64,000 nt of DNA from an uncultured Trueperaceae bacterium (GTDB lineage Bacteria > Deinococcota > Deinococci > Deinococcales > Trueperaceae): the NCBI GenBank assembly GCA_963799485.1, contig CAWCXJ010000006.1, positions 160,001 to 224,000 on the forward strand. The letters run 5' to 3'. Of this stretch, positions 1-64,000 are shown piece by piece (position 1 is the stretch's first letter; each line of letters starts with the position of its first letter). The notes below the pieces were generated by a model, which was given only the letters and a program-made list of their open reading frames with translations, did no database searches and was not told the origin of the DNA. Made by a program: the position numbers and the translations under genes.

Positions 1-2
1 CA

Positions 3-410
3 GACATCGCGCCGACGTTAACCGACCTAGCAGACGCGCCGACGCCTGAGTTTGTAGACGGTCGTTCGCTCGCACCTTGGCTCAGCAAGGGTGCGAGCGT
101 ACCCGAAGGGCGGCAACAGGTCTTGCACGAGTTTTGGCCGAAGGAAGGGTTTCCGCCCGGTTCGCCACGGCCTCTACCTATTCCCGCTTATCAGGCCCTT
201 AGGTCGTCGGAGTACCTTTACGTCAACTACAGCTACCCAGACGGTCGCCAAGAAGAGGAACTTTACGATTTGAAGCGCGACCCGTTTGAGCTGAACAACA
301 TCGCTTCGACGGCCGACGGTGCGCTCCTATCGGCACTTTCAGCAAAGCTGAACGCCCTACAAACTTGTAAAGAAGCAACTTGTCGTGCAGTTGAGGACAG
401 CCCTTTATAA
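3..410 (+). CDS. Sulfatase family protein, C-terminal part (runs off window start)
   Basis: Open frame from window edge: DIAPTLTDLADAPTPEFVDGRSLAP...ELYDLKRDPFELNNIA, typical sulfatase C-terminal motifs. Confidence 0.85.
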   Translation, partial: DIAPTLTDLADAPTPEFVDGRSLAPWLSKGASVPEGRQQVLHEFWPKEGFPPGSPRPLPIPAYQALRSSEYLYVNYSYPDGRQEEELYDLKRDPFELNNIASTADGALLSALSAKLNALQTCKEATCRAVEDSPL

Positions 411-511
411 AAGCTAGGCTTAAAGCAAATAATCTGCCTCCAAAAAACGAGTCCAGGCTAAGTAAGAGAAAATGACCGAATTTTGCTTCGCGGGTCTTCA
501 AGCCATTAGAC

Positions 512-544
512 AAAAAGCGAGAGGAGGGCTCTTACCCTCCTCTC
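512..544 (-). terminator. Intrinsic terminator downstream of the AT-rich lipoprotein gene
   Basis: Perfect 10-bp stem GAGAGGAGGG/CCCTCCTCTC (519-544) followed by a T-run on the minus strand. Confidence 0.7.
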
Positions 545-566
545 TGTTAAGTTAAGCGTGACTCCC

Positions 567-1034
567 CTAAGGGCAATTGATATTCTTCACTACAGGATTG
601 GGAGTTGATATTATATTGGGGTTAGGAGCGCCTCTTGGCCACTCAATATATGCTGTTGCCTGGTATATCCCGCCGTCACGGTTAGTTGAGCAGCTGACTG
701 AAGGATACAGTGGCCCAAAACCTACTCTTTTTGGAGCTGAACTATCCGGCAACTCCTTCCAATTGCCTACTAGCTGCTTAACAATGACGAAGTTACCAGT
801 GTTAGGATCTTTCTTCCAAAGTCTTGCGGTTAAGCGAGCGCTGTCTCGCCCGTTGAAATGGTCTATGAAGCAATCAGCAGAGCTACCCCCAACGACGCTA
901 CCTTGTTGCGTCCATACATTATGGGCGAAGTTACACTCAGAAACTTCTTGCACATCTAGACTTGATCGCAAAGTGCTACTGCACCCTACAAGCACGAGTA
1001 AACCTGCTATGCCAGCAAAGAACTTGCTCCTCAT
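567..1034 (-). CDS. Hypothetical lipoprotein (AT-rich insert)
   Basis: Signal peptide with lipobox MRSKFFAGIAGLLVLVG-C; several further Cys; GC visibly lower than flanks. Confidence 0.7.
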   Translation of the reverse strand: MRSKFFAGIAGLLVLVGCSSTLRSSLDVQEVSECNFAHNVWTQQGSVVGGSSADCFIDHFNGRDSARLTARLWKKDPNTGNFVIVKQLVGNWKELPDSSAPKRVGFGPLYPSVSCSTNRDGGIYQATAYIEWPRGAPNPNIISTPNPVVKNINCP

Positions 1035-1116
1035 ATCGCCCTTCGCCTAAACTTTGAATTGCTACAGGCTGTAACTCTATTAATATAAATTATCAACCTC
1101 ATTTTGTCAATCGCCA

Positions 1117-1647
1117 TGTGAACTGCTCGAGCTACCCAAACCCGCGTGGCTTCAGGGTACCTCGTTGATGCCGCTCGTCCGGGGTGAGGTCGCTGAAATC
1201 AACGAGGCGGTTTTTGCCGAACACGAAGCGCACGCCGTTCCCGAGCCGCAAGCCTCGGTCAGAACGAAAAAGTACAAATACATCCGGCGGCTCGACGGCT
1301 ACGACCGGCCTCGGCCTGCCAACACCGACGAGACGTATACCAAAGCGTTATGGCTTAGGGAAGGGTGGGACGGGCATCTCGTCGTTCCTGAACAGCTCTA
1401 TGATTTAGAAACCGACCCACAAGAGCTGCGTAACCTTGCAACCGACCCCGACTATCAGAGCGTACTAACCGAGCTGCGTGGCCTGATGATTGCGCGGATG
1501 AACCGGTACAAAAACCCGCTGCTGCGTCAATACAACGTCGCCGACGCCCCACCTGCAAGGCGAACGCAGGCGGTCTCGCCGCAACTAGACCCGCAAAATC
1601 TAGACCTGCGCGACGACCCGGAAATCGGTGTCGTCTATACCGACTAG
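1117..1647 (+). pseudogene. N-terminally truncated sulfatase
   Basis: CELLELPKPAWLQGTSLMPLVRG...SVRTKKYKYIR...EQLYDLETDPQELRNLA is a sulfatase C-terminus; no catalytic CxPxR N-terminal region; AT-rich DNA directly upstream. Confidence 0.7.
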
Positions 1648-1653
1648 TTCGCC

Positions 1654-2307
1654 CTAGACGACTCCGTGGGCCCGCGCCACAACCGCGTAAAGTGGGTCAC
1701 CTTGTCCAAACCACTCGAGACCGGCGAAACTACGTTTGGGGCTCCGGTCGAGCAGTTCGGGCGCGTCCCAGTTTCCGGCGAGATTCAAGTAGTGCGCGAC
1801 CAGCTCGAGCCTGCCCCTGTCGTCCAAGCGGTGCCAGACAGCCACAGCCTTGCCGGGAAAACAGCGGTTTGAAAAACTGATGACGACCGGCGCACCCGGC
1901 TTGAGCACCCGCCCGAGGTCGCGCAAGACGGCGACCGGACGGGTCAGATAGTCAACCGACACGGCAATGCCCGCGCCGCCGAATTCAGCGTCGGTAAAGG
2001 GCAGTTTGGGGTTCGTATTGAGGTTTTGCACGACGAACGAGTTGAGGCGGTCGTTTCTTTTCAGCTCCGCAGCGTTTAGACCCAGTCCTACGACGCGGCG
2101 GTACGGCACTTCCGGCGGTAGATGGCTCACCCACGAACTCATCAGGTCTAAAATCACACCACCTGGCGGCAGGTACTCCCGGTAAAGCTGAGTCACAGCG
2201 GCAATAGCGCCCGCGTCGATATGGGTGACGAACCGGGGTTGCCGGTAAAAGAGTTCGTCGGGCGTTTCGTCGGCGCGGCGAAAGGCGTCTTCGGGAAGGT
2301 CGGTCAC
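1654..2307 (-). CDS. SAM-dependent methyltransferase (type 11-like)
   Basis: FYRQPRFVTHID, ILDLMSSWVSHLP and FSNRCFP motifs. Confidence 0.85.
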   Translation of the reverse strand: MTDLPEDAFRRADETPDELFYRQPRFVTHIDAGAIAAVTQLYREYLPPGGVILDLMSSWVSHLPPEVPYRRVVGLGLNAAELKRNDRLNSFVVQNLNTNPKLPFTDAEFGGAGIAVSVDYLTRPVAVLRDLGRVLKPGAPVVISFSNRCFPGKAVAVWHRLDDRGRLELVAHYLNLAGNWDAPELLDRSPKRSFAGLEWFGQGDPLYAVVARAHGVV

Positions 2308-2379
2308 CGCGTCACCACACGTTCGGTTGCGCGTTCAGGCTTACCCCGGCTTCTCTCGCAGCGCTGCTTGGTCGCCAGT

Positions 2380-2763
2380 TCAAGGTGTGCCGTTTTGTCC
2401 TAATTTGGGCCGCTGACTGCGGACTTCGCGGCGAATTTTGGGCTCGAGCCCGATCATTAAAAAAAAGTTCTCCAAGGCGTTCTCTTGTCCTTTGATGTCG
2501 ATGTGTTCGCCTTCGTCCGTGCCGGTGACAAATGGCAGCTCTTTGTAGCACGCGAGTGCTTCGGTGACGACCGCGTTCGGGCTCTGGGTTTCGGCGATTT
2601 CGGTAAGGCGTGCGTAGATGCTGCGGCGCGCTTCGGCGTGGGCGCAAAAGGCTTCAGGATTGTCGGTCTCGGGCGCTCTTAAAACGTCCTGCTTGGCGAT
2701 GCGGCGGTAGTGCTTCAACCCTCTAAGAATCTCGTCCGAGCTTAAGACAACCCTTACATCCAT
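2380..2763 (-). CDS. Hypothetical protein
   Basis: 127-aa ORF with GGAG RBS and protein-like composition. Confidence 0.7.
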   Translation of the reverse strand: MDVRVVLSSDEILRGLKHYRRIAKQDVLRAPETDNPEAFCAHAEARRSIYARLTEIAETQSPNAVVTEALACYKELPFVTGTDEGEHIDIKGQENALENFFLMIGLEPKIRREVRSQRPKLGQNGTP

Positions 2764-2890
2764 CGGTCACTCCCTTTCACGCGTGTTTTGTCCTGTGCTG
2801 TGAAGTTTTTACGGTACTTGGGCGTCATCGTTGCTGATGATTATAGATAAACGGCTGAGAAGCTGTCAAAACCAGCTCATACCTGAGGGC

Positions 2891-3130
2891 TCAAGCCTCG
2901 AGCTTTTTGATCGGTATCGGCGGTGCGTCCGGGGTTTCTTTCGTGTGGCCCTCTTTGAGGTCGCCGCGAAAACGGGCGAGGTCGGCGATTTCCGGCGCTT
3001 CGGAAGTGTAGGCGCAGCGGCGACACTCGAGTTCGGAGAAGCCCTCGTTGTACAGGTACGTGACGGTATCGCTGCCCCCGCACTGCGGGCACGTTTCGCC
3101 TAGCTCTACGCCTTCAGCGTCAAAATCCAC
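2891..3130 (-). CDS. Small zinc-ribbon protein
   Basis: CPQC...CRRC pairs; GGAGG RBS upstream. Confidence 0.7.
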   Translation of the reverse strand: MDFDAEGVELGETCPQCGGSDTVTYLYNEGFSELECRRCAYTSEAPEIADLARFRGDLKEGHTKETPDAPPIPIKKLEA

Positions 3131-3262
3131 AGATGACCTCCCTGTAAGTCTACGCTAGACAACCTACGCTAAGCCTAGTGTAGAACTATGCACGTACCGA
3201 AAAAGTGATTTATGCCTGTTCGGGCAAGGCTTGATCTGCTGCGCGTTCGTTACACTGAAGCG

Positions 3263-3736
3263 ATGAGCTTTACACACGCGCCGCCGGGGTACCGGAGTCC
3301 ATTTCTCGACGTAGTGGAAAGAAAACCTTCTACCACGCTAACCAAACAGAGCGACGTTTTCTACCGTGATGCTCAGCTGACGGCGTTTATCGCCGCAGCG
3401 CGTTATCAAACCGCCGGGGGCAACGCGCTTATCGTCCCCAATACTCCCTACGAAAATCTCTATACCGTGCCCGATGAAGTGCTAGGCGCTATTCACGCGT
3501 TTTCCAAACGCCTCGCGCTGGCGTTCAAAGCGGTTTACGGTTGTGACGGCGTACTTTTACGGCAACACAACGAACCTGCCGGCAGTCAAGACGTCTGGCA
3601 CTACCACCTGCACGTCATCCCGCGCTTTACGGGGGACGGTTTTTATAAGGCGTTGCCGCAAAAAGTCTGGACGACGCCGGAGGAACGGGCACCCTACGCG
3701 GAGGTTTTACGGCGCTACCTCGTGGAGACGGCCTGA
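3263..3736 (+). CDS. HIT family hydrolase
   Basis: QHNEPAGSQDVWHYHLHVIPR histidine triad; TACACT -10 box 6 nt before ATG 3263. Confidence 0.85.
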   Translation: MSFTHAPPGYRSPFLDVVERKPSTTLTKQSDVFYRDAQLTAFIAAARYQTAGGNALIVPNTPYENLYTVPDEVLGAIHAFSKRLALAFKAVYGCDGVLLRQHNEPAGSQDVWHYHLHVIPRFTGDGFYKALPQKVWTTPEERAPYAEVLRRYLVETA

Positions 3737-5355
3737 GCTTCCTCTAAAAGTTCGCGGGCGTGGGCGAGGGCGGTTTTGGTCTTGGCGCCGGAGAGCATCC
3801 GGGCGAGTTCGGCCTCGCGCGCTGTCCCCTCGAGCCTCGTGACCCGCGTGACGGTGCGGCCTGCCTGCTCGCGTTTTTCGACCTTGAAGTGCGCGTCGGC
3901 AAAGGCGGCGACTTGCGGCAGGTGCGTTACGACCAAGACCTGATGGTGTTCGGCTAAACGTCTGAGAAGTCCGCCGACCGTGCGTGCGGTCTCCCCACCT
4001 AGTCCGGCGTCTACTTCGTCGAACACGAGCGTCGGTTGCTGCGACCCGGTAACGACGTTGAGAGCGAGCATCACCCGCGACAACTCACCGCCTGAGGCGA
4101 CGGCTGAAAGCGGTGCGGGCGGCTCGCCCAGGTTGGTACTTAAAAAAAACGTCACTTTGTCGCGGCCCGTGGCGGCAGGTTCGGGTAACGCCCCGAGTCG
4201 CACCTCGAACTGGGCGTGGGTCAGCCCGAGCGGGCGGAGTTCTTGCGTGACGGCTTCGGCAAGTTTAAGCGCGACTGTTTGCCGCGCCTGGGTCAGCAAG
4301 CCGGTCAGCTCAGTGAGTTCTGCGTTCAAACCGGCTTGTTCACCCTGCAAACGCTCCAAATCGACCTCGGCGTTTTGCAGCCGGTTCAGCTCGGCTTCGG
4401 CGTCGGTGTAAAACTTCAGGATTTCGGCGACCGAGCCGCCGTACTTGAGTTTGAGGGTCTCGAGCTGTACGAGGCGCTGCTCGAGTCGCCCCTGCTGTTG
4501 TGGGTCGCCGCCGAAGTCGGCTAAGAAACTCTCGACCTCGGCGCTCGTCGCCTGGACGCTTTCAAGCGCGCCGCGCAGTTCCGCCGCGAGCGCGGCGGGG
4601 GTTTCGTGATAGCGTCCGGCACCCTCGAGGCTCGTCACCGCCTCGGCTAAAAGCGCCAGCACGTTGGGTTCGCCCTCGCTAAGGCGCTCGAGCGCCCCGG
4701 CACTCCCCTGCAAGATACGTTCGGCGTGGCGGTGAGCTGCCAGCTCTGCGCGGAGCGTCTCCTCTTCGCCGGGTACGGGGTTCGCCGCCGCAATTTCAGC
4801 GACCTGAAACTGTAGCACGTCGAGCTGCCGCGCCCGTTCGCGCAGCGCACCCTGAAGCTCGTTCAGCTCTTTAGTCACCTGGGTCAAGCGGCGGTAACGC
4901 TCACCCACTTCGTGCAGCGTTTTCTGCGCTTGTTCGTCCAGCAAAGTGTCCAAAAGTCGCCGCTGTTCGCTGTTTGACAGCAGCGTTTGCGAGGCGTGCT
5001 GACCGTGAATCGCCAGCTGCGCCGCACCCGTTTCGGCGAGTTCGGCAATCGTCACGAGTTCGCCGCCCAAACGGGCGCTGCTCCGGCCCGACGCCTGCAC
5101 CCGCCGCGTTAGGATGTCAGCGGCGTCTTCGTCCAACCCGATTTCAACCCCGAAAAAGCCCTGTACGAGGGCGCTCTGCGCGCCGGAACGAACCACGCGC
5201 GCCTCGGCGCGGCCTCCGAGCAGGAGCGTAAGCGCGTCGACCACGATAGACTTGCCCGCGCCGGTCTCGCCGGTCAGGACGTTGAGGCCGGGGGCGAAGG
5301 TGACCTGGAGGGCGTCGATAATGGCAAAGTCAAGCAGCTCGAGCGCAACTAGCAC
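3715..5355 (-). CDS. recN: DNA repair protein RecN
   Basis: LTGETGAGKS Walker A, coiled coil, ASGGELSR, FDEVDAG, VTHLPQVA. Confidence 0.95.
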   Translation of the reverse strand: MLVALELLDFAIIDALQVTFAPGLNVLTGETGAGKSIVVDALTLLLGGRAEARVVRSGAQSALVQGFFGVEIGLDEDAADILTRRVQASGRSSARLGGELVTIAELAETGAAQLAIHGQHASQTLLSNSEQRRLLDTLLDEQAQKTLHEVGERYRRLTQVTKELNELQGALRERARQLDVLQFQVAEIAAANPVPGEEETLRAELAAHRHAERILQGSAGALERLSEGEPNVLALLAEAVTSLEGAGRYHETPAALAAELRGALESVQATSAEVESFLADFGGDPQQQGRLEQRLVQLETLKLKYGGSVAEILKFYTDAEAELNRLQNAEVDLERLQGEQAGLNAELTELTGLLTQARQTVALKLAEAVTQELRPLGLTHAQFEVRLGALPEPAATGRDKVTFFLSTNLGEPPAPLSAVASGGELSRVMLALNVVTGSQQPTLVFDEVDAGLGGETARTVGGLLRRLAEHHQVLVVTHLPQVAAFADAHFKVEKREQAGRTVTRVTRLEGTAREAELARMLSGAKTKTALAHARELLEEAQAVSTR

Positions 5356-5747
5356 GGGTTTAGTTTAGCAAGCTTGCAGGTGCAGACAAGTCATGGCTGG
5401 ACGCCACTGATTGCGTCCTGCTTCGATGTGTTAGGTACCCTTTGTAAAATCCTGTAGGCGCAGCCTTACGCTACCCAACGGCGAACGTCTGCACGAACAG
5501 ATAGCCGCTGAGTACGATGATTACGGTAACACCCCACGCCTTCGGCACGGAAACTCGGCAACTTCAAGCTTGACGTGGGGCAGGCAAGTTTTAGGCTTAC
5601 CTAAAACAAACATCGGGCTTACAAAAAATTTGTCAACCGCTCTGCCGACGTATCACGCCGAAGCGCGGGACGCGACCTGAAGACCGGTTCGGGGAGTTGA
5701 CAGAACCGCAGCAGGGCTCGAGTCAACCGTTTCACCCGCTTCTGATC

Positions 5748-6977
5748 CTAAAACGCCCACTCGCCGGCGTGCATCACCGGTTCTTCGGTACCGTCTTCAC
5801 GAACACCTACAATCTCCGTCTCGGCGGACCCGATCATAAAGTCGACGTGCGCGAGCGAATCGTTGAGGCCGACCGCCTGCGCCGCGTCGTCGCTCATGGT
5901 GGTGCCACCTTCGGCGCAAAAACGGTAGGCGCGGCCCAGCGCCAGGTGCGAGGCGGCGTTTTCGTCGAAGAGGGTGTTGTAAAAGAGCAGCCCGCTCTGC
6001 GAGATGGGGCTCGAGTGCGGCACCAGCGCCACTTCACCCAGACGGGTCGCACCTTCGTCGGTGGCGAGCAGGCGCTCCAAGGCGTCTTGACCCTGCGCCG
6101 CCCTGACTTCGGTGACGCGCCCGTCTTTGAAGGTCAGCGTAAAGTCTTCGATGAGTTGCCCGCTGTACGAAAGCGGTTTGCTGCTCGTGACGGTTCCCTC
6201 GACGCGCGCGCGGTGCGGCGCAGTAAAAACTTCTTCAGTCGGCAAGTTGGCGACAAAGGTCGTGCCGGCGTCGTTTTCCGACGCGCCGCCGCGCCAGATA
6301 TGCCCGTCGGCGAGACCCAAGCGCAGGTCGGTACCGGGGGCGCGGTAGTGCAGCGCGTGGTAGCGGCGCGAATTCAGGTGCGTGCGGCGCGCCTCGAGTT
6401 CTGCTAGATGCGCCCCCCAGTTCGCCACCGCGTCGTCGCTGTCGGCCCGAACCGCCGTAAAAATCGCGTCCCAGAGAAGCCCGACGCGCTTTTCTGCCGG
6501 TGCGTCCGGAAAGACCTTCTCGGCCCAGGCAGGGGTGGCGACCGCGACCACGCACCAGTTTACGGCGTCGTTCATGACCTTGTTCATAAACGGTTTGAGG
6601 GCCGTTTGCGCGGCCTTTTGCGACGCGGCGATAGCGTCGCCGTCTTGCCCTTTAAGCAGGTCGGGGTCGCTGCCCGTAACCGACAAGCGGGCACCGTTTG
6701 CGCCAAGCATCTCGAGCATCCCCTGTGCCAGCCACTCGGGGTAAAAGTCGAACGAATCCTTCGGCGCGTAGCGGTAACGCGCCAGGGTTACGGCGTCGTC
6801 GTTATAAAACGGGTGAATATAACGCACGCCGCGTTTGTAGGCAATTTCGGCAATCCGGGCGATAAGCGGCGACGCCGCTAGCGGCGCGGCGACCAGCAGC
6901 TGCTGTCCGGCCTGCACGTTGAGCCCGACTTCGGTGATAAGCGACGCGTAACTGTTGAGCTTGTCGTCAAAATTCAT
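5748..6977 (-). CDS. Aminopeptidase, M29 (AmpS/AmpT) family
   Basis: ANLPTEEVFTAP, LGEVALV, FYNTLFDENAASHLALG, HVDFMIG. Confidence 0.92.
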   Translation of the reverse strand: MNFDDKLNSYASLITEVGLNVQAGQQLLVAAPLAASPLIARIAEIAYKRGVRYIHPFYNDDAVTLARYRYAPKDSFDFYPEWLAQGMLEMLGANGARLSVTGSDPDLLKGQDGDAIAASQKAAQTALKPFMNKVMNDAVNWCVVAVATPAWAEKVFPDAPAEKRVGLLWDAIFTAVRADSDDAVANWGAHLAELEARRTHLNSRRYHALHYRAPGTDLRLGLADGHIWRGGASENDAGTTFVANLPTEEVFTAPHRARVEGTVTSSKPLSYSGQLIEDFTLTFKDGRVTEVRAAQGQDALERLLATDEGATRLGEVALVPHSSPISQSGLLFYNTLFDENAASHLALGRAYRFCAEGGTTMSDDAAQAVGLNDSLAHVDFMIGSAETEIVGVREDGTEEPVMHAGEWAF

Positions 6978-7471
6978 AGCTTCAGCTTAACGCGGGCAGT
7001 TCCATCCTTTCCGTGTTCTGGAGAGACAGGCGCAAGAAGTAGAACGAGGCCGGGAGACCAAAGGTAGAGCTGCTTAAATCCTCCCTCCCGAGTTTGTATT
7101 CTCGCGGCGTCTCACCGATAAACAGCCAAGCGGGCGAGTACAAACAGGCAAACGTGAGATACTTGATTACCTGATGAGGTTGCGCCGCGTTATAACAAGG
7201 GGTCTTGGCCTGCCTAACCTTACGCGCCCTGCTCGCGGCAAGACCTGCAAATAACGGTGGACGCCACGCGCAGCGTAAAACCGGTAGAACCCGGCGACCT
7301 GCCCGACGTCGGCCCAAACGTCACCGCTGCCCGGAGAGGACACGGATGGTTTATTTAGGTCAAGCGGTTTTTATCCGGATGGGTGCTCGCCACCCCCTGA
7401 CCGGGCACGGCACCCGGCAAGGTGCAGTTACGGCGAAGCTTGCGGTTTTACCGAAAAGGCCCGCTTAGCCC

Positions 7472-8413
7472 TTGCACCTGCCTGCTTTTATCCCCGACGG
7501 GTATACCCCCCTGCGCCTGCTCGGTTCGGGCAATACCGCGCACGTTTACGCGGCGCGTCACCCCGAGTTCGGCACAGTCGCGCTTAAACTTCCCAAAAGC
7601 GAGCTGCACGACGACCCGGTGCTCCGGCGGATGTTCGAAAACGAGGTGCAGCTGACCACGCCGCTCAAGCACCCCCGGGTGATCAACGCTTACGGCGGCT
7701 ACCCGACCGGCGCAGGGGCATTTTTGGCGCTCGAGTTTTGCGAGGGTACGCTCGACGAAAAGTTGGCGACGCGTCTACCCCTGCAACTCGCGTATCGGCT
7801 GATTCTAGACGTCGCGCAGGGGTTGTCGCACAGCCACCAGCGGCAGATTTTGCACCGCGACGTCAAACCCGCCAACGTTTTCTTGCAAGCAGGTCGCGCC
7901 AAACTCGGCGACTTCGGGACGGGCGCATATATCAGCGACGCCTTCGGCGCACCTGAAAGTGCAGAAAAGGTCGGCACCGCCTTCTATATGGCTCCGGAAG
8001 TGTTTCAGGGCAAGAGCGCCACGGTTCGGAGCGACGTGTACAGTCTCGGCATTTTGGCTTACGAGGTTATCGCCGGGGTGCGCCCCTTTACCGGCGAAGA
8101 CGAGGACGAGCTGATGCTCGCGCACTCGTCGGGCGTGCCGGTCGCCCTGCGGCAAATCCGGGGTGAGGTGAGCCTCGAGCTCAACCGGGTCGTCGCGACC
8201 GCCATGTCGCGCACGCCGCAAAAACGTTTTGAAAGCGCCGAAGCCTTTGTCGCCGCGTTTGCCGAGGCTACCGGGCTACCGGCGAGCGACGCCGTAACCG
8301 AGCTGCAGCTCGGGCGTGCGGGGCGTGTGGGCTTTAAGCATAAACGTGAAGCCGAAGCGCCGAGCGGCGAAAAACCTGGACGGCTCGGCTGGTTCGGACG
8401 TAGAAGAAGCTGA
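7472..8413 (+). CDS. Ser/Thr protein kinase (Hanks type)
   Basis: LGSG, VALK, HRDVKPANV, DFG, YMAPE, SDVYSLG. Confidence 0.92.
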   Translation: MHLPAFIPDGYTPLRLLGSGNTAHVYAARHPEFGTVALKLPKSELHDDPVLRRMFENEVQLTTPLKHPRVINAYGGYPTGAGAFLALEFCEGTLDEKLATRLPLQLAYRLILDVAQGLSHSHQRQILHRDVKPANVFLQAGRAKLGDFGTGAYISDAFGAPESAEKVGTAFYMAPEVFQGKSATVRSDVYSLGILAYEVIAGVRPFTGEDEDELMLAHSSGVPVALRQIRGEVSLELNRVVATAMSRTPQKRFESAEAFVAAFAEATGLPASDAVTELQLGRAGRVGFKHKREAEAPSGEKPGRLGWFGRRRS

Positions 8414-8490
8414 GCAAATGCTAGGCACGGTACACCGTAAAAGCTTTTTCATTCATAACACGTTTTTTTGCGCTGTCCAGGCGAACCGGG

Positions 8491-8545
8491 GTAGACAAAC
8501 AGGTGCAGACAAACAGGTGTAGACAAACATGTGTAGACAAACAGG
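8491..8545. repeat. 14-bp tandem repeat, about 4 copies (GTAGACAAACAGGT)
   Basis: Units start at 8491, 8505, 8519 and 8533. Confidence 0.9.
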
Positions 8546-8878
8546 CGCCGAGAACCGGGACGCGTAGCTAAAACCGGTCCGAATAGCAGCTATAACCCGT
8601 ATGCCGGACCGCAGCTGTCACGGTTCAGTAGTGACGCGCAGATGAGCTGATATAAGCTGCAACGTAAAAAAGTTTACTTGAAACCGAACTTAAGCTGAAC
8701 TTAAGCCCACGGGTACTTAATCAGTCAGGGCATTTCTCCCTACCAAACCGGGTCGGAATGTGCTCTATAATAACAGTGTGTAATGTGTGTCAAACACGTT
8801 GTGCACCCCGACTACGTCCCGCGGCCCTTATAGTGTCCTTACAAACGACATTTAAGCTGTACCAGAGAGGAGGGTGCG

Positions 8879-9793
8879 GTGAGTCAATTTCAAAATCGTG
8901 CTAGACGAGATGCTGAAAAAGCTCGTAGCAAAGCCTTTTGGCACAAAGTCACGCACAACCTCCGGGGGATACCGAACGAACTTCTACCTTTTAGTGTGGT
9001 TAAAGACCTGCATCCGGAAAGCGAGAACTACGGCGGCGTCAAACCGATTCCCATTGGGCAGATCGTCGGCTCGGTCGACCGCTACCGCGACTTCGACCAC
9101 TACTTCTTGCCGCGCGTCGGTCACACCATCGAACGCTGGGCCGGAATTCGGCAAGCGGGACTCGAGGGCAAAGAGCTGCCGCCGATCAGCGTCTACAAGG
9201 TCGGCGACGTTTACTTCGTCAAAGACGGACATCACCGGGTTTCGGTCGCCCGTAACGCCGGGCAATACTTTATCGACGCCGAAATCATTGAGCTGAGCGT
9301 GACCGTTCCGCCCAACTCGACCGATACCTTAAAAGAGATCATCATCAAGGGTGAGTACGCCGACTTTCTGGAAAAAACGCAGCTCAACAAGGTGCGCCCC
9401 GGTCACTACGCGGTTCTCTTTACCGTTACGGGCCGTTATGACGTGCTGCTCGACCATATCAGAACTCGGCAGTACTATCTGGGGCTCAAGTATCAGCGTG
9501 AGGTCTCGTGGGAGGAGGCCGTAGGTTCGTGGTACGACCGCTTCTACAAACGCGTCGTCGACGAAATCCGTGAACACGGCGTGTTGCGCCGTTTTCCCGG
9601 ACGCAACGAAGCCGACCTCTACTTGTGGATCATGGATCACCGCTACTACCTCAAACAGCAGTACGGTCGCGACGTCGGTTCGGAAGAAGCCGCGACGGAC
9701 TTTTCACAGCGCTACGCCGGGTCTTCGCCGCAGCGGGCGTGGCAGCGGGCGCTCTTTCGCTGGCGCGGCGGCAGATTGTCGAATTCAAAATAG
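8879..9793 (+). CDS. ParB-like N-terminal domain / DUF4032-type protein
   Basis: IVGSVDRYRDFD, LPPISVYKVGDVYFVKDGHHRVSVA, EADLYLWIMDHRYYL; GGAGG RBS. Confidence 0.8.
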   Translation: MSQFQNRARRDAEKARSKAFWHKVTHNLRGIPNELLPFSVVKDLHPESENYGGVKPIPIGQIVGSVDRYRDFDHYFLPRVGHTIERWAGIRQAGLEGKELPPISVYKVGDVYFVKDGHHRVSVARNAGQYFIDAEIIELSVTVPPNSTDTLKEIIIKGEYADFLEKTQLNKVRPGHYAVLFTVTGRYDVLLDHIRTRQYYLGLKYQREVSWEEAVGSWYDRFYKRVVDEIREHGVLRRFPGRNEADLYLWIMDHRYYLKQQYGRDVGSEEAATDFSQRYAGSSPQRAWQRALFRWRGGRLSNSK

Positions 9794-9942
9794 CTGTTTT
9801 TGAGCCCGGCTGGTTTTTTAGGTTTATCGCAGTGAAACGGACGTGTAACCAAAACACCCCTTAACCCTCAGTCGAACAGTCAAAGAGACAAGTCGTGTTT
9901 CGCGCGACGCCTGCTCCCCTTGGCGCTGTGCTATGACAGCGT

Positions 9943-10971
9943 ATGACTCAGAGCACGCGTAAGCAGATAGATTGGGCGGCAGCGGGCGCACAGCTCGTAG
10001 CGGGCCGCGTCAGGCATTTCGGCGACCCGGCTGCCGAGGTAGCCGTTTTGGAAACTGCAGGCATTGTGCCGCTGTTAGGGACGGGCGCGCTCAGGCTTAC
10101 AGGGGCGGACAGGCTCGAGTTTCTCCACGGTCAGGTCAGTAACGAGGTCAAACGCCTGGCGCCGGGTGAAGGCCGCGCCGCGCTGATGCTCAATATTCGC
10201 GGACACGCACTCGCCCTGATGCGCCTCTACCGCCGCGAGGACGACCTCTTCGTAGCCGCTGAAGGGGGCGCTACGGCGCGGCTCGAGGCCGGGTTACGCG
10301 CTCACATCATCTTCGATCAGGTCGAGATTCACAACCTGAGTGACAGTTTGACCGCCCTCACACTTCAAGGTAGGGACGCCGGAAAAGTCCTGCTCGAGGT
10401 TTTCCGGGCGGACTTACCCGCTCCCGACACGTTTATACAGCTTCCGTTCGCCTCAGCCAAAGTGCTGGTCGGCCCGGTTTTTCGCAGTCGCGCGGGGGGC
10501 TTCGACCTGCACGTTTTAACCAGGGACGCCGGCGCGCTGGTGGCTGCGTTACAAGACGCCGGGGCGGGGCTTGCCGGGGAGGACGCGCTTACCGCGCTGC
10601 GTAGCGAAGCGGGTATCGCCGAAGCCGAGTTCGAAGGGGGCGAGGGCGTGCTGCCGCAAGAAGCGGGGCTTACTTACGCCCTCTCATACCGTAAAGGCTG
10701 TTATCTGGGGCAGGAGATCATGGCGCGTATCGAGGCGCGCGGCAAGGTGCGGCGGCGTTTGGTCGGACTAAAGCTCTCAGCGTTACCTGAACCCGGCGAG
10801 CGAGACCTCAAACAAGACGGTAAAACCGTTGGACGGTTGGGAGGCGTCGCGGCGCATCCACATCTAGGTATGATTGCGCTCGGGAGTGTTCGGACGGAAA
10901 TCGCAGCAGGCGAAACGTCAGAAGTCGGTCGGGTTCAGGCAGTCGTGACGGATTTGCCCATAACGCGTTAG
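9943..10971 (+). CDS. ygfZ: Folate-binding protein YgfZ/GcvT family
   Basis: KGCYLGQE signature; GcvT-type N-terminus (GADRLEFLHGQVSN). Confidence 0.9.
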   Translation: MTQSTRKQIDWAAAGAQLVAGRVRHFGDPAAEVAVLETAGIVPLLGTGALRLTGADRLEFLHGQVSNEVKRLAPGEGRAALMLNIRGHALALMRLYRREDDLFVAAEGGATARLEAGLRAHIIFDQVEIHNLSDSLTALTLQGRDAGKVLLEVFRADLPAPDTFIQLPFASAKVLVGPVFRSRAGGFDLHVLTRDAGALVAALQDAGAGLAGEDALTALRSEAGIAEAEFEGGEGVLPQEAGLTYALSYRKGCYLGQEIMARIEARGKVRRRLVGLKLSALPEPGERDLKQDGKTVGRLGGVAAHPHLGMIALGSVRTEIAAGETSEVGRVQAVVTDLPITR

Positions 10972-11016
10972 CGTGTACACAGCCGGTCTAGGTTATGTGC
11001 GCGCTATAATGACGCT

Positions 11017-12663
11017 ATGAAACCGAAAAAAGCGTGGCTCGAGGCGAGTTACCGCGCCGCCACCGTGCGCGTGCCGGAACGCCCCTACCCGTTTCGGACG
11101 CTCTCCAACCTCCCGGTCGAACCCGTCTATACTCATGAAGACTTAGCGGGCTTCGACCCGGACGAAAAGCTCGGCTACCCCGGCGAGTATCCGTACACGC
11201 GCGGCGTACAGGCGAGCATGTACCGCAGCAAACTCTGGACGATGCGGCAGTTTGCCGGGTTCGGCTCTGCCGCACAGACCAACGCCCGTTTTAAGAAACT
11301 CCTGGCAGCCGGTCAGACCGGGCTGTCAACGGCGTTCGATTTACCTACCCTGATGGGTTACGACGCCGACCATGAGATGGCGCGGGGCGAAGTCGGCAAG
11401 ATGGGCGTCGCGGTCTCGTCACTGGCCGATATGGAAATCCTGTTTGCCGGCATCGACGTCGAAGCCGTGACCACCTCGATGACCATCAACAGCCCTGCCA
11501 ACGCGGTTTGGGCGATGTACTTAGTCAACGCCGAAAAACGCGGGGCCGACCTCGGCAAGGTCGGCGGCACGCTGCAAAACGACATCTTAAAAGAGTTTAT
11601 CGCGCAAAAAGAGTACATCTTTCCGCCTGCGCCCTCCGTTGAACTCGTCATCGACACCTTCGAGTGGGGGCCGAAAGTTGTGCCGAAATGGAACTTTATC
11701 TCGGTCTCGGGCTATCACATCCGCGAAGCTGGCAGTACGGCGGTGCAAGAGCTGGCGTTTACGCTCGCCGACGGGCTTCACTATGTGCGGAAGGCGTTGG
11801 GGCGCGGCTTGGACATCGACGAGTTCGCGCCCCGTATCAGCTTTTTCTTCAACGTCCACAACGATTTTTTTGAAGAGATCGCCAAGTTTCGGGCGGCAAG
11901 GCGGATTTGGGCGCGGCAGATGCGCGATGTTTACGGCGCAAAAAACCCCAAATCGTGGATGCTCCGGACGCACGCGCAGACTGCCGGGGTCTCCTTGACC
12001 GCGCAGCAACCGCAGGTCAATATCGCCCGCGTTGCCATCCAAGCCCTCGCCGGAGTTTTGGGCGGCACCAACAGCCTCCACACCGACGCCTTCGACGAGG
12101 CGCTCGCCCTCCCAACCGAGGCCGCCGCCACCTTAGCGCTCAGGACGCAGCAGGTGATTGCGTATGAAACGGGCGTAACGAACACCGCCGACCCGCTCGG
12201 CGGCTCGTATTACCTCGAGGCCCTGACCGATGAGATGGAGCGCGCCTGCCTCGCCTATTTTGAACAGATTGACGCGCTCGGCGGCGTAGAAGCCGCGATA
12301 GACGCCGGCTTTTTTGCCGCTGAAATCGGGGACGCCTCGTATCAGCAGCAGCGCGAGTTCGACACCGCCGAACGCCTGACGGTCGGGGTCAACGCGTTCG
12401 TCTCGGAAGCTTCGGAAACGCCGCTCTTGCCTTTTAACCCGGAAGTGGAGCGAGAGCAGCAAAGGCGGCTCGCTACTGTGCGCCGCGAACGCGACCCGGG
12501 GGCCGCGCAAGCCGCCCTCGAGCGTCTCCAAAAAGCAGCTAAAGAGGGCCAAAACACCATGCCCGCATTTATGGCGTGCGCGCACGCCTACTGCACCTTG
12601 GGTGAGCAGATGGACGTACTGCGCGAGGTTTACGGCAGCTATCAGGAACCGGCGGTGGTCTGA
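11017..12663 (+). CDS. B12-dependent acyl-CoA mutase large subunit (isobutyryl-CoA mutase IcmA-type residues)
   Basis: [42 protein letters not shown]. Confidence 0.9.
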
Positions 12664-13109
12664 TGACGGAGCACTCCGAAACCGCACTCGAGTCCGAACC
12701 CCGCCCCATCCGCGTGCTTATCGCCAAACCCGGTTTGGACGGTCACGACCGGGGCGCAAAAGTCATTGCCCGCGCCCTCCGCGACGCCGGCATGGAGGTT
12801 ATCTATACCGGCCTGCGGCAGACGAGCGACATGATCGTTTCAGCCGCTATCCAAGAAGACGTGGACGTGGTGGGCTTGTCGGTTTTGTCCGGCGCACACC
12901 TGCACTATTTTCAGGAACTTACCGACAAGTTGCGCGCACGCGGAGCCGACGACATCTTGATCTTCGGCGGCGGCATCGTGCCGGATGAAGACCTGCCGAA
13001 ACTCAAAAAGATGGGCGTAGCGGCGATTTTTACGCCGGGGACGAGTACGCAGGAGGTGGTGACATTTTTACGGGAGCAGCTACCCGAGGCTAAGACGCAG
13101 GAGCTTTGA
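12663..13109 (+). CDS. Cobalamin-binding small subunit of acyl-CoA mutase
   Basis: [10 protein letters not shown] (DxHxxG) base-off/His-on motif; start overlaps the upstream stop. Confidence 0.93.
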
Positions 13110-13620
13110 GCGTCTTTTCAAAAAGAATGCCGCGCCAGCCGCCGAGTTTGAGCTGTGTAACTTCAGAGAACCCGGCACGGCGGTAATACGCACGTAAAGA
13201 GGCGTTTTCAGCCCAGCAGTCGAGCCGGAGGATGTCCAAACCCCTGTTCCTTGCCGCCTGTTCAGCCCAACCTAGCAGCACTTTGCCGACGCCCTGACCG
13301 GCGTAGTCGCGGTGAACAGCTAACGCCTCGAGATACCCGCCCGCCGCACGTTCATCACAAATACCTCGGGCGTAGTTCGGCGCTTCCGGACTAAAAACGA
13401 GCGTTCCGATCATCCGTTCGCCGTCTCTCACAACGAAAAAGTGTCCGGCACTCAGCCAAGCTGTAAATCTTTGCCGCTGCACCTCACTTGCCGAAAACGG
13501 TTCATTGCCCCACTGCTCTTTTAGACCTCGAGCCATGAGCCACGCCTGCACCGAGTCAAACAGCTCGAGTACCCCTTCCAAATCTCTTAGAGAAGCCGTT
13601 TGCACTTTAAGGGCGCTCAT
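13090..13620 (-). CDS. GNAT family N-acetyltransferase
   Basis: [34 protein letters not shown]. Confidence 0.88.
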
Positions 13621-14534
13621 CGGTAGGACACAAAAACTTTTACGGGGGTAGTTGCAGACAGCTGTTCAAACGTTTCAGGCAGCTCCCCGGCCCCAACCCG
13701 CAACGTGAAAAGCTTGTCCAGCGGCACTTTCGTTTCCTGCCAATGTTCAAAAAAAGCCCGCGCGTGTCCCGGATAATCTTCCCCATCCGACGACGCGACA
13801 ACTGAAAGTTCACGGGCGTGAAACTCGGGAGTTAGAGCGAGCGGCTCGAGGTTCCCATCTGCCAGAATACAGATTTGACCTCCGACTTTCAGGTGACGTT
13901 GCAAGGTTGCAAAGCCGGCTTGGCGGCTCGAGCATTCCACCCCGGCGGCGTAGAGTTCACCGTTTGGTTTATCCGGCGAGAAAACAGCGCGCGCACCCAA
14001 CGTAAGCGCCAACTCTCGCCGCCTCGGTTCGGGTTCGACCACATCTGCTTGAAACCCCAGCCACCGTAAACGGTAGAGCGTCAGGAGTCCTACCGTTCCG
14101 GCTCCAGTGATGAGTACAGCGCCTTTACGGCCCAGCCGCAACTTTCCGACGCCCTTACTCGAGTCGTTCGACAAAACGGCTAAAAGCGCAATCTCATCGG
14201 GAACAGCGTCCGGAACACGCATGAGGTTTACGGCAGAAACGCACGCAGCGGTGCGGTGTCCGCAAGTTGAGACGACACGTTCGCCGACGCGGACGTTTTT
14301 TACGGCGTGGCCCGTCCGAACGACCCGTGCCAGACTCTCGTAACCGGTCATCAGCGGGTAGTTGGGGCTATCTACCGCACGCGCATCACCCCGGTAAAGG
14401 GGCAGTTCTGTCCCAACACTGACAGCTCCGGCAAGGGTCTCGAGCCACACTTCACCCGCTGCGGGTGGTTCTAGCTCGCCTTCTGTCCAACGCAAATCGC
14501 GCGGGCCGTAGAGGAGCAGTTCGGCGTAACGCAC
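13617..14534 (-). CDS. MDR/zinc-binding alcohol dehydrogenase family protein
   Basis: SVGTE, GYE, and GAGTVG Rossmann motif. Confidence 0.8.
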   Translation of the reverse strand: MRYAELLLYGPRDLRWTEGELEPPAAGEVWLETLAGAVSVGTELPLYRGDARAVDSPNYPLMTGYESLARVVRTGHAVKNVRVGERVVSTCGHRTAACVSAVNLMRVPDAVPDEIALLAVLSNDSSKGVGKLRLGRKGAVLITGAGTVGLLTLYRLRWLGFQADVVEPEPRRRELALTLGARAVFSPDKPNGELYAAGVECSSRQAGFATLQRHLKVGGQICILADGNLEPLALTPEFHARELSVVASSDGEDYPGHARAFFEHWQETKVPLDKLFTLRVGAGELPETFEQLSATTPVKVFVSYR

Positions 14535-14545
14535 CCGCTACTTCG

Positions 14546-15247
14546 TTACGATTCTTTCGCCCACAACAGCCGCCCACAGCTCGGGCAACGCGTCACACCT
14601 TTGCCACTCCGGGACTTTTGAATCACGTGAATCGGCAGCCGCACATTGCAGCCGCCGCACCGCTGATTGTCGATGATTTCGACCAGACCGACGCCGCGCC
14701 GCGCCTTCCGCACCTGCTCATACTGCTTTAAGAGCGGCGCGTCCACCTCTGCCGCGACCTTCTCGCGCTCGTCAGTGAGCGTTTCGATGCGGGCGTCTAC
14801 ATCCTTGACGCGGGCCGCTTCAGCTTCAGCGGCGCTCTCGAGTTCGGGTTCCAGGTCTTCGATGTCGCCGCGCAACCGGTTGACGTCTTCTTCAAAACCC
14901 TCGAGCCGTTCCAGCAGCGGCAGGGTATCTTCTTCCAGTTCTTGATAGCGCGTGGCAAACTGCATCTCCTGGTTTTGATACTGCGCCGCTTCTTTGGCGG
15001 TAGCGGCCCCCAACGCCCCCTGCGCGGCGCTTTTACGGCGCTCGTCGAGGGTCTTAAGCTCCAGCTCGCTCTGCGACACTTCTTTACGAAGCTCGCTATA
15101 GCGCACTTCAGCCGCCTCTAGTTCGGTTTGTAGCTGCGCGATACGCTCACGCAAACTAAGCAGTTCGGTGGGCGTCTGCCCCCGCTCTTCCAGGAGCGTG
15201 TCAAGGTCGAGGTCGCGGCGCTGCACCTGACTTAAGGTCTCGAGCAT
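14546..15247 (-). CDS. Coiled-coil protein with C-terminal C4 zinc ribbon (DUF164-like)
   Basis: Long coiled coil then CGGC...CPSCGRLL; GGAGG RBS. Confidence 0.88.
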   Translation of the reverse strand: MLETLSQVQRRDLDLDTLLEERGQTPTELLSLRERIAQLQTELEAAEVRYSELRKEVSQSELELKTLDERRKSAAQGALGAATAKEAAQYQNQEMQFATRYQELEEDTLPLLERLEGFEEDVNRLRGDIEDLEPELESAAEAEAARVKDVDARIETLTDEREKVAAEVDAPLLKQYEQVRKARRGVGLVEIIDNQRCGGCNVRLPIHVIQKSRSGKGVTRCPSCGRLLWAKES

Positions 15248-15288
15248 GGTTTCCTCCTGCGCCCTGCAGCACCGTAAAAATGCCCCAT

Positions 15289-15320
15289 AAAAAACCGCCC
15301 GGTCAAACGACGGGACGGTT
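15289..15320 (-). terminator. Intrinsic terminator inside the leader of the zinc-ribbon gene
   Basis: Minus strand AACCGTCCCGTC-GTTT-GACCGGGCGGTT followed by TTTT. Confidence 0.6.
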
Positions 15321-15414
15321 CAGGCTGGGCCACAGGGCGACTTCACTAGCTCACTCTAGCACACGCGTTCTAACGGTTTTGTCGCAGCTACGCCGCACTT
15401 GGTAGACTCGGCGC

Positions 15415-15879
15415 ATGTTCGAGGAGTCGGTCGAGAGTTTTATCACCCAGTGGCGGCCCTACGCCGCCGACGTTACGCTTTTCTCACACACCGAAGGAAC
15501 CCCGCTTTTAGAGTGCCGCGCCGCCGGCGTTATCTTCAGCGTCTTGGAGCGTACCGGCCCCTACAGCGCAGACATCGGCTCCGCCAAACTCATCTTGCAC
15601 CTTATGACCGAGCATATCGAGCAGTCCGGAGAAGCTGCGCGCAAGCTCACCGTGCTCGGGCCGAGTCAGCTCAAGGCGTGGGGTTTAGTCGTGTTGCGGC
15701 AGGGCCGGATGGTCGTCGTCGATGCGGGCGCGCCGCTTGTTATCGGGAGTTTTGCGCCGCTACCCGAGACGCTCGCTGCCGGTGACTGGGTAACGGTTAC
15801 GGGACTGCCGCCGGTTCACGGATTTTTGCTGCCTAAAACGACGCGTACGGCGCTCGCCCCGGCACACAGTGAGATTTAA
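15415..15879 (+). CDS. Hypothetical protein
   Basis: 154-aa ORF; TAGACT -10 box 6 nt before ATG. Confidence 0.7.
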   Translation: MFEESVESFITQWRPYAADVTLFSHTEGTPLLECRAAGVIFSVLERTGPYSADIGSAKLILHLMTEHIEQSGEAARKLTVLGPSQLKAWGLVVLRQGRMVVVDAGAPLVIGSFAPLPETLAAGDWVTVTGLPPVHGFLLPKTTRTALAPAHSEI

Positions 15880-15956
15880 CGGTGAGGTTTAACAGTAAGG
15901 TTTTACGGTGAGATTCAACCGTGAGATTTTACCGTAAAATCCGACAGTGAAAATAC
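15866..15956. repeat. Degenerate 13-bp tandem repeat, 7 copies (ACNGTGAGATTTN)
   Basis: Units start at 15866, 15879, 15892, 15905, 15918, 15931 and 15944. Confidence 0.85.
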
Positions 15957-15961
15957 CGAAA

Positions 15962-16825
15962 TCAAGCAACAGTTAGACGAACTTTGATATGCCAGGGGTC
16001 AACCGCTACGGCTTCCTCGGCTGTGGTGTCTACCGCGTAACCGGCGGCGCTGAGTCTGGCTGTAACCCGGCCCAGCTCGGCTTTTGAGGGTAGCTCAAGC
16101 CGCCATTCCAGCAGCCGCGCGTCGTCCGCTGCTGCGACGGGTGCGCCCGCCGCCCAGGTATTAAAGCCGACGTGGTGGTGATAGCCGCCTGCCGAAACGA
16201 ACCGAGCGCCCGGATACGAGGTGATAGTCGGTGCAAAACCCAGTCCCCGCTCGTAAAACGAAGCGGCCCTAGCGAGGTCGCCGACGTAAAAGTGAACGTG
16301 TCCCAGGGTCGTTCCGGCAGGCATCCCCCGGTAAGGTTTATCGCCTGCAGCGCTCAGCAGTCCCGGTACGTCGAGCGGCAAGCTGTCGCTGACGAGTTCG
16401 CCCTTTACGTGCTGCCATGCGTCGCGGGGCCGGTCGGCGTAAAGCTCGAGACCCAGGCCGTCCGGGTCGCTCAGGTAGAGCGCTTCGCTGAAAAGATGGT
16501 CGGCCATGCCGAGGTGAACCCCCGACGCGCTTATGTGCCGAAGTACCCTGCCGAGGTCGGCGCGGCCCGGGAGAAGTAGCGCCACATGATAGAGCCCCAA
16601 ACGCCCGCGTCTGGGTACAGGCCGCACACCCGGATGTTCACGCAGGGTGATGAGCGGGACGCCGCCCGCTGCGCCGAGCGACGCCGTACCCGCCGCTTGT
16701 GAACGCACCTCGAGGCCGAGCAAGCCCGCATAAAACGCCAGCGAACGCTCCAAAGCAGCCACTTGTAACGTCACCGGCCCAAGGCGAATGGTAGCAGGCA
16801 AGTGTGTCTGGGACGTTGTGGTCAT
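15962..16825 (-). CDS. VOC/glyoxalase family protein (CatE-like dioxygenase)
   Basis: GLYHVALLLP, ADHLFSEALYLSDPDGLGLELYADRP, GGYHHHVGFNTW. Confidence 0.88.
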   Translation of the reverse strand: MTTTSQTHLPATIRLGPVTLQVAALERSLAFYAGLLGLEVRSQAAGTASLGAAGGVPLITLREHPGVRPVPRRGRLGLYHVALLLPGRADLGRVLRHISASGVHLGMADHLFSEALYLSDPDGLGLELYADRPRDAWQHVKGELVSDSLPLDVPGLLSAAGDKPYRGMPAGTTLGHVHFYVGDLARAASFYERGLGFAPTITSYPGARFVSAGGYHHHVGFNTWAAGAPVAAADDARLLEWRLELPSKAELGRVTARLSAAGYAVDTTAEEAVAVDPWHIKVRLTVA

Positions 16826-16826
16826 G

Positions 16827-17279
16827 TTAATCCGCGCGACCCCGACCGAAAAGCGCGTCTAGGGCATAGGCACCGGGGCCGGTCAGAGCCAGCGCCAGCG
16901 ACGCACCGAAAAGTGTCAGGACGAACTCGTAACCGCCGCTTTGCGCGAAAAACCCGGCAGGTAGATGTACGAGAAATAGCGCGCCCAGCATATCGGCGGC
17001 GAGGAGAATAGCGACGAGCGGAGTTAGCAGACCTAAAATCAGGGCGATACCGCCGCCGAACTCGAGCAGCGACACCAGCGGCGCGGTAATACCCGGCAGC
17101 GGCGCGCCGATTTGCGTAAAAAAGCCGGTCACGCCCGGAATACCGGAGTTAAAAAACTTGTCGTAACCGTGAACCACGAAAACGACGCCGACGACAACGC
17201 GCAAAATCGCAAGGCCGACGGCGAGACGGGTCACAGTAGCAGGGGCGGCGGTTTCGGTAACGGTAGCTGAATCGGTCAT
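16827..17279 (-). CDS. DoxX family membrane protein (CatD-like)
   Basis: LRVVVGVVFVVHG, GGYEFVLTL, GPGAYALD. Confidence 0.88.
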   Translation of the reverse strand: MTDSATVTETAAPATVTRLAVGLAILRVVVGVVFVVHGYDKFFNSGIPGVTGFFTQIGAPLPGITAPLVSLLEFGGGIALILGLLTPLVAILLAADMLGALFLVHLPAGFFAQSGGYEFVLTLFGASLALALTGPGAYALDALFGRGRAD

Positions 17280-17293
17280 AGAAAATCTCCTGG

Positions 17294-17737
17294 TCAGGTG
17301 GTGCTGTGGGTGCGAGCGGCCTCGAGCAAGCTCAAAAACGCTCTCAGCTGCGCTTCACCAAGTTGCCCGAACTGACGGGCGTGAAGGTCTTTAAGAGGTG
17401 CGTCAAGCTCGGCGAGCAGCTCACGCCCCCTGTCGGTCAGGCGCGTCGTGACAACACGCCGGTCGGCGGTGCTGCGGCAGCGGGTGACGAGACCCTGCAC
17501 GCTCATCCGGTCCAAGAGCCGCGTCAGGTCGGGCGCGTGAACGAGGAGCCGTTCGCCGATTTCGCTAGCGGCGAGACCGGGATGTTCAAGGTTTTCTTCC
17601 GCTGCACCGCGTAGAATCCGCAAGATGTTAAACTGCGGTGCGCTCAGGCCGTGTTCTCTAAACAGTTCGGCGGCCTCGTAGCCAAGCGCAAGCGAAAGAC
17701 GCTGCAGGCTCAAGTAGACTTCGTGCTCGAGGCTCAT
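17294..17737 (-). CDS. MarR family transcriptional regulator (start uncertain)
   Basis: LSAPQFNILRIL, DLTRLLDRM, DRRVVTTRLTDRG. Confidence 0.88.
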   Translation of the reverse strand: MSLEHEVYLSLQRLSLALGYEAAELFREHGLSAPQFNILRILRGAAEENLEHPGLAASEIGERLLVHAPDLTRLLDRMSVQGLVTRCRSTADRRVVTTRLTDRGRELLAELDAPLKDLHARQFGQLGEAQLRAFLSLLEAARTHSTT

Positions 17738-17791
17738 ATTGGACGTCTGGGTCTGGTTAGCGGACAGGGCCGTAGACCTCCTTCCATAAAC

Positions 17792-17820
17792 TTGTTCCAA
17801 CAATAGTTGTTTCAACAACT
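17792..17820. promoter_or_regulatory. Tandem palindromic operator (probable MarR site)
   Basis: TTGTT-CC-AACAA (17792-17803) and AGTTGTT-TC-AACAACT (17805-17820) just upstream of the marR RBS. Confidence 0.6.
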
Positions 17821-17939
17821 TTTTGTCAAGACGGCCTGACTTACGGCGCGTTCACTTGTGCTGCACCCTCGAGCCGAAAGGATACTGTCTAGTCCGGCCC
17901 GATTCTCAGTTTGTTTGAAGTGTCGCCTCTGGCAGCCGG

Positions 17940-19385
17940 TTACAAAGCGTCACCGGTTGCCGAAATCCCGGCAGCAGCCTCGAGCGCCCCCGCGACCCGC
18001 AGCACCCGCGCGTCTGCCAGGGCCGGGGCCAAAAGCTGTACCCCACACGGCAACCCGTTCTCCGCCGTACCCGCCGGAACACTAATAGCCGGAACGCCCG
18101 CGAGGTTTGCCAGCACCGTATCGACGTCACCTAGATACATCGCCAGCGGATCGTTTACGTTTGCACCGAGAGGGAACGCAACTGTCGGAGCCGTCGGCGT
18201 CAGCAGCAGGTCGTAGTCTGCAAATGCCCGGGCCATATCGTCGGCGATCAGACGGCGCACCTTGAGGGCCTTGCCGTAGTAAGCGTCGTAGTATCCGGCT
18301 GACAGCGCGTAGGTTCCCATCAGGATACGGCGGCGCACCTCCGGGCCGAAACTCTCGCCGCGCGAACGCATCATCACCTCGGCTTGTCCAAGCCGGTTCG
18401 CGCCGCTGCGGTGACTGTAGAGCATCCCGTCAAAGCGCGCCAGGTTCGACGACGCTTCGGCCGGGGCGACCAGATAGTAGGCCGCTACGCCGTGCGGCGC
18501 GTGCGGCAACGAGACCTCACCGACTTCAGCCCCCAGGTCTCGCAGGGTTTTTTCGGTGCGCCCCAAAGCCGCCAAAACCCCGGCGCTGTTCCCTTCCCCG
18601 CAGAGTTCGGTGACCTTGCCGATACGGAAGCCGCTCAGGTCGCCCGGAGTGCGCGCGTCCGTCAAGTCGGGAGAGTCCGGGAGGCTGGTGGCATCATATG
18701 GGTCGTGAGCGAACATCACCGACAGGGCAAGCTCCAAATCACGGGTGCTGCGCGCCAAGACGCCGACCTGCTCCAGAGAGCTTGCGAACGCGATGACCCC
18801 GTAACGCGACAATGCGCCGTAGGTCGGCTTAAAGCCCAAGACCCCCGTAAAACTCGCGGGTTGCCGCACCGAGCCGCCCGTATCGGTACCGAGTGCGAGC
18901 GGGACGACGCCCGCAGCAACCGCCGCCGCCGAACCCCCCGACGAGCCGCCGGAAACGTACGCCGGGTTTCGTGGGTTACGCACCGGGCCGTACGCCGAGT
19001 TTTCGCTCGAGCTGCCCATCCCGAACTCGTCCAGGTTGGTTTTGCCGATGACAATCGCCCCGGCAGCCTCGAGCCGCGCCACCACCGTCGCGTTATAGGG
19101 CGGGACGAAGGTGTCCAGGCTTTTCGACCCCGCCGTCGTCCGAACGCCCAGGGTGCAGATATTGTCCTTGACCGCGACCGGTACCCCGGCAAGCGGCCCC
19201 AAGGTCTCCCCGGCAGCGCGGCGGGCGTCTACGGCGCGGGCCCGCTCGACAGCCTCCGGCAAGAGGGTGATAAAAGCGTTTAGCGCCGAGGCTGCCTCAG
19301 CCCGGGAGAGCGCACCACGCACCGCGTCTTCTGCGCTCAGCTTACCCTTTTGCACCGCCGCTGCCGTTTCAAAAGCCGTCGTCAT
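17940..19385 (-). CDS. gatA: Asp-tRNA(Asn)/Glu-tRNA(Gln) amidotransferase subunit A
   Basis: KDNI, GGSSGGSAAAV, GTDTGGSVRQPA, EASSNLARFDG, EVRRRILMGTYALSAGYYDAYY. Confidence 0.95.
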   Translation of the reverse strand: MTTAFETAAAVQKGKLSAEDAVRGALSRAEAASALNAFITLLPEAVERARAVDARRAAGETLGPLAGVPVAVKDNICTLGVRTTAGSKSLDTFVPPYNATVVARLEAAGAIVIGKTNLDEFGMGSSSENSAYGPVRNPRNPAYVSGGSSGGSAAAVAAGVVPLALGTDTGGSVRQPASFTGVLGFKPTYGALSRYGVIAFASSLEQVGVLARSTRDLELALSVMFAHDPYDATSLPDSPDLTDARTPGDLSGFRIGKVTELCGEGNSAGVLAALGRTEKTLRDLGAEVGEVSLPHAPHGVAAYYLVAPAEASSNLARFDGMLYSHRSGANRLGQAEVMMRSRGESFGPEVRRRILMGTYALSAGYYDAYYGKALKVRRLIADDMARAFADYDLLLTPTAPTVAFPLGANVNDPLAMYLGDVDTVLANLAGVPAISVPAGTAENGLPCGVQLLAPALADARVLRVAGALEAAAGISATGDAL

Positions 19386-19440
19386 GAGGTGCAGCATAAC
19401 AAGCCTGCCGGGTGCAGTGCAGCGCGCTATACTCACCTGA

Positions 19441-20388
19441 ATGTCTAACCCGCCTCCGCGTCTTATGCTCTCCGGCGACAGCAGCCCCGGTCAGGTACGC
19501 GCGGCCAATCAGGACAGCTTCTTTTTAGGCGCGACTCCATACGGGGCGCTTGCACTCGTCGCCGACGGGATGGGGGGGCACGTCAGCGGTGAACGCGCCA
19601 GCCGCAAAGCCCGCGACGCGCTCGTGCAGGCGCTTAAAAACGGTTCCAAGTACCCGCCCCTGGCGATTGCCCGGGCGGTGCAGCGCGCCAACTTGGAGAT
19701 ATTCGACCACGCGGCGGCCCACCCGGAAGATCATGGGATGGGGACGACGCTGACGCTCGTGCTTATCGACGACCATCTGGCGCTCGTCGGGCATGTGGGG
19801 GACTCACGGGCGTACCTCATTCGGGACGGGACGATTACCCAACTTACCCGCGACCACTCGTGGGTCGCCGACCGGGTGCGGCAGGGCCTTTTAAGTGGGG
19901 ACGAGGCGCGGCGACATCAGTGGCGCAACATCATCACCAACTCGGTCGGTACGCAGCCGACGCTCAGGCTCGAGCTGTCTGCCCTGACGTTGCAAGCGGG
20001 CGACCGACTGCTGCTCTGCAGCGACGGCCTCAGCCTGCTTTTAGCAGACGAACTGCTCCTCCAGATTGTTCAGCAGACCCCGCTCGAGGACGCTGCCCGC
20101 GAACTCGTCCGCCGCGCCGACGAACGCGGCAGCCCGGACAATGTAACGGCGCTCGTTTTGGAGGTCGCGGAGGTCGCCCCTCGGCCCAAAGCGTACACGC
20201 TACCCGCCGAGATGCCCGTGTCGGTCACGCTCGGTGAAGGTCCGGAAGGTCTTGCCGCCGTCGAAGCGGCGTTTAGCTACCGGGGCCGTTCGGCTCGCCT
20301 CAGGCGGCATCCGCTCTGGCCCTACCGCTGGTGGCTGCTGGGCTGCCTTTCGCTGCTGGCGCTGTTTGCTTTTTTCAGCTTTCGCTAG
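19441..20388 (+). CDS. PP2C-type Ser/Thr phosphatase with C-terminal TM segment
   Basis: NQD, VADGMGGH, HVGDSRAY, CSDGL, DNVT. Confidence 0.92.
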   Translation: MSNPPPRLMLSGDSSPGQVRAANQDSFFLGATPYGALALVADGMGGHVSGERASRKARDALVQALKNGSKYPPLAIARAVQRANLEIFDHAAAHPEDHGMGTTLTLVLIDDHLALVGHVGDSRAYLIRDGTITQLTRDHSWVADRVRQGLLSGDEARRHQWRNIITNSVGTQPTLRLELSALTLQAGDRLLLCSDGLSLLLADELLLQIVQQTPLEDAARELVRRADERGSPDNVTALVLEVAEVAPRPKAYTLPAEMPVSVTLGEGPEGLAAVEAAFSYRGRSARLRRHPLWPYRWWLLGCLSLLALFAFFSFR

Positions 20389-20424
20389 GCTCGTCCAACT
20401 CTCGAAAACTTGTATGCTAAACCC

Positions 20425-20803
20425 ATGCGAAACCCTGTCCAGACCGACCACGCCCCCGCTGCTATCGGCCCTTACGCGCAGGCTGTCCGGGTCGACAACC
20501 TGCTCTTTACCTCGGGTCAGATTCCGCTCAGGCCCGACGGCACACTTTTAGAGGGCGACGTCCGGGCGCAAACCGAGCAAGTGCTTAAAAACCTTCGGGC
20601 GGTGCTCGAAGCGGGGGGCTCGAGCCTCGCCAACGTCGTGAAATGCACCTGTTTTTTAGCCGATATGGGCGACTTTGCGGCGATGAACGAGGTTTACGGG
20701 ACGTTTTTCGGCGACAGTCCACCTGCCCGGAGCGCCGTCGAGGTCGCGCGGTCTACCTCGGGACGTAAAGATCGAAATCGAAGCAGTGGCGAGTACAGGG
20801 TAA
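20425..20803 (+). pseudogene. ridA: RidA family enamine deaminase with a +1 frameshift near the C-terminus
   Basis: APAAIGPYAQAV, SGQIP, PARSAVEVAR; the conserved tail LPRDVKIEIEAVA continues in the shifted frame from about 20750. Confidence 0.8.
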
Positions 20804-21116
20804 ACTCAAGCTGCCCACTGCCGAACCCGGCTGCCCGGCGACCCGTTCCGACCTCGCGTACCCAACAAACGCAGCGCCTACAGCTTGGCGTAGCAAGAAC
20901 AGGCCGGGACGTAAAGGCGCGGCGACAGAGAACGCCGGAGAAAACGTCGGCGGGTTTTTACGGCGCGAGTAGGGCCTTACTCTGCCAAGCATAACGTTGC
21001 TAAAGGTAAAGCCCCCGCCCCCCGTGCGATGAGACGTGCGGAGGCTAGATTACTGTAGGCTCTTTTTGGCTCGGAAAACGTAAAAAACTGCACAGGCCGC
21101 GCAGGCAAACGGCTCT

Positions 21117-21398
21117 TCAAGCAGCGATGGGGTTTGTTTCTTTTTCGGCGGTCTCACGGCTTTTAAGGACGCTGTTCTTTTGAACCTCGAGCAGCGCCAG
21201 CGGCGACTGTCTAAAAACCTCGCCGAACAAAAACGCGACGTCTGCCGTCAGGATTTGCGCGCCGCTGAGGAGCTGAACGATGAAGTCCGGCTCGAGCCGA
21301 GTTGCCTCAGCTAGTCCGGCAATGCTGAGTTCGTGTGCTTGGAGTAACGTATTCAAGTAGGTGCCGAAGTGTTTAGGTGTCGCCGCCGACTGCCCCAT
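21117..21398 (-). CDS. XRE/HigA-like helix-turn-helix protein
   Basis: HFGTYL...LSIAGLAEAT...LLSGAQILTADVAFLFGEVF resembles HigA-type HTH proteins. Confidence 0.6.
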   Translation of the reverse strand: MGQSAATPKHFGTYLNTLLQAHELSIAGLAEATRLEPDFIVQLLSGAQILTADVAFLFGEVFRQSPLALLEVQKNSVLKSRETAEKETNPIAA

Positions 21399-21733
21399 AT
21401 TTCCCCTTTTTAATGCTGCTTGGGTCCCCCGCCAGCATCATTCAAGGGTATATACACTGTGTCGGCTGAACTGTGTAATAGTTCGCGCTTCACCTTCACA
21501 TTTTCTTCATAAACGCCCCGACACAAGGACGCCGGAACAATGAGCTGGTATCAGCTGCAGCTACGCCACAAGCTGCAGGGTTGAAGGCTTTACAGTTTGC
21601 AGGGGCCTACGCCTGTTCAGGCCGGAACACCGTCTCACCGAAGCTGTCGTTTTAGAATCGCAACAACCATAGGACAGTAAAGTGGTACGGTCGTAGGTAG
21701 GTACCCAATACCAGGGGTGGATTACTGAGCAAA

Positions 21734-21786
21734 CACAAGACAGCAGGCACAAGACAGCAGGCACAAGACAGCAGACGCAAGACAGC
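21734..21786. repeat. 14-bp tandem repeat, about 4 copies (CACAAGACAGCAGG)
   Basis: Units start at 21734, 21748, 21762 and 21776. Confidence 0.9.
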
Positions 21787-21827
21787 TGAGGCGGCCCGCA
21801 GGGTCGAAACGAAGCTGTGTTCTTTCT

Positions 21828-21857
21828 GCACACCCAAGCGACGCACACCCAAGCGAC
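21828..21857. repeat. Exact 15-bp tandem duplication (GCACACCCAAGCGAC)
   Basis: Two identical adjacent copies. Confidence 0.9.
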
Positions 21858-21934
21858 CTCGAGCCGCGCGCAAACCGGAGCAGCCTGAATATGTGTCATT
21901 TTTTTGTAATACTTGCGCCTTTATAATCGTCCGT

Positions 21935-24634
21935 GTGACGACGCCCGACTATCCCAAAGATAAAGCTCGCTTGCACGAGTTGAGGCGTTACCGGATTCTG
22001 GACACCGAACCTGAAGCTGCGTTCGAGCGTATCATCGGGCTCGCGCAGCGACTTTTTGGCGTGCCTACCGTCTTGGTCAACTTTATCGCCGAAGACCGGG
22101 GCTGGTCCAAAGCCGGCTGCGGAACCGAAGCCTTTGGGGCCGACCTCGAGCCCGCGTTTTGCCGCTACGTGGTCGAGCAGGGCAACGTGCTGGTCGTCCC
22201 GGACGCCCGCAAAGACCCGCGTTTTAGCGGGGTAGACTGCGTAACCTCCGCGCCGTTTATCCGTTTTTACGCGGGCGTGCCTCTGACGACGCCGCGCGGC
22301 TACCACCTCGGGACGCTCTGTCTTATCGACCGTGTGCCCCGCACCGACTTCGGCGACAAGGCACAAAAGACACTTGTAGACCTCGCCGCGTTGGTCGCCG
22401 ACGAGCTCGAGCTGCGCCTCCTCGCCCATGAGAGCCGCACGCACTCGGAACGTATCACCACGGTTTTTGAAAGCATCACCGACGCGTTTTACACGCTCGA
22501 CCACGCGTGGCGCTTTACCTACCTGAACACCCAGACCGAACGGCTTCTCAGACGCAGCGCCGCTGAACTACTCGGGCAGGAGCTGTGGACGGCGTTTCCC
22601 GAAGTGAAGGATTCGCTGCTCGAGCACACCTACCGCGAGGCGGTTCAAACGGGTACGGCTGCCGCTTTCGAGTTCTTTTTCCCGCCGCTAGCAGGTTGGT
22701 ATGAGGTTCGCGCTCACCCTTCTAGTGGCGGCTTGTCCGTCTATTTTCAGGACATCAGCGGTCGTAAAGTGGCGGAGCGGCGCGCCGAGCTGCACGCGGA
22801 ATTTCGCCGCAGCTTGCTCAGCTTTACCCAGACGTCGCTGCAACGCGGGCTTGGTGAGGAATTTTATCAGACGCTTTTAGAGAACGCGGTTAAAACGATT
22901 CCCGGCGCGCAGGCCGGCAGTCTGCTGCTCAAAAAAGGCGAGGGGCATCATTTTGTCGCCGCCGTCGGGTTCGACCTTGCGGCGCTGCAACGCTGCACCT
23001 TTTCTGCAGAAGATTTTATCTTCGATCTCAACTTGCCCGAACCGCAGCTCGTTTACGCGTGGCAGGTCGAGGCACTCGACGACGAGCAGCGTCAGGTTAT
23101 GGAAAAGCACGGGTTGTCCAACGATATCGCCGTATCGCTCTGTTTACCGATCCTCGTCGAAGGGCAGACCGTGTTGTCGCTCTACCTAGACAACTTCGAC
23201 ACCAAAGATGCTTTTGACGAAGACGCGGTCGAGATGGCCCGCGTTTTGGCGCAGCAAGCGGCGGCCTTGATGCAGCGTATGGAGTTAGAGACGACCTTGA
23301 AAAAGCAGGGGGAAGCGCTCGAGCAACTTGCTCACTACGACCCTACGACAGGTCTGCCCAACCGCCGGCTACTCAACGACCGGCTCGAGCAGGCCGCGGC
23401 GCAGGCGCGGCGGCACGCCCGGCCGCTGACGGTGATGTTTCTCGACCTCGACAACTTCAAGCAGATTAACGATACCTACGGGCACGCTTTCGGGGACAGC
23501 TTGATCGAGGCGGTCGCGACCCGTCTGGCCTGCAGCGTTCGTGAGGGCGACACGCTGGCGCGCTGGGGTGGCGACGAGTTTACAATCGTTTTACCCGACT
23601 TAGGTGATGTGCGTGAGGTCACCGCACTTGCCGAACGGCTGCTCGAAGGGCTGCGCCGACCTTTTTTGCTGGAGGGTCGCTGGATTCGTACAAACGCCAG
23701 CATCGGCATCGACGTTTGCCCCAACGGGCTGGCGACCGCCGCCGACCTCATCAAAAATGCCGACATCGCGCTCTACCGTGCCAAGGCCAACCGGGGCAGC
23801 TTTGAGTTTTTTACCGACCGGATGAAGGAGAAGTTGCGCGCCCGGGTCGAGCTTGGCGAGGACTTGAGAACAGCGCTCGAGCGGGGTGCGCTTACGCTGC
23901 ACTACCAACCTCGTATCGATCTGGTAACGGGCGAGGTCGCAAGCCTCGAGGCGCTCGCCCGCTGGGTTCACCCGGGCAGGGGTGCGGTTCCGCCGGGGCG
24001 TTTTATCCCGCTCGCCGAGGAGCTGGGACTGATCCGGCAGTTAGGAGCCCAGGTTTTGGACAAGGCGTGCGCCCAGGCCAAGGTCTGGCAGGACGCCGGG
24101 CTTGGGCGGCGGGTTGCCGTCAACTTGTCCGTCGAGCAGCTTAGCCACCCTGGGGTCGTGGCGGAGGTGCAAGCGGCGCTGCGTCGGCACGCACTCCCCC
24201 CCGAACTGCTCGAGCTGGAGATCACCGAGAGCACCGCTATGACCAACGTCGAGGAGAGTATCGAAAAGCTCCGGCAACTCCGTGACACCGGCATACACCT
24301 GGCTATCGACGATTTCGGTACGGCGTATTCGTCGCTCGCGTATCTCAACCGTTTACCGGTTCACAGCCTTAAAATCGACCGCTCGTTCATCCAGAATATG
24401 GGCGTCGCCACGCAGACCGAACAAGGCAGCTTCAAGATCGTCCAGGCGATCCTTGCGCTCGGTAAGAGCCTGGGGCTCTGCGTCGTGGCTGAAGGTGTGG
24501 AAACGGAGGCGCAGCGCCTGGCCTTGTCAGCGTTCGGGTGTGACGAGGCGCAGGGGTACCTGTTCGCCAAACCGCTGCCTGCCGACGAAGCCTATAAACT
24601 CTTGACCGGAAAATCCCTGCTCGCCTGTAGTTAA
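21935..24634 (+). CDS. GAF-PAS-GAF-GGDEF-EAL diguanylate cyclase/phosphodiesterase
   Basis: IRFYAGVPL (GAF), PAS region, WGGDEF, EALARW, LEITES, IDDFGT, AEGVET; TATAAT 7 nt before GTG. Confidence 0.93.
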   Translation: MTTPDYPKDKARLHELRRYRILDTEPEAAFERIIGLAQRLFGVPTVLVNFIAEDRGWSKAGCGTEAFGADLEPAFCRYVVEQGNVLVVPDARKDPRFSGVDCVTSAPFIRFYAGVPLTTPRGYHLGTLCLIDRVPRTDFGDKAQKTLVDLAALVADELELRLLAHESRTHSERITTVFESITDAFYTLDHAWRFTYLNTQTERLLRRSAAELLGQELWTAFPEVKDSLLEHTYREAVQTGTAAAFEFFFPPLAGWYEVRAHPSSGGLSVYFQDISGRKVAERRAELHAEFRRSLLSFTQTSLQRGLGEEFYQTLLENAVKTIPGAQAGSLLLKKGEGHHFVAAVGFDLAALQRCTFSAEDFIFDLNLPEPQLVYAWQVEALDDEQRQVMEKHGLSNDIAVSLCLPILVEGQTVLSLYLDNFDTKDAFDEDAVEMARVLAQQAAALMQRMELETTLKKQGEALEQLAHYDPTTGLPNRRLLNDRLEQAAAQARRHARPLTVMFLDLDNFKQINDTYGHAFGDSLIEAVATRLACSVREGDTLARWGGDEFTIVLPDLGDVREVTALAERLLEGLRRPFLLEGRWIRTNASIGIDVCPNGLATAADLIKNADIALYRAKANRGSFEFFTDRMKEKLRARVELGEDLRTALERGALTLHYQPRIDLVTGEVASLEALARWVHPGRGAVPPGRFIPLAEELGLIRQLGAQVLDKACAQAKVWQDAGLGRRVAVNLSVEQLSHPGVVAEVQAALRRHALPPELLELEITESTAMTNVEESIEKLRQLRDTGIHLAIDDFGTAYSSLAYLNRLPVHSLKIDRSFIQNMGVATQTEQGSFKIVQAILALGKSLGLCVVAEGVETEAQRLALSAFGCDEAQGYLFAKPLPADEAYKLLTGKSLLACS

Positions 24635-25028
24635 GGCTGGCAATTTCTCGCAGTAAGATAACGCTAACTTGACGGCAGTAGGTAGACACCGGTACAGGGG
24701 TTGTCCGGAACGCACTTCAAAGTCGGCTACTGCAAGCACGCGCACCCCGGACGCCAAGGTCGTTGCCGGCAACGCGCGGAAGTAGCCGCGTCCGCCAAGG
24801 CGTTCGTAACGTCTACCGGCAAGTCCGGCGCGCGCCCGAAACAGCCCCGCCCGCGACAAGATCAGCTCGCTACTCACAATCTGACATGAAGGCTCGAGCG
24901 GTGTTGGTCTATCCCTGTACCGAATACCGCGTGTGCGCGTTTTACCGGCTGGAGCTACTTGGGGAACGCGCAGCCGTTACAAAGCCCCTGCGTTTACGCC
25001 CGTAAACTGAGCTTATGGCAGGTCAACC

Positions 25029-25892
25029 GTGACGCTTTCAACCTCGGTCCGTGCCAAAGCGCACGCGCACCTTGCGCTGGCCCGCATTTCAAATGCGCCT
25101 ACGGTCGTCAGCAACGTTTTGGCGGGCGTCGCGCTAGCAGGCGCGACTTCTCCCGTGACCCTCGGCGCAACGCTGCTGCTGGCCCTGGCGATGGTGCTTT
25201 ACTACACTGCCGGAATGTACCTAAACGACCTGTTCGACTTGGGGGTTGACCGGCTCGAGCGCCCCGAGCGTCCGCTACCCTCAGGCCGTTTGACGCAAAC
25301 CGAAGCCCTGGGGACGACGGTTCTGCTCTTTAGTATCGGCACGTTTTGTTTGTCGCTTTTAGGCGCCGCGCCCCTAATCAGTGGTCTCGTGCTGGTCGCT
25401 CTGATCGTGTTTTACGATGCGTGGCACAAGACGAACCCGCTCAGCCCGGTGCTGATGGCGAGTACGCGGGTGATGGTCTATTTTACGGCGTTCGTCGCCT
25501 TTGCCCCGGCGCTCACCTTCGCCCTGCTCTTCTGGGCGCTGCTGCTCGGGCTCTATATCGTCGGTCTGACCTATATCGCCAAAACCGAAACCGACACCCT
25601 GACCGGCTACTGGCCCGCGGCGCTGCTCTACCTGCCTGCGCTTATCGGCGCGCTCGCCCTGCCCTGGGCGGGGTTCTGGCTGCCGCTCGCGCTGGCGCTG
25701 TGGGTTACCTACAGCGCGTCGTTCGTCTATCTGTCGCGGCGAGTCGGGCAGGCCATCGGTCAGCTGATCGCCGGGGTTTCGCTCCTAGACGCGCTCGTGA
25801 TTATGCTTTTTGGTACGGCGGGCGGCGTGGTCTGGGCGCTCTCGGCGTTTGCCTTGACGCTTTTGCTGCAGCGCTACATCCGGGGAACGTAA
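25029..25892 (+). CDS. eboC: UbiA-family prenyltransferase, EboC-like
   Basis: ARISNAPTVVSNVLAG, YLNDLFD...DRLERPERPLPSG, YDAWHK, IAGVSLLDA. Confidence 0.75.
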   Translation: MTLSTSVRAKAHAHLALARISNAPTVVSNVLAGVALAGATSPVTLGATLLLALAMVLYYTAGMYLNDLFDLGVDRLERPERPLPSGRLTQTEALGTTVLLFSIGTFCLSLLGAAPLISGLVLVALIVFYDAWHKTNPLSPVLMASTRVMVYFTAFVAFAPALTFALLFWALLLGLYIVGLTYIAKTETDTLTGYWPAALLYLPALIGALALPWAGFWLPLALALWVTYSASFVYLSRRVGQAIGQLIAGVSLLDALVIMLFGTAGGVVWALSAFALTLLLQRYIRGT

Positions 25893-25902
25893 GGAGTTGG
25901 AA

Positions 25903-27318
25903 ATGCAAAAAACAGTTGTGCTCAACGTCGTCGGCCTCACCCCTGAACTGATCGGCGACCATACACCGAAGATAAAAACGTTTGCTGAACGGGGCAAGCT
26001 CGCCACCATCGAAGAGGTCGTCCCGGCCGTGACGTGCAGCGCGCACGCCACCTATTTGACCGGCACATTGCCTGATGAGCACGGCATCGTCGGGAACGGC
26101 TGGTACTTCCGCGACGAGTGCGACGTACGGTTTTGGCACCGCTCGGACAAACTCATCCAAAGACCCCGGCTTTGGGACGTCGCGCGGGCTTTCGAGCCGG
26201 ACTTTACGGTGGCGAACCTGCACTGGCGTTACGCGACCTATTCGTCGGCGGATTACGCCGTCATCGAACGCCCGATGTACCCCGCCGACGGGCGCAAGCT
26301 CCCGGACATCTACGCGTGGCCGCACGACCTGCGCGGTGAACTTGTCAAAGAACTCGGCGATTTTCCGCTGTTCAACTTCTGGGGGCCGAACAGCAGCATC
26401 AAGGGGAGCCGCTGGATTGCCGGCGCTGCCAAGTTCGTCGATACAAAGCACGACCCGACCCTGACGCTCGTGTACCTGCCGCACCTCGACTACGCTCTGC
26501 AGCGGTTCGGGCCGGATATACCCAAGGTGGCGCAGGATTTGCGCGACATCGACGCGGTAACAGGTGACCTTATCGACTTTTACGAGGCGAAAGGCGCGCA
26601 GATCACGCTTGTTTCGGAATACGGCATCGACTTTGTGGACAAGCCGGTTCACCTCAACCGGATGCTCCGCGAACAGGGGCTCTTGAGTCTCCGTGAAGAG
26701 CTGGGTTTGGAGCAGATCAACTTCGGGATGAGCGAGGCGTTTGCAGTCGCCGACCATCAAATTGCCCACGTGTACGTAAACAATCCTGAAAAATCAGGTC
26801 GGGTGCGCGGGCTACTCGAGTCCACCCCCGGCGTCGCCGAAGTGCTGGACCGCGAGGGGCAGAAAAAGTACGGGCTTAGTCACCCCCGCGCCGGCGACCT
26901 CGTCGCGCTCGCCGAACCCGGCGCCTGGTTTACCTACTACTACTGGCAAGACGACCGAAAAGCGCCCGACTTCGCCCGCACGGTGGACATTCACCGCAAA
27001 CCCGGTTACGACCCCGCCGAGCTGTTTATGAACCCCGCGCTCAAAAATCCCAAACTTAAAGCCGCCGGGGTTGTAGCTAAAAAGAAACTCGGCTTTCGCT
27101 ACCTGATGGACGTGATCGGTCTCGACGCGACGCTCGTGCGGGGTTCGCACGGTCTTCGGAGCCGCACCGCAGCAAAAGCGCCGGTTTTTGTAACGCAGCA
27201 AACGCAGCAGCTGCCGCAAGACCGCATCGGCGCGACCGACGTGTTCGAGCTTATCCTAAGTCACCTGGGCGTCGCCGAACCGCTTTTGGAGCGTAAAGCT
27301 TCGGCGGTGCCGCGCTGA
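25903..27318 (+). CDS. eboF: Alkaline phosphatase/nucleotide pyrophosphatase family protein, EboF-like
   Basis: PAVTC, HGIVGNGWYFR, YLPHLDY, DHQIAHVY, PDFARTVDIHRKPGYDP, GSHG. Confidence 0.8.
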   Translation: MQKTVVLNVVGLTPELIGDHTPKIKTFAERGKLATIEEVVPAVTCSAHATYLTGTLPDEHGIVGNGWYFRDECDVRFWHRSDKLIQRPRLWDVARAFEPDFTVANLHWRYATYSSADYAVIERPMYPADGRKLPDIYAWPHDLRGELVKELGDFPLFNFWGPNSSIKGSRWIAGAAKFVDTKHDPTLTLVYLPHLDYALQRFGPDIPKVAQDLRDIDAVTGDLIDFYEAKGAQITLVSEYGIDFVDKPVHLNRMLREQGLLSLREELGLEQINFGMSEAFAVADHQIAHVYVNNPEKSGRVRGLLESTPGVAEVLDREGQKKYGLSHPRAGDLVALAEPGAWFTYYYWQDDRKAPDFARTVDIHRKPGYDPAELFMNPALKNPKLKAAGVVAKKKLGFRYLMDVIGLDATLVRGSHGLRSRTAAKAPVFVTQQTQQLPQDRIGATDVFELILSHLGVAEPLLERKASAVPR

Positions 27319-27329
27319 GCACCGCCTGC

Positions 27330-28676
27330 TTACGAAGGGGCGCTCGAGCCCTCGGCCTCGGACTGGCGCCCTTGTGCGCGAATAAACCACCACTCGCCGC
27401 CGAAGATCAGCACCAACCCCGCCACCGCGATACCGAGTACCGTAGGGTCGGACTGCGCCTTGACCGCTAAAAATGCGCCCAGCACGACCACATCGAGAAC
27501 CATCGCCGTAATCAGCACCCACGCCTTGGCTTTTACGTCCTCGCGTGTATAGCGCAGCACCCCCCACTGCACCGCGATGTCCATGATGATGTAAAAGATC
27601 GCCCCGAGCGAGGCGATCCGGCTGAGGTCGAAAAATACGGTCAAGAGCATGGCGATTAGAGTGGTGTAGAGAAGCGTGTGCGCCTGCGTATCACCGGGTA
27701 AGCCGAAACCCCGGTACGGCGCGAGTCTCATATCGGTGAGCATGGCGAGCATCCGCGACACCGCAAACACACTTGCAATCACGCCCGATACGGTAGCGAC
27801 GATCGCGAAGCCGACGGTGAGCCATAAACCGGCCTGACCGAAAGCGGGTCTCGAGGCTTGCGCGAGCGAATAATCTTTCGCCTGCACGATTTCCTGAATC
27901 CCTAGATTGCTCCCGACCGCGAGCGTCACGAGCAGATACACCACCACGCAGATACTTATAGAAACGATGATAGCTCGTCCCACGTTCTTGTGCGGTTTTT
28001 TAATCTCGCCGCCGCTGTTGGTAATCGTCGTAAACCCTTTGTAACCCAGAAGTGCTAAAGCGACCGCACCTAAAAAGCCGCCGGCACTCGTTCCGGTCGG
28101 GCTTAAAGAGACACTCTCGAACGAGAACCCGGCGGCCCACAAACCGCCGCCTGCGAGCAGCAGCAAACCGCCGATTTTGATAAACGCCATGACGAACGAA
28201 AAGCTCTGGATAAACTTGTTGCTCAAAATATTGATAAAAAAAGCGAAGACGAGCAGCCCGACGCCGAGTGCCGGAACCAGCCAGCTGTTCTCGCCGACGT
28301 CAAACAGCTGGAGCGTATACGTTCCGAACGTTCTGGCGACGAGGCTTTCGTTAATCACCATCGAAAAATACATCAGGAGGGCGCTCGCCCCCGTAACAGC
28401 CGTTTTGCCGTAAGCTTTTTGCAAGATCATCGCAATACCGCCCGCCGACGGATACGCGTTCGACATTTTTACATACGAGTAGGCGCTAAAGCCCGCGACC
28501 AAGGCCGCCGCGAGAAAGGCAAAGGGAAACCATTTGCCCGCGAGTTCGGCGACTTGTCCGGTCAAGGCGAAGATACCCGCGCCGATCATCACGCCCGTGC
28601 CCATCGACACCGCGCCGGTCAGCGACAGGCTGTTCTGCTGATAGCCCGAAGATTGTTCGTTGTTTTCTTTTGTCAT
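27330..28676 (-). CDS. APC family amino acid permease
   Basis: GTGVMIGAGIFAL, YPSAGG; multi-pass hydrophobic profile. Confidence 0.9.
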   Translation of the reverse strand: MTKENNEQSSGYQQNSLSLTGAVSMGTGVMIGAGIFALTGQVAELAGKWFPFAFLAAALVAGFSAYSYVKMSNAYPSAGGIAMILQKAYGKTAVTGASALLMYFSMVINESLVARTFGTYTLQLFDVGENSWLVPALGVGLLVFAFFINILSNKFIQSFSFVMAFIKIGGLLLLAGGGLWAAGFSFESVSLSPTGTSAGGFLGAVALALLGYKGFTTITNSGGEIKKPHKNVGRAIIVSISICVVVYLLVTLAVGSNLGIQEIVQAKDYSLAQASRPAFGQAGLWLTVGFAIVATVSGVIASVFAVSRMLAMLTDMRLAPYRGFGLPGDTQAHTLLYTTLIAMLLTVFFDLSRIASLGAIFYIIMDIAVQWGVLRYTREDVKAKAWVLITAMVLDVVVLGAFLAVKAQSDPTVLGIAVAGLVLIFGGEWWFIRAQGRQSEAEGSSAPS

Positions 28677-29024
28677 AACTCGCCCCTTTAGCAACCGGTT
28701 TGGTGCTTTCGAGTTTTGCTCGAGCAGGTCAACACGGTCGGGTCAACGGTAGATTGCCGGGTTGGTGTGACGCGGCGCCGGGTAGTTTCAGCTACTCAGC
28801 TTTTTATATTACCTCGTCAGCGAGATATTGACCGAGTAAGGGCTGTCTAAGCCAAGCCGACGCGATGAGCGCGCGCCGTGAAGTCACACGCTGGTGAAGG
28901 GCAGAAGCGAGATCTCTCTGGTCTTGCACCTGACTTCCCGAAGCCGGTACAGCGGTGGGACAAACCAGCGGTGGGACAAAACGAAACCGAAAGGACGATA
29001 AATTCGGAGGTTGACTGTGCTGTA

Positions 29025-30020
29025 ATGGCTGTCATGGCTACTTTGCTTATCGGGCTCGGTCTGGGCCTCCTGATCCTCACCCTTTTCGATCTCATCAAGA
29101 CGACCCTGGTCTCGAGCCCTTACGGTGGGCCGCTGACGGCTCGGGTCGCGCAGGGTGTCTGGTCGGCGTTCGTGCGCCTTTCGGGTAACCGGCGCAACCC
29201 CTTTACCGGGCCTAGCGTTCTGCTCGCGATGCTGCTGACCTGGCTGCTCTTCTCGTGGACGGGCTGGACGCTGCTTTTTTCGGCTCTGCCGGACGCTGTT
29301 GTCGAGGCGCAAAGCGGGCGACTTGCAAACTTTCCCGAGCGCGTCTACTTCACCGGGTACAGCCTGTTTACCCTAGGTGTAGGCGATTACCGCCCGGTGG
29401 GAGCCGTATGGCAAGTGGCAACCGTGCTGTGCGCCGCACAGGGTTTCGTAGTCATCACCTTGTCGATCACCTACATCGTGCCTATCGTTTCAGCGGTAAC
29501 GCAAAAACGTCAGCTGGCGGTACTGATTTCGCAGCTCGGCACAAGTCCGGAGCTTATCGTGACAACCGCCTGGAACGGTCGGACTTTCGGTTGGCTCGAG
29601 TCGCAACTTGTCAACCTGTTGCCCCTACTCGCTGAGCTGCACCTCCAACACGACGCCTATCCGGTGCTGCACTACTTTAACGACGCCAAGCGTAAACAGG
29701 CCGTCGTAGCGGCCCTCGCTGCTTTAGACGACGCCCTGATGCTCCTTCAGCTCGCCGTTTATGAAGAGGCCCGACCCGACGCGAACGTACTCAGATCGGT
29801 GCGTCAGGCGGTCGGGGATTATCTGGCGACGCTTGCGGCCGTTCACGTCCGGGCGGCGCAGGCACCCCCGCCACTTCCCTCACTTGTACCGCTCCGCAGC
29901 GCCGGTATCCCGGTCGTTTCGGAAGCCGATTTCCTTCGCGCGGGTCTTGAAGAGCACCGGCGGCGACTCCTGCTGGCACTGCTGGAACGTGATGGTTGGT
30001 CGTGGTACGGCGGGGAATAG
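29025..30020 (+). CDS. Two-TM potassium channel family protein (start 29025 or 29034)
   Basis: Pore motif VYFTGYSLFTLGVGDYRP between TM segments; YPVLHYF in the C-terminal region. Confidence 0.8.
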   Translation: MAVMATLLIGLGLGLLILTLFDLIKTTLVSSPYGGPLTARVAQGVWSAFVRLSGNRRNPFTGPSVLLAMLLTWLLFSWTGWTLLFSALPDAVVEAQSGRLANFPERVYFTGYSLFTLGVGDYRPVGAVWQVATVLCAAQGFVVITLSITYIVPIVSAVTQKRQLAVLISQLGTSPELIVTTAWNGRTFGWLESQLVNLLPLLAELHLQHDAYPVLHYFNDAKRKQAVVAALAALDDALMLLQLAVYEEARPDANVLRSVRQAVGDYLATLAAVHVRAAQAPPPLPSLVPLRSAGIPVVSEADFLRAGLEEHRRRLLLALLERDGWSWYGGE

Positions 30021-30313
30021 GCCGGGGAACATGTTTACTGTCCCGGCACGCTAGTCCAAGCTATGCACTTTAGTGCAAGACTTTAGTTGCTACTCACTTT
30101 TTGCCTTTGAAGCTAGACTTTCATCACCGACTCCGGGTCAATTCAGTAACGGCCGCATGAGCCGGGGCTTTAGTCCACCTTCAAACCTATGTACTCTAGT
30201 GGGTGTTTAGTTTTGGTTCGGGTAAGGATGTTCAAAGTATTCAGCAGTGTCAGCTTGTAAGATTGCTGTCAGAACCTTTAGCGTATTCTCCCTTAACCGA
30301 CGGGTTACCCCAC

Positions 30314-30387
30314 CCTCGGACGCGATGAAAGCTGTTCCTTATCTGGGCGCTTGGAACAGCCCGAGCAAGTAGCGCAACCGGCCGAGG
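30314..30387 (+). ncRNA. c-di-GMP-II riboswitch
   Basis: P1 CCTCGG/CCGAGG; GATGAA; stem GCTGTTCC/GGAACAGC with TGGGCGCT loop; 3' GAGCAAGTAGCGCAACCGGCC matches the class II consensus as recalled. Confidence 0.85.
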
Positions 30388-30477
30388 AGAGTGCAGCGCA
30401 CTCCACCTCACCCTGCACGGCATACCGTGCAACCGGGCCCAAATAGGAGGCCCAATATCCCCTGGGGTGGAGGAACG

Positions 30478-32742
30478 ATGAAACTGTCCGCCAGAAGTTA
30501 TTTATTTGGTTCACTTGCACTGCTCGCCGCGTGTAGCAGTGGTTTGGAGCGCGAGCTGCCGACGTTAGAGACGTTGGCGACCCCCACGACGCTGCGCGTC
30601 TCCGTCAAGCAGGCTTCGGACGACGCTGAAGAGTTGAGCGGACGACCGGTGCAGCTGACCGGCCCACTCCTCGATTTACGGGCCAAAAACGGCGTTTTAC
30701 AGCTGACGGGTATGCGGTTTCAAAACCTCGAGGTACCTGCGGGCGCTAAAATTGAAAGTGCCTACCTCGTCTTCAAGGCGGGTCTGACAGACACCGAAGC
30801 GGTAGGACTACAAATCTACGGTCAAGCGAATGATAACGCCCCTACCTTTACCACGGCACTAAACAACCTGAGTAACCGGGCCAAGACCTCGGCTAGGTTG
30901 CTGTGGAGCCCCGGTAGCTGGACGGTAGGCAAGGTCTACCAAACGCTCAACCTGGCCCCGGTCGTGCAGGAGATCGTCGGTCGGAGCGGCTGGCAAAGCG
31001 GCAACGCACTGGCTCTTTTCGTAGCAGGAGCGAGCAGCGCAGGCGAACGTGCAGTGATGGGTTTCGGCAACCCTTACGGCCCTGCGCCGGAACTGGTCGT
31101 AACCTATAGCGAGGGTAGTGGGTCTACCTCGACCACTACGTCCCCGGCTGCCCCTACAGCTGCAGCGACGAGCGGTACCCTGACGCTTAAGGTTGCCGGA
31201 ACCAAAGACGACGCCGAAGACGCGGCGAGCATGTCTACGAACGGCAAATCCCTCGACTTCTCGCAGAACCAGCAGACGGTCGGTTTACGCTTTACCGATG
31301 TCGGGCTCCCCCAAGGTGCCAAGATTACAGGTGCCACCATCAGCTTTACTGCCATCGCTGCCGACTCAGCGCCGATAAACTTGCAAGTTCAGGCTGAAGC
31401 GTCCGACGACGCCGCCCCTTTTAGCGGCAGTTTCAAGGCTCGCGCCAAAACTTCGGCGTCGGCACTCTGGCAACCCAAGCCGTGGCGTAAAGGTCTCGCT
31501 ACGCGCACTTCGAACCTGAGCAGCGTCGTCCAGGAGGTCGTGTCGCGCAGCGGTTGGGAGAGCGGCAACACCCTGGCGTTTTATGTGACCGGCGACCGCA
31601 ACGTCAAGCGCTCCGCCTATTCAGTCGATGCCGGCGCTAAATACGCCGCCGTTTTACGCATCACCTACGAATCGCAGCAATCCACCCCGACCCCGACGCC
31701 AAGCCCTGAGCCCATACCCGCACCTACACCTACACCGACGCCTGAGCCGGAACCCACACCTACACCGACGCCTGAGCCGGAACCCACCCCCACGCCGGAA
31801 CCCGAAACCGTTTCTTCGTCGGCACCAGCTAACTCTTGCCTCGAGCGCAGCGACGCCCCCCTGCTTACCCTGTCTGGAGATTACACCACGCCCCTCACCG
31901 TTCGGAACAAGAGCGCCGGAATAAGGATCGACGCCCGCAACGCCCGGCTGCTTACCGGCGCGCCGGTAAACACGAACTCTAACGGCGGCCAGTTTTGTTT
32001 TTACGGCGGCTATTTCGACAACGGCCTGAGCGACACCACCGACTGGGACGTCTTTCACAGCGCGATCAGCTTGCAGTTTTACAACACCCCGAACGCGGTC
32101 GTCGAAAACCTCACCATCTATCAGGCCGGCGACGGTATCACCTTTAAGAACAACAACCCCAACTGGGTCTTCCGCGACTCGTATGTCCGTCATGCAGGCG
32201 ACGACGGGGTAGAAAACGACCGCTTCAGCGAAGGGTTGGTCGACGACGTGCTGATCGACTGGGCGTACACCGGGTTGTCGTGCCGTAAAGAACAAGCCAC
32301 TGCCGCCGACGTCGATTACGACTTTACCGTCCGCGACAGCCTGATTGCCCTTAAACCGCAACGCGGGACCTACCTGAACCGCAATTCGCCGAGCCACGGT
32401 CAACTCTTAAAGGTCACGCAAGGGGTCACGCAAGGTTGCAAGCTCGTCCTTCAAAACAATGTTTTTTTAATTACCGGGTACGCCGGCTACATCGACCCCT
32501 CCGACGATCCGAAAGTCAACTACGACGTACTCGACCGCGCCGCGTGTCAAGGGAACAAAAACACCGTCGTCTACCTCGGCGGTAACGCGAGCTACCTCAA
32601 ACAGCTGCGTGAAGCTGCGCCCGAGTGCTTCGACGTCACCACCGACGTCGGCGTCTGGAAAACGGCGCGGGCCAAATGGTTTGACCGGCATCCGGGCTTT
32701 TCCGAATACCGTAACGCCGAACCTGCGGGGGCGGTCAACTAA
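30478..32742 (+). CDS. Large surface lipoprotein: two tandem repeated domains, Pro/Thr linker, right-handed beta-helix-like C-terminal domain
   Basis: Lipobox LLAA-C; repeated DDAE...RF...P.GAKI...VVQE.V.RSGW.SGN; PTPTPEPEP linker; GDGI and DDGVEND turns. Confidence 0.8.
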   Translation: MKLSARSYLFGSLALLAACSSGLERELPTLETLATPTTLRVSVKQASDDAEELSGRPVQLTGPLLDLRAKNGVLQLTGMRFQNLEVPAGAKIESAYLVFKAGLTDTEAVGLQIYGQANDNAPTFTTALNNLSNRAKTSARLLWSPGSWTVGKVYQTLNLAPVVQEIVGRSGWQSGNALALFVAGASSAGERAVMGFGNPYGPAPELVVTYSEGSGSTSTTTSPAAPTAAATSGTLTLKVAGTKDDAEDAASMSTNGKSLDFSQNQQTVGLRFTDVGLPQGAKITGATISFTAIAADSAPINLQVQAEASDDAAPFSGSFKARAKTSASALWQPKPWRKGLATRTSNLSSVVQEVVSRSGWESGNTLAFYVTGDRNVKRSAYSVDAGAKYAAVLRITYESQQSTPTPTPSPEPIPAPTPTPTPEPEPTPTPTPEPEPTPTPEPETVSSSAPANSCLERSDAPLLTLSGDYTTPLTVRNKSAGIRIDARNARLLTGAPVNTNSNGGQFCFYGGYFDNGLSDTTDWDVFHSAISLQFYNTPNAVVENLTIYQAGDGITFKNNNPNWVFRDSYVRHAGDDGVENDRFSEGLVDDVLIDWAYTGLSCRKEQATAADVDYDFTVRDSLIALKPQRGTYLNRNSPSHGQLLKVTQGVTQGCKLVLQNNVFLITGYAGYIDPSDDPKVNYDVLDRAACQGNKNTVVYLGGNASYLKQLREAAPECFDVTTDVGVWKTARAKWFDRHPGFSEYRNAEPAGAVN

Positions 32743-32761
32743 CGCCCACCAAAATCAGCGA

Positions 32762-32791
32762 GGACGCCGGAATGCTCCGGCGTCCCTTTTT
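32762..32791 (+). terminator. Intrinsic terminator
   Basis: GGACGCCGGA-ATGC-TCCGGCGTCC followed by CTTTTT. Confidence 0.85.
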
Positions 32792-32947
32792 GTGTTTATC
32801 GTCTTTACTCGTCCTTTGCATTCGCTCTCAGTATTTATCTACAGAACTCGAGAAACCGTTTTTTGATCCTGGCTGACGATAATCGGGCAGTCCCGTCGTT
32901 TATTACCGTAAAAGGGTACCCGGTTCCGGAAACCACTGTTCAGCGCA

Positions 32948-33232
32948 CTAAGAGCTTAGGCCGTCTTTAAGCCCTTTGCCCGCTTTGAACGCAGGATACT
33001 TGCTGGCGGCGATCTCGATCTTTTCGCTCGTGCCCGGTTTGACGCCTGTGCGGGCGCTGCGTTCACGCACCTCGAAGGTGCCGAACCCGGTCAGTTGCAC
33101 CTTGTCGCCGGACCTAAGGTGGGTGGCGACGCTCGCAAGCATCCCGTCGACAAGCGTCTTCACATCTTTTTGACCCATACCGGTCGTTTCGGAGAGTTCT
33201 TTGATCAGGTCGGCTTTGGAAACATTTGCCAT
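32948..33232 (-). CDS. hup: DNA-binding protein HU
   Basis: SKADLI, VQLTGFGTFEVRERSARTG, PAFKAGKGLKD. Confidence 0.95.
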   Translation of the reverse strand: MANVSKADLIKELSETTGMGQKDVKTLVDGMLASVATHLRSGDKVQLTGFGTFEVRERSARTGVKPGTSEKIEIAASKYPAFKAGKGLKDGLSS

Positions 33233-33375
33233 AGTTTGGCCTCCTTAAGTTTGAGCTACCATAACAGACTTTGAACACGCACGTGTAGGACGGGACTATG
33301 TTTGCAGCTGTGGTACCTCGGTAATCTAGTTGCGCAGCTGAACAGCACTTCACGCGGCTGTTTGCACGCGCGTCG

Positions 33376-35505
33376 CTACCGTTCAGCCGCTTGCTGCGCT
33401 TGAATGGCGGTGAGGGCGACCGTATACACGATATCTTCGACCAGTGCACCCCGCGAGAGGTCGTTTACCGGCTTCTTGAGCCCCTGCAGCATCGGGCCGA
33501 TGCTGATGACCTCGGCGCTGCGCTGCACCGCCTTGTAGGTCGTGTTGCCGGTGTTGAGGTCGGGAAAGATGAAGACCGTTGCGCGTCCGGCAACCTGAGA
33601 GTCCGGCGCTTTGCTTTTGGCGACTTCGGCAATCGCGGCGGCGTCGTACTGGAGCGGCCCGTCGATGAGCAGATCGGGGCGGCGCGCTTGCGCGAGCTTT
33701 GTCGCCTCACGCACCTTGTCGACGTCGCTACCGCTGCCCGAAACGCCCGTGCTGTAAGAGAGCATTGCCACGCGCGCCGGGATGCCGAACGCTACGGCGG
33801 ATTCGGCGCTCTGCACGGCGATATCGGCGAGTTCTTCGGGGGTCGGGTCGGGGTTGATGGCGCAGTCGCCGTAAACGAGCACCTGTTCGGGTAAACACAT
33901 AAAAAAGACCGACGAGACGACCCGGACGCCCGGCACCGTTTTGATGATCTGCAGCGCCGGACGAATCGTGTTGGCGGTGGTGTGAACGGCTCCCGACACG
34001 AGCCCGTCGACCTCGCCTTGTTGCAGCATCATCGTCCCTAACATCACGTTGTCTTGCAGCGCCTCTTCCGCCATCGGCACGTTGAGTCCCTTGTGTTTGC
34101 GGAGTTCGACCAGCGGTTGGGTAAAACGCTCGACTTGCCCGGCAGGGGAGAGCAGCTCGAGCCCCGCCGGTAGCGTCAACCCGGCCCGCGCCGCCGCACG
34201 CTCAATCTCGCCCGGGTCGCCAAGCAAGACGCAGCGGGCGATACCGCGCTCTACGCAGATACACGCGGCCTGAATCGTGCGCGGTTCAACGCCTTCGGGC
34301 AGGACGATGCGTTTGTCGGCGGCGCGGGCACGTTCGACGAGCAGATGACGAAAGGCGGGCGGGCTCAGGCGGCGGTTTTCGGTCGAGGCGCGGCTCAGCG
34401 CTTCGAGCGCTTCGACGGCGACGCTTTCAGCGACCCGCGCAATCAGCAGTTCGATGCGTTCGGTATCGTCTAAAGGAACCTCGAGGTTCATCTCGCGGAC
34501 TCTAAGAGCGGCCTGAAACGAATCGTCGGGAACGAGCAGCAGCGTCAGGCCGGTGGCGAGTCCGGGTTCGCAGAGTTCAAGCATCGGCGCGCCCGGTCTG
34601 CGCCCGTTCGTCAGCAAGAGCGCGGCGATAGGTCGCCCGCTAAGGGCCGCCATCGACGCGGCGAGGACTAAATCCTCGCGGTCGCCCGAGGTGATAAAAA
34701 GGGTGCCGGGCAACAGGCGCTGCGCGGCGTTCGAGACCGTACTCGCGCCGAGTGCGACGTCGGTGACGCGGCGCTCGGTGTCGCCTGGGCGCAGGATTTC
34801 GGCCCCCAAAAACTTGGCGATATCCCCGACGCGCGGCGCGAGCAGGTCGCGTTCCCAGGGGATGGTGCCGAGCAGCCGAATATCGCCCCGCCGTAAAACG
34901 GGTGTAGCCGCACGGTAGTCGAGGGCTGCTTCACCTATTTGCGCTTCGTCCAGGCGCATAAAACTCCGCGCGCCTGCGGGCGCACCCACCTGATTGAGAA
35001 TGCAGCCCAACACGCGGCCCCCGGACGCGCCGCCGAAGTTTTGCGCGGCCAGCTCGAGCGCGTCCGAAAGCCCTTCCGGAAGACCGTTCGGAGCCGAGAC
35101 CAAGATGACCTCGGCGTCTAAACTGCTTGCTAACCCGGCGTTGAGCGCCGACGTATAGGATTGCTCAGACGACGGCACCAGCCCTTCGACGATAACGACG
35201 TCGGCGCGGCTCCCCGCCGCTTCAACCCGCGCGACGACCTCTTCAAAAAGCCGCCCGCGCTGCGCGTGTGCGTACAGGTCGGCGGCTTTGTCCGCCGGCA
35301 GGGGCGGCGGCGGCGAAAACCCGGCGATAAGTTCGACAAGGCGGCTCGAGCGTTCCGGCCCGGTATCCCCCTCGTGCGGTTGCGCGATGGGTTTGCAAAA
35401 CCCGACCCTGACCCCCCGCCGGTCGAGCGCGTGAACGAGGCCGACCGCGACCGTCGTCAGACCGACGCGCGGCCCGGTCGGGACGACTAAAATAGCTTGA
35501 GCCAC
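33376..35505 (-). CDS. pta: Phosphate acetyltransferase (long form with BioD-like and DRTGG domains)
   Basis: RIVLPEG, SGAVHTTANTIRPALQ, GDCAINP, FPDLNTGN, PVNDLSRG. Confidence 0.95.
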   Translation of the reverse strand: MAQAILVVPTGPRVGLTTVAVGLVHALDRRGVRVGFCKPIAQPHEGDTGPERSSRLVELIAGFSPPPPLPADKAADLYAHAQRGRLFEEVVARVEAAGSRADVVIVEGLVPSSEQSYTSALNAGLASSLDAEVILVSAPNGLPEGLSDALELAAQNFGGASGGRVLGCILNQVGAPAGARSFMRLDEAQIGEAALDYRAATPVLRRGDIRLLGTIPWERDLLAPRVGDIAKFLGAEILRPGDTERRVTDVALGASTVSNAAQRLLPGTLFITSGDREDLVLAASMAALSGRPIAALLLTNGRRPGAPMLELCEPGLATGLTLLLVPDDSFQAALRVREMNLEVPLDDTERIELLIARVAESVAVEALEALSRASTENRRLSPPAFRHLLVERARAADKRIVLPEGVEPRTIQAACICVERGIARCVLLGDPGEIERAAARAGLTLPAGLELLSPAGQVERFTQPLVELRKHKGLNVPMAEEALQDNVMLGTMMLQQGEVDGLVSGAVHTTANTIRPALQIIKTVPGVRVVSSVFFMCLPEQVLVYGDCAINPDPTPEELADIAVQSAESAVAFGIPARVAMLSYSTGVSGSGSDVDKVREATKLAQARRPDLLIDGPLQYDAAAIAEVAKSKAPDSQVAGRATVFIFPDLNTGNTTYKAVQRSAEVISIGPMLQGLKKPVNDLSRGALVEDIVYTVALTAIQAQQAAER

Positions 35506-35542
35506 AGGAAACCTTTCAAACCGGTACCTTTCACGTTATCCG

Positions 35543-36745
35543 TCAAGAGGACGCCCCCAAAAAGCTCCAGCAGCTCTGCGCGATGGCCCAGTTCTCCTGT
35601 GCGTGAACGACCAACACCCGAACAGAAGCGTCTGTTGCAGCGACGTCCGTATCAACCGGCGAGGCTTCATTTTTGCCCTCATCGAGCCGAATACCTAAAA
35701 ACCCGAACGCCGCACAGACCTCCCGGCGAATAAAGGCGCTGTGCTCACCTACGCCGCCCGTAAAAACCAGCGCGTCGAAACCGCCGAGGCTCGCTAACAT
35801 CGCGCCGAGATAAAACCTTATCCGGTGAACGTAAACGGTAAGCGCCAGCACTGCCCGTGAATCTCCCGCTGCTGCCGCCGTGCTCACATCCCTTAAATCG
35901 CCCGACACGCCGGAAAGTCCTTTAAGTCCCGATTCGCTGTTTAAGACCCGGTTCAGTTCGTCGGCAGTGTAACCCTTTTCACGCAGCAGATAGAGCAGCA
36001 AACCGGGGTCGAGCGTCCCCGAGCGTGTGCCCATCATCAGGCCCTCCAAGGGCGTAAAGCCCATCGTCGTATCGACACTTTTGCCCTCACGCACGGCTGC
36101 CAGCGAGCAGCCGTTGCCAAGGTGACAGGTGATGAGTTTAAGGGACGTAAGCGGTCTTCCCAACAGCTGAGCGGCGCGTCCGGCAGCGTAGGCGTGACTG
36201 ATACCGTGAAAGCCGTAACGCCGAATACCCTCATCAATCCAGCGGTGGGGGCCGGGATAAACCGCCGCCGCATCCGGCAAGGTGGCGTGAAAGGCGGTAT
36301 CGAAAACGGCGATTTGCGGGGTCTCACCGAACAAGTCTTTGGCAACCCCGATACCGACTAAGGCGGCGGGATTGTGCGCCGGAGCCAAAGGAGAAAGTTC
36401 GTCAATGGCCCTTTCAACTTCGGGCGTAAGCAGCGTACTTTCCTGATACGTCCGGCCCCCGTGAACGACGCGGTGCCCGATAATAGCTACCTCGTCCGGG
36501 CTCGAGATTACCTGCGTCGGGCCTCCCCAGAGCGCTTCTAAAAGCTGCGGCAACGCCTCGGCGGGCGACGCCGACGGGAGAAGCGTCTCAAAAATTGCCC
36601 CCGCCGCCGTCCAGACCTTGAGCCTGGGGCCGTCGGCGTGCGCTTCCCAGACGGGTGCGGGCGGCGTGTCCGGGATACCGTCAAGGGCGTAAAGACAGCA
36701 CTTTTGGCTGCTCGAGCCTGAATTCAAAACCAAGATTTTATTCAG
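35543..36745 (-). CDS. ackA: Acetate kinase (probable CTG start; TTG at 36733 is the alternative)
   Basis: KILVLNSGSSS, GHRVVHGG, FDTAFH, RYGFHG, HLGNG, FTGGVGE. Confidence 0.95.
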   Translation of the reverse strand: MNKILVLNSGSSSQKCCLYALDGIPDTPPAPVWEAHADGPRLKVWTAAGAIFETLLPSASPAEALPQLLEALWGGPTQVISSPDEVAIIGHRVVHGGRTYQESTLLTPEVERAIDELSPLAPAHNPAALVGIGVAKDLFGETPQIAVFDTAFHATLPDAAAVYPGPHRWIDEGIRRYGFHGISHAYAAGRAAQLLGRPLTSLKLITCHLGNGCSLAAVREGKSVDTTMGFTPLEGLMMGTRSGTLDPGLLLYLLREKGYTADELNRVLNSESGLKGLSGVSGDLRDVSTAAAAGDSRAVLALTVYVHRIRFYLGAMLASLGGFDALVFTGGVGEHSAFIRREVCAAFGFLGIRLDEGKNEASPVDTDVAATDASVRVLVVHAQENWAIAQSCWSFLGASS

Positions 36746-36790
36746 CGTGACGCCTCTTTCTTGCTCGCGTGAGGTTTACGGTGATGAGCG

Positions 36791-37159
36791 CTACGCCTCG
36801 CCGTTGCCGAGTTGCCCCAACCAGTCCGTCGCCTCCGCCACGTTTTCAAAATACGCGACTTCGGCGCTCGTAAACGGGTTGCCGAGCCGGGTAAACGCCT
36901 CTTGCCAGCCCGCGTTCCCGACGATAGCAACACGCTTAAAATCGCTCAGGTGCTGCGCGTCGAACTTGAGGTCTCTCCACGCGGCAGCTGGTTCGATGTT
37001 CTTGACCTTTGCCATGTCAAAAAGCAGGTTGAGCTTGCCGTACTCGTTAATAAACTCTACTAATTCCGGTGTGATTTTCCCGTAATCCTCGGCGGTGAGG
37101 TCGCCCTCGGCGGTCATCGTCACGAGATTGCGTGACGGGTCAACGGCTGTTTGAATCAT
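36791..37159 (-). CDS. STAS/SEC14 (SpoIIAA-like) domain protein
   Basis: GDLTAEDY, AAWRDLKF, FKRVAIVG, VAYF...EATDWL; GGAG RBS. Confidence 0.85.
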   Translation of the reverse strand: MIQTAVDPSRNLVTMTAEGDLTAEDYGKITPELVEFINEYGKLNLLFDMAKVKNIEPAAAWRDLKFDAQHLSDFKRVAIVGNAGWQEAFTRLGNPFTSAEVAYFENVAEATDWLGQLGNGEA

Positions 37160-37313
37160 CGCGTCTCCTCTTAGACCCAAGCTACCGCAAGTCAGGCAGC
37201 GAGTTTTGGGGTGCGCCTACGGCTTGCAAAAAGCAGGAAGCAAAAACTGAAGACCGTTGCCTGAGTGCGCCTCGAGCCGAGTTCTTTTCCAGACATCGGG
37301 TAGAGTAGTCGGC

Positions 37314-38396
37314 GTGGACGTTGCCACCCTACTAGAACGCGCCGCCGCCATCCCCAGCGTTTCGGGTGCAGAGGGCGAGCTTGCCGACTTTTTGACCTCA
37401 CAGCTGGCGACTTTTTGCGGTGAAGCGTTTGTCGACGCTGCCGGAAACGCCGTCGGACGTGTTGGTTCAGGGCCGCTCGAGGTGACTTTTCTGGGTCACA
37501 TCGACACCGTGCCCGGCGTGGTTCCGGTACGCGTCCAAGACGGCAAACTCTACGGGCGCGGCACCGTCGACGCCAAAGGCCCGTTTTGTACGGCAGTCGC
37601 GGCTGCCGCGAGGTTGCCGCAAAACGTAAAAGACGCCCTGACGCTGACGCTTATCGGCGCAGTCGAAGAAGAGGTGCCCTCGAGTAAAGGTGCCCGCTTT
37701 GCCGTAAACGCCTACGCCAAACCCGACCTGCTCATCATCGGGGAGCCCTCGAGCTGGGACGCGCTGACGCTCGGTTACAAGGGGCGGCTGGTGGGGCGGC
37801 TCGAGCTTGTCAAACCTGCGTTTCACAGCGCCGGCGAGGGGACGACCGCTGCCGAAGACCTCGTAACTTGCTGGCAAAAGGTTCAAACGTGGGCCGAGGG
37901 GACGCCGACCGCCTCCGCCGGCCCGTTCGACCGGGTTCAGGTCGCGTTGCAAGGTTTTAACACCCACGCCGACGGCCTCAGTCAAAAGGCTGAAGCCGTT
38001 ATCGGTCTGCGGTTGCCGCCGAGTTGTCCTCCGGCTGAAGCTGAACGGGGGTTACGGCGGGCACTCCGAGCTAGTGAGGGACTCGAGCTCACCTTCAGCG
38101 GACACGAAACCGCCTACCGTGGCCCGAAAGATACCCCGCTTACCCGCGCCTTCCGGGTTGCCATTCGCGCCGAGGGGGGCACGCCGCGGTTCAAGGTCAA
38201 AACCGGCACGTCGGATATGAACGTTGTCGCGCCCTTGTGGGACGTGCCGATGCTCGCTTACGGCCCCGGCGATTCGGCGCTCGACCATACGCCGAACGAA
38301 CACACCGAACTCGCGGAGCTGGCGCGCGCCGTAAAAGTTCTTGGTGGCGCTTTGGAGCATCTTGCCAAGGGGAGCCGAAACGCAAAAACGCCTTGA
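37314..38396 (+). CDS. lysK: [LysW]-lysine hydrolase (M20 family)
   Basis: [49 protein letters not shown]. Confidence 0.9.
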
Positions 38397-38461
38397 CGCC
38401 GAAATGCACCCCGAAACTCCGTCCGCCGGTGCACCTGCACGGTGGTAGCTTGGTAAGGTGA

Positions 38462-38934
38462 TAGCACTTCCAGCACTTAATGCTCCACCCTGTAGCCACA
38501 ATGCTTGAAGGTATTGAGGACGTTTTCAGGCGTAACGGTTTTGACCGCATCACAAAAAGCATAAATGAGGGCGTAAGGTTTCGGGACGAAGCGCTTTGAT
38601 AAAGGCTTTGAGCTTGGCAAAGTGATGTTCACAGGCATTTAGGTCGGGTGAGTAGGTGGGCAGGTATAAGCGTTCACAACCGAAACGTTCGACTGCCAGG
38701 TACGCGGTTCGCGCTTGTTCATCTCGCTCTCGAGCGCTGAAGCTCTTTTTTTGTGGGTGATGCCCAGCTAACGTCCCTGCCGCAGCGCACATAGCGCGCG
38801 ACGCGCCAGCGACTGACCCCGAAGCGTCTGGCTACGGCACTTTTACTCTGCCCTTCCTCAACGTGTGCTTTAACGATGCGTTCTCGTAAGTCCAGTGAAT
38901 AGCTGCCCACAGCTTGGTTTAGGCTGCTGCGGTA
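38462..38934 (-). mobile_element. Degenerate, internally deleted IS630-family element
   Basis: YSLDLRERIV...SAVARRFGVS (HTH), KKSFSARERDE, YLPTYSPDLNACEHHFAKLK and FKHCGY pieces in shifting frames. Confidence 0.85.
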
Positions 38935-38939
38935 AAGGT

Positions 38940-39197
38940 TGGCAGTGCTAACGCTATCACTGCCGGCGCACGCGTTCCTGGGCGTCGTTTGTAGTCGTGA
39001 GGCTAAAAAGGAGCATTCCAAACGACGACTTGATCGCGCTGAGTGTGCCGGAGGTGCGGCATTTGCCGTGTTTGCTGTTCTGGCATAGCAGGCTGGACTC
39101 GCAGTTTGTTCTGGCTCGGTCGTGGCGGCGGCATCGGGCCCGGGCGAGACACGCTCGTTTCGGGCGGCAAAAGCGCCATCTGCAACTGCAAGACTAG
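38940..39197 (+). mobile_element. IS701-family transposase C-terminal remnant
   Basis: TLSLPAHAFL...LIALSVPEVRHL...SWRRHRARAR...LQLQD resembles IS701 C-termini. Confidence 0.65.
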
Positions 39198-39198
39198 T

Positions 39199-40284
39199 CT
39201 AGGCCTCACCGTTTTCGCTGTCAGAGAGCGGCTCATCGACTTCGACCTTCATGACTTCACGCAGTACACTTGTCGCAAACGAACCTTTTTGCAAGGTAAA
39301 GGCGAGCGTGTAACCGTCACTTTCAGGCGTCAGCATTACGTCTTCTAAAAAGATACGGCTCGGGCGGCGCGAGCCTTTACGGGCGGTAAAGTCGCTCCAG
39401 CGGAGGCCGAAGTGCTCGAGCGTCCCCCCTTCCAGCACGCCCGCGTCAGCCCCGCTTACCTTGACCTTTTTGCCGTACAGCGGCAGCGTCGCGGAAATTT
39501 CACCGTGCGCGGCCCTTGCCCCTTCAACGTCAGCATCTTCCACGACGAACACGCCGCCCGTGTCGCGTTTTTTCGCCCAGTCGCCCTGCACGACCGCGCC
39601 GTATAACCCGCGCCCCAGCCGCACGCTCAACATATGGTTAAACAGCAAAGACTGCAGCGCCGACAGAAAAAAGCGCTTGAGCCGGTGGCCCCCCGGTACG
39701 TGTTCACCCCGGATGAGTTTCAGCCCATCGACCGCGTTGGTACCGAAACGTCCAAAACGCTGCGGGCCAAAGTAATTTGGGACACCTTGCGTTTCGAGAA
39801 CCTCCAGCACCGCTGCCGCTGCCACCGCGTTACCCCCCCGAACCCGGATGCTAAAACGGTTGCCGCGTAGGTGCCCGGTACCGAGTTTATTGCGGTGCCT
39901 CGAGGTTTCCAACACCTCTGCGCCGTCAAGCTTCTCGAGCGCCGTAAAAGCCGCCGCGTGACGGTTGGGAACACTCAGCCACTGCCTCGTCACGGCGTAC
40001 TTGTCTTTAAGTCCGGCAACGCCGATTTCTTTTTCCTTGAGACCCTGCCGCAAAAGCGCTAAAACCAGGTCACGGGTGGTCAACCCGCGTTTTTCGACGA
40101 ACGCGTAGGCGTGCGAACCCGAGCCCTCCGGCAAGTAAAGCGGAATTTCTTCGACGGTAAAGTCCTCCGGGTGGCTGCGGATGTGCCCGCCACTACCGGG
40201 GAGCTGCGCGGTCAGGGGCGGCAGATCGCGCCAGCGAAAACGAAAGTCCGGCAAGGTCGTAGGGTTCTCAGGGTTCGGGGTCAC
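39199..40284 (-). CDS. truD: tRNA pseudouridine(13) synthase
   Basis: EDFTVEE, AGLKDKYAVTRQW, GNRFSI, PNYFGPQRFG, GSFATSVLRE. Confidence 0.95.
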   Translation of the reverse strand: MTPNPENPTTLPDFRFRWRDLPPLTAQLPGSGGHIRSHPEDFTVEEIPLYLPEGSGSHAYAFVEKRGLTTRDLVLALLRQGLKEKEIGVAGLKDKYAVTRQWLSVPNRHAAAFTALEKLDGAEVLETSRHRNKLGTGHLRGNRFSIRVRGGNAVAAAAVLEVLETQGVPNYFGPQRFGRFGTNAVDGLKLIRGEHVPGGHRLKRFFLSALQSLLFNHMLSVRLGRGLYGAVVQGDWAKKRDTGGVFVVEDADVEGARAAHGEISATLPLYGKKVKVSGADAGVLEGGTLEHFGLRWSDFTARKGSRRPSRIFLEDVMLTPESDGYTLAFTLQKGSFATSVLREVMKVEVDEPLSDSENGEA

Positions 40285-40943
40285 GACTCGGTGTGTAAGC
40301 TGGCGGTCGTACTGCTCCGGAGCTGGTCTCGCATCCGGCGCTGCGCTGCCCCGAAACGCTCAACCAAGGAGGGGGCCTCGAGCAGCGCCTGCCGCTCACT
40401 TGCCGGAAGTCTCAGGTTGGCGCAGATAAATGACGCCTGAAAGAGCAGGTCGTCGGGTAGCGCCTCTTCAAGTTGCGCCTGCGCGCTCTCGGCGAAAAAG
40501 GTCTGGGCGTACTCGCGAAAAATCTCTACCGCGTCCCACGCTGCGAGCCGTTCGCTGTTCGGGTCGCTGCGTGATAGCGGGTAGGGCAAGTCCTCGGTGT
40601 AGTGAAGCTGACTGGTGCTGCCGTCCGGAGCGGTGACGTCTTCACTGTGCCCCGGCCTGATATAGCAGCGTTCTTGCCCGTGCGTCAAGACGTTAAAGGT
40701 ACCGTCGGCATTTTCCATCACCGACAAGATATCGACGAACGACCCTACCTTGGCAATCCCCCGCAACTCGGGTACGTCGCTGATCTGCGCCTCCGGCCCC
40801 GCCAACACGAGCGCGACGCGGCGCTGGTTTTCCGCTACGCAGTCCCGGATCATTTTACGGTAGCGCTCTTCGAAAATAAATAGCGGCAGCGTCATCCCCG
40901 GGAACACGACGAGTTCGGGAAGCGGAAAGAGCGGGATAACCAT
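40281..40943 (-). CDS. LON substrate-binding domain protein
   Basis: IPLFPLPELVVFPGMTLPLFIFEERYRKM; RQALLE. Confidence 0.88.
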   Translation of the reverse strand: MVIPLFPLPELVVFPGMTLPLFIFEERYRKMIRDCVAENQRRVALVLAGPEAQISDVPELRGIAKVGSFVDILSVMENADGTFNVLTHGQERCYIRPGHSEDVTAPDGSTSQLHYTEDLPYPLSRSDPNSERLAAWDAVEIFREYAQTFFAESAQAQLEEALPDDLLFQASFICANLRLPASERQALLEAPSLVERFGAAQRRMRDQLRSSTTASLHTES

Positions 40944-41019
40944 ACGCTACGGTAACAGGAGAAGCGCCGGGAGAGTAGGAGTTATGACCGCTTTTGAAAG
41001 GAGAAATATCCGAGACCTT

Positions 41020-41045
41020 AAAAAACCGGGCGTAAACCCGGTTCT
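41020..41045 (-). terminator. Terminator after tRNA-Asp
   Basis: AACCGGG/CCCGGTT stem followed by a T-run on the minus strand. Confidence 0.75.
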
Positions 41046-41121
41046 TGGCGGAGCCGACGGGATTTGAACCCGCGACCTTCTGCGTGACAGGCAGATATGC
41101 TAACCCCTACACTACGGCTCC
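41046..41121 (-). tRNA. tRNA-Asp(GTC)
   Basis: GGAGCCG acceptor stem, anticodon loop CTGTCAC, GGTTCAAATCC T-arm, encoded CCA. Confidence 0.97.
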
Positions 41122-41134
41122 ACGCCCGGGTTTG

Positions 41135-41163
41135 AGGATACCTATTTGCTTATGGGGTGTCAA
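41135..41163 (-). promoter_or_regulatory. Sigma70-type promoter of tRNA-Asp
   Basis: TTGACA-17 bp-TATCCT on the minus strand. Confidence 0.8.
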
Positions 41164-41268
41164 GGGAAAAGCAACCGGGCAAAAGCCGAATACAAAAGCT
41201 GCCAAGAAGAATTCGGACGTTTTTATCCTCGCTGTCTACTCTTCTACCTCAATCAGCGCCAGGAAGCT

Positions 41269-43149
41269 TTAGTCCGACGCCTCGAGCAGCGCCTCTTGCA
41301 CCAATCCCAACCGCGCCAGCGTTTTCCGGATACCTTGTGGCCCGAACCCATACGCTTCGTGCTGCGCTACCGGGTCGCCGTGTGGCACGTGTTCGTCGGG
41401 GATACCGAGACGCACGAGGGACACACTCAGGCTTTTGTCCTGCAGCACTTCGGCGACAGCGGAGCCCAGGCCGCCCGTTATCACATGGTCTTCTACGGTG
41501 ATAAGCACCTCGGCTGCGCGTGCGAGACGCGTCAGCAGCTTTTCATCGAGCGGTTTGATAAAGCGGGCGTTGACGACGCCCACGTCGTCCAGACCTTGCG
41601 CGGCCTCGAGCGCGTATATGAGCGTCGGCCCCAAACCCAGGATGTAGGCGCGTTTGCCGGGTTTAATCATTTCCCAGCTGCCCCACTCGAGTTCAGGCCA
41701 GGTTTCTGCGCCGCCAGGAGGAGCCTCGAGGGTTTTGCCCCGGGGCCAGCGGAGCGCTTTGGGGCCACCTAAACGGAGCGCCGTTTTAAGCATTGCCTGC
41801 ATTTCGGCGGCGTCTTTGGGCATCGCCACCGACATGTTCGGCAAGGCCCGCAAGTAGGCGAGGTCGTACACGCCCTGGTGCGTTGCCCCGTCGCCACCCA
41901 CGAGACCGGCCCGGTCGACGGCAAAAATCACGTCCAAGTTTTCGATACACACGTCGTGAATCACCTGGTCGTAGCCACGCTGCAAAAAGGTGCTGTAGAT
42001 CGCCACCACAGGTTTTTCGCCGCGCAGGGCGAGGCCCGCCGCCGTCGTTACGGCGACGTCTTCGGCGATGCCTACGTCGAGATAGCGCGCCGGATGGACT
42101 TTGGAGTACTCGACCAAGCCGCTTCCTTCACGCATTGCCGGGGTGATAACCCAAACGCGGTCGTCAAAATCGGTCAGCTTGGTCGCGGCGTTGCCGAACG
42201 CGCTCGCCCAGGTATAGCCTTTGCCCGCGACGATGGGGTTGTCCGGGTCGAACTTCGACGCACCGTGCCAGTTGATCGGGTCGGATTCGGCAATTTTATA
42301 GCCTTTGCCCTTTTTGGTCACGATATGGAGCATCGTGGGGCCGTCGAGCTGTTGGACGTGCTCGAGGTAATAGAGCAGTTGGTCGATATCGTGACCGTCT
42401 ATCGGGCCGACGTAACGCACCCCCATCGCATGAAAAGGGTTGCTCGAGGCCGGGTCGAAAAACCGCCGGAGCGCCTTTTTGCTGCGGCTACCGAATTCGA
42501 CGAGCGGCTCCCAGATACGGGCGAGTGTCTCCTTACTCGTCGCTTCGGCCTTGTGCAGCCACGGCTTGACTTGCAGCGTCCGCATAAAGGCGTTGAGCCC
42601 ACCGACGTTTTCGCTGATCGACATCTCGTTGTCGTTTAGGATGATCGTCATCCTCGGTTTGACGTGACCGATTTGGTTGAGCGCGGCGAGCGCCATCCCG
42701 CCCGTCAGGGAGCCGTCGCCGATCACTGCCACGACGCTGTAAGGGTCGCTGCGAGCGTCACGGGCCAAGGCCATGCCGAACGCTGCGGCCAAGCTCGTAC
42801 TGGCGTGACCTACCGTGAGGGCGTCGTGGGGCGACTCCGAGGTCGTGGCGAACCCTGCCAGCCCGCCCGGTTGCCGAATCGTATCGATGCGGCCCTTGCG
42901 CCCGGTGATGATCTTGTGCCCGTAGGTCTGGTGGCCTACGTCCCAGACGATGCGGTCAGAAGCGGTGTTGTAAAGATAGTGCAGCGCCACGGTGAGTTCA
43001 ACTGCGCCGAGGCTCGAGGCCAAATGCCCGCCGCCGAGCGAACACACCCGGATGATTTCGCTCCGAAGCTCGTCGGCCAGCTCGTGAAGTTCGGGTTTTG
43101 AAAGCGCCGAAACGTCGTCGGTCGAGTTGACGCGTTCAAGTAGCGCCAT
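41269..43149 (-). CDS. dxs: 1-deoxy-D-xylulose-5-phosphate synthase
   Basis: GGHLASSLG, WDVGHQ, GDGSLTGG, NDNEMSIS, YSTFLQR, DGATHQG. Confidence 0.96.
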   Translation of the reverse strand: MALLERVNSTDDVSALSKPELHELADELRSEIIRVCSLGGGHLASSLGAVELTVALHYLYNTASDRIVWDVGHQTYGHKIITGRKGRIDTIRQPGGLAGFATTSESPHDALTVGHASTSLAAAFGMALARDARSDPYSVVAVIGDGSLTGGMALAALNQIGHVKPRMTIILNDNEMSISENVGGLNAFMRTLQVKPWLHKAEATSKETLARIWEPLVEFGSRSKKALRRFFDPASSNPFHAMGVRYVGPIDGHDIDQLLYYLEHVQQLDGPTMLHIVTKKGKGYKIAESDPINWHGASKFDPDNPIVAGKGYTWASAFGNAATKLTDFDDRVWVITPAMREGSGLVEYSKVHPARYLDVGIAEDVAVTTAAGLALRGEKPVVAIYSTFLQRGYDQVIHDVCIENLDVIFAVDRAGLVGGDGATHQGVYDLAYLRALPNMSVAMPKDAAEMQAMLKTALRLGGPKALRWPRGKTLEAPPGGAETWPELEWGSWEMIKPGKRAYILGLGPTLIYALEAAQGLDDVGVVNARFIKPLDEKLLTRLARAAEVLITVEDHVITGGLGSAVAEVLQDKSLSVSLVRLGIPDEHVPHGDPVAQHEAYGFGPQGIRKTLARLGLVQEALLEASD

Positions 43150-43391
43150 CTCGAGCACCTCCTCGCTGCACAAGGACAAAGCAGACAAAAGCGCAGGCCG
43201 AACAGACGTGAGACGGGCTTGACATGAGCTAGTCTACCAAGCTACCCGGAACTGCTTTGTATGACGGCTGTCGGTTAAGTGCGCGCCACCACCCGTAAAA
43301 ACCACTCCCGGTGGTACCCAAAACACGGTTGATCGGGCGGCCCTTTTCGTCGACGTAATACGGCCTCCGGTAAATCCAGGTGTTTACGGAG

Positions 43392-43558
43392 TGTGACGGG
43401 GTAAGTTATTTGGACTCACCCCCGAAGGCGACACTACGGGACAGCTACTTTGAGGTAGCGCCCGCACGACAGCGGCAGTTCGTAGGACGCTCCAGTGTAG
43501 TCAAGAAAGCCTGCGCGAACTGTCGGAACGCCGCGGGCCAAATCCAAAGACGGTGGCG
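43392..43558 (+). mobile_element. IS481-family left-end/transposase N-terminal remnant
   Basis: Begins TGT; translates GQLL*GSARTTAAVRRTLQCSQESLRELSERRGPNPKTVA, like IS481 N-termini; internal stop. Confidence 0.7.
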
Positions 43559-43595
43559 ACCCGGGATGTATTACTGCCGTGGTGATGTGGTCGGC

Positions 43596-45956
43596 TCAGT
43601 GACCACCGAAACGCCGCACCGCCAGTTCCGCGACAAACACGCCCAACCCGGCAAGCGCAAACCACATCCATACGGCGCTCCGCTCTCTGGGTAACTCGGG
43701 CGCATACGTCCCCGCATCTTCGATAACCCGACCGCCGGTGCGCGCGGCAATCTCACGCAAGAGCGTCTGCCCCCCGGCGGTATCGAACTCGTTGTCGGGG
43801 GCGCTTACCTGCGTTCGGGCGACTACCGTGTCGCCCCTGGAAACGCTCAAGCTCCCGCCGGCCTGGACGCTCGGCAATTCCCCTTCGTAACGTCCGGGCG
43901 CGACCTGCTCGAGCCCTACCGCTTCACCCCCGTAACGAGCGGTAAGGGTTTCGCCGTTGATAAATTCACCGCCTGCAACCGCGTCGAGGACGACGCGAAG
44001 ATTGTCGCCGCCCGGCGTCGCGGTGACCTCGTAGGTTTCGGGCCGAACCTGCAACCAGCGCGTTATCGTCCCGAGAATGCCGGGGAGCGCGGCCCAACCG
44101 CCGAAATCGCCGGCAAAGGCGTTGAGGTCGGTGGTCAGGGCGGCGCTGCGGCCCAAACCCTGACGGCTGACCGCCAACACGGGTTCGTTGTCTTCGCCCT
44201 CGAAGATAAGGTCGCTGCCGTTTTTTAGGGTCGTGGCGATGTAGGCTCCGACCCGAGGCGGGGTAAGACCCGCCGGGGTCAACGGGTTGGCCTGCACGCG
44301 CACGGGCAGGGGGCCGTTCCGTAAAAGCGAACGGGTCGCGGTCAGCGCCTCGCTGGTAAAGATGCGCGGCAAGGTGCTGACGTCCAGCGCTTCGTAGTAG
44401 CGCCCGCCCCCGGCCCTGGCAATGTCTGCCAGTCTTGCGGTGTCGGCCTCTGCGCCGATAGCGATGCTCGAGGTGGTAATCTTGTCGCGCTGACCCGCGC
44501 GTGCGAGCGCCCTGAAATCGAAGTCGTTGCCGCTAAAGGGGCCGCCCCCGTCCGAGAGGCGTCCGTCGGTCAAGAGGATAATATGTTTAATCGACGCGCG
44601 GCTCTGCCGCAAACTCTCTAGTCCGGCGCGGTAGGCGGGCTCGAGTAGCGTACCGCCGCCCGCCTGCACGTCCAGGATGGCCTGCAACATCTCACGTTTG
44701 CCTTGGGCAGTTGCAGTGCGGAGCTTAAAGACCCATTCGTCGGAGTCGCTAAAGGTTAAAAAACCAAGCTGGTCGCGTTCATACGCGAGGTCGACGACCT
44801 CGATGGCCCCTTCTTTGGCGAGCTCGAGCTTCGTCGGGTTGCCCGTAGACATCGACTGCGAACGGTCCATGATGATGACGAGCGCGACGAGCGGCAGTTC
44901 GACGTTACTCCGCACATCGGTCGCGACCGGCAGGACCGTTTCGACGGGTGTGCGGTACCAGCCGCCGAGCCCGAAACTCGCCGGGCCGCCCGCCATCATC
45001 AGGCCGCCGCCCTCTTCGACGTAGCTCCGCAGCAGCTCGAGCTGCCCGGTCGAAAACGCCGCGGCCCCTTCGCGCAACACGATAGCGCTGTAGGCGAGCG
45101 GCGCGCGGATACGTTCCGGCCCACCCCGGACGACGCGGAACCCTTGGGTCTCCAAAAGGTTGGCCAAGGCCGGGTCGCCCAACACGAGCACGGGTTCGTC
45201 TTGCGTCACGTCGATTTCGGCGCGGGCCGAGTCGTCTTGGAGGGGTTGGCTAAAGGGCAGCTCGAGCGACGCCTCGACGTCGAGCACGCCGCCGTCCGTC
45301 CCGGCTGCCGACACGGTAAAACGCAGCGGCGTTTGGCCCGCCGAGACCTGCCGGGTGATGGGCTCGAGCTCGGCGCCGCCGACCCGGGGGCGCAGCGTCA
45401 GGGTGGTGTCACGGTCGCTTTCGACGACGGCGACGACCTCGGCGCGGGCACCCGGCGCGAGCCGCGCGGGGGCTAGGAGTTCACGCAGCCGCACGTTGCC
45501 GAGGCTGGGGGCGTAGAGGACGTCAACGGGAACCTCGGGAAGTGAGGCGAGCGCGTCACCCTGCGACTCGGCTCCGTCACTGACAAGGAGCAAGCGCCCT
45601 GCGCCCGAAGCGGCGGCGACCTGAAGCGCCCGCCCGATGTCGGTGCGTTCTGGTTCTAGCTGGGGCGTGTTTTCAGGTCGTCCCCCTACTGCAGCTGTGT
45701 CCCCAGCAAACTCAAGGGTCGTTTCGCCGGCGAGAGGTGCAGCCGCGTCCTTGGCGGCGTCGCCGACGCTCTCCGACACATCGACCAGCACGCCCAGCGT
45801 CGCAGTTTTAGCCGGCAGCGAGGGTTGAGCGAGCGCAATAAGTAGCAGCGCAAGTGCAACGAGCCGCAGCAGCCACGGGCCGAACCGGGTACGACCGGGT
45901 AAAAAGGGCAGCAGCAGCAGGCCCAAAAGCACCCACGGCGCAGCGAAGATGTTCAT
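43596..45956 (-). CDS. Membrane-anchored VWA domain protein with glutamine-amidotransferase-like domain
   Basis: DVSES and DRSQS MIDAS motifs, LLTDG, GGGLMMAGG; N- and C-terminal TM segments. Confidence 0.85.
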   Translation of the reverse strand: MNIFAAPWVLLGLLLLPFLPGRTRFGPWLLRLVALALLLIALAQPSLPAKTATLGVLVDVSESVGDAAKDAAAPLAGETTLEFAGDTAAVGGRPENTPQLEPERTDIGRALQVAAASGAGRLLLVSDGAESQGDALASLPEVPVDVLYAPSLGNVRLRELLAPARLAPGARAEVVAVVESDRDTTLTLRPRVGGAELEPITRQVSAGQTPLRFTVSAAGTDGGVLDVEASLELPFSQPLQDDSARAEIDVTQDEPVLVLGDPALANLLETQGFRVVRGGPERIRAPLAYSAIVLREGAAAFSTGQLELLRSYVEEGGGLMMAGGPASFGLGGWYRTPVETVLPVATDVRSNVELPLVALVIIMDRSQSMSTGNPTKLELAKEGAIEVVDLAYERDQLGFLTFSDSDEWVFKLRTATAQGKREMLQAILDVQAGGGTLLEPAYRAGLESLRQSRASIKHIILLTDGRLSDGGGPFSGNDFDFRALARAGQRDKITTSSIAIGAEADTARLADIARAGGGRYYEALDVSTLPRIFTSEALTATRSLLRNGPLPVRVQANPLTPAGLTPPRVGAYIATTLKNGSDLIFEGEDNEPVLAVSRQGLGRSAALTTDLNAFAGDFGGWAALPGILGTITRWLQVRPETYEVTATPGGDNLRVVLDAVAGGEFINGETLTARYGGEAVGLEQVAPGRYEGELPSVQAGGSLSVSRGDTVVARTQVSAPDNEFDTAGGQTLLREIAARTGGRVIEDAGTYAPELPRERSAVWMWFALAGLGVFVAELAVRRFGGH

Positions 45957-46103
45957 TCCCTATCATACTGCGGGTTTGCACAGGCGGTTTGTCGTCAGCC
46001 GTCTCGAAGCGCCCTCGAGGTTACGCTCGGGTATTTTGCAACCAGTGCCTCGCGGCGCGACGTTTGCAGGTTCGTTGCTGAAAGCGAAACCTGAACGTGC
46101 GCG

Positions 46104-47072
46104 CTAATGGCGTTCCTCACTCCGGTCGGTGGCGACTGCGACTGCCGGAGAGAGCGCCGTAATCTCCGCGCGCATTTCCGGCGTCACCACAAAAGTTGCC
46201 GCTGCCAGTGAAGGCTTAAGCTGCTCGACGTTTCTTGCGCCGATGATGGGCGCAGTTACCGCCGGATGCGACCCGGCCCACGCGACCGCCAGCGTCGCCG
46301 GGTGAATATCATGCTCACGGGCGTACTGCACAAACCGCGCCGCCGTCTCCTGGTGCTGGGGTTCGCCGTAACGCGCGGTGTACATCTTGTTGTCGATCAG
46401 GCGGCCCTGCGTCGGCTGGCTTTCCGTGTACTTGCCCGTCAGCAACCCGCCCCCGAGCGGGCTGTAGGGGATGACGCCGAGTTTTTCGGACATGGCCAGC
46501 GGCAAGATTTCAACTTCGGCCTGGCGTTTGGTGAGGTTGTACATCGGCTGAATCAGCTCGAAACGCGCGAGGTGTTCGGCGGCAGCGGTGCCGAGCGCTT
46601 TCATAATCTGCCACGCCGCCCAGTTGCTCACCGCCGGGTAGAGGATAAGGCCGCGCTGGACGAGGCTGTCCAGGGTGCGGAGTGTCTCCTCGATGGGCGT
46701 GTCGGGGTCGAACTGGTGAACGAAGTAGAACTCGAGCCTGTCCGTCCCCAGCCGTTTCAAAGAGGCTTCGACGGCGCGGGTCAGGTGACGGCGTGAGAGC
46801 CCCCCGTCGTTGACGCCGTCACCCGTCTTGCCGAAACCCTTGCTCGTGATGATGAGGTCATCGCGCTCGTCCCGGATGAGCCGCCCTAAAATCTCTTCGG
46901 AGCGGCCCCCTGCATAGACGTTGGCGCAGTCGAAAAAGTTGATGCCGGCTTCTCTGGTTGTTTTGTACAACTTTGCCGATTCGTTTTCGTCGGCAGTGTC
47001 GCCAAACGACATCGTGCCGAAGCAGAGTGGGGCGACCTTGACGCCGGTTTTCCCTACGGTGCGGTAGTTCAT
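46104..47072 (-). CDS. Aldo/keto reductase
   Basis: FGTMSFG, FFDCANVY, SLKRLGTD, YSPLGGGLLTGKY. Confidence 0.92.
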   Translation of the reverse strand: MNYRTVGKTGVKVAPLCFGTMSFGDTADENESAKLYKTTREAGINFFDCANVYAGGRSEEILGRLIRDERDDLIITSKGFGKTGDGVNDGGLSRRHLTRAVEASLKRLGTDRLEFYFVHQFDPDTPIEETLRTLDSLVQRGLILYPAVSNWAAWQIMKALGTAAAEHLARFELIQPMYNLTKRQAEVEILPLAMSEKLGVIPYSPLGGGLLTGKYTESQPTQGRLIDNKMYTARYGEPQHQETAARFVQYAREHDIHPATLAVAWAGSHPAVTAPIIGARNVEQLKPSLAAATFVVTPEMRAEITALSPAVAVATDRSEERH

Positions 47073-47081
47073 CTCAACTCC

Positions 47082-48599
47082 TTAGTGTTCGATAAGTGAG
47101 GTCCGGGTCATCTCCGGCGGCGCTTTGACGCCGAGCAGTTCCAAAACGGTCGGCGCAACATCGCCTAAAATGCCGCCCGAACGCAGTTTCACGTCTCCCG
47201 CTCCGATCACGAGGCACGGTACCGGATTGGTCGTGTGCGCGGTGTGCGGCCCGCCGTCAGGAGCGATCATCACCTCGGCGTTGCCGTGGTCGGCAATGAC
47301 GATCAGTGCGCCGCCCTTTTCTTGTACCGCTGCCGAAAGCTTACCGAGTGCTTCGTCGGCAACCTCACACGCTTTGACGGCCGCCTCTAAAACACCCGTA
47401 TGCCCGACCATATCGGGATTGGCAAAATTGATCAGGATAAAGTCGTCGTTGTGCTCACGCAACCGTTCGAGCGTCGCTGCAGTCAACTCCGGCGCGCTCA
47501 TTTCGGGCTGGAGGTCGTAGGTGGCAACTTTGGGTGACGGGACGATTTCTCGGTCTTCGCCCGCAAACGGCGTTTCTATCTTGGCGTCGAAAAAGTACGT
47601 CACGTGCGGATACTTTTCGGTTTCGGCGGTGTGGTACTGCGTTTTACCGGCGTTGCTAAGCACTTCGGCAAGCGGGTGTTTAATTTCAGGCAGGGCCATG
47701 GCAAAAGGCACGTGCAACTTGGCGTCGTACTCCATCAGTGAGGCGTAGTGAATTTTGGGAACGTTGCAACGTTCAAACTGCGACCACGACGCGTCACCTA
47801 AAAGCGCGTAAGTGAGCTGCCGGGCACGGTCGGCGCGAAAGTTAAAGAACACTACCGCGTCGCCGTTACGCACCGGAGCGCCGCCGCCGATAACCGTAGG
47901 CGCGATAAACTCGTCGGTTTCGCCTCGGTCATAGGCAGCTTTTACGGCGGCAGTCGCTGTGTCCGCGTGTTGCTCGGACTTCGCGCAGACGATAGCGTCA
48001 TACGCGCGTTGCACCCGTTCCCAGCGGTTGTCGCGGTCCATCGCAAAGTAGCGGCCCGACACCGTAGCAATACGAACGTCATGGTCTAACGCACCGATTT
48101 TTGCCTGAAGCTGCTCGAGAAAGCCCAGCCCGCTGTCCGGCGCGGTGTCGCGTCCATCGGTAAAGACGTGAACGTAAACAGGTGCGGTGCCTTTACGTTT
48201 GGCGAGGTCTAAGAGCCCGAACAGATGCCGGATATCGCTGTGAACGCCGCCGTCGCTTACCAGACCCATGAGATGCAGTGCGCCGCCGGAGGCTGCGTCA
48301 TACGTTTCGTTCAAGACCGGGTTGTTAAAAAATGTGCCGTCGTCGATGGCGTCTTGAATAAAACTCAGGCTCTGTTTGACGATACGCCCCGCGCCCAGAT
48401 TGAGGTGCCCGACTTCGGAGTTCCCCATCTGCCCGTCCGGAAGCCCGACGGCGCGGCCCGAAGCCTGTAACTCGGTATGGGGCGCGGTCTGCCAGAGGTA
48501 GTCGAAGTTTGGCGTGTTAGCAAGGGCGACGGCGTTGCCGGGGCCGTCAGGGGCGAGGCCGAAACCGTCTAGAATCATAAGCATCACGGGGGTAGGCAT
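47082..48599 (-). CDS. gpmI: 2,3-bisphosphoglycerate-independent phosphoglycerate mutase
   Basis: ILDGFG, GQMGNSEVGH, SDGGVHS, ETEKYPHVT, NPDMVGHTG, ADHGNAE. Confidence 0.96.
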   Translation of the reverse strand: MPTPVMLMILDGFGLAPDGPGNAVALANTPNFDYLWQTAPHTELQASGRAVGLPDGQMGNSEVGHLNLGAGRIVKQSLSFIQDAIDDGTFFNNPVLNETYDAASGGALHLMGLVSDGGVHSDIRHLFGLLDLAKRKGTAPVYVHVFTDGRDTAPDSGLGFLEQLQAKIGALDHDVRIATVSGRYFAMDRDNRWERVQRAYDAIVCAKSEQHADTATAAVKAAYDRGETDEFIAPTVIGGGAPVRNGDAVVFFNFRADRARQLTYALLGDASWSQFERCNVPKIHYASLMEYDAKLHVPFAMALPEIKHPLAEVLSNAGKTQYHTAETEKYPHVTYFFDAKIETPFAGEDREIVPSPKVATYDLQPEMSAPELTAATLERLREHNDDFILINFANPDMVGHTGVLEAAVKACEVADEALGKLSAAVQEKGGALIVIADHGNAEVMIAPDGGPHTAHTTNPVPCLVIGAGDVKLRSGGILGDVAPTVLELLGVKAPPEMTRTSLIEH

Positions 48600-48616
48600 G
48601 GGGACTCCTCGAGTCG

Positions 48617-49066
48617 TTAGCGGGTACGAAAATTTTGCAGGGTAGCGAGTACGACAACTTCACCTTCGTGAAGGTAAAACTCGTCCAGCCTGAACCCTGA
48701 GACCTGTTCCTCGACAAGTTTTTGTATGTCCACGACGAGGCGCGGGGTGCTTTCGCCCTTTTCGATGCGGACACCCTCAGGGAGCGAAATGGCGTCGGTT
48801 AAAAAGTTGAGCAAGCGGTGGACGGGTAAGGACAAGACGTTGGTCACGAGATTGAAAGTGGCGACGCCCGCCGTAAACGTGAGAAAGTGAAGCTCGAGCC
48901 TCACCTTGGGCGCAGCGGCGCGTAAAAACCGGGGCAACACCGACTCGGACGTGATCTGCACGAAAACCGTGCTGCCCACGCAACTTACCTGCTCGATAGG
49001 CGCGGGTAAGGGTTTCTCGGCGGTAGCTAGCTCTAAGGCTTCGGGAAAAGGCAAAATCAGCTGCAC
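48617..49066 (-). CDS. Hypothetical protein
   Basis: Protein-like ORF; TAAACT -10 box 7 nt before GTG 49066. Confidence 0.65.
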   Translation of the reverse strand: MQLILPFPEALELATAEKPLPAPIEQVSCVGSTVFVQITSESVLPRFLRAAAPKVRLELHFLTFTAGVATFNLVTNVLSLPVHRLLNFLTDAISLPEGVRIEKGESTPRLVVDIQKLVEEQVSGFRLDEFYLHEGEVVVLATLQNFRTR

Positions 49067-49103
49067 AGTCTGCAGTTTACAACCTATAGTCGATAACCTA
49101 TAT

Positions 49104-49952
49104 CTAGTGCCAGCGGCCCAGTGCGCGGGCAATGCGGGCGTCTAGGTAGCTGAAATCGTCTTCGTTTACTTCGTTTAAGCGCTTGTCTAGAACGTGCGCC
49201 AGATAACAGCGGGCAGCGAACTCGAGGTGTGGTCTATACGCGGGGTCGGCTAAAACTTGTGGCAACAGCTCTTGCACTTTTTCGCTCAAGTACGCTTTGG
49301 CTTGAAATACGGCGACCGCCCGCTCTTCTTCGCTTAGAAGCGGCGTCGCTTGACCGGGGGCAACTGCCAGGATGCGGCGCGCCGTCCTGACTTTAGGAGA
49401 TTCGGCGTAACGCGCGCAGGTCACGCAGAGCCCGCGTGTCGGGGTCAGCCCGGCGCAAACGTCGCACGCCCACCAGCCTTCGGCCTCACGCGCGGCCCGC
49501 CATGAGAGCATCGCCTTGGCTGCGCCCATCGCACGCCGGGTCAGTTCGTCGGACAGTTCGGCCTGAGAGACGGCCCTAGACAGCTCGGCGAGCGCTTTGG
49601 GGTCGGGAGGTGCAGCCTTTTTCGGGGGGGGTGTTTCTTCCAGCAGCGGTCTCCGGCCCAACCGAAACCGCACGTCTTTTACGTCTCTCACGCCAAACTT
49701 AGCCGTGTAGACGTTGACGAATTTCTGCCGCTGAAACCCTAGATGCATCGCCGTTTCGGAGTCCTGCACCTCGACGACGAGCACACCGTCTTGCAGGGTT
49801 TTGGCCTCGGTAAACCCGGCGACCTTGGCCCCGACGACCTGCGGCCACAAGAGCACCGCTTCGGCGCGCTTCACGCCGCGTTTAAGGCCGCCCTTTTTGA
49901 ACACTTCGGCGAGCAGGTCGGAGACGTTCTGTGAGTGGTTACGGTTCCGCAC
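49104..49952 (-). CDS. DUF721/DciA family protein with C-terminal zinc finger
   Basis: WPQVVG...DGVLVVEV DUF721 pattern; CDVC...CVTC; overlaps the recF 3' end. Confidence 0.8.
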   Translation of the reverse strand: MRNRNHSQNVSDLLAEVFKKGGLKRGVKRAEAVLLWPQVVGAKVAGFTEAKTLQDGVLVVEVQDSETAMHLGFQRQKFVNVYTAKFGVRDVKDVRFRLGRRPLLEETPPPKKAAPPDPKALAELSRAVSQAELSDELTRRAMGAAKAMLSWRAAREAEGWWACDVCAGLTPTRGLCVTCARYAESPKVRTARRILAVAPGQATPLLSEEERAVAVFQAKAYLSEKVQELLPQVLADPAYRPHLEFAARCYLAHVLDKRLNEVNEDDFSYLDARIARALGRWH

Positions 49953-51021
49953 GAGCTTGTCCTGCAGCTTGGCTTTGTGTGATAGCTTGGCTTTGTGTGA
50001 CCTGACCTCCGGAGATAAGAAACTGCGCGGCGGCGTGCGGCGGCGCTTCGGTTCCGCTCACAACAGCCTGCGGCGCTCTCGAGGCCAGCCGCAACAAAAA
50101 CTCACGCCGTCCGGCGTCGAGTTCGGCGGTAAAGTCGTCGAGCAGTAATACAGGTGCTTCGCGGTGCTTTTCGCTTAAAAGCCGATACTCGGCGACGCGT
50201 AAAGACAAGGCGGCGGTGCGGGCTTCCCCCCTCGAGCCGTAGGCCTGAACACTGTGCCCGCCCAAAGTCAGGAGCATATCACCCCGGTGCGGCCCCACGA
50301 CGGTCACGCCACGGGCGCGTTCCTCGAGTTCGGCTTCAGCGAGCGCGTCTCCCAGATTTTCGTGTGCGCCGGTCAATGCGACCCCCAGGGGTTTATCGTC
50401 GCCGGAAATCTCCGCGTAGGTCTCGGCGGCAATCGTCGCGATTTTGACCAAAGCCCTTGCCCGTAACGCACCTACTGCATTGCCGAGTTCGACAAACCGC
50501 TCCGTCCAGACGCTCAGGGTGGGGTCGCCGCGCTTTAGGGCGGCGTTACGTTGCTCCACGACTCGAGTATACTCGCGGTGCAAAAGTGCGTAGCGAACTG
50601 AAAGCTTGCTCAAAAGGCTGTCCAGGTAACCGCGCCGGAGCGCCGGAGCGCCGTGGATGAGGTCGGCGTCTTCAGGTGTAATCAAGACTGCTGCCGACAC
50701 TTTGGCGAGTTCAAAGGCGCGCACGGTCTGCCCGTCCAGCCGGACGACTTTTTTGCCCGGAGCCAGCCCAATCTGCGTGCTCACCACACCGTCGTCTCGT
50801 TCGACACTTACGCTCACATACCCTTCGGTCTCGCCCAAACGGACGGTTTCGGAGATTTTGCCGTAAGGGAGTTCGCCGCTGCAGCCCAGATAAACAGCTT
50901 CTAAAAGGTTCGATTTACCCGCCGCGTTACGCCCGACGACCGCCGTAACGCCGGGGCCGAAACTCAACCGGGGCGTGTTTAGGTTGCGGAAGTTGAGCTG
51001 TGATAACGCCCGTAAAAGCAC
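49939..51021 (-). CDS. recF: DNA replication and repair protein RecF
   Basis: NFRNL, GRNAAGKSNLLEA, VGPHR, SRGE, LLLDDFTAELD. Confidence 0.95.
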   Translation of the reverse strand: MLLRALSQLNFRNLNTPRLSFGPGVTAVVGRNAAGKSNLLEAVYLGCSGELPYGKISETVRLGETEGYVSVSVERDDGVVSTQIGLAPGKKVVRLDGQTVRAFELAKVSAAVLITPEDADLIHGAPALRRGYLDSLLSKLSVRYALLHREYTRVVEQRNAALKRGDPTLSVWTERFVELGNAVGALRARALVKIATIAAETYAEISGDDKPLGVALTGAHENLGDALAEAELEERARGVTVVGPHRGDMLLTLGGHSVQAYGSRGEARTAALSLRVAEYRLLSEKHREAPVLLLDDFTAELDAGRREFLLRLASRAPQAVVSGTEAPPHAAAQFLISGGQVTQSQAITQSQAAGQARAEP

Positions 51022-51378
51022 GTTTTCAAGCTTAACCCGTCTTCTAGCCGAGGTTTTAGGAGCAGCGGGTAGTTTTTTAGGCGTTGTTGCGTGAACAGGC
51101 AAAAGAGGCCTTGGCCGAAACGACTATGATTGAAACGACTGTGTTTTGTCTCAAAGCAACCTTCTAAGCCCAAGCCTTTGCCGGGCGCTTTGACAACCAA
51201 GCGACTGAACTCGAGCGCAAGTATAAAGCCCTCACTATTCGCGCCCATTGCCGTAAAATTGCGGCTCACAACTTCGCCGGCCCCGTTATTCCCTAGCAGT
51301 CGAGGTGAAATGTCGTTTATTTGCGAGTAGTTACCACGCTTCGCCGGCAAGAGAGTTGGTTTGGCTGCGCAACTAGAG

Positions 51379-52668
51379 CTAAGGCTGCAACCGGCTCCCG
51401 TCTCTCGGAAACGCCCGCGCAAACCGCACATTGGGAATATTGAGGAGCAGCGCCGTAAGCCGCTCCGCCCCGAGCGCGAACCCGCCGTGCGGCGGCATCC
51501 CGTACTTGAAGACCTCCAAGTAGCCCTTAAACGCCGCCGGGTCCATTTTGCGTTTTTGCAGTTCTTCGACGAGCACCGCGTAAGTGTGGATACGCTGCCC
51601 GCCGGAGCTGATTTCCAGTCCCCGGAAAATCAGGTCGAAACCCAGCGTCAGCCCGTCACCGGTCGGGTAAGTGTAAAAAGGCCGCGCGGCTTGCGGGTAG
51701 TTCGTGACAAAGACAAAATCCGAACCGTGTTCCTCTTTGGCCCAGCGCCCGATCAAGCGTTCGGCTTCGGGGTCTAGGTCTTTGCCGCCGGTTTGGTGCC
51801 CGTAACGCTCTGCCACCAGCTCTCTCGCCTCTAAAAGCGTAATCCGTGGGAACGCGGTCTTTACGTCCGGGGCAGCGGCCTCGAGCAGCGCCAACTCAGG
51901 CGAGCACGTCTCGGCGGCGTGCATCATCATCGTTTTGAGCAGGGTTTCCTCGAGCCCCATCACCTCGTCCACCGACTCGATAAAACCCATTTCAACATCA
52001 AGTGACAAGTATTCGGACAGGTGACGGCTGGTGTGCGACAACTCGGCGCGGTAGACCGGCGCGGTTTCAAACACCCGCTCGTACACGCCGACCATGATCT
52101 GTTTGTAAAGCTGCGGCGACTGCGCCAGATACGCGCGTTTGCCGTAATAATCGACTTCAAACAGGGCCGCGCCGCCCTCGGCACCCGCCGCCACGAGTTT
52201 AGGCGTAAAGATTTCGGTAAAGTCTTGGGCAATCAGGGTATCCCGGAATGAACGCACCAGTTCGGCCTGCACTTTGAGTGCGGCCCTGGCTTTAGGACTC
52301 CGCAGCGAGACGTGACGGTATTCCAGCAAGGTATCCGGGTTGACGTTCCACTCCTCTTTCGGGATTTCAATCGGCGCCGGTTCGGTCGCTTCGGCAATCA
52401 CTTCCAGCTTTTCGGCCTGAAGCTCCAACCCACCCGGTGCTTTTTTACTCTCGACGACCCGGCCCGACACGCGCACCGACGATTCGGCTAGCGGCAGGTC
52501 AACTTTGCCGAAAACGCACTGCACTACCCCCGTGCGGTCGCGCAGGAGCAGAAAACGGATGCCGCCTAAGTCGCGGCGCGAATGTACCCAGCCTTGCAAG
52601 CCGACGTGTTCGCCCAAGTGCTTAGGCAAGTTGGCAACGAGGGTGCGCGGTTCAGCGGTAATGCTCAC
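51379..52668 (-). CDS. aspS: Aspartate--tRNA(Asp/Asn) ligase, short non-discriminating type
   Basis: About 430 aa; GWVHSRRDLGG and KAPGG; AEGGA, YLAQSPQLYKQ, SSGGQR, PPHGGFALGAER. Confidence 0.92.
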   Translation of the reverse strand: MSITAEPRTLVANLPKHLGEHVGLQGWVHSRRDLGGIRFLLLRDRTGVVQCVFGKVDLPLAESSVRVSGRVVESKKAPGGLELQAEKLEVIAEATEPAPIEIPKEEWNVNPDTLLEYRHVSLRSPKARAALKVQAELVRSFRDTLIAQDFTEIFTPKLVAAGAEGGAALFEVDYYGKRAYLAQSPQLYKQIMVGVYERVFETAPVYRAELSHTSRHLSEYLSLDVEMGFIESVDEVMGLEETLLKTMMMHAAETCSPELALLEAAAPDVKTAFPRITLLEARELVAERYGHQTGGKDLDPEAERLIGRWAKEEHGSDFVFVTNYPQAARPFYTYPTGDGLTLGFDLIFRGLEISSGGQRIHTYAVLVEELQKRKMDPAAFKGYLEVFKYGMPPHGGFALGAERLTALLLNIPNVRFARAFPRDGSRLQP

Positions 52669-52684
52669 AAAAACTCCCTTAAGC

Positions 52685-52710
52685 AAAAAACCTCGAGGCT
52701 TGCTCGAGGT
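52685..52710 (-). terminator. Attenuator terminator in the aspS leader
   Basis: ACCTCGAG-CAAGC-CTCGAGGT followed by TTTTT, between the leader ORF and the aspS RBS. Confidence 0.8.
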
Positions 52711-52731
52711 CACAGGCTCACTTTTATGCGC

Positions 52732-52779
52732 CTACGCCCCGTACCACCAATTATCGTCGTCAAAGCGTCGGGGATTCAT
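52732..52779 (-). CDS. Putative aspS leader peptide MNPRRFDDDNWWYGA
   Basis: ATG 7 nt after extended -10 TGCTACAGT; consecutive GAC GAC GAT AAT; stop lies within the antiterminator arm. Confidence 0.7.
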   Translation of the reverse strand: MNPRRFDDDNWWYGA

Positions 52780-52795
52780 AGGCTGAACTGTAGCA
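52775..52795. repeat. 21-bp direct repeat, copy 1 (TTCATAGGCTGAACTGTAGCA)
   Basis: Identical to 57606-57626. Confidence 0.9.
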
Positions 52796-53033
52796 TTCAC
52801 GCCCACGCTAGGCAACTGCACCTTGATGTTTGCTGAACATACAGGTCGTTGCGGGCAGCCCGGACAAGCGGTACTCGAGCTTTATTTTACGGCGAATTTG
52901 GCATAGACGAGTTGGTTTTTTTGCGCCGTTGCGGCGCACCCTCCGGTACGGATGGACGCTTTTCAACCGCTCGCACATTTTTGACTACACCCAGCGAAAC
53001 TCGTCCCGGTTGTTGTCGTGGCTACGACGTAAA

Positions 53034-54017
53034 CTACGGTGCAAAAGTCGGCGTGCGCTCCGCACTTTCCGCAGCAGCTTCTTGAAGCCGTTCCACGTCG
53101 CGCCGTGGCGGTAGGCCGAAGTGCCTTTTGTACTCTCGACTAAAGTGCGAGGCGTCCTCGTAACCTACGCGGAAGGCGGCGCTCGCTGCGTCCAACTGCT
53201 CACCGAGCATCAGCCGCCGGGCTTCTTGCAGCCGCAGCCGCTTCTGGAACTGCAAGGGACTCATCGCGGTCACGGCCTTGAAGGTGTGGTGAAACCCCGA
53301 CACGCTCATATTGAGGTCTTGCGCGATGCTCTCTACCCGTAGCGGCTGGTCGAAGTCTTTACGGAGCCGCTCGATGGCCTTGGTAACGCGGTGTGTTTGG
53401 CCTCCCAAGCCAGCAATGTGACCGAGCCTACCGCCCTGCGCGCCCAGCAGCAGCCGGTAGACGATTTCGCGCATAACGAGTGGGGCGAGAAAAGCGGCGT
53501 CTTTGGGAGCGTCTACAAGCCTGACGAGCCGCAGCAAGGCGTCCAGCAGACCGGCGTCCAGCGCGCTGACGCCGATGGCCCGCAGGTCGGCCCGGGTTTT
53601 CGGTGCCAGGTAGTCGGCCTCGAGCATCACTGAACCGACGAGGGTGGGCTCGAGCTTCAGGCGCAAGCTGAGGTAGGGCTTTTCTTTCGACGCAGCCAGA
53701 ACGTGCGTTACCGTAGGCAGCTCACCTGTGACCAGCAGGTAATGGGCGGGGTCGTACTGATAGCGCTCGCCCCCGAGAAGAACTTCTTTGCTGCCCTGGG
53801 CAATCACGCAAAAAGCAGGCTCGGACACGCTGTGAAGCGGCTCTTTAGGCGAGGAGAGGCGGTGGAGGTAGAGACCTCTCAGCGGTTCAGCGCTCCCGTC
53901 TTCACGAACGACCCCGGCGACGCGCTCGACCAGCTCACCGATGCTGTCCTGCACCCTGGGCAATTCGCGGTTTGGCTGCCGAAAACTTACCGAGTTTATA
54001 GGAGCTCCATCAGACAT
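53034..54017 (-). CDS. AraC family regulator (YqhC-like)
   Basis: CVIAQGSK, EIVYRLL, MSPLQFQKRLRLQEARRLM, VGYEDASHFSREYKR. Confidence 0.92.
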   Translation of the reverse strand: MSDGAPINSVSFRQPNRELPRVQDSIGELVERVAGVVREDGSAEPLRGLYLHRLSSPKEPLHSVSEPAFCVIAQGSKEVLLGGERYQYDPAHYLLVTGELPTVTHVLAASKEKPYLSLRLKLEPTLVGSVMLEADYLAPKTRADLRAIGVSALDAGLLDALLRLVRLVDAPKDAAFLAPLVMREIVYRLLLGAQGGRLGHIAGLGGQTHRVTKAIERLRKDFDQPLRVESIAQDLNMSVSGFHHTFKAVTAMSPLQFQKRLRLQEARRLMLGEQLDAASAAFRVGYEDASHFSREYKRHFGLPPRRDVERLQEAAAESAERTPTFAP

Positions 54018-54179
54018 TTCCCGCCGCCTTTTTGAAATTGCAGAATCGTTCAATTATCCTCGAGAATCATTCTACCAGTCTGCGCCACGGTGAGGCTAAA
54101 GTAACCATCAGGCGAAGGAACGACGCTCGAGCCCCAACCAACGCGTTGGAGTTTCGTTAAAGAGAACAGGAGCTTTACA

Positions 54180-54368
54180 GTGGATTCAATCACCCAGTTG
54201 ATGTTAAGAGCTGAACGCGACGCGGAGGCGGAGCGCCGCGCATACGTGGTGTACAAAGCCGACTTTATAGACGAAAACCCGGTGCGCTCACCCGAAGAGG
54301 ATACCTTTCGCGGACGCTTCAAGCTGTTTCGCCGTCAACGCCACCAGCGACCGTGTAAATGTGCCTGA
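54180..54368 (+). CDS. Small hypothetical protein
   Basis: AGGAG RBS before GTG; 62 aa, co-directional with the AKR genes. Confidence 0.45.
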   Translation: MDSITQLMLRAERDAEAERRAYVVYKADFIDENPVRSPEEDTFRGRFKLFRRQRHQRPCKCA

Positions 54369-54513
54369 TTGAAGGAAAAACCCATGCAGACGCACAAACT
54401 CGGCGACCGTAATGGAGACGAGCAGATAATCTCACCGTTTCGACACAGCAGAGTACAAGCCATTCGCAAACCGGTGTTAGCTACAGGTAGTAACGCGGTA
54501 CTTAAGCCAGTAA

Positions 54514-55386
<873 letters not shown>

Positions 55387-55497
55387 GCCCATTTCAGCGT
55401 TACGGGAGAGCACCCCGAGGTTCCGAGACTGGCTCGAGCCGGTCGGCGACGAACAGTACCAAGGTTAAAATACCAAGGTAAGTAAAAGGGGTAAAAG

Positions 55498-56484
55498 ATG
55501 GACTACACGAAACTTGGCAACACCGGCGTTGACGTTTCCCGGATTTGTCTCGGCTGCATGAGTTTCGGCTCTGCCGAGAGCTGGGTTCACAACGAGTGGG
55601 CGCTTAGCGAAGAGGAAAGCCGCACCATCATCAAACGGGCGCTTGATTTGGGGGTCAATTTTTTTGATACCGCCAACGTTTACGCCTTCGGAAGCAGCGA
55701 AGAAATTCTCGGTCGGGCGTTAAAGGATTATGCCAACCGCGATGAAATCGTGCTTGCCACCAAGCTGCACGGCAAAATGCGCGACGGCCCGAACGGTTCC
55801 GGTTTGTCCCGTAAAGCCGTCATGAGCGAAATCGACAAGAGCTTGGAGCGTTTAGGGACGGATTACGTCGACCTCTACATCATCCACCGCTGGGACTACC
55901 ACACCCCTATCGAAGAAACGATGGAAGCGCTGCACGACGTGGTAAAAGCCGGTAAAGCCCGCTATATCGGCGCGTCGGCGATGTTCGCGTGGCAATTCCA
56001 GAGGGCGTTACATGTAGCTGAAAAGCACAACTGGACGCGCTTTGTGTCGATGCAAAACCACCTGAATCTCTTGTACCGTGAAGAAGAGCGCGAGATGCTG
56101 CCGCTCTGCCGTGCTGAAGGTATCGGGGTGACGCCGTACAGCCCACTCGCCTCGGGAAGATTGACGCGTGATTGGTCAGCAGAAAGCTCGGTTCGTGCGG
56201 AAACGGACAAAATCGCCAAGAGCAAATACGACGCTACTGCTGATACCGACAAGCAGGTTGTCGAGCGGGTTGCAGAGCTTGCAGAAAAGCAAGGGGTTCC
56301 GCGCGTCCACATCGCGCTTGCCTGGTTGTTACAAAAAGAGCCGGTCACAGCGCCCATCATCGGAGCTACCAAAATCTCACACCTCGAGGATGCCGTCGGG
56401 GCGCTGTCCGTTACGCTGACCCCGGACGAGGTCGGCTATTTAGAAGCGCCGTATGTGCCGCACGCCATCGTCGGGCATCAGTAG
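55498..56484 (+). CDS. Aldo/keto reductase (YajO/aryl-alcohol dehydrogenase-like)
   Basis: LGCMSFG, FFDTANVY, DLYIIHRWD, SMQNHLNLLYREEEREM. Confidence 0.92.
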   Translation: MDYTKLGNTGVDVSRICLGCMSFGSAESWVHNEWALSEEESRTIIKRALDLGVNFFDTANVYAFGSSEEILGRALKDYANRDEIVLATKLHGKMRDGPNGSGLSRKAVMSEIDKSLERLGTDYVDLYIIHRWDYHTPIEETMEALHDVVKAGKARYIGASAMFAWQFQRALHVAEKHNWTRFVSMQNHLNLLYREEEREMLPLCRAEGIGVTPYSPLASGRLTRDWSAESSVRAETDKIAKSKYDATADTDKQVVERVAELAEKQGVPRVHIALAWLLQKEPVTAPIIGATKISHLEDAVGALSVTLTPDEVGYLEAPYVPHAIVGHQ

Positions 56485-56602
56485 CTGAACGGCTGGGACC
56501 TGTCAACCAAGGGCAAGCTCGAGCCTAATGAACGGCTGAGGTAGCTCGCAAAGAGCAAAAGGAGCTGACTGCCGGGGCGCTTAACGACCTCGGTAACAAT
56601 TT

Positions 56603-57541
56603 ATGACAACCACCGACAACCTACGCGGGGTCAGCTTTCTGGGGCTGGGGATGCTGATCTTCTCGCTTCAGGATGTCGCCGTCAAGTGGATTGGCGGCGA
56701 CTATCCCATTCTGGAAATCGTCGTTTTTCGCAGCTTGACCGCCTTGCCCCTCACGCTGCTGCTGTTTCGCCTCGAGGGGGGACGGGGGTTGCCCAAGACC
56801 CGGCAGCTCAGGCTCGAGGCTGTTCGCGGTCTCTTTTACTTTCTCTCGTACACCACATATTTCATGGGTTTAGCGTCGTTGCCGCTCGCCGAAATTGCCG
56901 CGATCAAGTTCTCCGGCCCCTTGATGATTACCTTTTTATCGGTCGTGATGCTGGGCGAAACGGTCGGGCCACGCCGCTGGCTGGCACTGCTCGTCGGCTT
57001 TGTGGGCGTTCTGCTGATTGTCAGACCCGGTATGGCAACCTTTAATATCGGCTCTATTTTTGTCTTGCTGTCTGTACTCTTCTACGCGCTGGCGGCGATA
57101 CTTACGCGCAGACTGCAAACCACCGACAGCAGCGCAACGATGGCCTACTTTAGCTCGCTCGTCTATCTGCTGGTCACACTCGTCTTGGTTCCCCCCATTC
57201 TTTTCGTCGGCGACTTTCCCAATGCTCACCCGAGCATCGCTTTTCTTTTTCGTACCTGGGCTACTCCGACTTTGCTGGATGGGGTCATCATGACCGGATT
57301 GGGGCTGATTTGGGCCGGGGGGATGTACTTTTTGGCTCGAGCCTACAGCGTCGCGCTGGCCTCGGTCGTAGCTCCGTTTGAGTATGTCGCGCTGCCGATT
57401 AACGTGCTGTGGGGCTTTATCCTCTGGCGAGAGCTGCCGGGGTGGACGACCTGGGCGGGGGCGTCATTGGCACTGCTTAGCGGATGGTACGTCTTGTACC
57501 GGGAACAGAGAGAACGGCGCGCTCAGACAGAGACAGCGTAG
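56603..57541 (+). CDS. DMT (EamA) family transporter
   Basis: Multi-pass hydrophobic; LGETVG...VGFVGVLLIVRPG; VAPFEY. Confidence 0.9.
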   Translation: MTTTDNLRGVSFLGLGMLIFSLQDVAVKWIGGDYPILEIVVFRSLTALPLTLLLFRLEGGRGLPKTRQLRLEAVRGLFYFLSYTTYFMGLASLPLAEIAAIKFSGPLMITFLSVVMLGETVGPRRWLALLVGFVGVLLIVRPGMATFNIGSIFVLLSVLFYALAAILTRRLQTTDSSATMAYFSSLVYLLVTLVLVPPILFVGDFPNAHPSIAFLFRTWATPTLLDGVIMTGLGLIWAGGMYFLARAYSVALASVVAPFEYVALPINVLWGFILWRELPGWTTWAGASLALLSGWYVLYREQRERRAQTETA

Positions 57542-57605
57542 CGGGCTCGCCTCTAAGGGCATTACGCCCTATATCACCGATTTTTAGGCTGTAAGGTGCA
57601 GAAGC

Positions 57606-57626
57606 TTCATAGGCTGAACTGTAGCA
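57606..57626. repeat. 21-bp direct repeat, copy 2
   Basis: Identical to 52775-52795. Confidence 0.9.
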
Positions 57627-58040
57627 CCCGTCTACTTCGGGGGCAGCTGCTAGGTTCCAAACTTCAAGTGATAGCGCCCCGCTCTGTTCCACGTTGGCTT
57701 ATTTCGTAGCTTCGTTACATGCCGTTTTTAAGCAAGCTTGTAGCAACTGTTCATGTTTTTTATGTCAGTCTTACTCAAGGCGGATTCGGTACCTTCCCCA
57801 GCGTGTATCGTAGTCCATCAGTACCAAACCTGAATCGTCCAGTTTCGTTTGGATTTTGTCGGAGTGCTCGAGTCTTTTCCTGAACTTGCGCCGCAAGTGC
57901 TTGTTGAGTTTGCCCAAAGCCCTGCTCCTCAATATTCCGAAGGTGTGCGGTTTGCAAGGGCGTTTCCGAGAGATGGGAGTCGGTTACAGCCGTAAAGATT
58001 TATCAACTCCGTAGCTGACAGATTTGCGCCGCGCCTCTAG

Positions 58041-58889
58041 CTAAGTAGTGGTCGAATCTATATCTATAAAAATCGCTATAGGTATGACCTTCATATGCTC
58101 ATCGTCAAATGTTTCAAGTTTGCCTACGTTATCCTGATCTGTCTGCTGAAAAAATAGTGCTAATGCTGGAAGGTTTCCGCTATTATCTTCTGATACACGG
58201 ATTGAGATGGGTGATCCTGTCATATCAAGAGCTAGCAGTGTGGTGGACGCTCGGATCGGTATACCGTATGCAACTTCGATCACTTCTGAATCTATCAATA
58301 GAAAATCGCGTTGTAATGCCCCAGCAATCTTCTCATCATAGAAGTAAACATCCACCCGCGGGCCCAACTTTTCCATTGCGGAATATACAACCTTTGTTTG
58401 GAATTTTTCTTCATCAGTTTGCTGTATAACGGGACTCTCCGTTATGAATTTCGTACTTTTTACGATTTTGCTGTAGTCAATAATAAAAGGATTCCCGATA
58501 ATTTTCAGAAAAGGTTTTCCGCTTCCGGGTTCGCCTAATATGCTGCGTTGCGCTAAAACGTCTTCAAAGGCTCCAAGAGCCGCATGGTGCAGAATTTGTC
58601 TTTGAACAGTCGTAAAAGTGTCAATGTTTTCAGTGCTGCCGCGAGAAAACTTGACACCGATTGGGAGGGCACCGCCACCTATTTGCGCTTCAGCTGTTGG
58701 ATTCTTTTTGTTTACGTTACTCGCGTCGACACGTTCAAAATACTCGGTCAAGCCGTTATGGAGCTGCGATAAATATGAAGTTATACGGTTAAAATCCAAA
58801 TAGAGGATTTCCCGGAGCGGCCTCTCGTGACTACTTTCGATGTTTCGTCTTTCTGAACTGTTCATCATAATATTTTCTAGTCTTCCCAT
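58041..58889 (-). CDS. AT-rich hypothetical protein (DUF6414-like N-terminus)
   Basis: REILYLDFNRITSYLSQLHNGL and C-terminal PIAIF; AT-rich codons. Confidence 0.6.
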   Translation of the reverse strand: MGRLENIMMNSSERRNIESSHERPLREILYLDFNRITSYLSQLHNGLTEYFERVDASNVNKKNPTAEAQIGGGALPIGVKFSRGSTENIDTFTTVQRQILHHAALGAFEDVLAQRSILGEPGSGKPFLKIIGNPFIIDYSKIVKSTKFITESPVIQQTDEEKFQTKVVYSAMEKLGPRVDVYFYDEKIAGALQRDFLLIDSEVIEVAYGIPIRASTTLLALDMTGSPISIRVSEDNSGNLPALALFFQQTDQDNVGKLETFDDEHMKVIPIAIFIDIDSTTT

Positions 58890-58928
58890 TCTAGTTCTAG
58901 TTGTTTGTCAACGTTACCGCGAGTGAAC

Positions 58929-59555
58929 TCAAGTCTCTCCATTAAACAGCGGTGTCGCCCGCTCTTTACGCACCACCACATGACATTCGCGGCAGCGCGG
59001 CTCGTAACTCTCGGCGGCCCCGACCAAAATCACCGGGTCGTCGAAATGGGCCGGATGCCCGCCGATGAGCCTTTGGGTTCTTGTGGCAGCGGCCCCGCAG
59101 CGCACGCAGACAGCGGTGAGTTTCGTGACCGACTCGGCGCGGGCCAAAAGTTCAGGAATCGGGCCGAACGGTTCGCCGCGAAAGTCGAGGTCGAGACCGG
59201 CGACAATCACGCGCACGCCCGACTCGGCGAGGTCGGCGGCGCAGGTTACGAGGTCATGGGTCAAGAACTGGCCTTCGTCGATGGCAACGACTTGGACGCC
59301 CGGCTCGAGCCCTTGTTGCAACGCCTTCACCCCCGAAACTGAGCGCGCGTCAAGCGTCCGCCCGTTGTGCGAGGCGACCGCAACGCCTTCATGCAGGTCG
59401 TCGTAACGGTTGTCTAGCGCAGGCTTAAAAACTTGTACGTGTTGTTTGGCGATAAAGGCCCTGGTCGTGCGGCGAATCAACTCTTCGGATTTGCCCGAAA
59501 ACATCGGGCCGACGATGACCTCTAAAAAGCCTCCGCGAAAAGGGTAAAACGGCAT
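58929..59555 (-). CDS. tdk: Thymidine kinase
   Basis: [33 protein letters not shown]...YEPRCREC. Confidence 0.95.
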
Positions 59556-59636
59556 AAGCGCCACTCTAACCCGAATGTCGGCCCCGAACGCCGGAAGCAG
59601 AGCCTAGCGCCAGTAGACACGCGGTATGCTCAACCG

Positions 59637-60059
59637 ATGACCCTTATATTCCGGCGCAACGTGTTCTTGGTAGTTTTTCTGCTGATCGCCTCGGTTGACG
59701 CGCAAACGGCGCAACTAGCAGCGAGTTTGACAGTCGAGATCACGGCGTATAACTCTACCGTTGCCCAAACCGACGGTGACCCCACCATCACGGCGAGTGG
59801 CGCGGTTGCCGGCCCCGGTACGGTCGCGGTCAGCCGTGACCTGCTAGAACGTTTCCCTTATGGTTCAAAACTCGAGATTCTCTCGGTTTCCGGCAGTGGT
59901 TGCGGCGGCTGGGTGCCGGAAACGCCCCTGACGGTTGCCGACACCATGAACGCCCGTATCCAAAACCACCTCGACGTGTGGTTGGAAACCCTCGAGCAGG
60001 CCCGCAACTGGGGCCGCTGTCAGGCGGAGATAAGGCCTGTAGAAGCTGCTACGGAATAG
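59637..60059 (+). CDS. Secreted 3D-domain (cell-wall, MltA-like) protein
   Basis: Signal peptide; TAYNS...QTDGDPTITASG...VAVSRDLL...DTMNAR...LDVW. Confidence 0.8.
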   Translation: MTLIFRRNVFLVVFLLIASVDAQTAQLAASLTVEITAYNSTVAQTDGDPTITASGAVAGPGTVAVSRDLLERFPYGSKLEILSVSGSGCGGWVPETPLTVADTMNARIQNHLDVWLETLEQARNWGRCQAEIRPVEAATE

Positions 60060-60311
60060 CCTAAAAAACACTCGAAGTCCTCCGGCAAGTTTTAGCGGCG
60101 TGACCTGCAGGCGCGTTCATGCTTTTCTGCGCTGTGCTCCCGGCTTCTGTCCCCTAAATCCCTCACCTCAAACCGCTTCAGGCCGTCACCAGGCTGTCAC
60201 AACCTGAACCCGAGATGTGAAAATCCTTAAGTGTACCGCTCAACGGCAACTTCAAACCCACGTGCTAGACTGGAACGTTAATTTAGGTTCTCTTGCTCTG
60301 AAGGAGACGGC

Positions 60312-63278
60312 ATGTTTGGTTTTATCCAGAAAATGTTCGACAACAACGAAAGAGATGTTCGCCGCATCGAAAAAGATATCGTCGCAGCGGTCAATGCGCT
60401 CGAGCCCAAACTTAAAGACGTACACGACTTGGCTGCCGAGTACACCAAACTCAGAGAGCGTTACAAGGGTGGTGAAGGTGAAACCCTTACCGAGCTGATG
60501 CCCGAAGCGTTCGCCCTAGTCCGCGAGTCGGCGGTGCGTAACCTGGGCATCCGCCACTACGACGTACAGCTTATCGGCGGCGTGTCCTTGCACCAAGGCA
60601 AAATGGCCGAGATGAAAACGGGGGAGGGCAAAACGCTCGTCGCCACGCTCGCCTTGGCCTTAAACGCCATTCCCGGTCACGGCGCGCACTTAGTCACTGC
60701 CAACGACTACCTGGCGAGTACCGGGGCCGAGTGGATGGGGCCGGTCTACCGGGGTTTGGGTCTCACCGTCGGCGTGATTTCACACGACCTCAAACCCGAC
60801 CAGCGCCGCGCCGCGTATGGCTGCGACGTGACCTACATGACGAACTCGGAGCTCGGTTTCGACTACCTGCGCGACAATATGGCGTTTCGCCCCGAACAGC
60901 TTGTACTGCGCGAGGACGTCCCGCTGCACTACGCCATCATCGACGAGGTGGATTCGATTCTCATCGACGAGGCGCGCACCCCGCTGATTATCTCCGGCCC
61001 TGCCGAACTCGCCACCGATAAATACTACGTGATGGCGAAGATTGCCGGGACGATGGAACGCGGCGAACCCGCCGAAGGCGATAAACCTGCCACCGGCGAC
61101 TTTAGCGCCGACGAAAAGACCAAAGACATCCACCTGACTGAAAACGGCATCACCAAGGCCGAGAAAGCCTTGGGTGTCGACGACCTTTTCAGCGCCAAGA
61201 ATATGGAACTCGGGCACATGGTGCGGCAAGCGCTCCGCGCCCGGATGCACTACCACTTAGACAAACAGTATGTAAAGGACGAGGCTGGTCAGATCGTAAT
61301 TGTAGACGAGTTTACCGGGCGCTTGATGCCCGGTCGCCGCTTCGGTGAAGGGCTTCACCAGGCGATCGAGGCCAAAGAAGGCGTCAAGATCGAACGTGAG
61401 AACCAGACGCTCGCGACGATCACCTACCAGAACTTTTTCAAGCTTTACGGCAAAATTGCGGGGATGACCGGGACGGCGAAAACCGAAGAGAAAGAGTTTC
61501 AGGAAATTTACGCCACCGACGTCTTGACCATCCCTACGAACAAACCCGTTATCCGTAAAGACGCCGAAGATATCGTCTACCGCACCGAAGCGGGCAAATA
61601 CGGTGCGGTCGTCGCGGAGATCGAAGAGCTGCACAAGACCGGGCAGCCGATCCTGGTCGGCACTGTCACTATCGAAGCGTCCGAGCGGCTCTCGACGATG
61701 CTCAAGCGCAAAGGCATCAAGCACCAGGTCTTGAACGCCAAATATCACGAGCGTGAAGCGGAAATCGTCTCGCAGGCGGGGCGAAGCAGCGCCGTTACGA
61801 TTTCGACGAACATGGCCGGTCGCGGGACCGACATCGTCCTCGGGGGGAACCCCGAAGCGTTGGCCGGACAGCTTTTGGAGCGCCAGGGCACGAGCCGTTA
61901 CGACGAAAACGTCGAGTTGTTTATCAAGCTAGTCATGCGCGGCAAAACCGACGAAGCTCGAGAGATTGCCCGCGAAGTCGAAAGCTTACCCGAAGACATC
62001 ATCCCGACGTTGGAAAAACTGCGCGATGAGGCCAAAACCGACCATGAAAAGGTCGTCGGTTTAGGTGGGCTCCACATCATCGGCACGGAGCGTCACGAAT
62101 CGCGGCGTATCGATAATCAGCTGCGCGGGCGTTCGGGGCGGCAGGGTGACCCCGGCAGCAGCCGCTTTTACGTCTCGTTCGAAGACGACCTGATGCGGCT
62201 TTTTGCCAACGAGCGCGTGTTGGGCATGATGGACAGGCTCGGAATGGACGACGCGCAGCCCATCGAGGCGAAGATGGTCACAGGGGCCATCGAGCGGGCA
62301 CAAAAACGCGTCGAAGACCGCAACTTCGGCATTCGTAAACAGCTCTTGGAATTCGACAATGTGATGAGCAAGCAGCGTGAGGTGATCTACAAGCAGCGCC
62401 GCGACATTTTGCTCGGTACAGACATTTCCGACGACGTGCAAGACATGATCGCCGAATATGTGGACGCGCAGGTGCAGAACTACCTGAATAAAGAGCTCGA
62501 GGCCGAAGAGCAGGACATCGCCGCGCTGAGAACCGCCGTTATCGACGCCGTACCCGCGCTCGAGAACTTCGACTTTGAAACCCTTCGCGGCGTCGAACCC
62601 GACGAAGCGACCGATACGCTGGTACCTGAACTCGAGCACGCCTACAAAGCCCGTGAAGCCGAACTCGGCGCGCCGCTGATGCGCGAGTTGGAGCGCTACA
62701 TCGTCTTGCAAGTGGTCGATAACGACTGGAAAGAACAGCTGCACGCGATGGACGTGCTCCGTCAAGGTATCGGTCTGCGCGGCTACGGTCAGCGCAACCC
62801 GCTGCAAGAGTACGCGTTTGAAGCGTTTAACCTGTTTGAAGAGATGAAGGGCAACATCCGCCTGCAGGTTGCCAAACTGCTCTTCCGTGTGCAGGTGCAG
62901 CAGCAGGCTCCGGTGCCGCAGCAGCGTGCGCCGCAACCTGTCCGCTACGAAGCGCCCGCCGCCGCGGACGGCGACAGCAGCGTCAGCACGACCTACGCGG
63001 GGGCGTCCGGTGGGGCGGTGTCCGCGAGCCTCAGTGGCGGTACAACAGGCGGTACAAATGCTCGGCCCCGAGCCCAGGCTCGCCCTACCTCCCTGCCCGC
63101 AAGTCCCGGCAATCCCTTCGGGCCGCAGCGCGGGTCTCAACCGCAAGGCACCGCGCAAAAGACGTTGCCGCTTCAGGCCGACGTAAAAGTCGGTCGTAAC
63201 GACCCTTGTCCGTGCGGCAGCGGCAAAAAGTTCAAGCATTGTCACGGGCGCGAGGTCGGCGTCGGTGCGGCTGACTAG
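60312..63278 (+). CDS. secA: Protein translocase subunit SecA
   Basis: MKTGEGKT, DEVDSILIDEARTPL, TNMAGRGTDI, QLRGRSGRQGDPG, SEC-C motif CPCGSGKKFKHCH. Confidence 0.97.
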   Translation: MFGFIQKMFDNNERDVRRIEKDIVAAVNALEPKLKDVHDLAAEYTKLRERYKGGEGETLTELMPEAFALVRESAVRNLGIRHYDVQLIGGVSLHQGKMAEMKTGEGKTLVATLALALNAIPGHGAHLVTANDYLASTGAEWMGPVYRGLGLTVGVISHDLKPDQRRAAYGCDVTYMTNSELGFDYLRDNMAFRPEQLVLREDVPLHYAIIDEVDSILIDEARTPLIISGPAELATDKYYVMAKIAGTMERGEPAEGDKPATGDFSADEKTKDIHLTENGITKAEKALGVDDLFSAKNMELGHMVRQALRARMHYHLDKQYVKDEAGQIVIVDEFTGRLMPGRRFGEGLHQAIEAKEGVKIERENQTLATITYQNFFKLYGKIAGMTGTAKTEEKEFQEIYATDVLTIPTNKPVIRKDAEDIVYRTEAGKYGAVVAEIEELHKTGQPILVGTVTIEASERLSTMLKRKGIKHQVLNAKYHEREAEIVSQAGRSSAVTISTNMAGRGTDIVLGGNPEALAGQLLERQGTSRYDENVELFIKLVMRGKTDEAREIAREVESLPEDIIPTLEKLRDEAKTDHEKVVGLGGLHIIGTERHESRRIDNQLRGRSGRQGDPGSSRFYVSFEDDLMRLFANERVLGMMDRLGMDDAQPIEAKMVTGAIERAQKRVEDRNFGIRKQLLEFDNVMSKQREVIYKQRRDILLGTDISDDVQDMIAEYVDAQVQNYLNKELEAEEQDIAALRTAVIDAVPALENFDFETLRGVEPDEATDTLVPELEHAYKAREAELGAPLMRELERYIVLQVVDNDWKEQLHAMDVLRQGIGLRGYGQRNPLQEYAFEAFNLFEEMKGNIRLQVAKLLFRVQVQQQAPVPQQRAPQPVRYEAPAAADGDSSVSTTYAGASGGAVSASLSGGTTGGTNARPRAQARPTSLPASPGNPFGPQRGSQPQGTAQKTLPLQADVKVGRNDPCPCGSGKKFKHCHGREVGVGAAD

Positions 63279-63371
63279 CCGCGTAAGCCAAACGAATCCT
63301 GCCCGGGCCGAGTTTACTCGGTCCTTTTTGCTACCTGTAGCAATCCCATGTTTTACTGCTCCGGCCCATAG

Positions 63372-63499
63372 CTACAATGCCGGCTCATAGCCACAGTGAT
63401 TGAGAACTTGTTCGCAGGTAACGGCTTGGACCGCTTCACAGAAGGCTTGGGTAAGAGCATCCAGCGTTTCAGGGCGAAGCGCTTTGATAAAGCTTTGAT
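63372..63499 (-). mobile_element. Second IS630-family C-terminal remnant
   Basis: FIKALRPETLDALTQAFCEAVQAVT...HCGY; nucleotide similarity to 38480-38612. Confidence 0.75.
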
Positions 63500-63572
63500 T
63501 AAGGCGTGCTCGAGCGCCTTGTCCGCGTCGTCTTCCCACGCCAGTGCTTTGGCTTTACGCGCCAGCAATAAT

Positions 63573-63998
63573 CTAAAACCGAAACGCGTAAGAGCCTCTT
63601 GCCAACAGGGGCGGTACGCCGAAGTCGTTGGCGGGTGCCGCGCCCAGCTCGAGCCCCACCGCACCCGGCCCGAGCGCCGTTCCGAGGGCGAGGTTGGCGC
63701 GGTAGGGCGGTGCAGTTTTACGGTAGGGCTCGGCGGCGACTTCGGCGCGGTAAGAAAATCTCCCGGTTTCACCCGAGACGCTGCCCCGAAAACCGGGCCG
63801 GACACCTTCACCACTCGAGCCCAGCAGCAGCGCGCCGGTCAGGGGCGGCAAACCCCGGCGGTTGAGCTGATATTCGGCTCCCAGCGCAGTAAAGGCACGC
63901 CCGTCACCCGGCCCGGTATGGGCCTCCAAGAGCACTACCGCGTTGTCACGTTCTATCAGGCGGCGCAGCTGTAGCCGCGTGTCGAGGCCGATTCCGAG
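63573..63998 (-). CDS. Hypothetical protein, possible outer-membrane beta-barrel (partial, runs off window end)
   Basis: Open frame to the edge; alternating amphipathic strands; ends ...ARGSYAFRF with terminal Phe. Confidence 0.55.
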   Translation of the reverse strand, partial: LGIGLDTRLQLRRLIERDNAVVLLEAHTGPGDGRAFTALGAEYQLNRRGLPPLTGALLLGSSGEGVRPGFRGSVSGETGRFSYRAEVAAEPYRKTAPPYRANLALGTALGPGAVGLELGAAPANDFGVPPLLARGSYAFRF

Positions 63999-64000
63999 CC

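Follow-up and report, generated by a model that had tools for sequence, protein, structure and literature searches.

A conserved Asp/Asn-rich leader peptide upstream of aspS2 in Trueperaceae and related families: a probable ribosome-mediated transcription attenuator

The window analyzed here, a stretch of 64,000 nucleotides, comes from the genome of an uncultured Trueperaceae bacterium. Its minus strand contains aspS2, a gene preceded by a short leader with a promoter, a small upstream open reading frame (uORF) and an intrinsic terminator. With 559.2 bits on NF003483 (cut-off 353) and 393.4 on TIGR00458 (cut-off 368.4), the aspS2 product exceeds both profile cut-offs, which agrees with the initial annotation, where the gene behind the leader was described as a non-discriminating aspartyl-tRNA synthetase (AspRS). 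The upstream neighbour codes for an AraC-type regulator, and the leader promoter is well clear of its end at 53034. The downstream neighbour is recF. The elements of the leader and its gene are as follows:

52810-52815, minus strand: -35 hexamer TTGCCT, 17 nt upstream of the -10 (8/12 consensus matches by the promoter rule)
52787-52795, minus strand: extended -10, TG-C-TACAGT (sequence reading and promoter rule)
52732-52779, minus strand: leader-peptide uORF MNPRRFDDDNWWYGA, 15 codons followed by the stop TAG (52734-52732)
52750-52761, minus strand: putative control codons D7 D8 D9 N10 (GAC GAC GAT AAT), from the modelled ribosome footprint and codon content
52730-52741, minus strand: antiterminator 5' strand CGGGGCGUAGGC, made of the last base of Y13, G14, A15, the stop codon and 2 more nt (ViennaRNA folds)
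52705-52717, minus strand: antiterminator 3' strand GCCUGUGACCUCG, which overlaps the terminator 5' arm (12 bp, one bulge, three G-U pairs)
52689-52711, minus strand: intrinsic terminator hairpin GACCTCGAG-CAAGC-CTCGAGGTT, with a 9-bp stem, a 5-nt loop and -12.7 kcal/mol
52685-52690, minus strand: T6 run of the terminator, where the attenuated transcript is expected to end
52674-52680, minus strand: aspS ribosome-binding site AAGGGAG (sequence reading)
51379-52668, minus strand: aspS2, archaeal-type non-discriminating aspartate--tRNA(Asn) ligase, 429 aa, GTG start at 52668 (profile matches)

An extended -10, a 7-nt gap, a 15-codon uORF, a terminator and a ribosome-binding site had all been described in the initial annotation, and a new reading of the sequence finds each of them in its place on the minus strand. 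The -10 is separated by 7 nt from the uORF ATG at 52779, and the uORF stop by 63 nt from the aspS start. Five of the 15 residues of the peptide are Asp or Asn. The terminator hairpin was independently picked up by a terminator scan, and the 141-nt leader region folds with z = -2.25 relative to shuffled sequences. Comparison of upstream regions reveals in the relatives a counterpart of the -35 hexamer, TTGAC[A/C/G/T], in the same place, followed by a TAnnnT hexamer 7-11 nt before the uORF ATG. The leader layout is confirmed as a real feature: it is more than chance and recurs in relatives. Judging from the sequence, the uORF of the window is probably read from a leaderless or near-leaderless mRNA.

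A search of Rfam around the leader (window positions 52300-53300, E up to 10) gives nothing, T-boxes included, and no T-box is matched across the whole window at gathering thresholds. The Rfam matches which do reach these thresholds in the window are one tRNA and one c-di-GMP-II riboswitch, both found elsewhere than the leader. A CRISPR-DR56 match inside aspS only reaches 25.4 bits, against a threshold of 35, and was taken as chance.

The genome to which the window belongs contains an asparaginyl-tRNA synthetase (AsnRS) gene, asnS, which scores 474.6 bits on TIGR00457 (cut-off 342.6), and it also contains a bacterial-type aspS (aspS1). The profile search shows asnA to be absent from this genome. 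Nothing above the cut-off is found in it for asnB: the best match has 80.8 bits, against 267.1, and corresponds to glutamine-amidotransferase domains only. The gatA gene is in the window (17973-19358, minus strand), as the initial annotation had said, and gatB is located on another contig of the same genome. There are one tRNA-Asn(GTT) gene and two tRNA-Asp(GTC) genes. According to the passages of PMC6523644 which deal with this route, Thermus thermophilus and Deinococcus radiodurans have a second, non-discriminating AspRS2 which makes Asp-tRNA(Asn), and the tRNA-dependent route is the sole source of asparagine when AsnRS is present and asparagine synthetase is absent. Since AsnRS is present here and both asnA and asnB are absent, the aspS2 enzyme starts the only asparagine route of the genome: In this Truepera genome, asparagine is only made by AspRS2 and GatCAB.

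We have searched for aspS2 orthologs in 41 genomes of the order, including that of the window. They are found in 39 of the 41, the exceptions being G004 and G022. Since we wanted to avoid any choice of ORFs by their composition, a positional rule was used: of all sigma-70-like promoters whose -10 is followed by an ATG at a distance of 4-13 nt the best is taken, and then the best hairpin after the stop. This promoter-first rule replaced an earlier terminator-first definition of the uORF, which mis-picked hairpins or ORFs in L003, L006, L008, L019, L026 and L031. With this rule, 36 of the 39 upstream regions yield a uORF. One of these (L010) has a promoter with 7/12 matches and a hairpin without a T tail, and was left out of all counts. 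The same layout is thus kept in 35 of the 39 regions, which include all five families of the order. In every one of the 35 loci the ATG comes 7-11 nt after the -10. From the end of the hairpin to aspS there are 2-114 nt, with both on one strand throughout, and the distance from the uORF stop to the aspS start may reach about 160 nt in relatives. Several Thermus-type loci have terminators with weak T tails.

The remaining loci are of different kinds. In L004 the region is cut by the end of the contig, and the C-terminal half of the peptide, with its DDDN, is still visible. In L015 and L018 nothing is picked, and aspS directly follows another gene. The element is absent in these two loci and in L010. 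A true exception is L019, which has both uORF and hairpin and whose peptide contains one Asn and no Asp.

A second set was obtained from genome contigs and overlaps the first one. It contains 80 loci, 73 of them with enough upstream sequence, and 54 of these 73 pass the rule with its thresholds. We have inspected 17 of the misses: five more carry the element and had been missed either because a wrong ATG was taken or because the element lies beyond the reach of the rule. Several AT-rich or operonic loci among the inspected misses do not have the element. In two loci of this set (L108 and L114), a promoter of the leader type runs straight into aspS. The Anaerolineales orthologs (n=3, 48% identity) do not have a comparable leader.

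The leaders are very rich in codons for the two amino acids concerned. In the 35 leaders, Asp and Asn account for 140 of the 530 residues after Met1 (26.4%), compared with 12/530 (2.3%) and 4/530 (0.8%) when the same stretches are read in the other two frames, and with 6.3% in the aspS coding sequences. In 2000 shuffles the mean number of Asp and Asn residues is 28.8 and the maximum is 51. The enrichment is specific to the reading frame. A run of at least two adjacent Asp or Asn residues is found in 31 of the 35 leaders. Codons ending in T are also used more than in aspS: AAT:AAC is 42:28 in leaders and 45:168 in aspS (Fisher p 4e-9, inflated by kinship), and GAT:GAC is 33:37 and 150:444, respectively (Fisher p 2e-4, also inflated by kinship). 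Peptide sequence is not conserved outside the Asp/Asn codons and the codons which form the antiterminator strand. We should note that the statistics overstate the support, because related genomes are not independent.

The antiterminator helix between CGGGGCGUAGGC and GCCUGUGACCUCG had been drawn by hand in the initial annotation. ViennaRNA finds the identical helix of 12 bp in the window RNA folded before the 3' arm of the terminator exists, with one bulged A and three G-U pairs; its energy is -19.7 kcal/mol (z = -3.0 relative to shuffles), stronger than the -12.7 kcal/mol of the terminator. In relatives, CGGGGCGUAGGC is homologous to a CUCGGGG strand in Leu-Gly-Ala codons, which covaries with the terminator 5' arm. 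Most Trueperaceae leaders end in Leu-Gly-Ala, encoded by CUCGGGGC. This is the same sequence as the 3' arm of the terminator, and therefore it is able to pair with the 5' arm.

We have folded partial transcripts of the 35 loci, which begin 18 nt ahead of the stop codon and reach as far as the terminator loop, so that the 3' arm is missing. At least five bases of the 5' arm are paired to the end of the leader in 30 of the 35 loci, with a median energy of -20.5 kcal/mol. A terminating ribosome was represented by making the RNA unavailable as far as 12 nt beyond the stop, and the median pairing energy then drops to -2.4. Only 13 of the 35 antiterminators are better than shuffles at z < -2.

An alignment of upstream regions in relatives, which the initial annotation had suggested as a check, reveals conserved uORFs rich in Asp and Asn and also covarying hairpins. 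In a MAFFT alignment of 18 Trueperaceae-type leaders, a 7-bp core of the antiterminator has 88% of its cells paired; shifting the partner by one column lowers this to 57.6% or 71.3%. Four pairs of this core change on both sides. The covariation score is 0.196, compared with 0.129 for shuffles, and is reached by 0 of 500 of them. In the terminator, 93.7% of the cells are paired in the 18 sequences and 7 of the 9 pairs are compensatory. Where the 5' arm varies, both of its partners follow: CCUCGAG in the genus of the window, CCCCAAG in L012 and CCCCCGG in L020. Antiterminator and terminator are mutually exclusive structures which share a strand.

It had also been proposed that CCCCG, in codons 3-4 of the uORF, could pair with CGGGG as an anti-antiterminator. 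This part of the initial annotation does not hold. The pairing is present in a fold which includes upstream sequence. If the folded RNA begins with the AUG, CGGGG pairs with ACGCUUUG and not with CCCCG. In the 30 loci with a clear antiterminator strand, which formed the set for this comparison, that strand is at least 60% paired upstream in 14, with a median z of -0.37 and z < -2 in 3 of the 30: this is no better than shuffles. The anti-antiterminator is not conserved, and 1:2 pairing characterizes the trp subtype rather than attenuators of this class in general. Since upstream pairing is no better than in shuffles, the leader would have only two states, and termination would depend on a ribosome sitting on the stop codon. 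Such a device predicts read-through, and not super-attenuation, from an untranslated uORF.

The position of the ribosome was represented by a footprint which covers 12 nt upstream of the first P-site base and 13-15 nt downstream of it. Folding of both states, also suggested in the initial annotation, gives a divided answer. The partial transcript of the window fits a switch: the 5' arm is sequestered when the A site is at N2-N10, and is no longer so once the A site has moved to W11 or further, up to the stop. When the complete leader is folded at equilibrium, on the other hand, the folds keep the terminator in 34 of the 35 loci at every ribosome position, and allow antitermination from only 14 of the 140 Asp/Asn A-site positions. 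For this reason equilibrium folding of the complete leader was rejected as a test, the two states are not separated by it in most loci. If there is a switch, it must be kinetic and co-transcriptional, because these folds keep the terminator almost everywhere. With the partial-transcript model, permissive positions are 115/140 for Asp/Asn codons and 301/425 for other codons, figures which are compatible with attenuation and not discriminating. The Asp/Asn run usually ends within a few codons of the limit of permissiveness. With a ribosome at the stop, the 5' arm is still sequestered in 9 of the 35 loci according to this model.

The full leader of the window does show some switching at equilibrium. 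Stalls at D7-D9 give the antiterminator (0/9 terminator pairs), while N10, W11 and the stop give the terminator. When the calculation is rerun with a slightly different 3' end, only D7-D8 give the antiterminator. In the first of these calculations a stall at N10 leaves 8/9 bp of the terminator, so the single Asn codon appears to be borderline in the genus of the window. According to the model, Asp may be the main signal in this genus, its codons being better placed.

The explanation we propose is that the aspS2 leader is a ribosome-mediated transcription attenuator which reads the supply of Asp-tRNA and Asn-tRNA. On the computational evidence, we give it a probability of about 0.82. This is what the initial annotation had suggested, and it is supported by the conserved layout, the frame-specific Asp/Asn enrichment, the covariation, the geometry of the footprint and the existence of a single asparagine route. 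We infer the transcription start in this genome, the translation of the uORF, the stalling and any regulation. The mechanism would work as follows. Transcription would start at the uORF AUG or a few nt from it, and a ribosome would load on the 5' end of the nascent RNA. When both Asp-tRNA(Asp) and Asn-tRNA(Asn) are plentiful, this ribosome would reach the UAG and cover CGGGGCGUAGGC, which includes the last codons and the stop. The arms of the terminator could then pair, and RNA polymerase would halt at the T6 run, with 17 nt left to the aspS start. With a stall at GAC-GAC-GAU-AAU (D7-N10), CGGGGCGUAGGC would remain outside the ribosome and would pair with GCCUGUGACCUCG. This pairing would use up the 5' arm of the terminator, and transcription would continue into aspS2. 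The decision would be a kinetic one, taken while the terminator is being transcribed, and there is no sign that an anti-antiterminator is needed.

Several other explanations should be considered. It could be that the conserved nucleotides are functional, and not the peptide: the leader RNA would bind a protein (AspRS2, for example), a tRNA or a sigma factor, the Asp/Asn codons being a by-product. For instance, GAYAAU might be a -10-like element causing a sigma-dependent pause. Trueperaceae-type leaders have a [DE]DN motif which fits this idea: its Asn codon is AAT in 54 of 54 loci, despite the preference for AAC in aspS (AAT:AAC 45:168), all 44 of 44 distinct sequences have a pyrimidine directly after this AAT, and in 32 of 45 distinct peptides the C-terminus comes 8 residues after this Asn. 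Nevertheless, the Asp/Asn enrichment is strictly specific to one frame (26.4%, compared with 2.3% and 0.8% in the other two), and it persists where the nucleotide motifs are different (NNVNDD, NND and DDD types). The uORF is always open and always ends beside the antiterminator strand, and Rfam gives no T-box or other match at the leader with E up to 10. Besides, a pause element would supplement sensing by the ribosome, it would not replace it. Taken as a whole, we find a purely nucleotide-level function very unlikely.

Another explanation is that promoter, uORF and terminator form a separate small transcript, either a gene for a small protein or an sRNA gene, aspS2 being transcribed from a different promoter. 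The terminator is certainly a good one (-12.7 kcal/mol and a T6 run), and equilibrium folds favour it in nearly all loci. This idea is difficult to reconcile with the space available: only 17 nt (52684-52668) separate the T run from the aspS start, ribosome-binding site included, and the promoter scan found no promoter there. The hairpin stays 2-114 nt before aspS, on the same strand, in the 35 loci, the AraC-type regulator upstream is a separate gene which ends at 53034, and the peptides are not conserved beyond the Asp/Asn codons and those of the antiterminator strand, so that we regard a separate transcript as highly improbable. Finally, the uORF could aid the translation of aspS, by ribosome delivery or reinitiation, and have nothing to do with the control of transcription. 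In the relevant passages of PMC4833913, leader genes near structural genes are proposed to raise translation, Deinococcus-Thermus included, with a peak at a distance of 10-11 bp. Here the uORF stop is 63 nt from aspS, and up to about 160 nt in relatives, and a strong hairpin with a T run is found in between. A role in translation accounts neither for the Asp/Asn bias nor for the covariation of the antiterminator, and we give it hardly any credence.

In view of the invariant AAT, the leader may sense something beyond amino acid supply, a doubtful suggestion for which we see two readings. According to one of them, the single tRNA-Asn(GUU) must read AAU by wobble, and the leader would be tuned to the charging of this tRNA and possibly to its state of modification at position 34. 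In this case, asparagine made on the tRNA would be the true signal. According to the other, GAYAAU would resemble a -10 element and cause a sigma-dependent pause of RNA polymerase. The polymerase would then be held until the ribosome on the leaderless RNA catches up, and this pause would replace the pause hairpin of trp.

The same design was also looked for in the complete genome to which the window belongs (G000), by means of a scan for a promoter, an ATG, a short ORF, a terminator and then a long ORF. There are 4 matches with strict settings and 13 with relaxed ones. Four downstream ORFs were checked against NCBIfam, and two of them are leuS (986.4 bits) and leuC (707.5 bits), each preceded by a uORF with a run of Leu codons and a terminator. 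A Met-rich uORF before a peptidase-like ORF is probably due to chance. No leader rich in Asp and Asn is found before asnS, aspS1, gatA or gatB in this genome.

As AspRS2 and GatCAB are the only source of asparagine, a leader which reads Asp and Asn codons would form a feedback loop for an amino acid made on tRNA. What the leader senses would be the product just as it is synthesized, namely asparagine on tRNA. These results may be useful when Deinococcota genomes are annotated, and when a species that is easy to work with, D. radiodurans or T. thermophilus for instance, has to be chosen as a model. Mechanisms of this kind are textbook ones. What is worth the attention of specialists is a two-state design whose stop codon forms part of the antiterminator strand, its conservation throughout the order and the invariant AAU codon.

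Several known systems resemble this leader. T-box riboswitches are found upstream of aspS and asnS in Firmicutes: the RNA binds an uncharged tRNA, and read-through of a terminator is the result. Both the input (uncharged tRNA) and the output (read-through of a terminator before an aminoacyl-tRNA synthetase gene) are shared with the leader proposed here. The window leader does not match any Rfam T-box, and sensing would take place by translation of codons, not by binding between RNA and tRNA. Closer to our case is the pheST attenuator of Escherichia coli, where the pheM leader peptide, rich in cognate codons and preceded by a Shine-Dalgarno sequence, senses one amino acid. In both cases an aminoacyl-tRNA synthetase gene lies behind a leader peptide rich in cognate codons and a terminator/antiterminator pair. 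The window differs in that its mRNA is probably leaderless, two amino acids would be read and the enzyme also takes part in biosynthesis.

In the trp, his, leu and thr attenuators of Proteobacteria, a stall at control codons selects the antiterminator over an intrinsic terminator. The same selection by stalling is proposed here, and the logic of amino acid biosynthesis operons also applies, since AspRS2 starts the synthesis of asparagine. On the other hand, the window leader has neither a supported 1:2 anti-antiterminator nor a supported pause hairpin, its antiterminator strand overlaps the stop codon, initiation is predicted to be leaderless and there are only four control codons.

The most similar case is found in the same phylum. 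The initial annotation knew of no Asp/Asn leader peptide for aspS. In fact, an Asn/Asp leader before a non-discriminating aspS is not new: it has been in print since 2014 for Deinococcus deserti, in Table S9 of PMC4007540. De Groot et al. (Genome Biol Evol 6:932) mapped transcription starts in this species and listed 14 putative attenuation leader peptides; the trp attenuation model is also summarized in the passages of their paper which concern us. One of the 14 is Deide_10019 (MFAALANNNDNDPH), an Asn/Asp-rich peptide of 14 residues given under 'Aspartyl-tRNA synthetase, non-discriminating', with transcription starting at the A of its ATG. A leaderless uORF had been considered an unusual design for a leader. 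In this phylum it is the normal one: according to Tables S9 and S10, 14 of 14 leaders of D. deserti are leaderless, transcription starting at the A of the ATG in 13 of them and at -1 in the trpE leader Deide_08989. A listing of Deide_10019, with no structure model, comparative analysis or test, is what the main-text passages on attenuation and Tables S9 and S10 contain. Besides this paper, a full-text search of the literature found nothing on the regulation of aspS2, and aspS is not mentioned in the relevant passages of PMC4833913 and PMC2965389. The published record, as far as these sources go, is a line in a supplementary table for a single species.

The Deinococcus-type loci in our first set (L027, L028, L032 and L034) have close variants of the Deide_10019 peptide. 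The D. deserti leader and that of the window are both short, rich in Asn/Asp codons and located directly upstream of a non-discriminating aspS, and transcription attenuation has been proposed for both (for D. deserti, in Table S9 of PMC4007540). Both also appear to be leaderless, which in D. deserti comes from a transcription start mapped at the ATG, and in the window is suggested by the spacing alone, with the ATG 7 nt after the -10. The organism of the window, on the other hand, belongs to another family, the Trueperaceae. Its peptide has DDDN followed by WWYGA, with one Asn in this stretch, in place of the run of Asn codons listed for D. deserti, and its antiterminator strand lies within the last codons and the stop, not just after the stop. 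To the D. deserti record we add the presence of this leader in five families, the location of the stop codon on the antiterminator strand, the lack of any sign of an anti-antiterminator and the invariant AAU.

Leader peptides of the Trueperaceae type carry a [DE]DN motif (residues D/E-D-N), and its Asn is encoded by AAT in 54 of 54 loci (within L001–L130). The base on the 3' side of this codon is a pyrimidine in all 44 distinct sequences, and 32 of 45 distinct peptides have the motif 8 residues ahead of the C-terminus. The window has its own copy of the DN codons:

52750–52755, GATAAT, DN codons of the [DE]DN motif

Candidate explanations for this pattern are a structural constraint, tuning by use of a wobble codon, and a pause element that resembles a -10 hexamer.

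In the window, two Trp codons directly follow DDDN (W11 W12 Y13 G14, 52738–52749). This Trp pair is shared with the two nearest congeners (L002 and L003) and is absent in more distant relatives; the other congener with an aspS ortholog, L004, has no Trp at this position. In computed folds, the UGGUGG of the window leader pairs with the CGCU of codons 5–6. These Trp codons may add sensitivity to Trp, or they may only have a structural role.

Some aspS loci depart from the usual arrangement. In L108 and L114, both from the genome_contigs set, a promoter of the same type as the leader promoter (TTGACA-17-TAGACT) lies immediately ahead of the aspS start, with neither uORF nor terminator between them. 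To judge from these sequences, the attenuator looks to have been lost and aspS itself to have become leaderless. A different case is L019, from another genome of the order (G007): promoter, 19-codon uORF and hairpin are all present, but the encoded peptide contains a single Asn and lacks Asp altogether. This element may be degenerate or re-targeted.

Other features found in the window are the following:

17973–19358, minus strand, gatA (TIGR00132, 534.5 bits)
30309–30391, plus strand, cyclic di-GMP-II riboswitch aptamer (67.3 bits, gathering score 53.5)
41049–41121, minus strand, tRNA gene (Rfam, 68.6 bits)

The region upstream of this gatA gene lacks any D/N-rich uORF accompanied by a terminator, which places the amidotransferase outside leader control of the aspS type. 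The tRNA match is at the same site as a tRNA-Asp(GTC) detected by ARAGORN (contig C6 of the window's genome, 201046–201121). A CRISPR-DR56 match within the aspS coding sequence (52345–52381, minus strand) is weak, since it reaches 25.4 bits where the gathering score is 35, and was judged to be due to chance.

In the same genome, promoter-proximal uORFs with a run of Leu codons, each with a terminator, are found upstream of leuS (contig C1, 203149–205659; TIGR00396, 986.4 bits) and leuC (contig C1, 3237–4682; NF004016, 707.5 bits). They suggest that in this genome the leaderless leader-peptide design serves other amino acids too.
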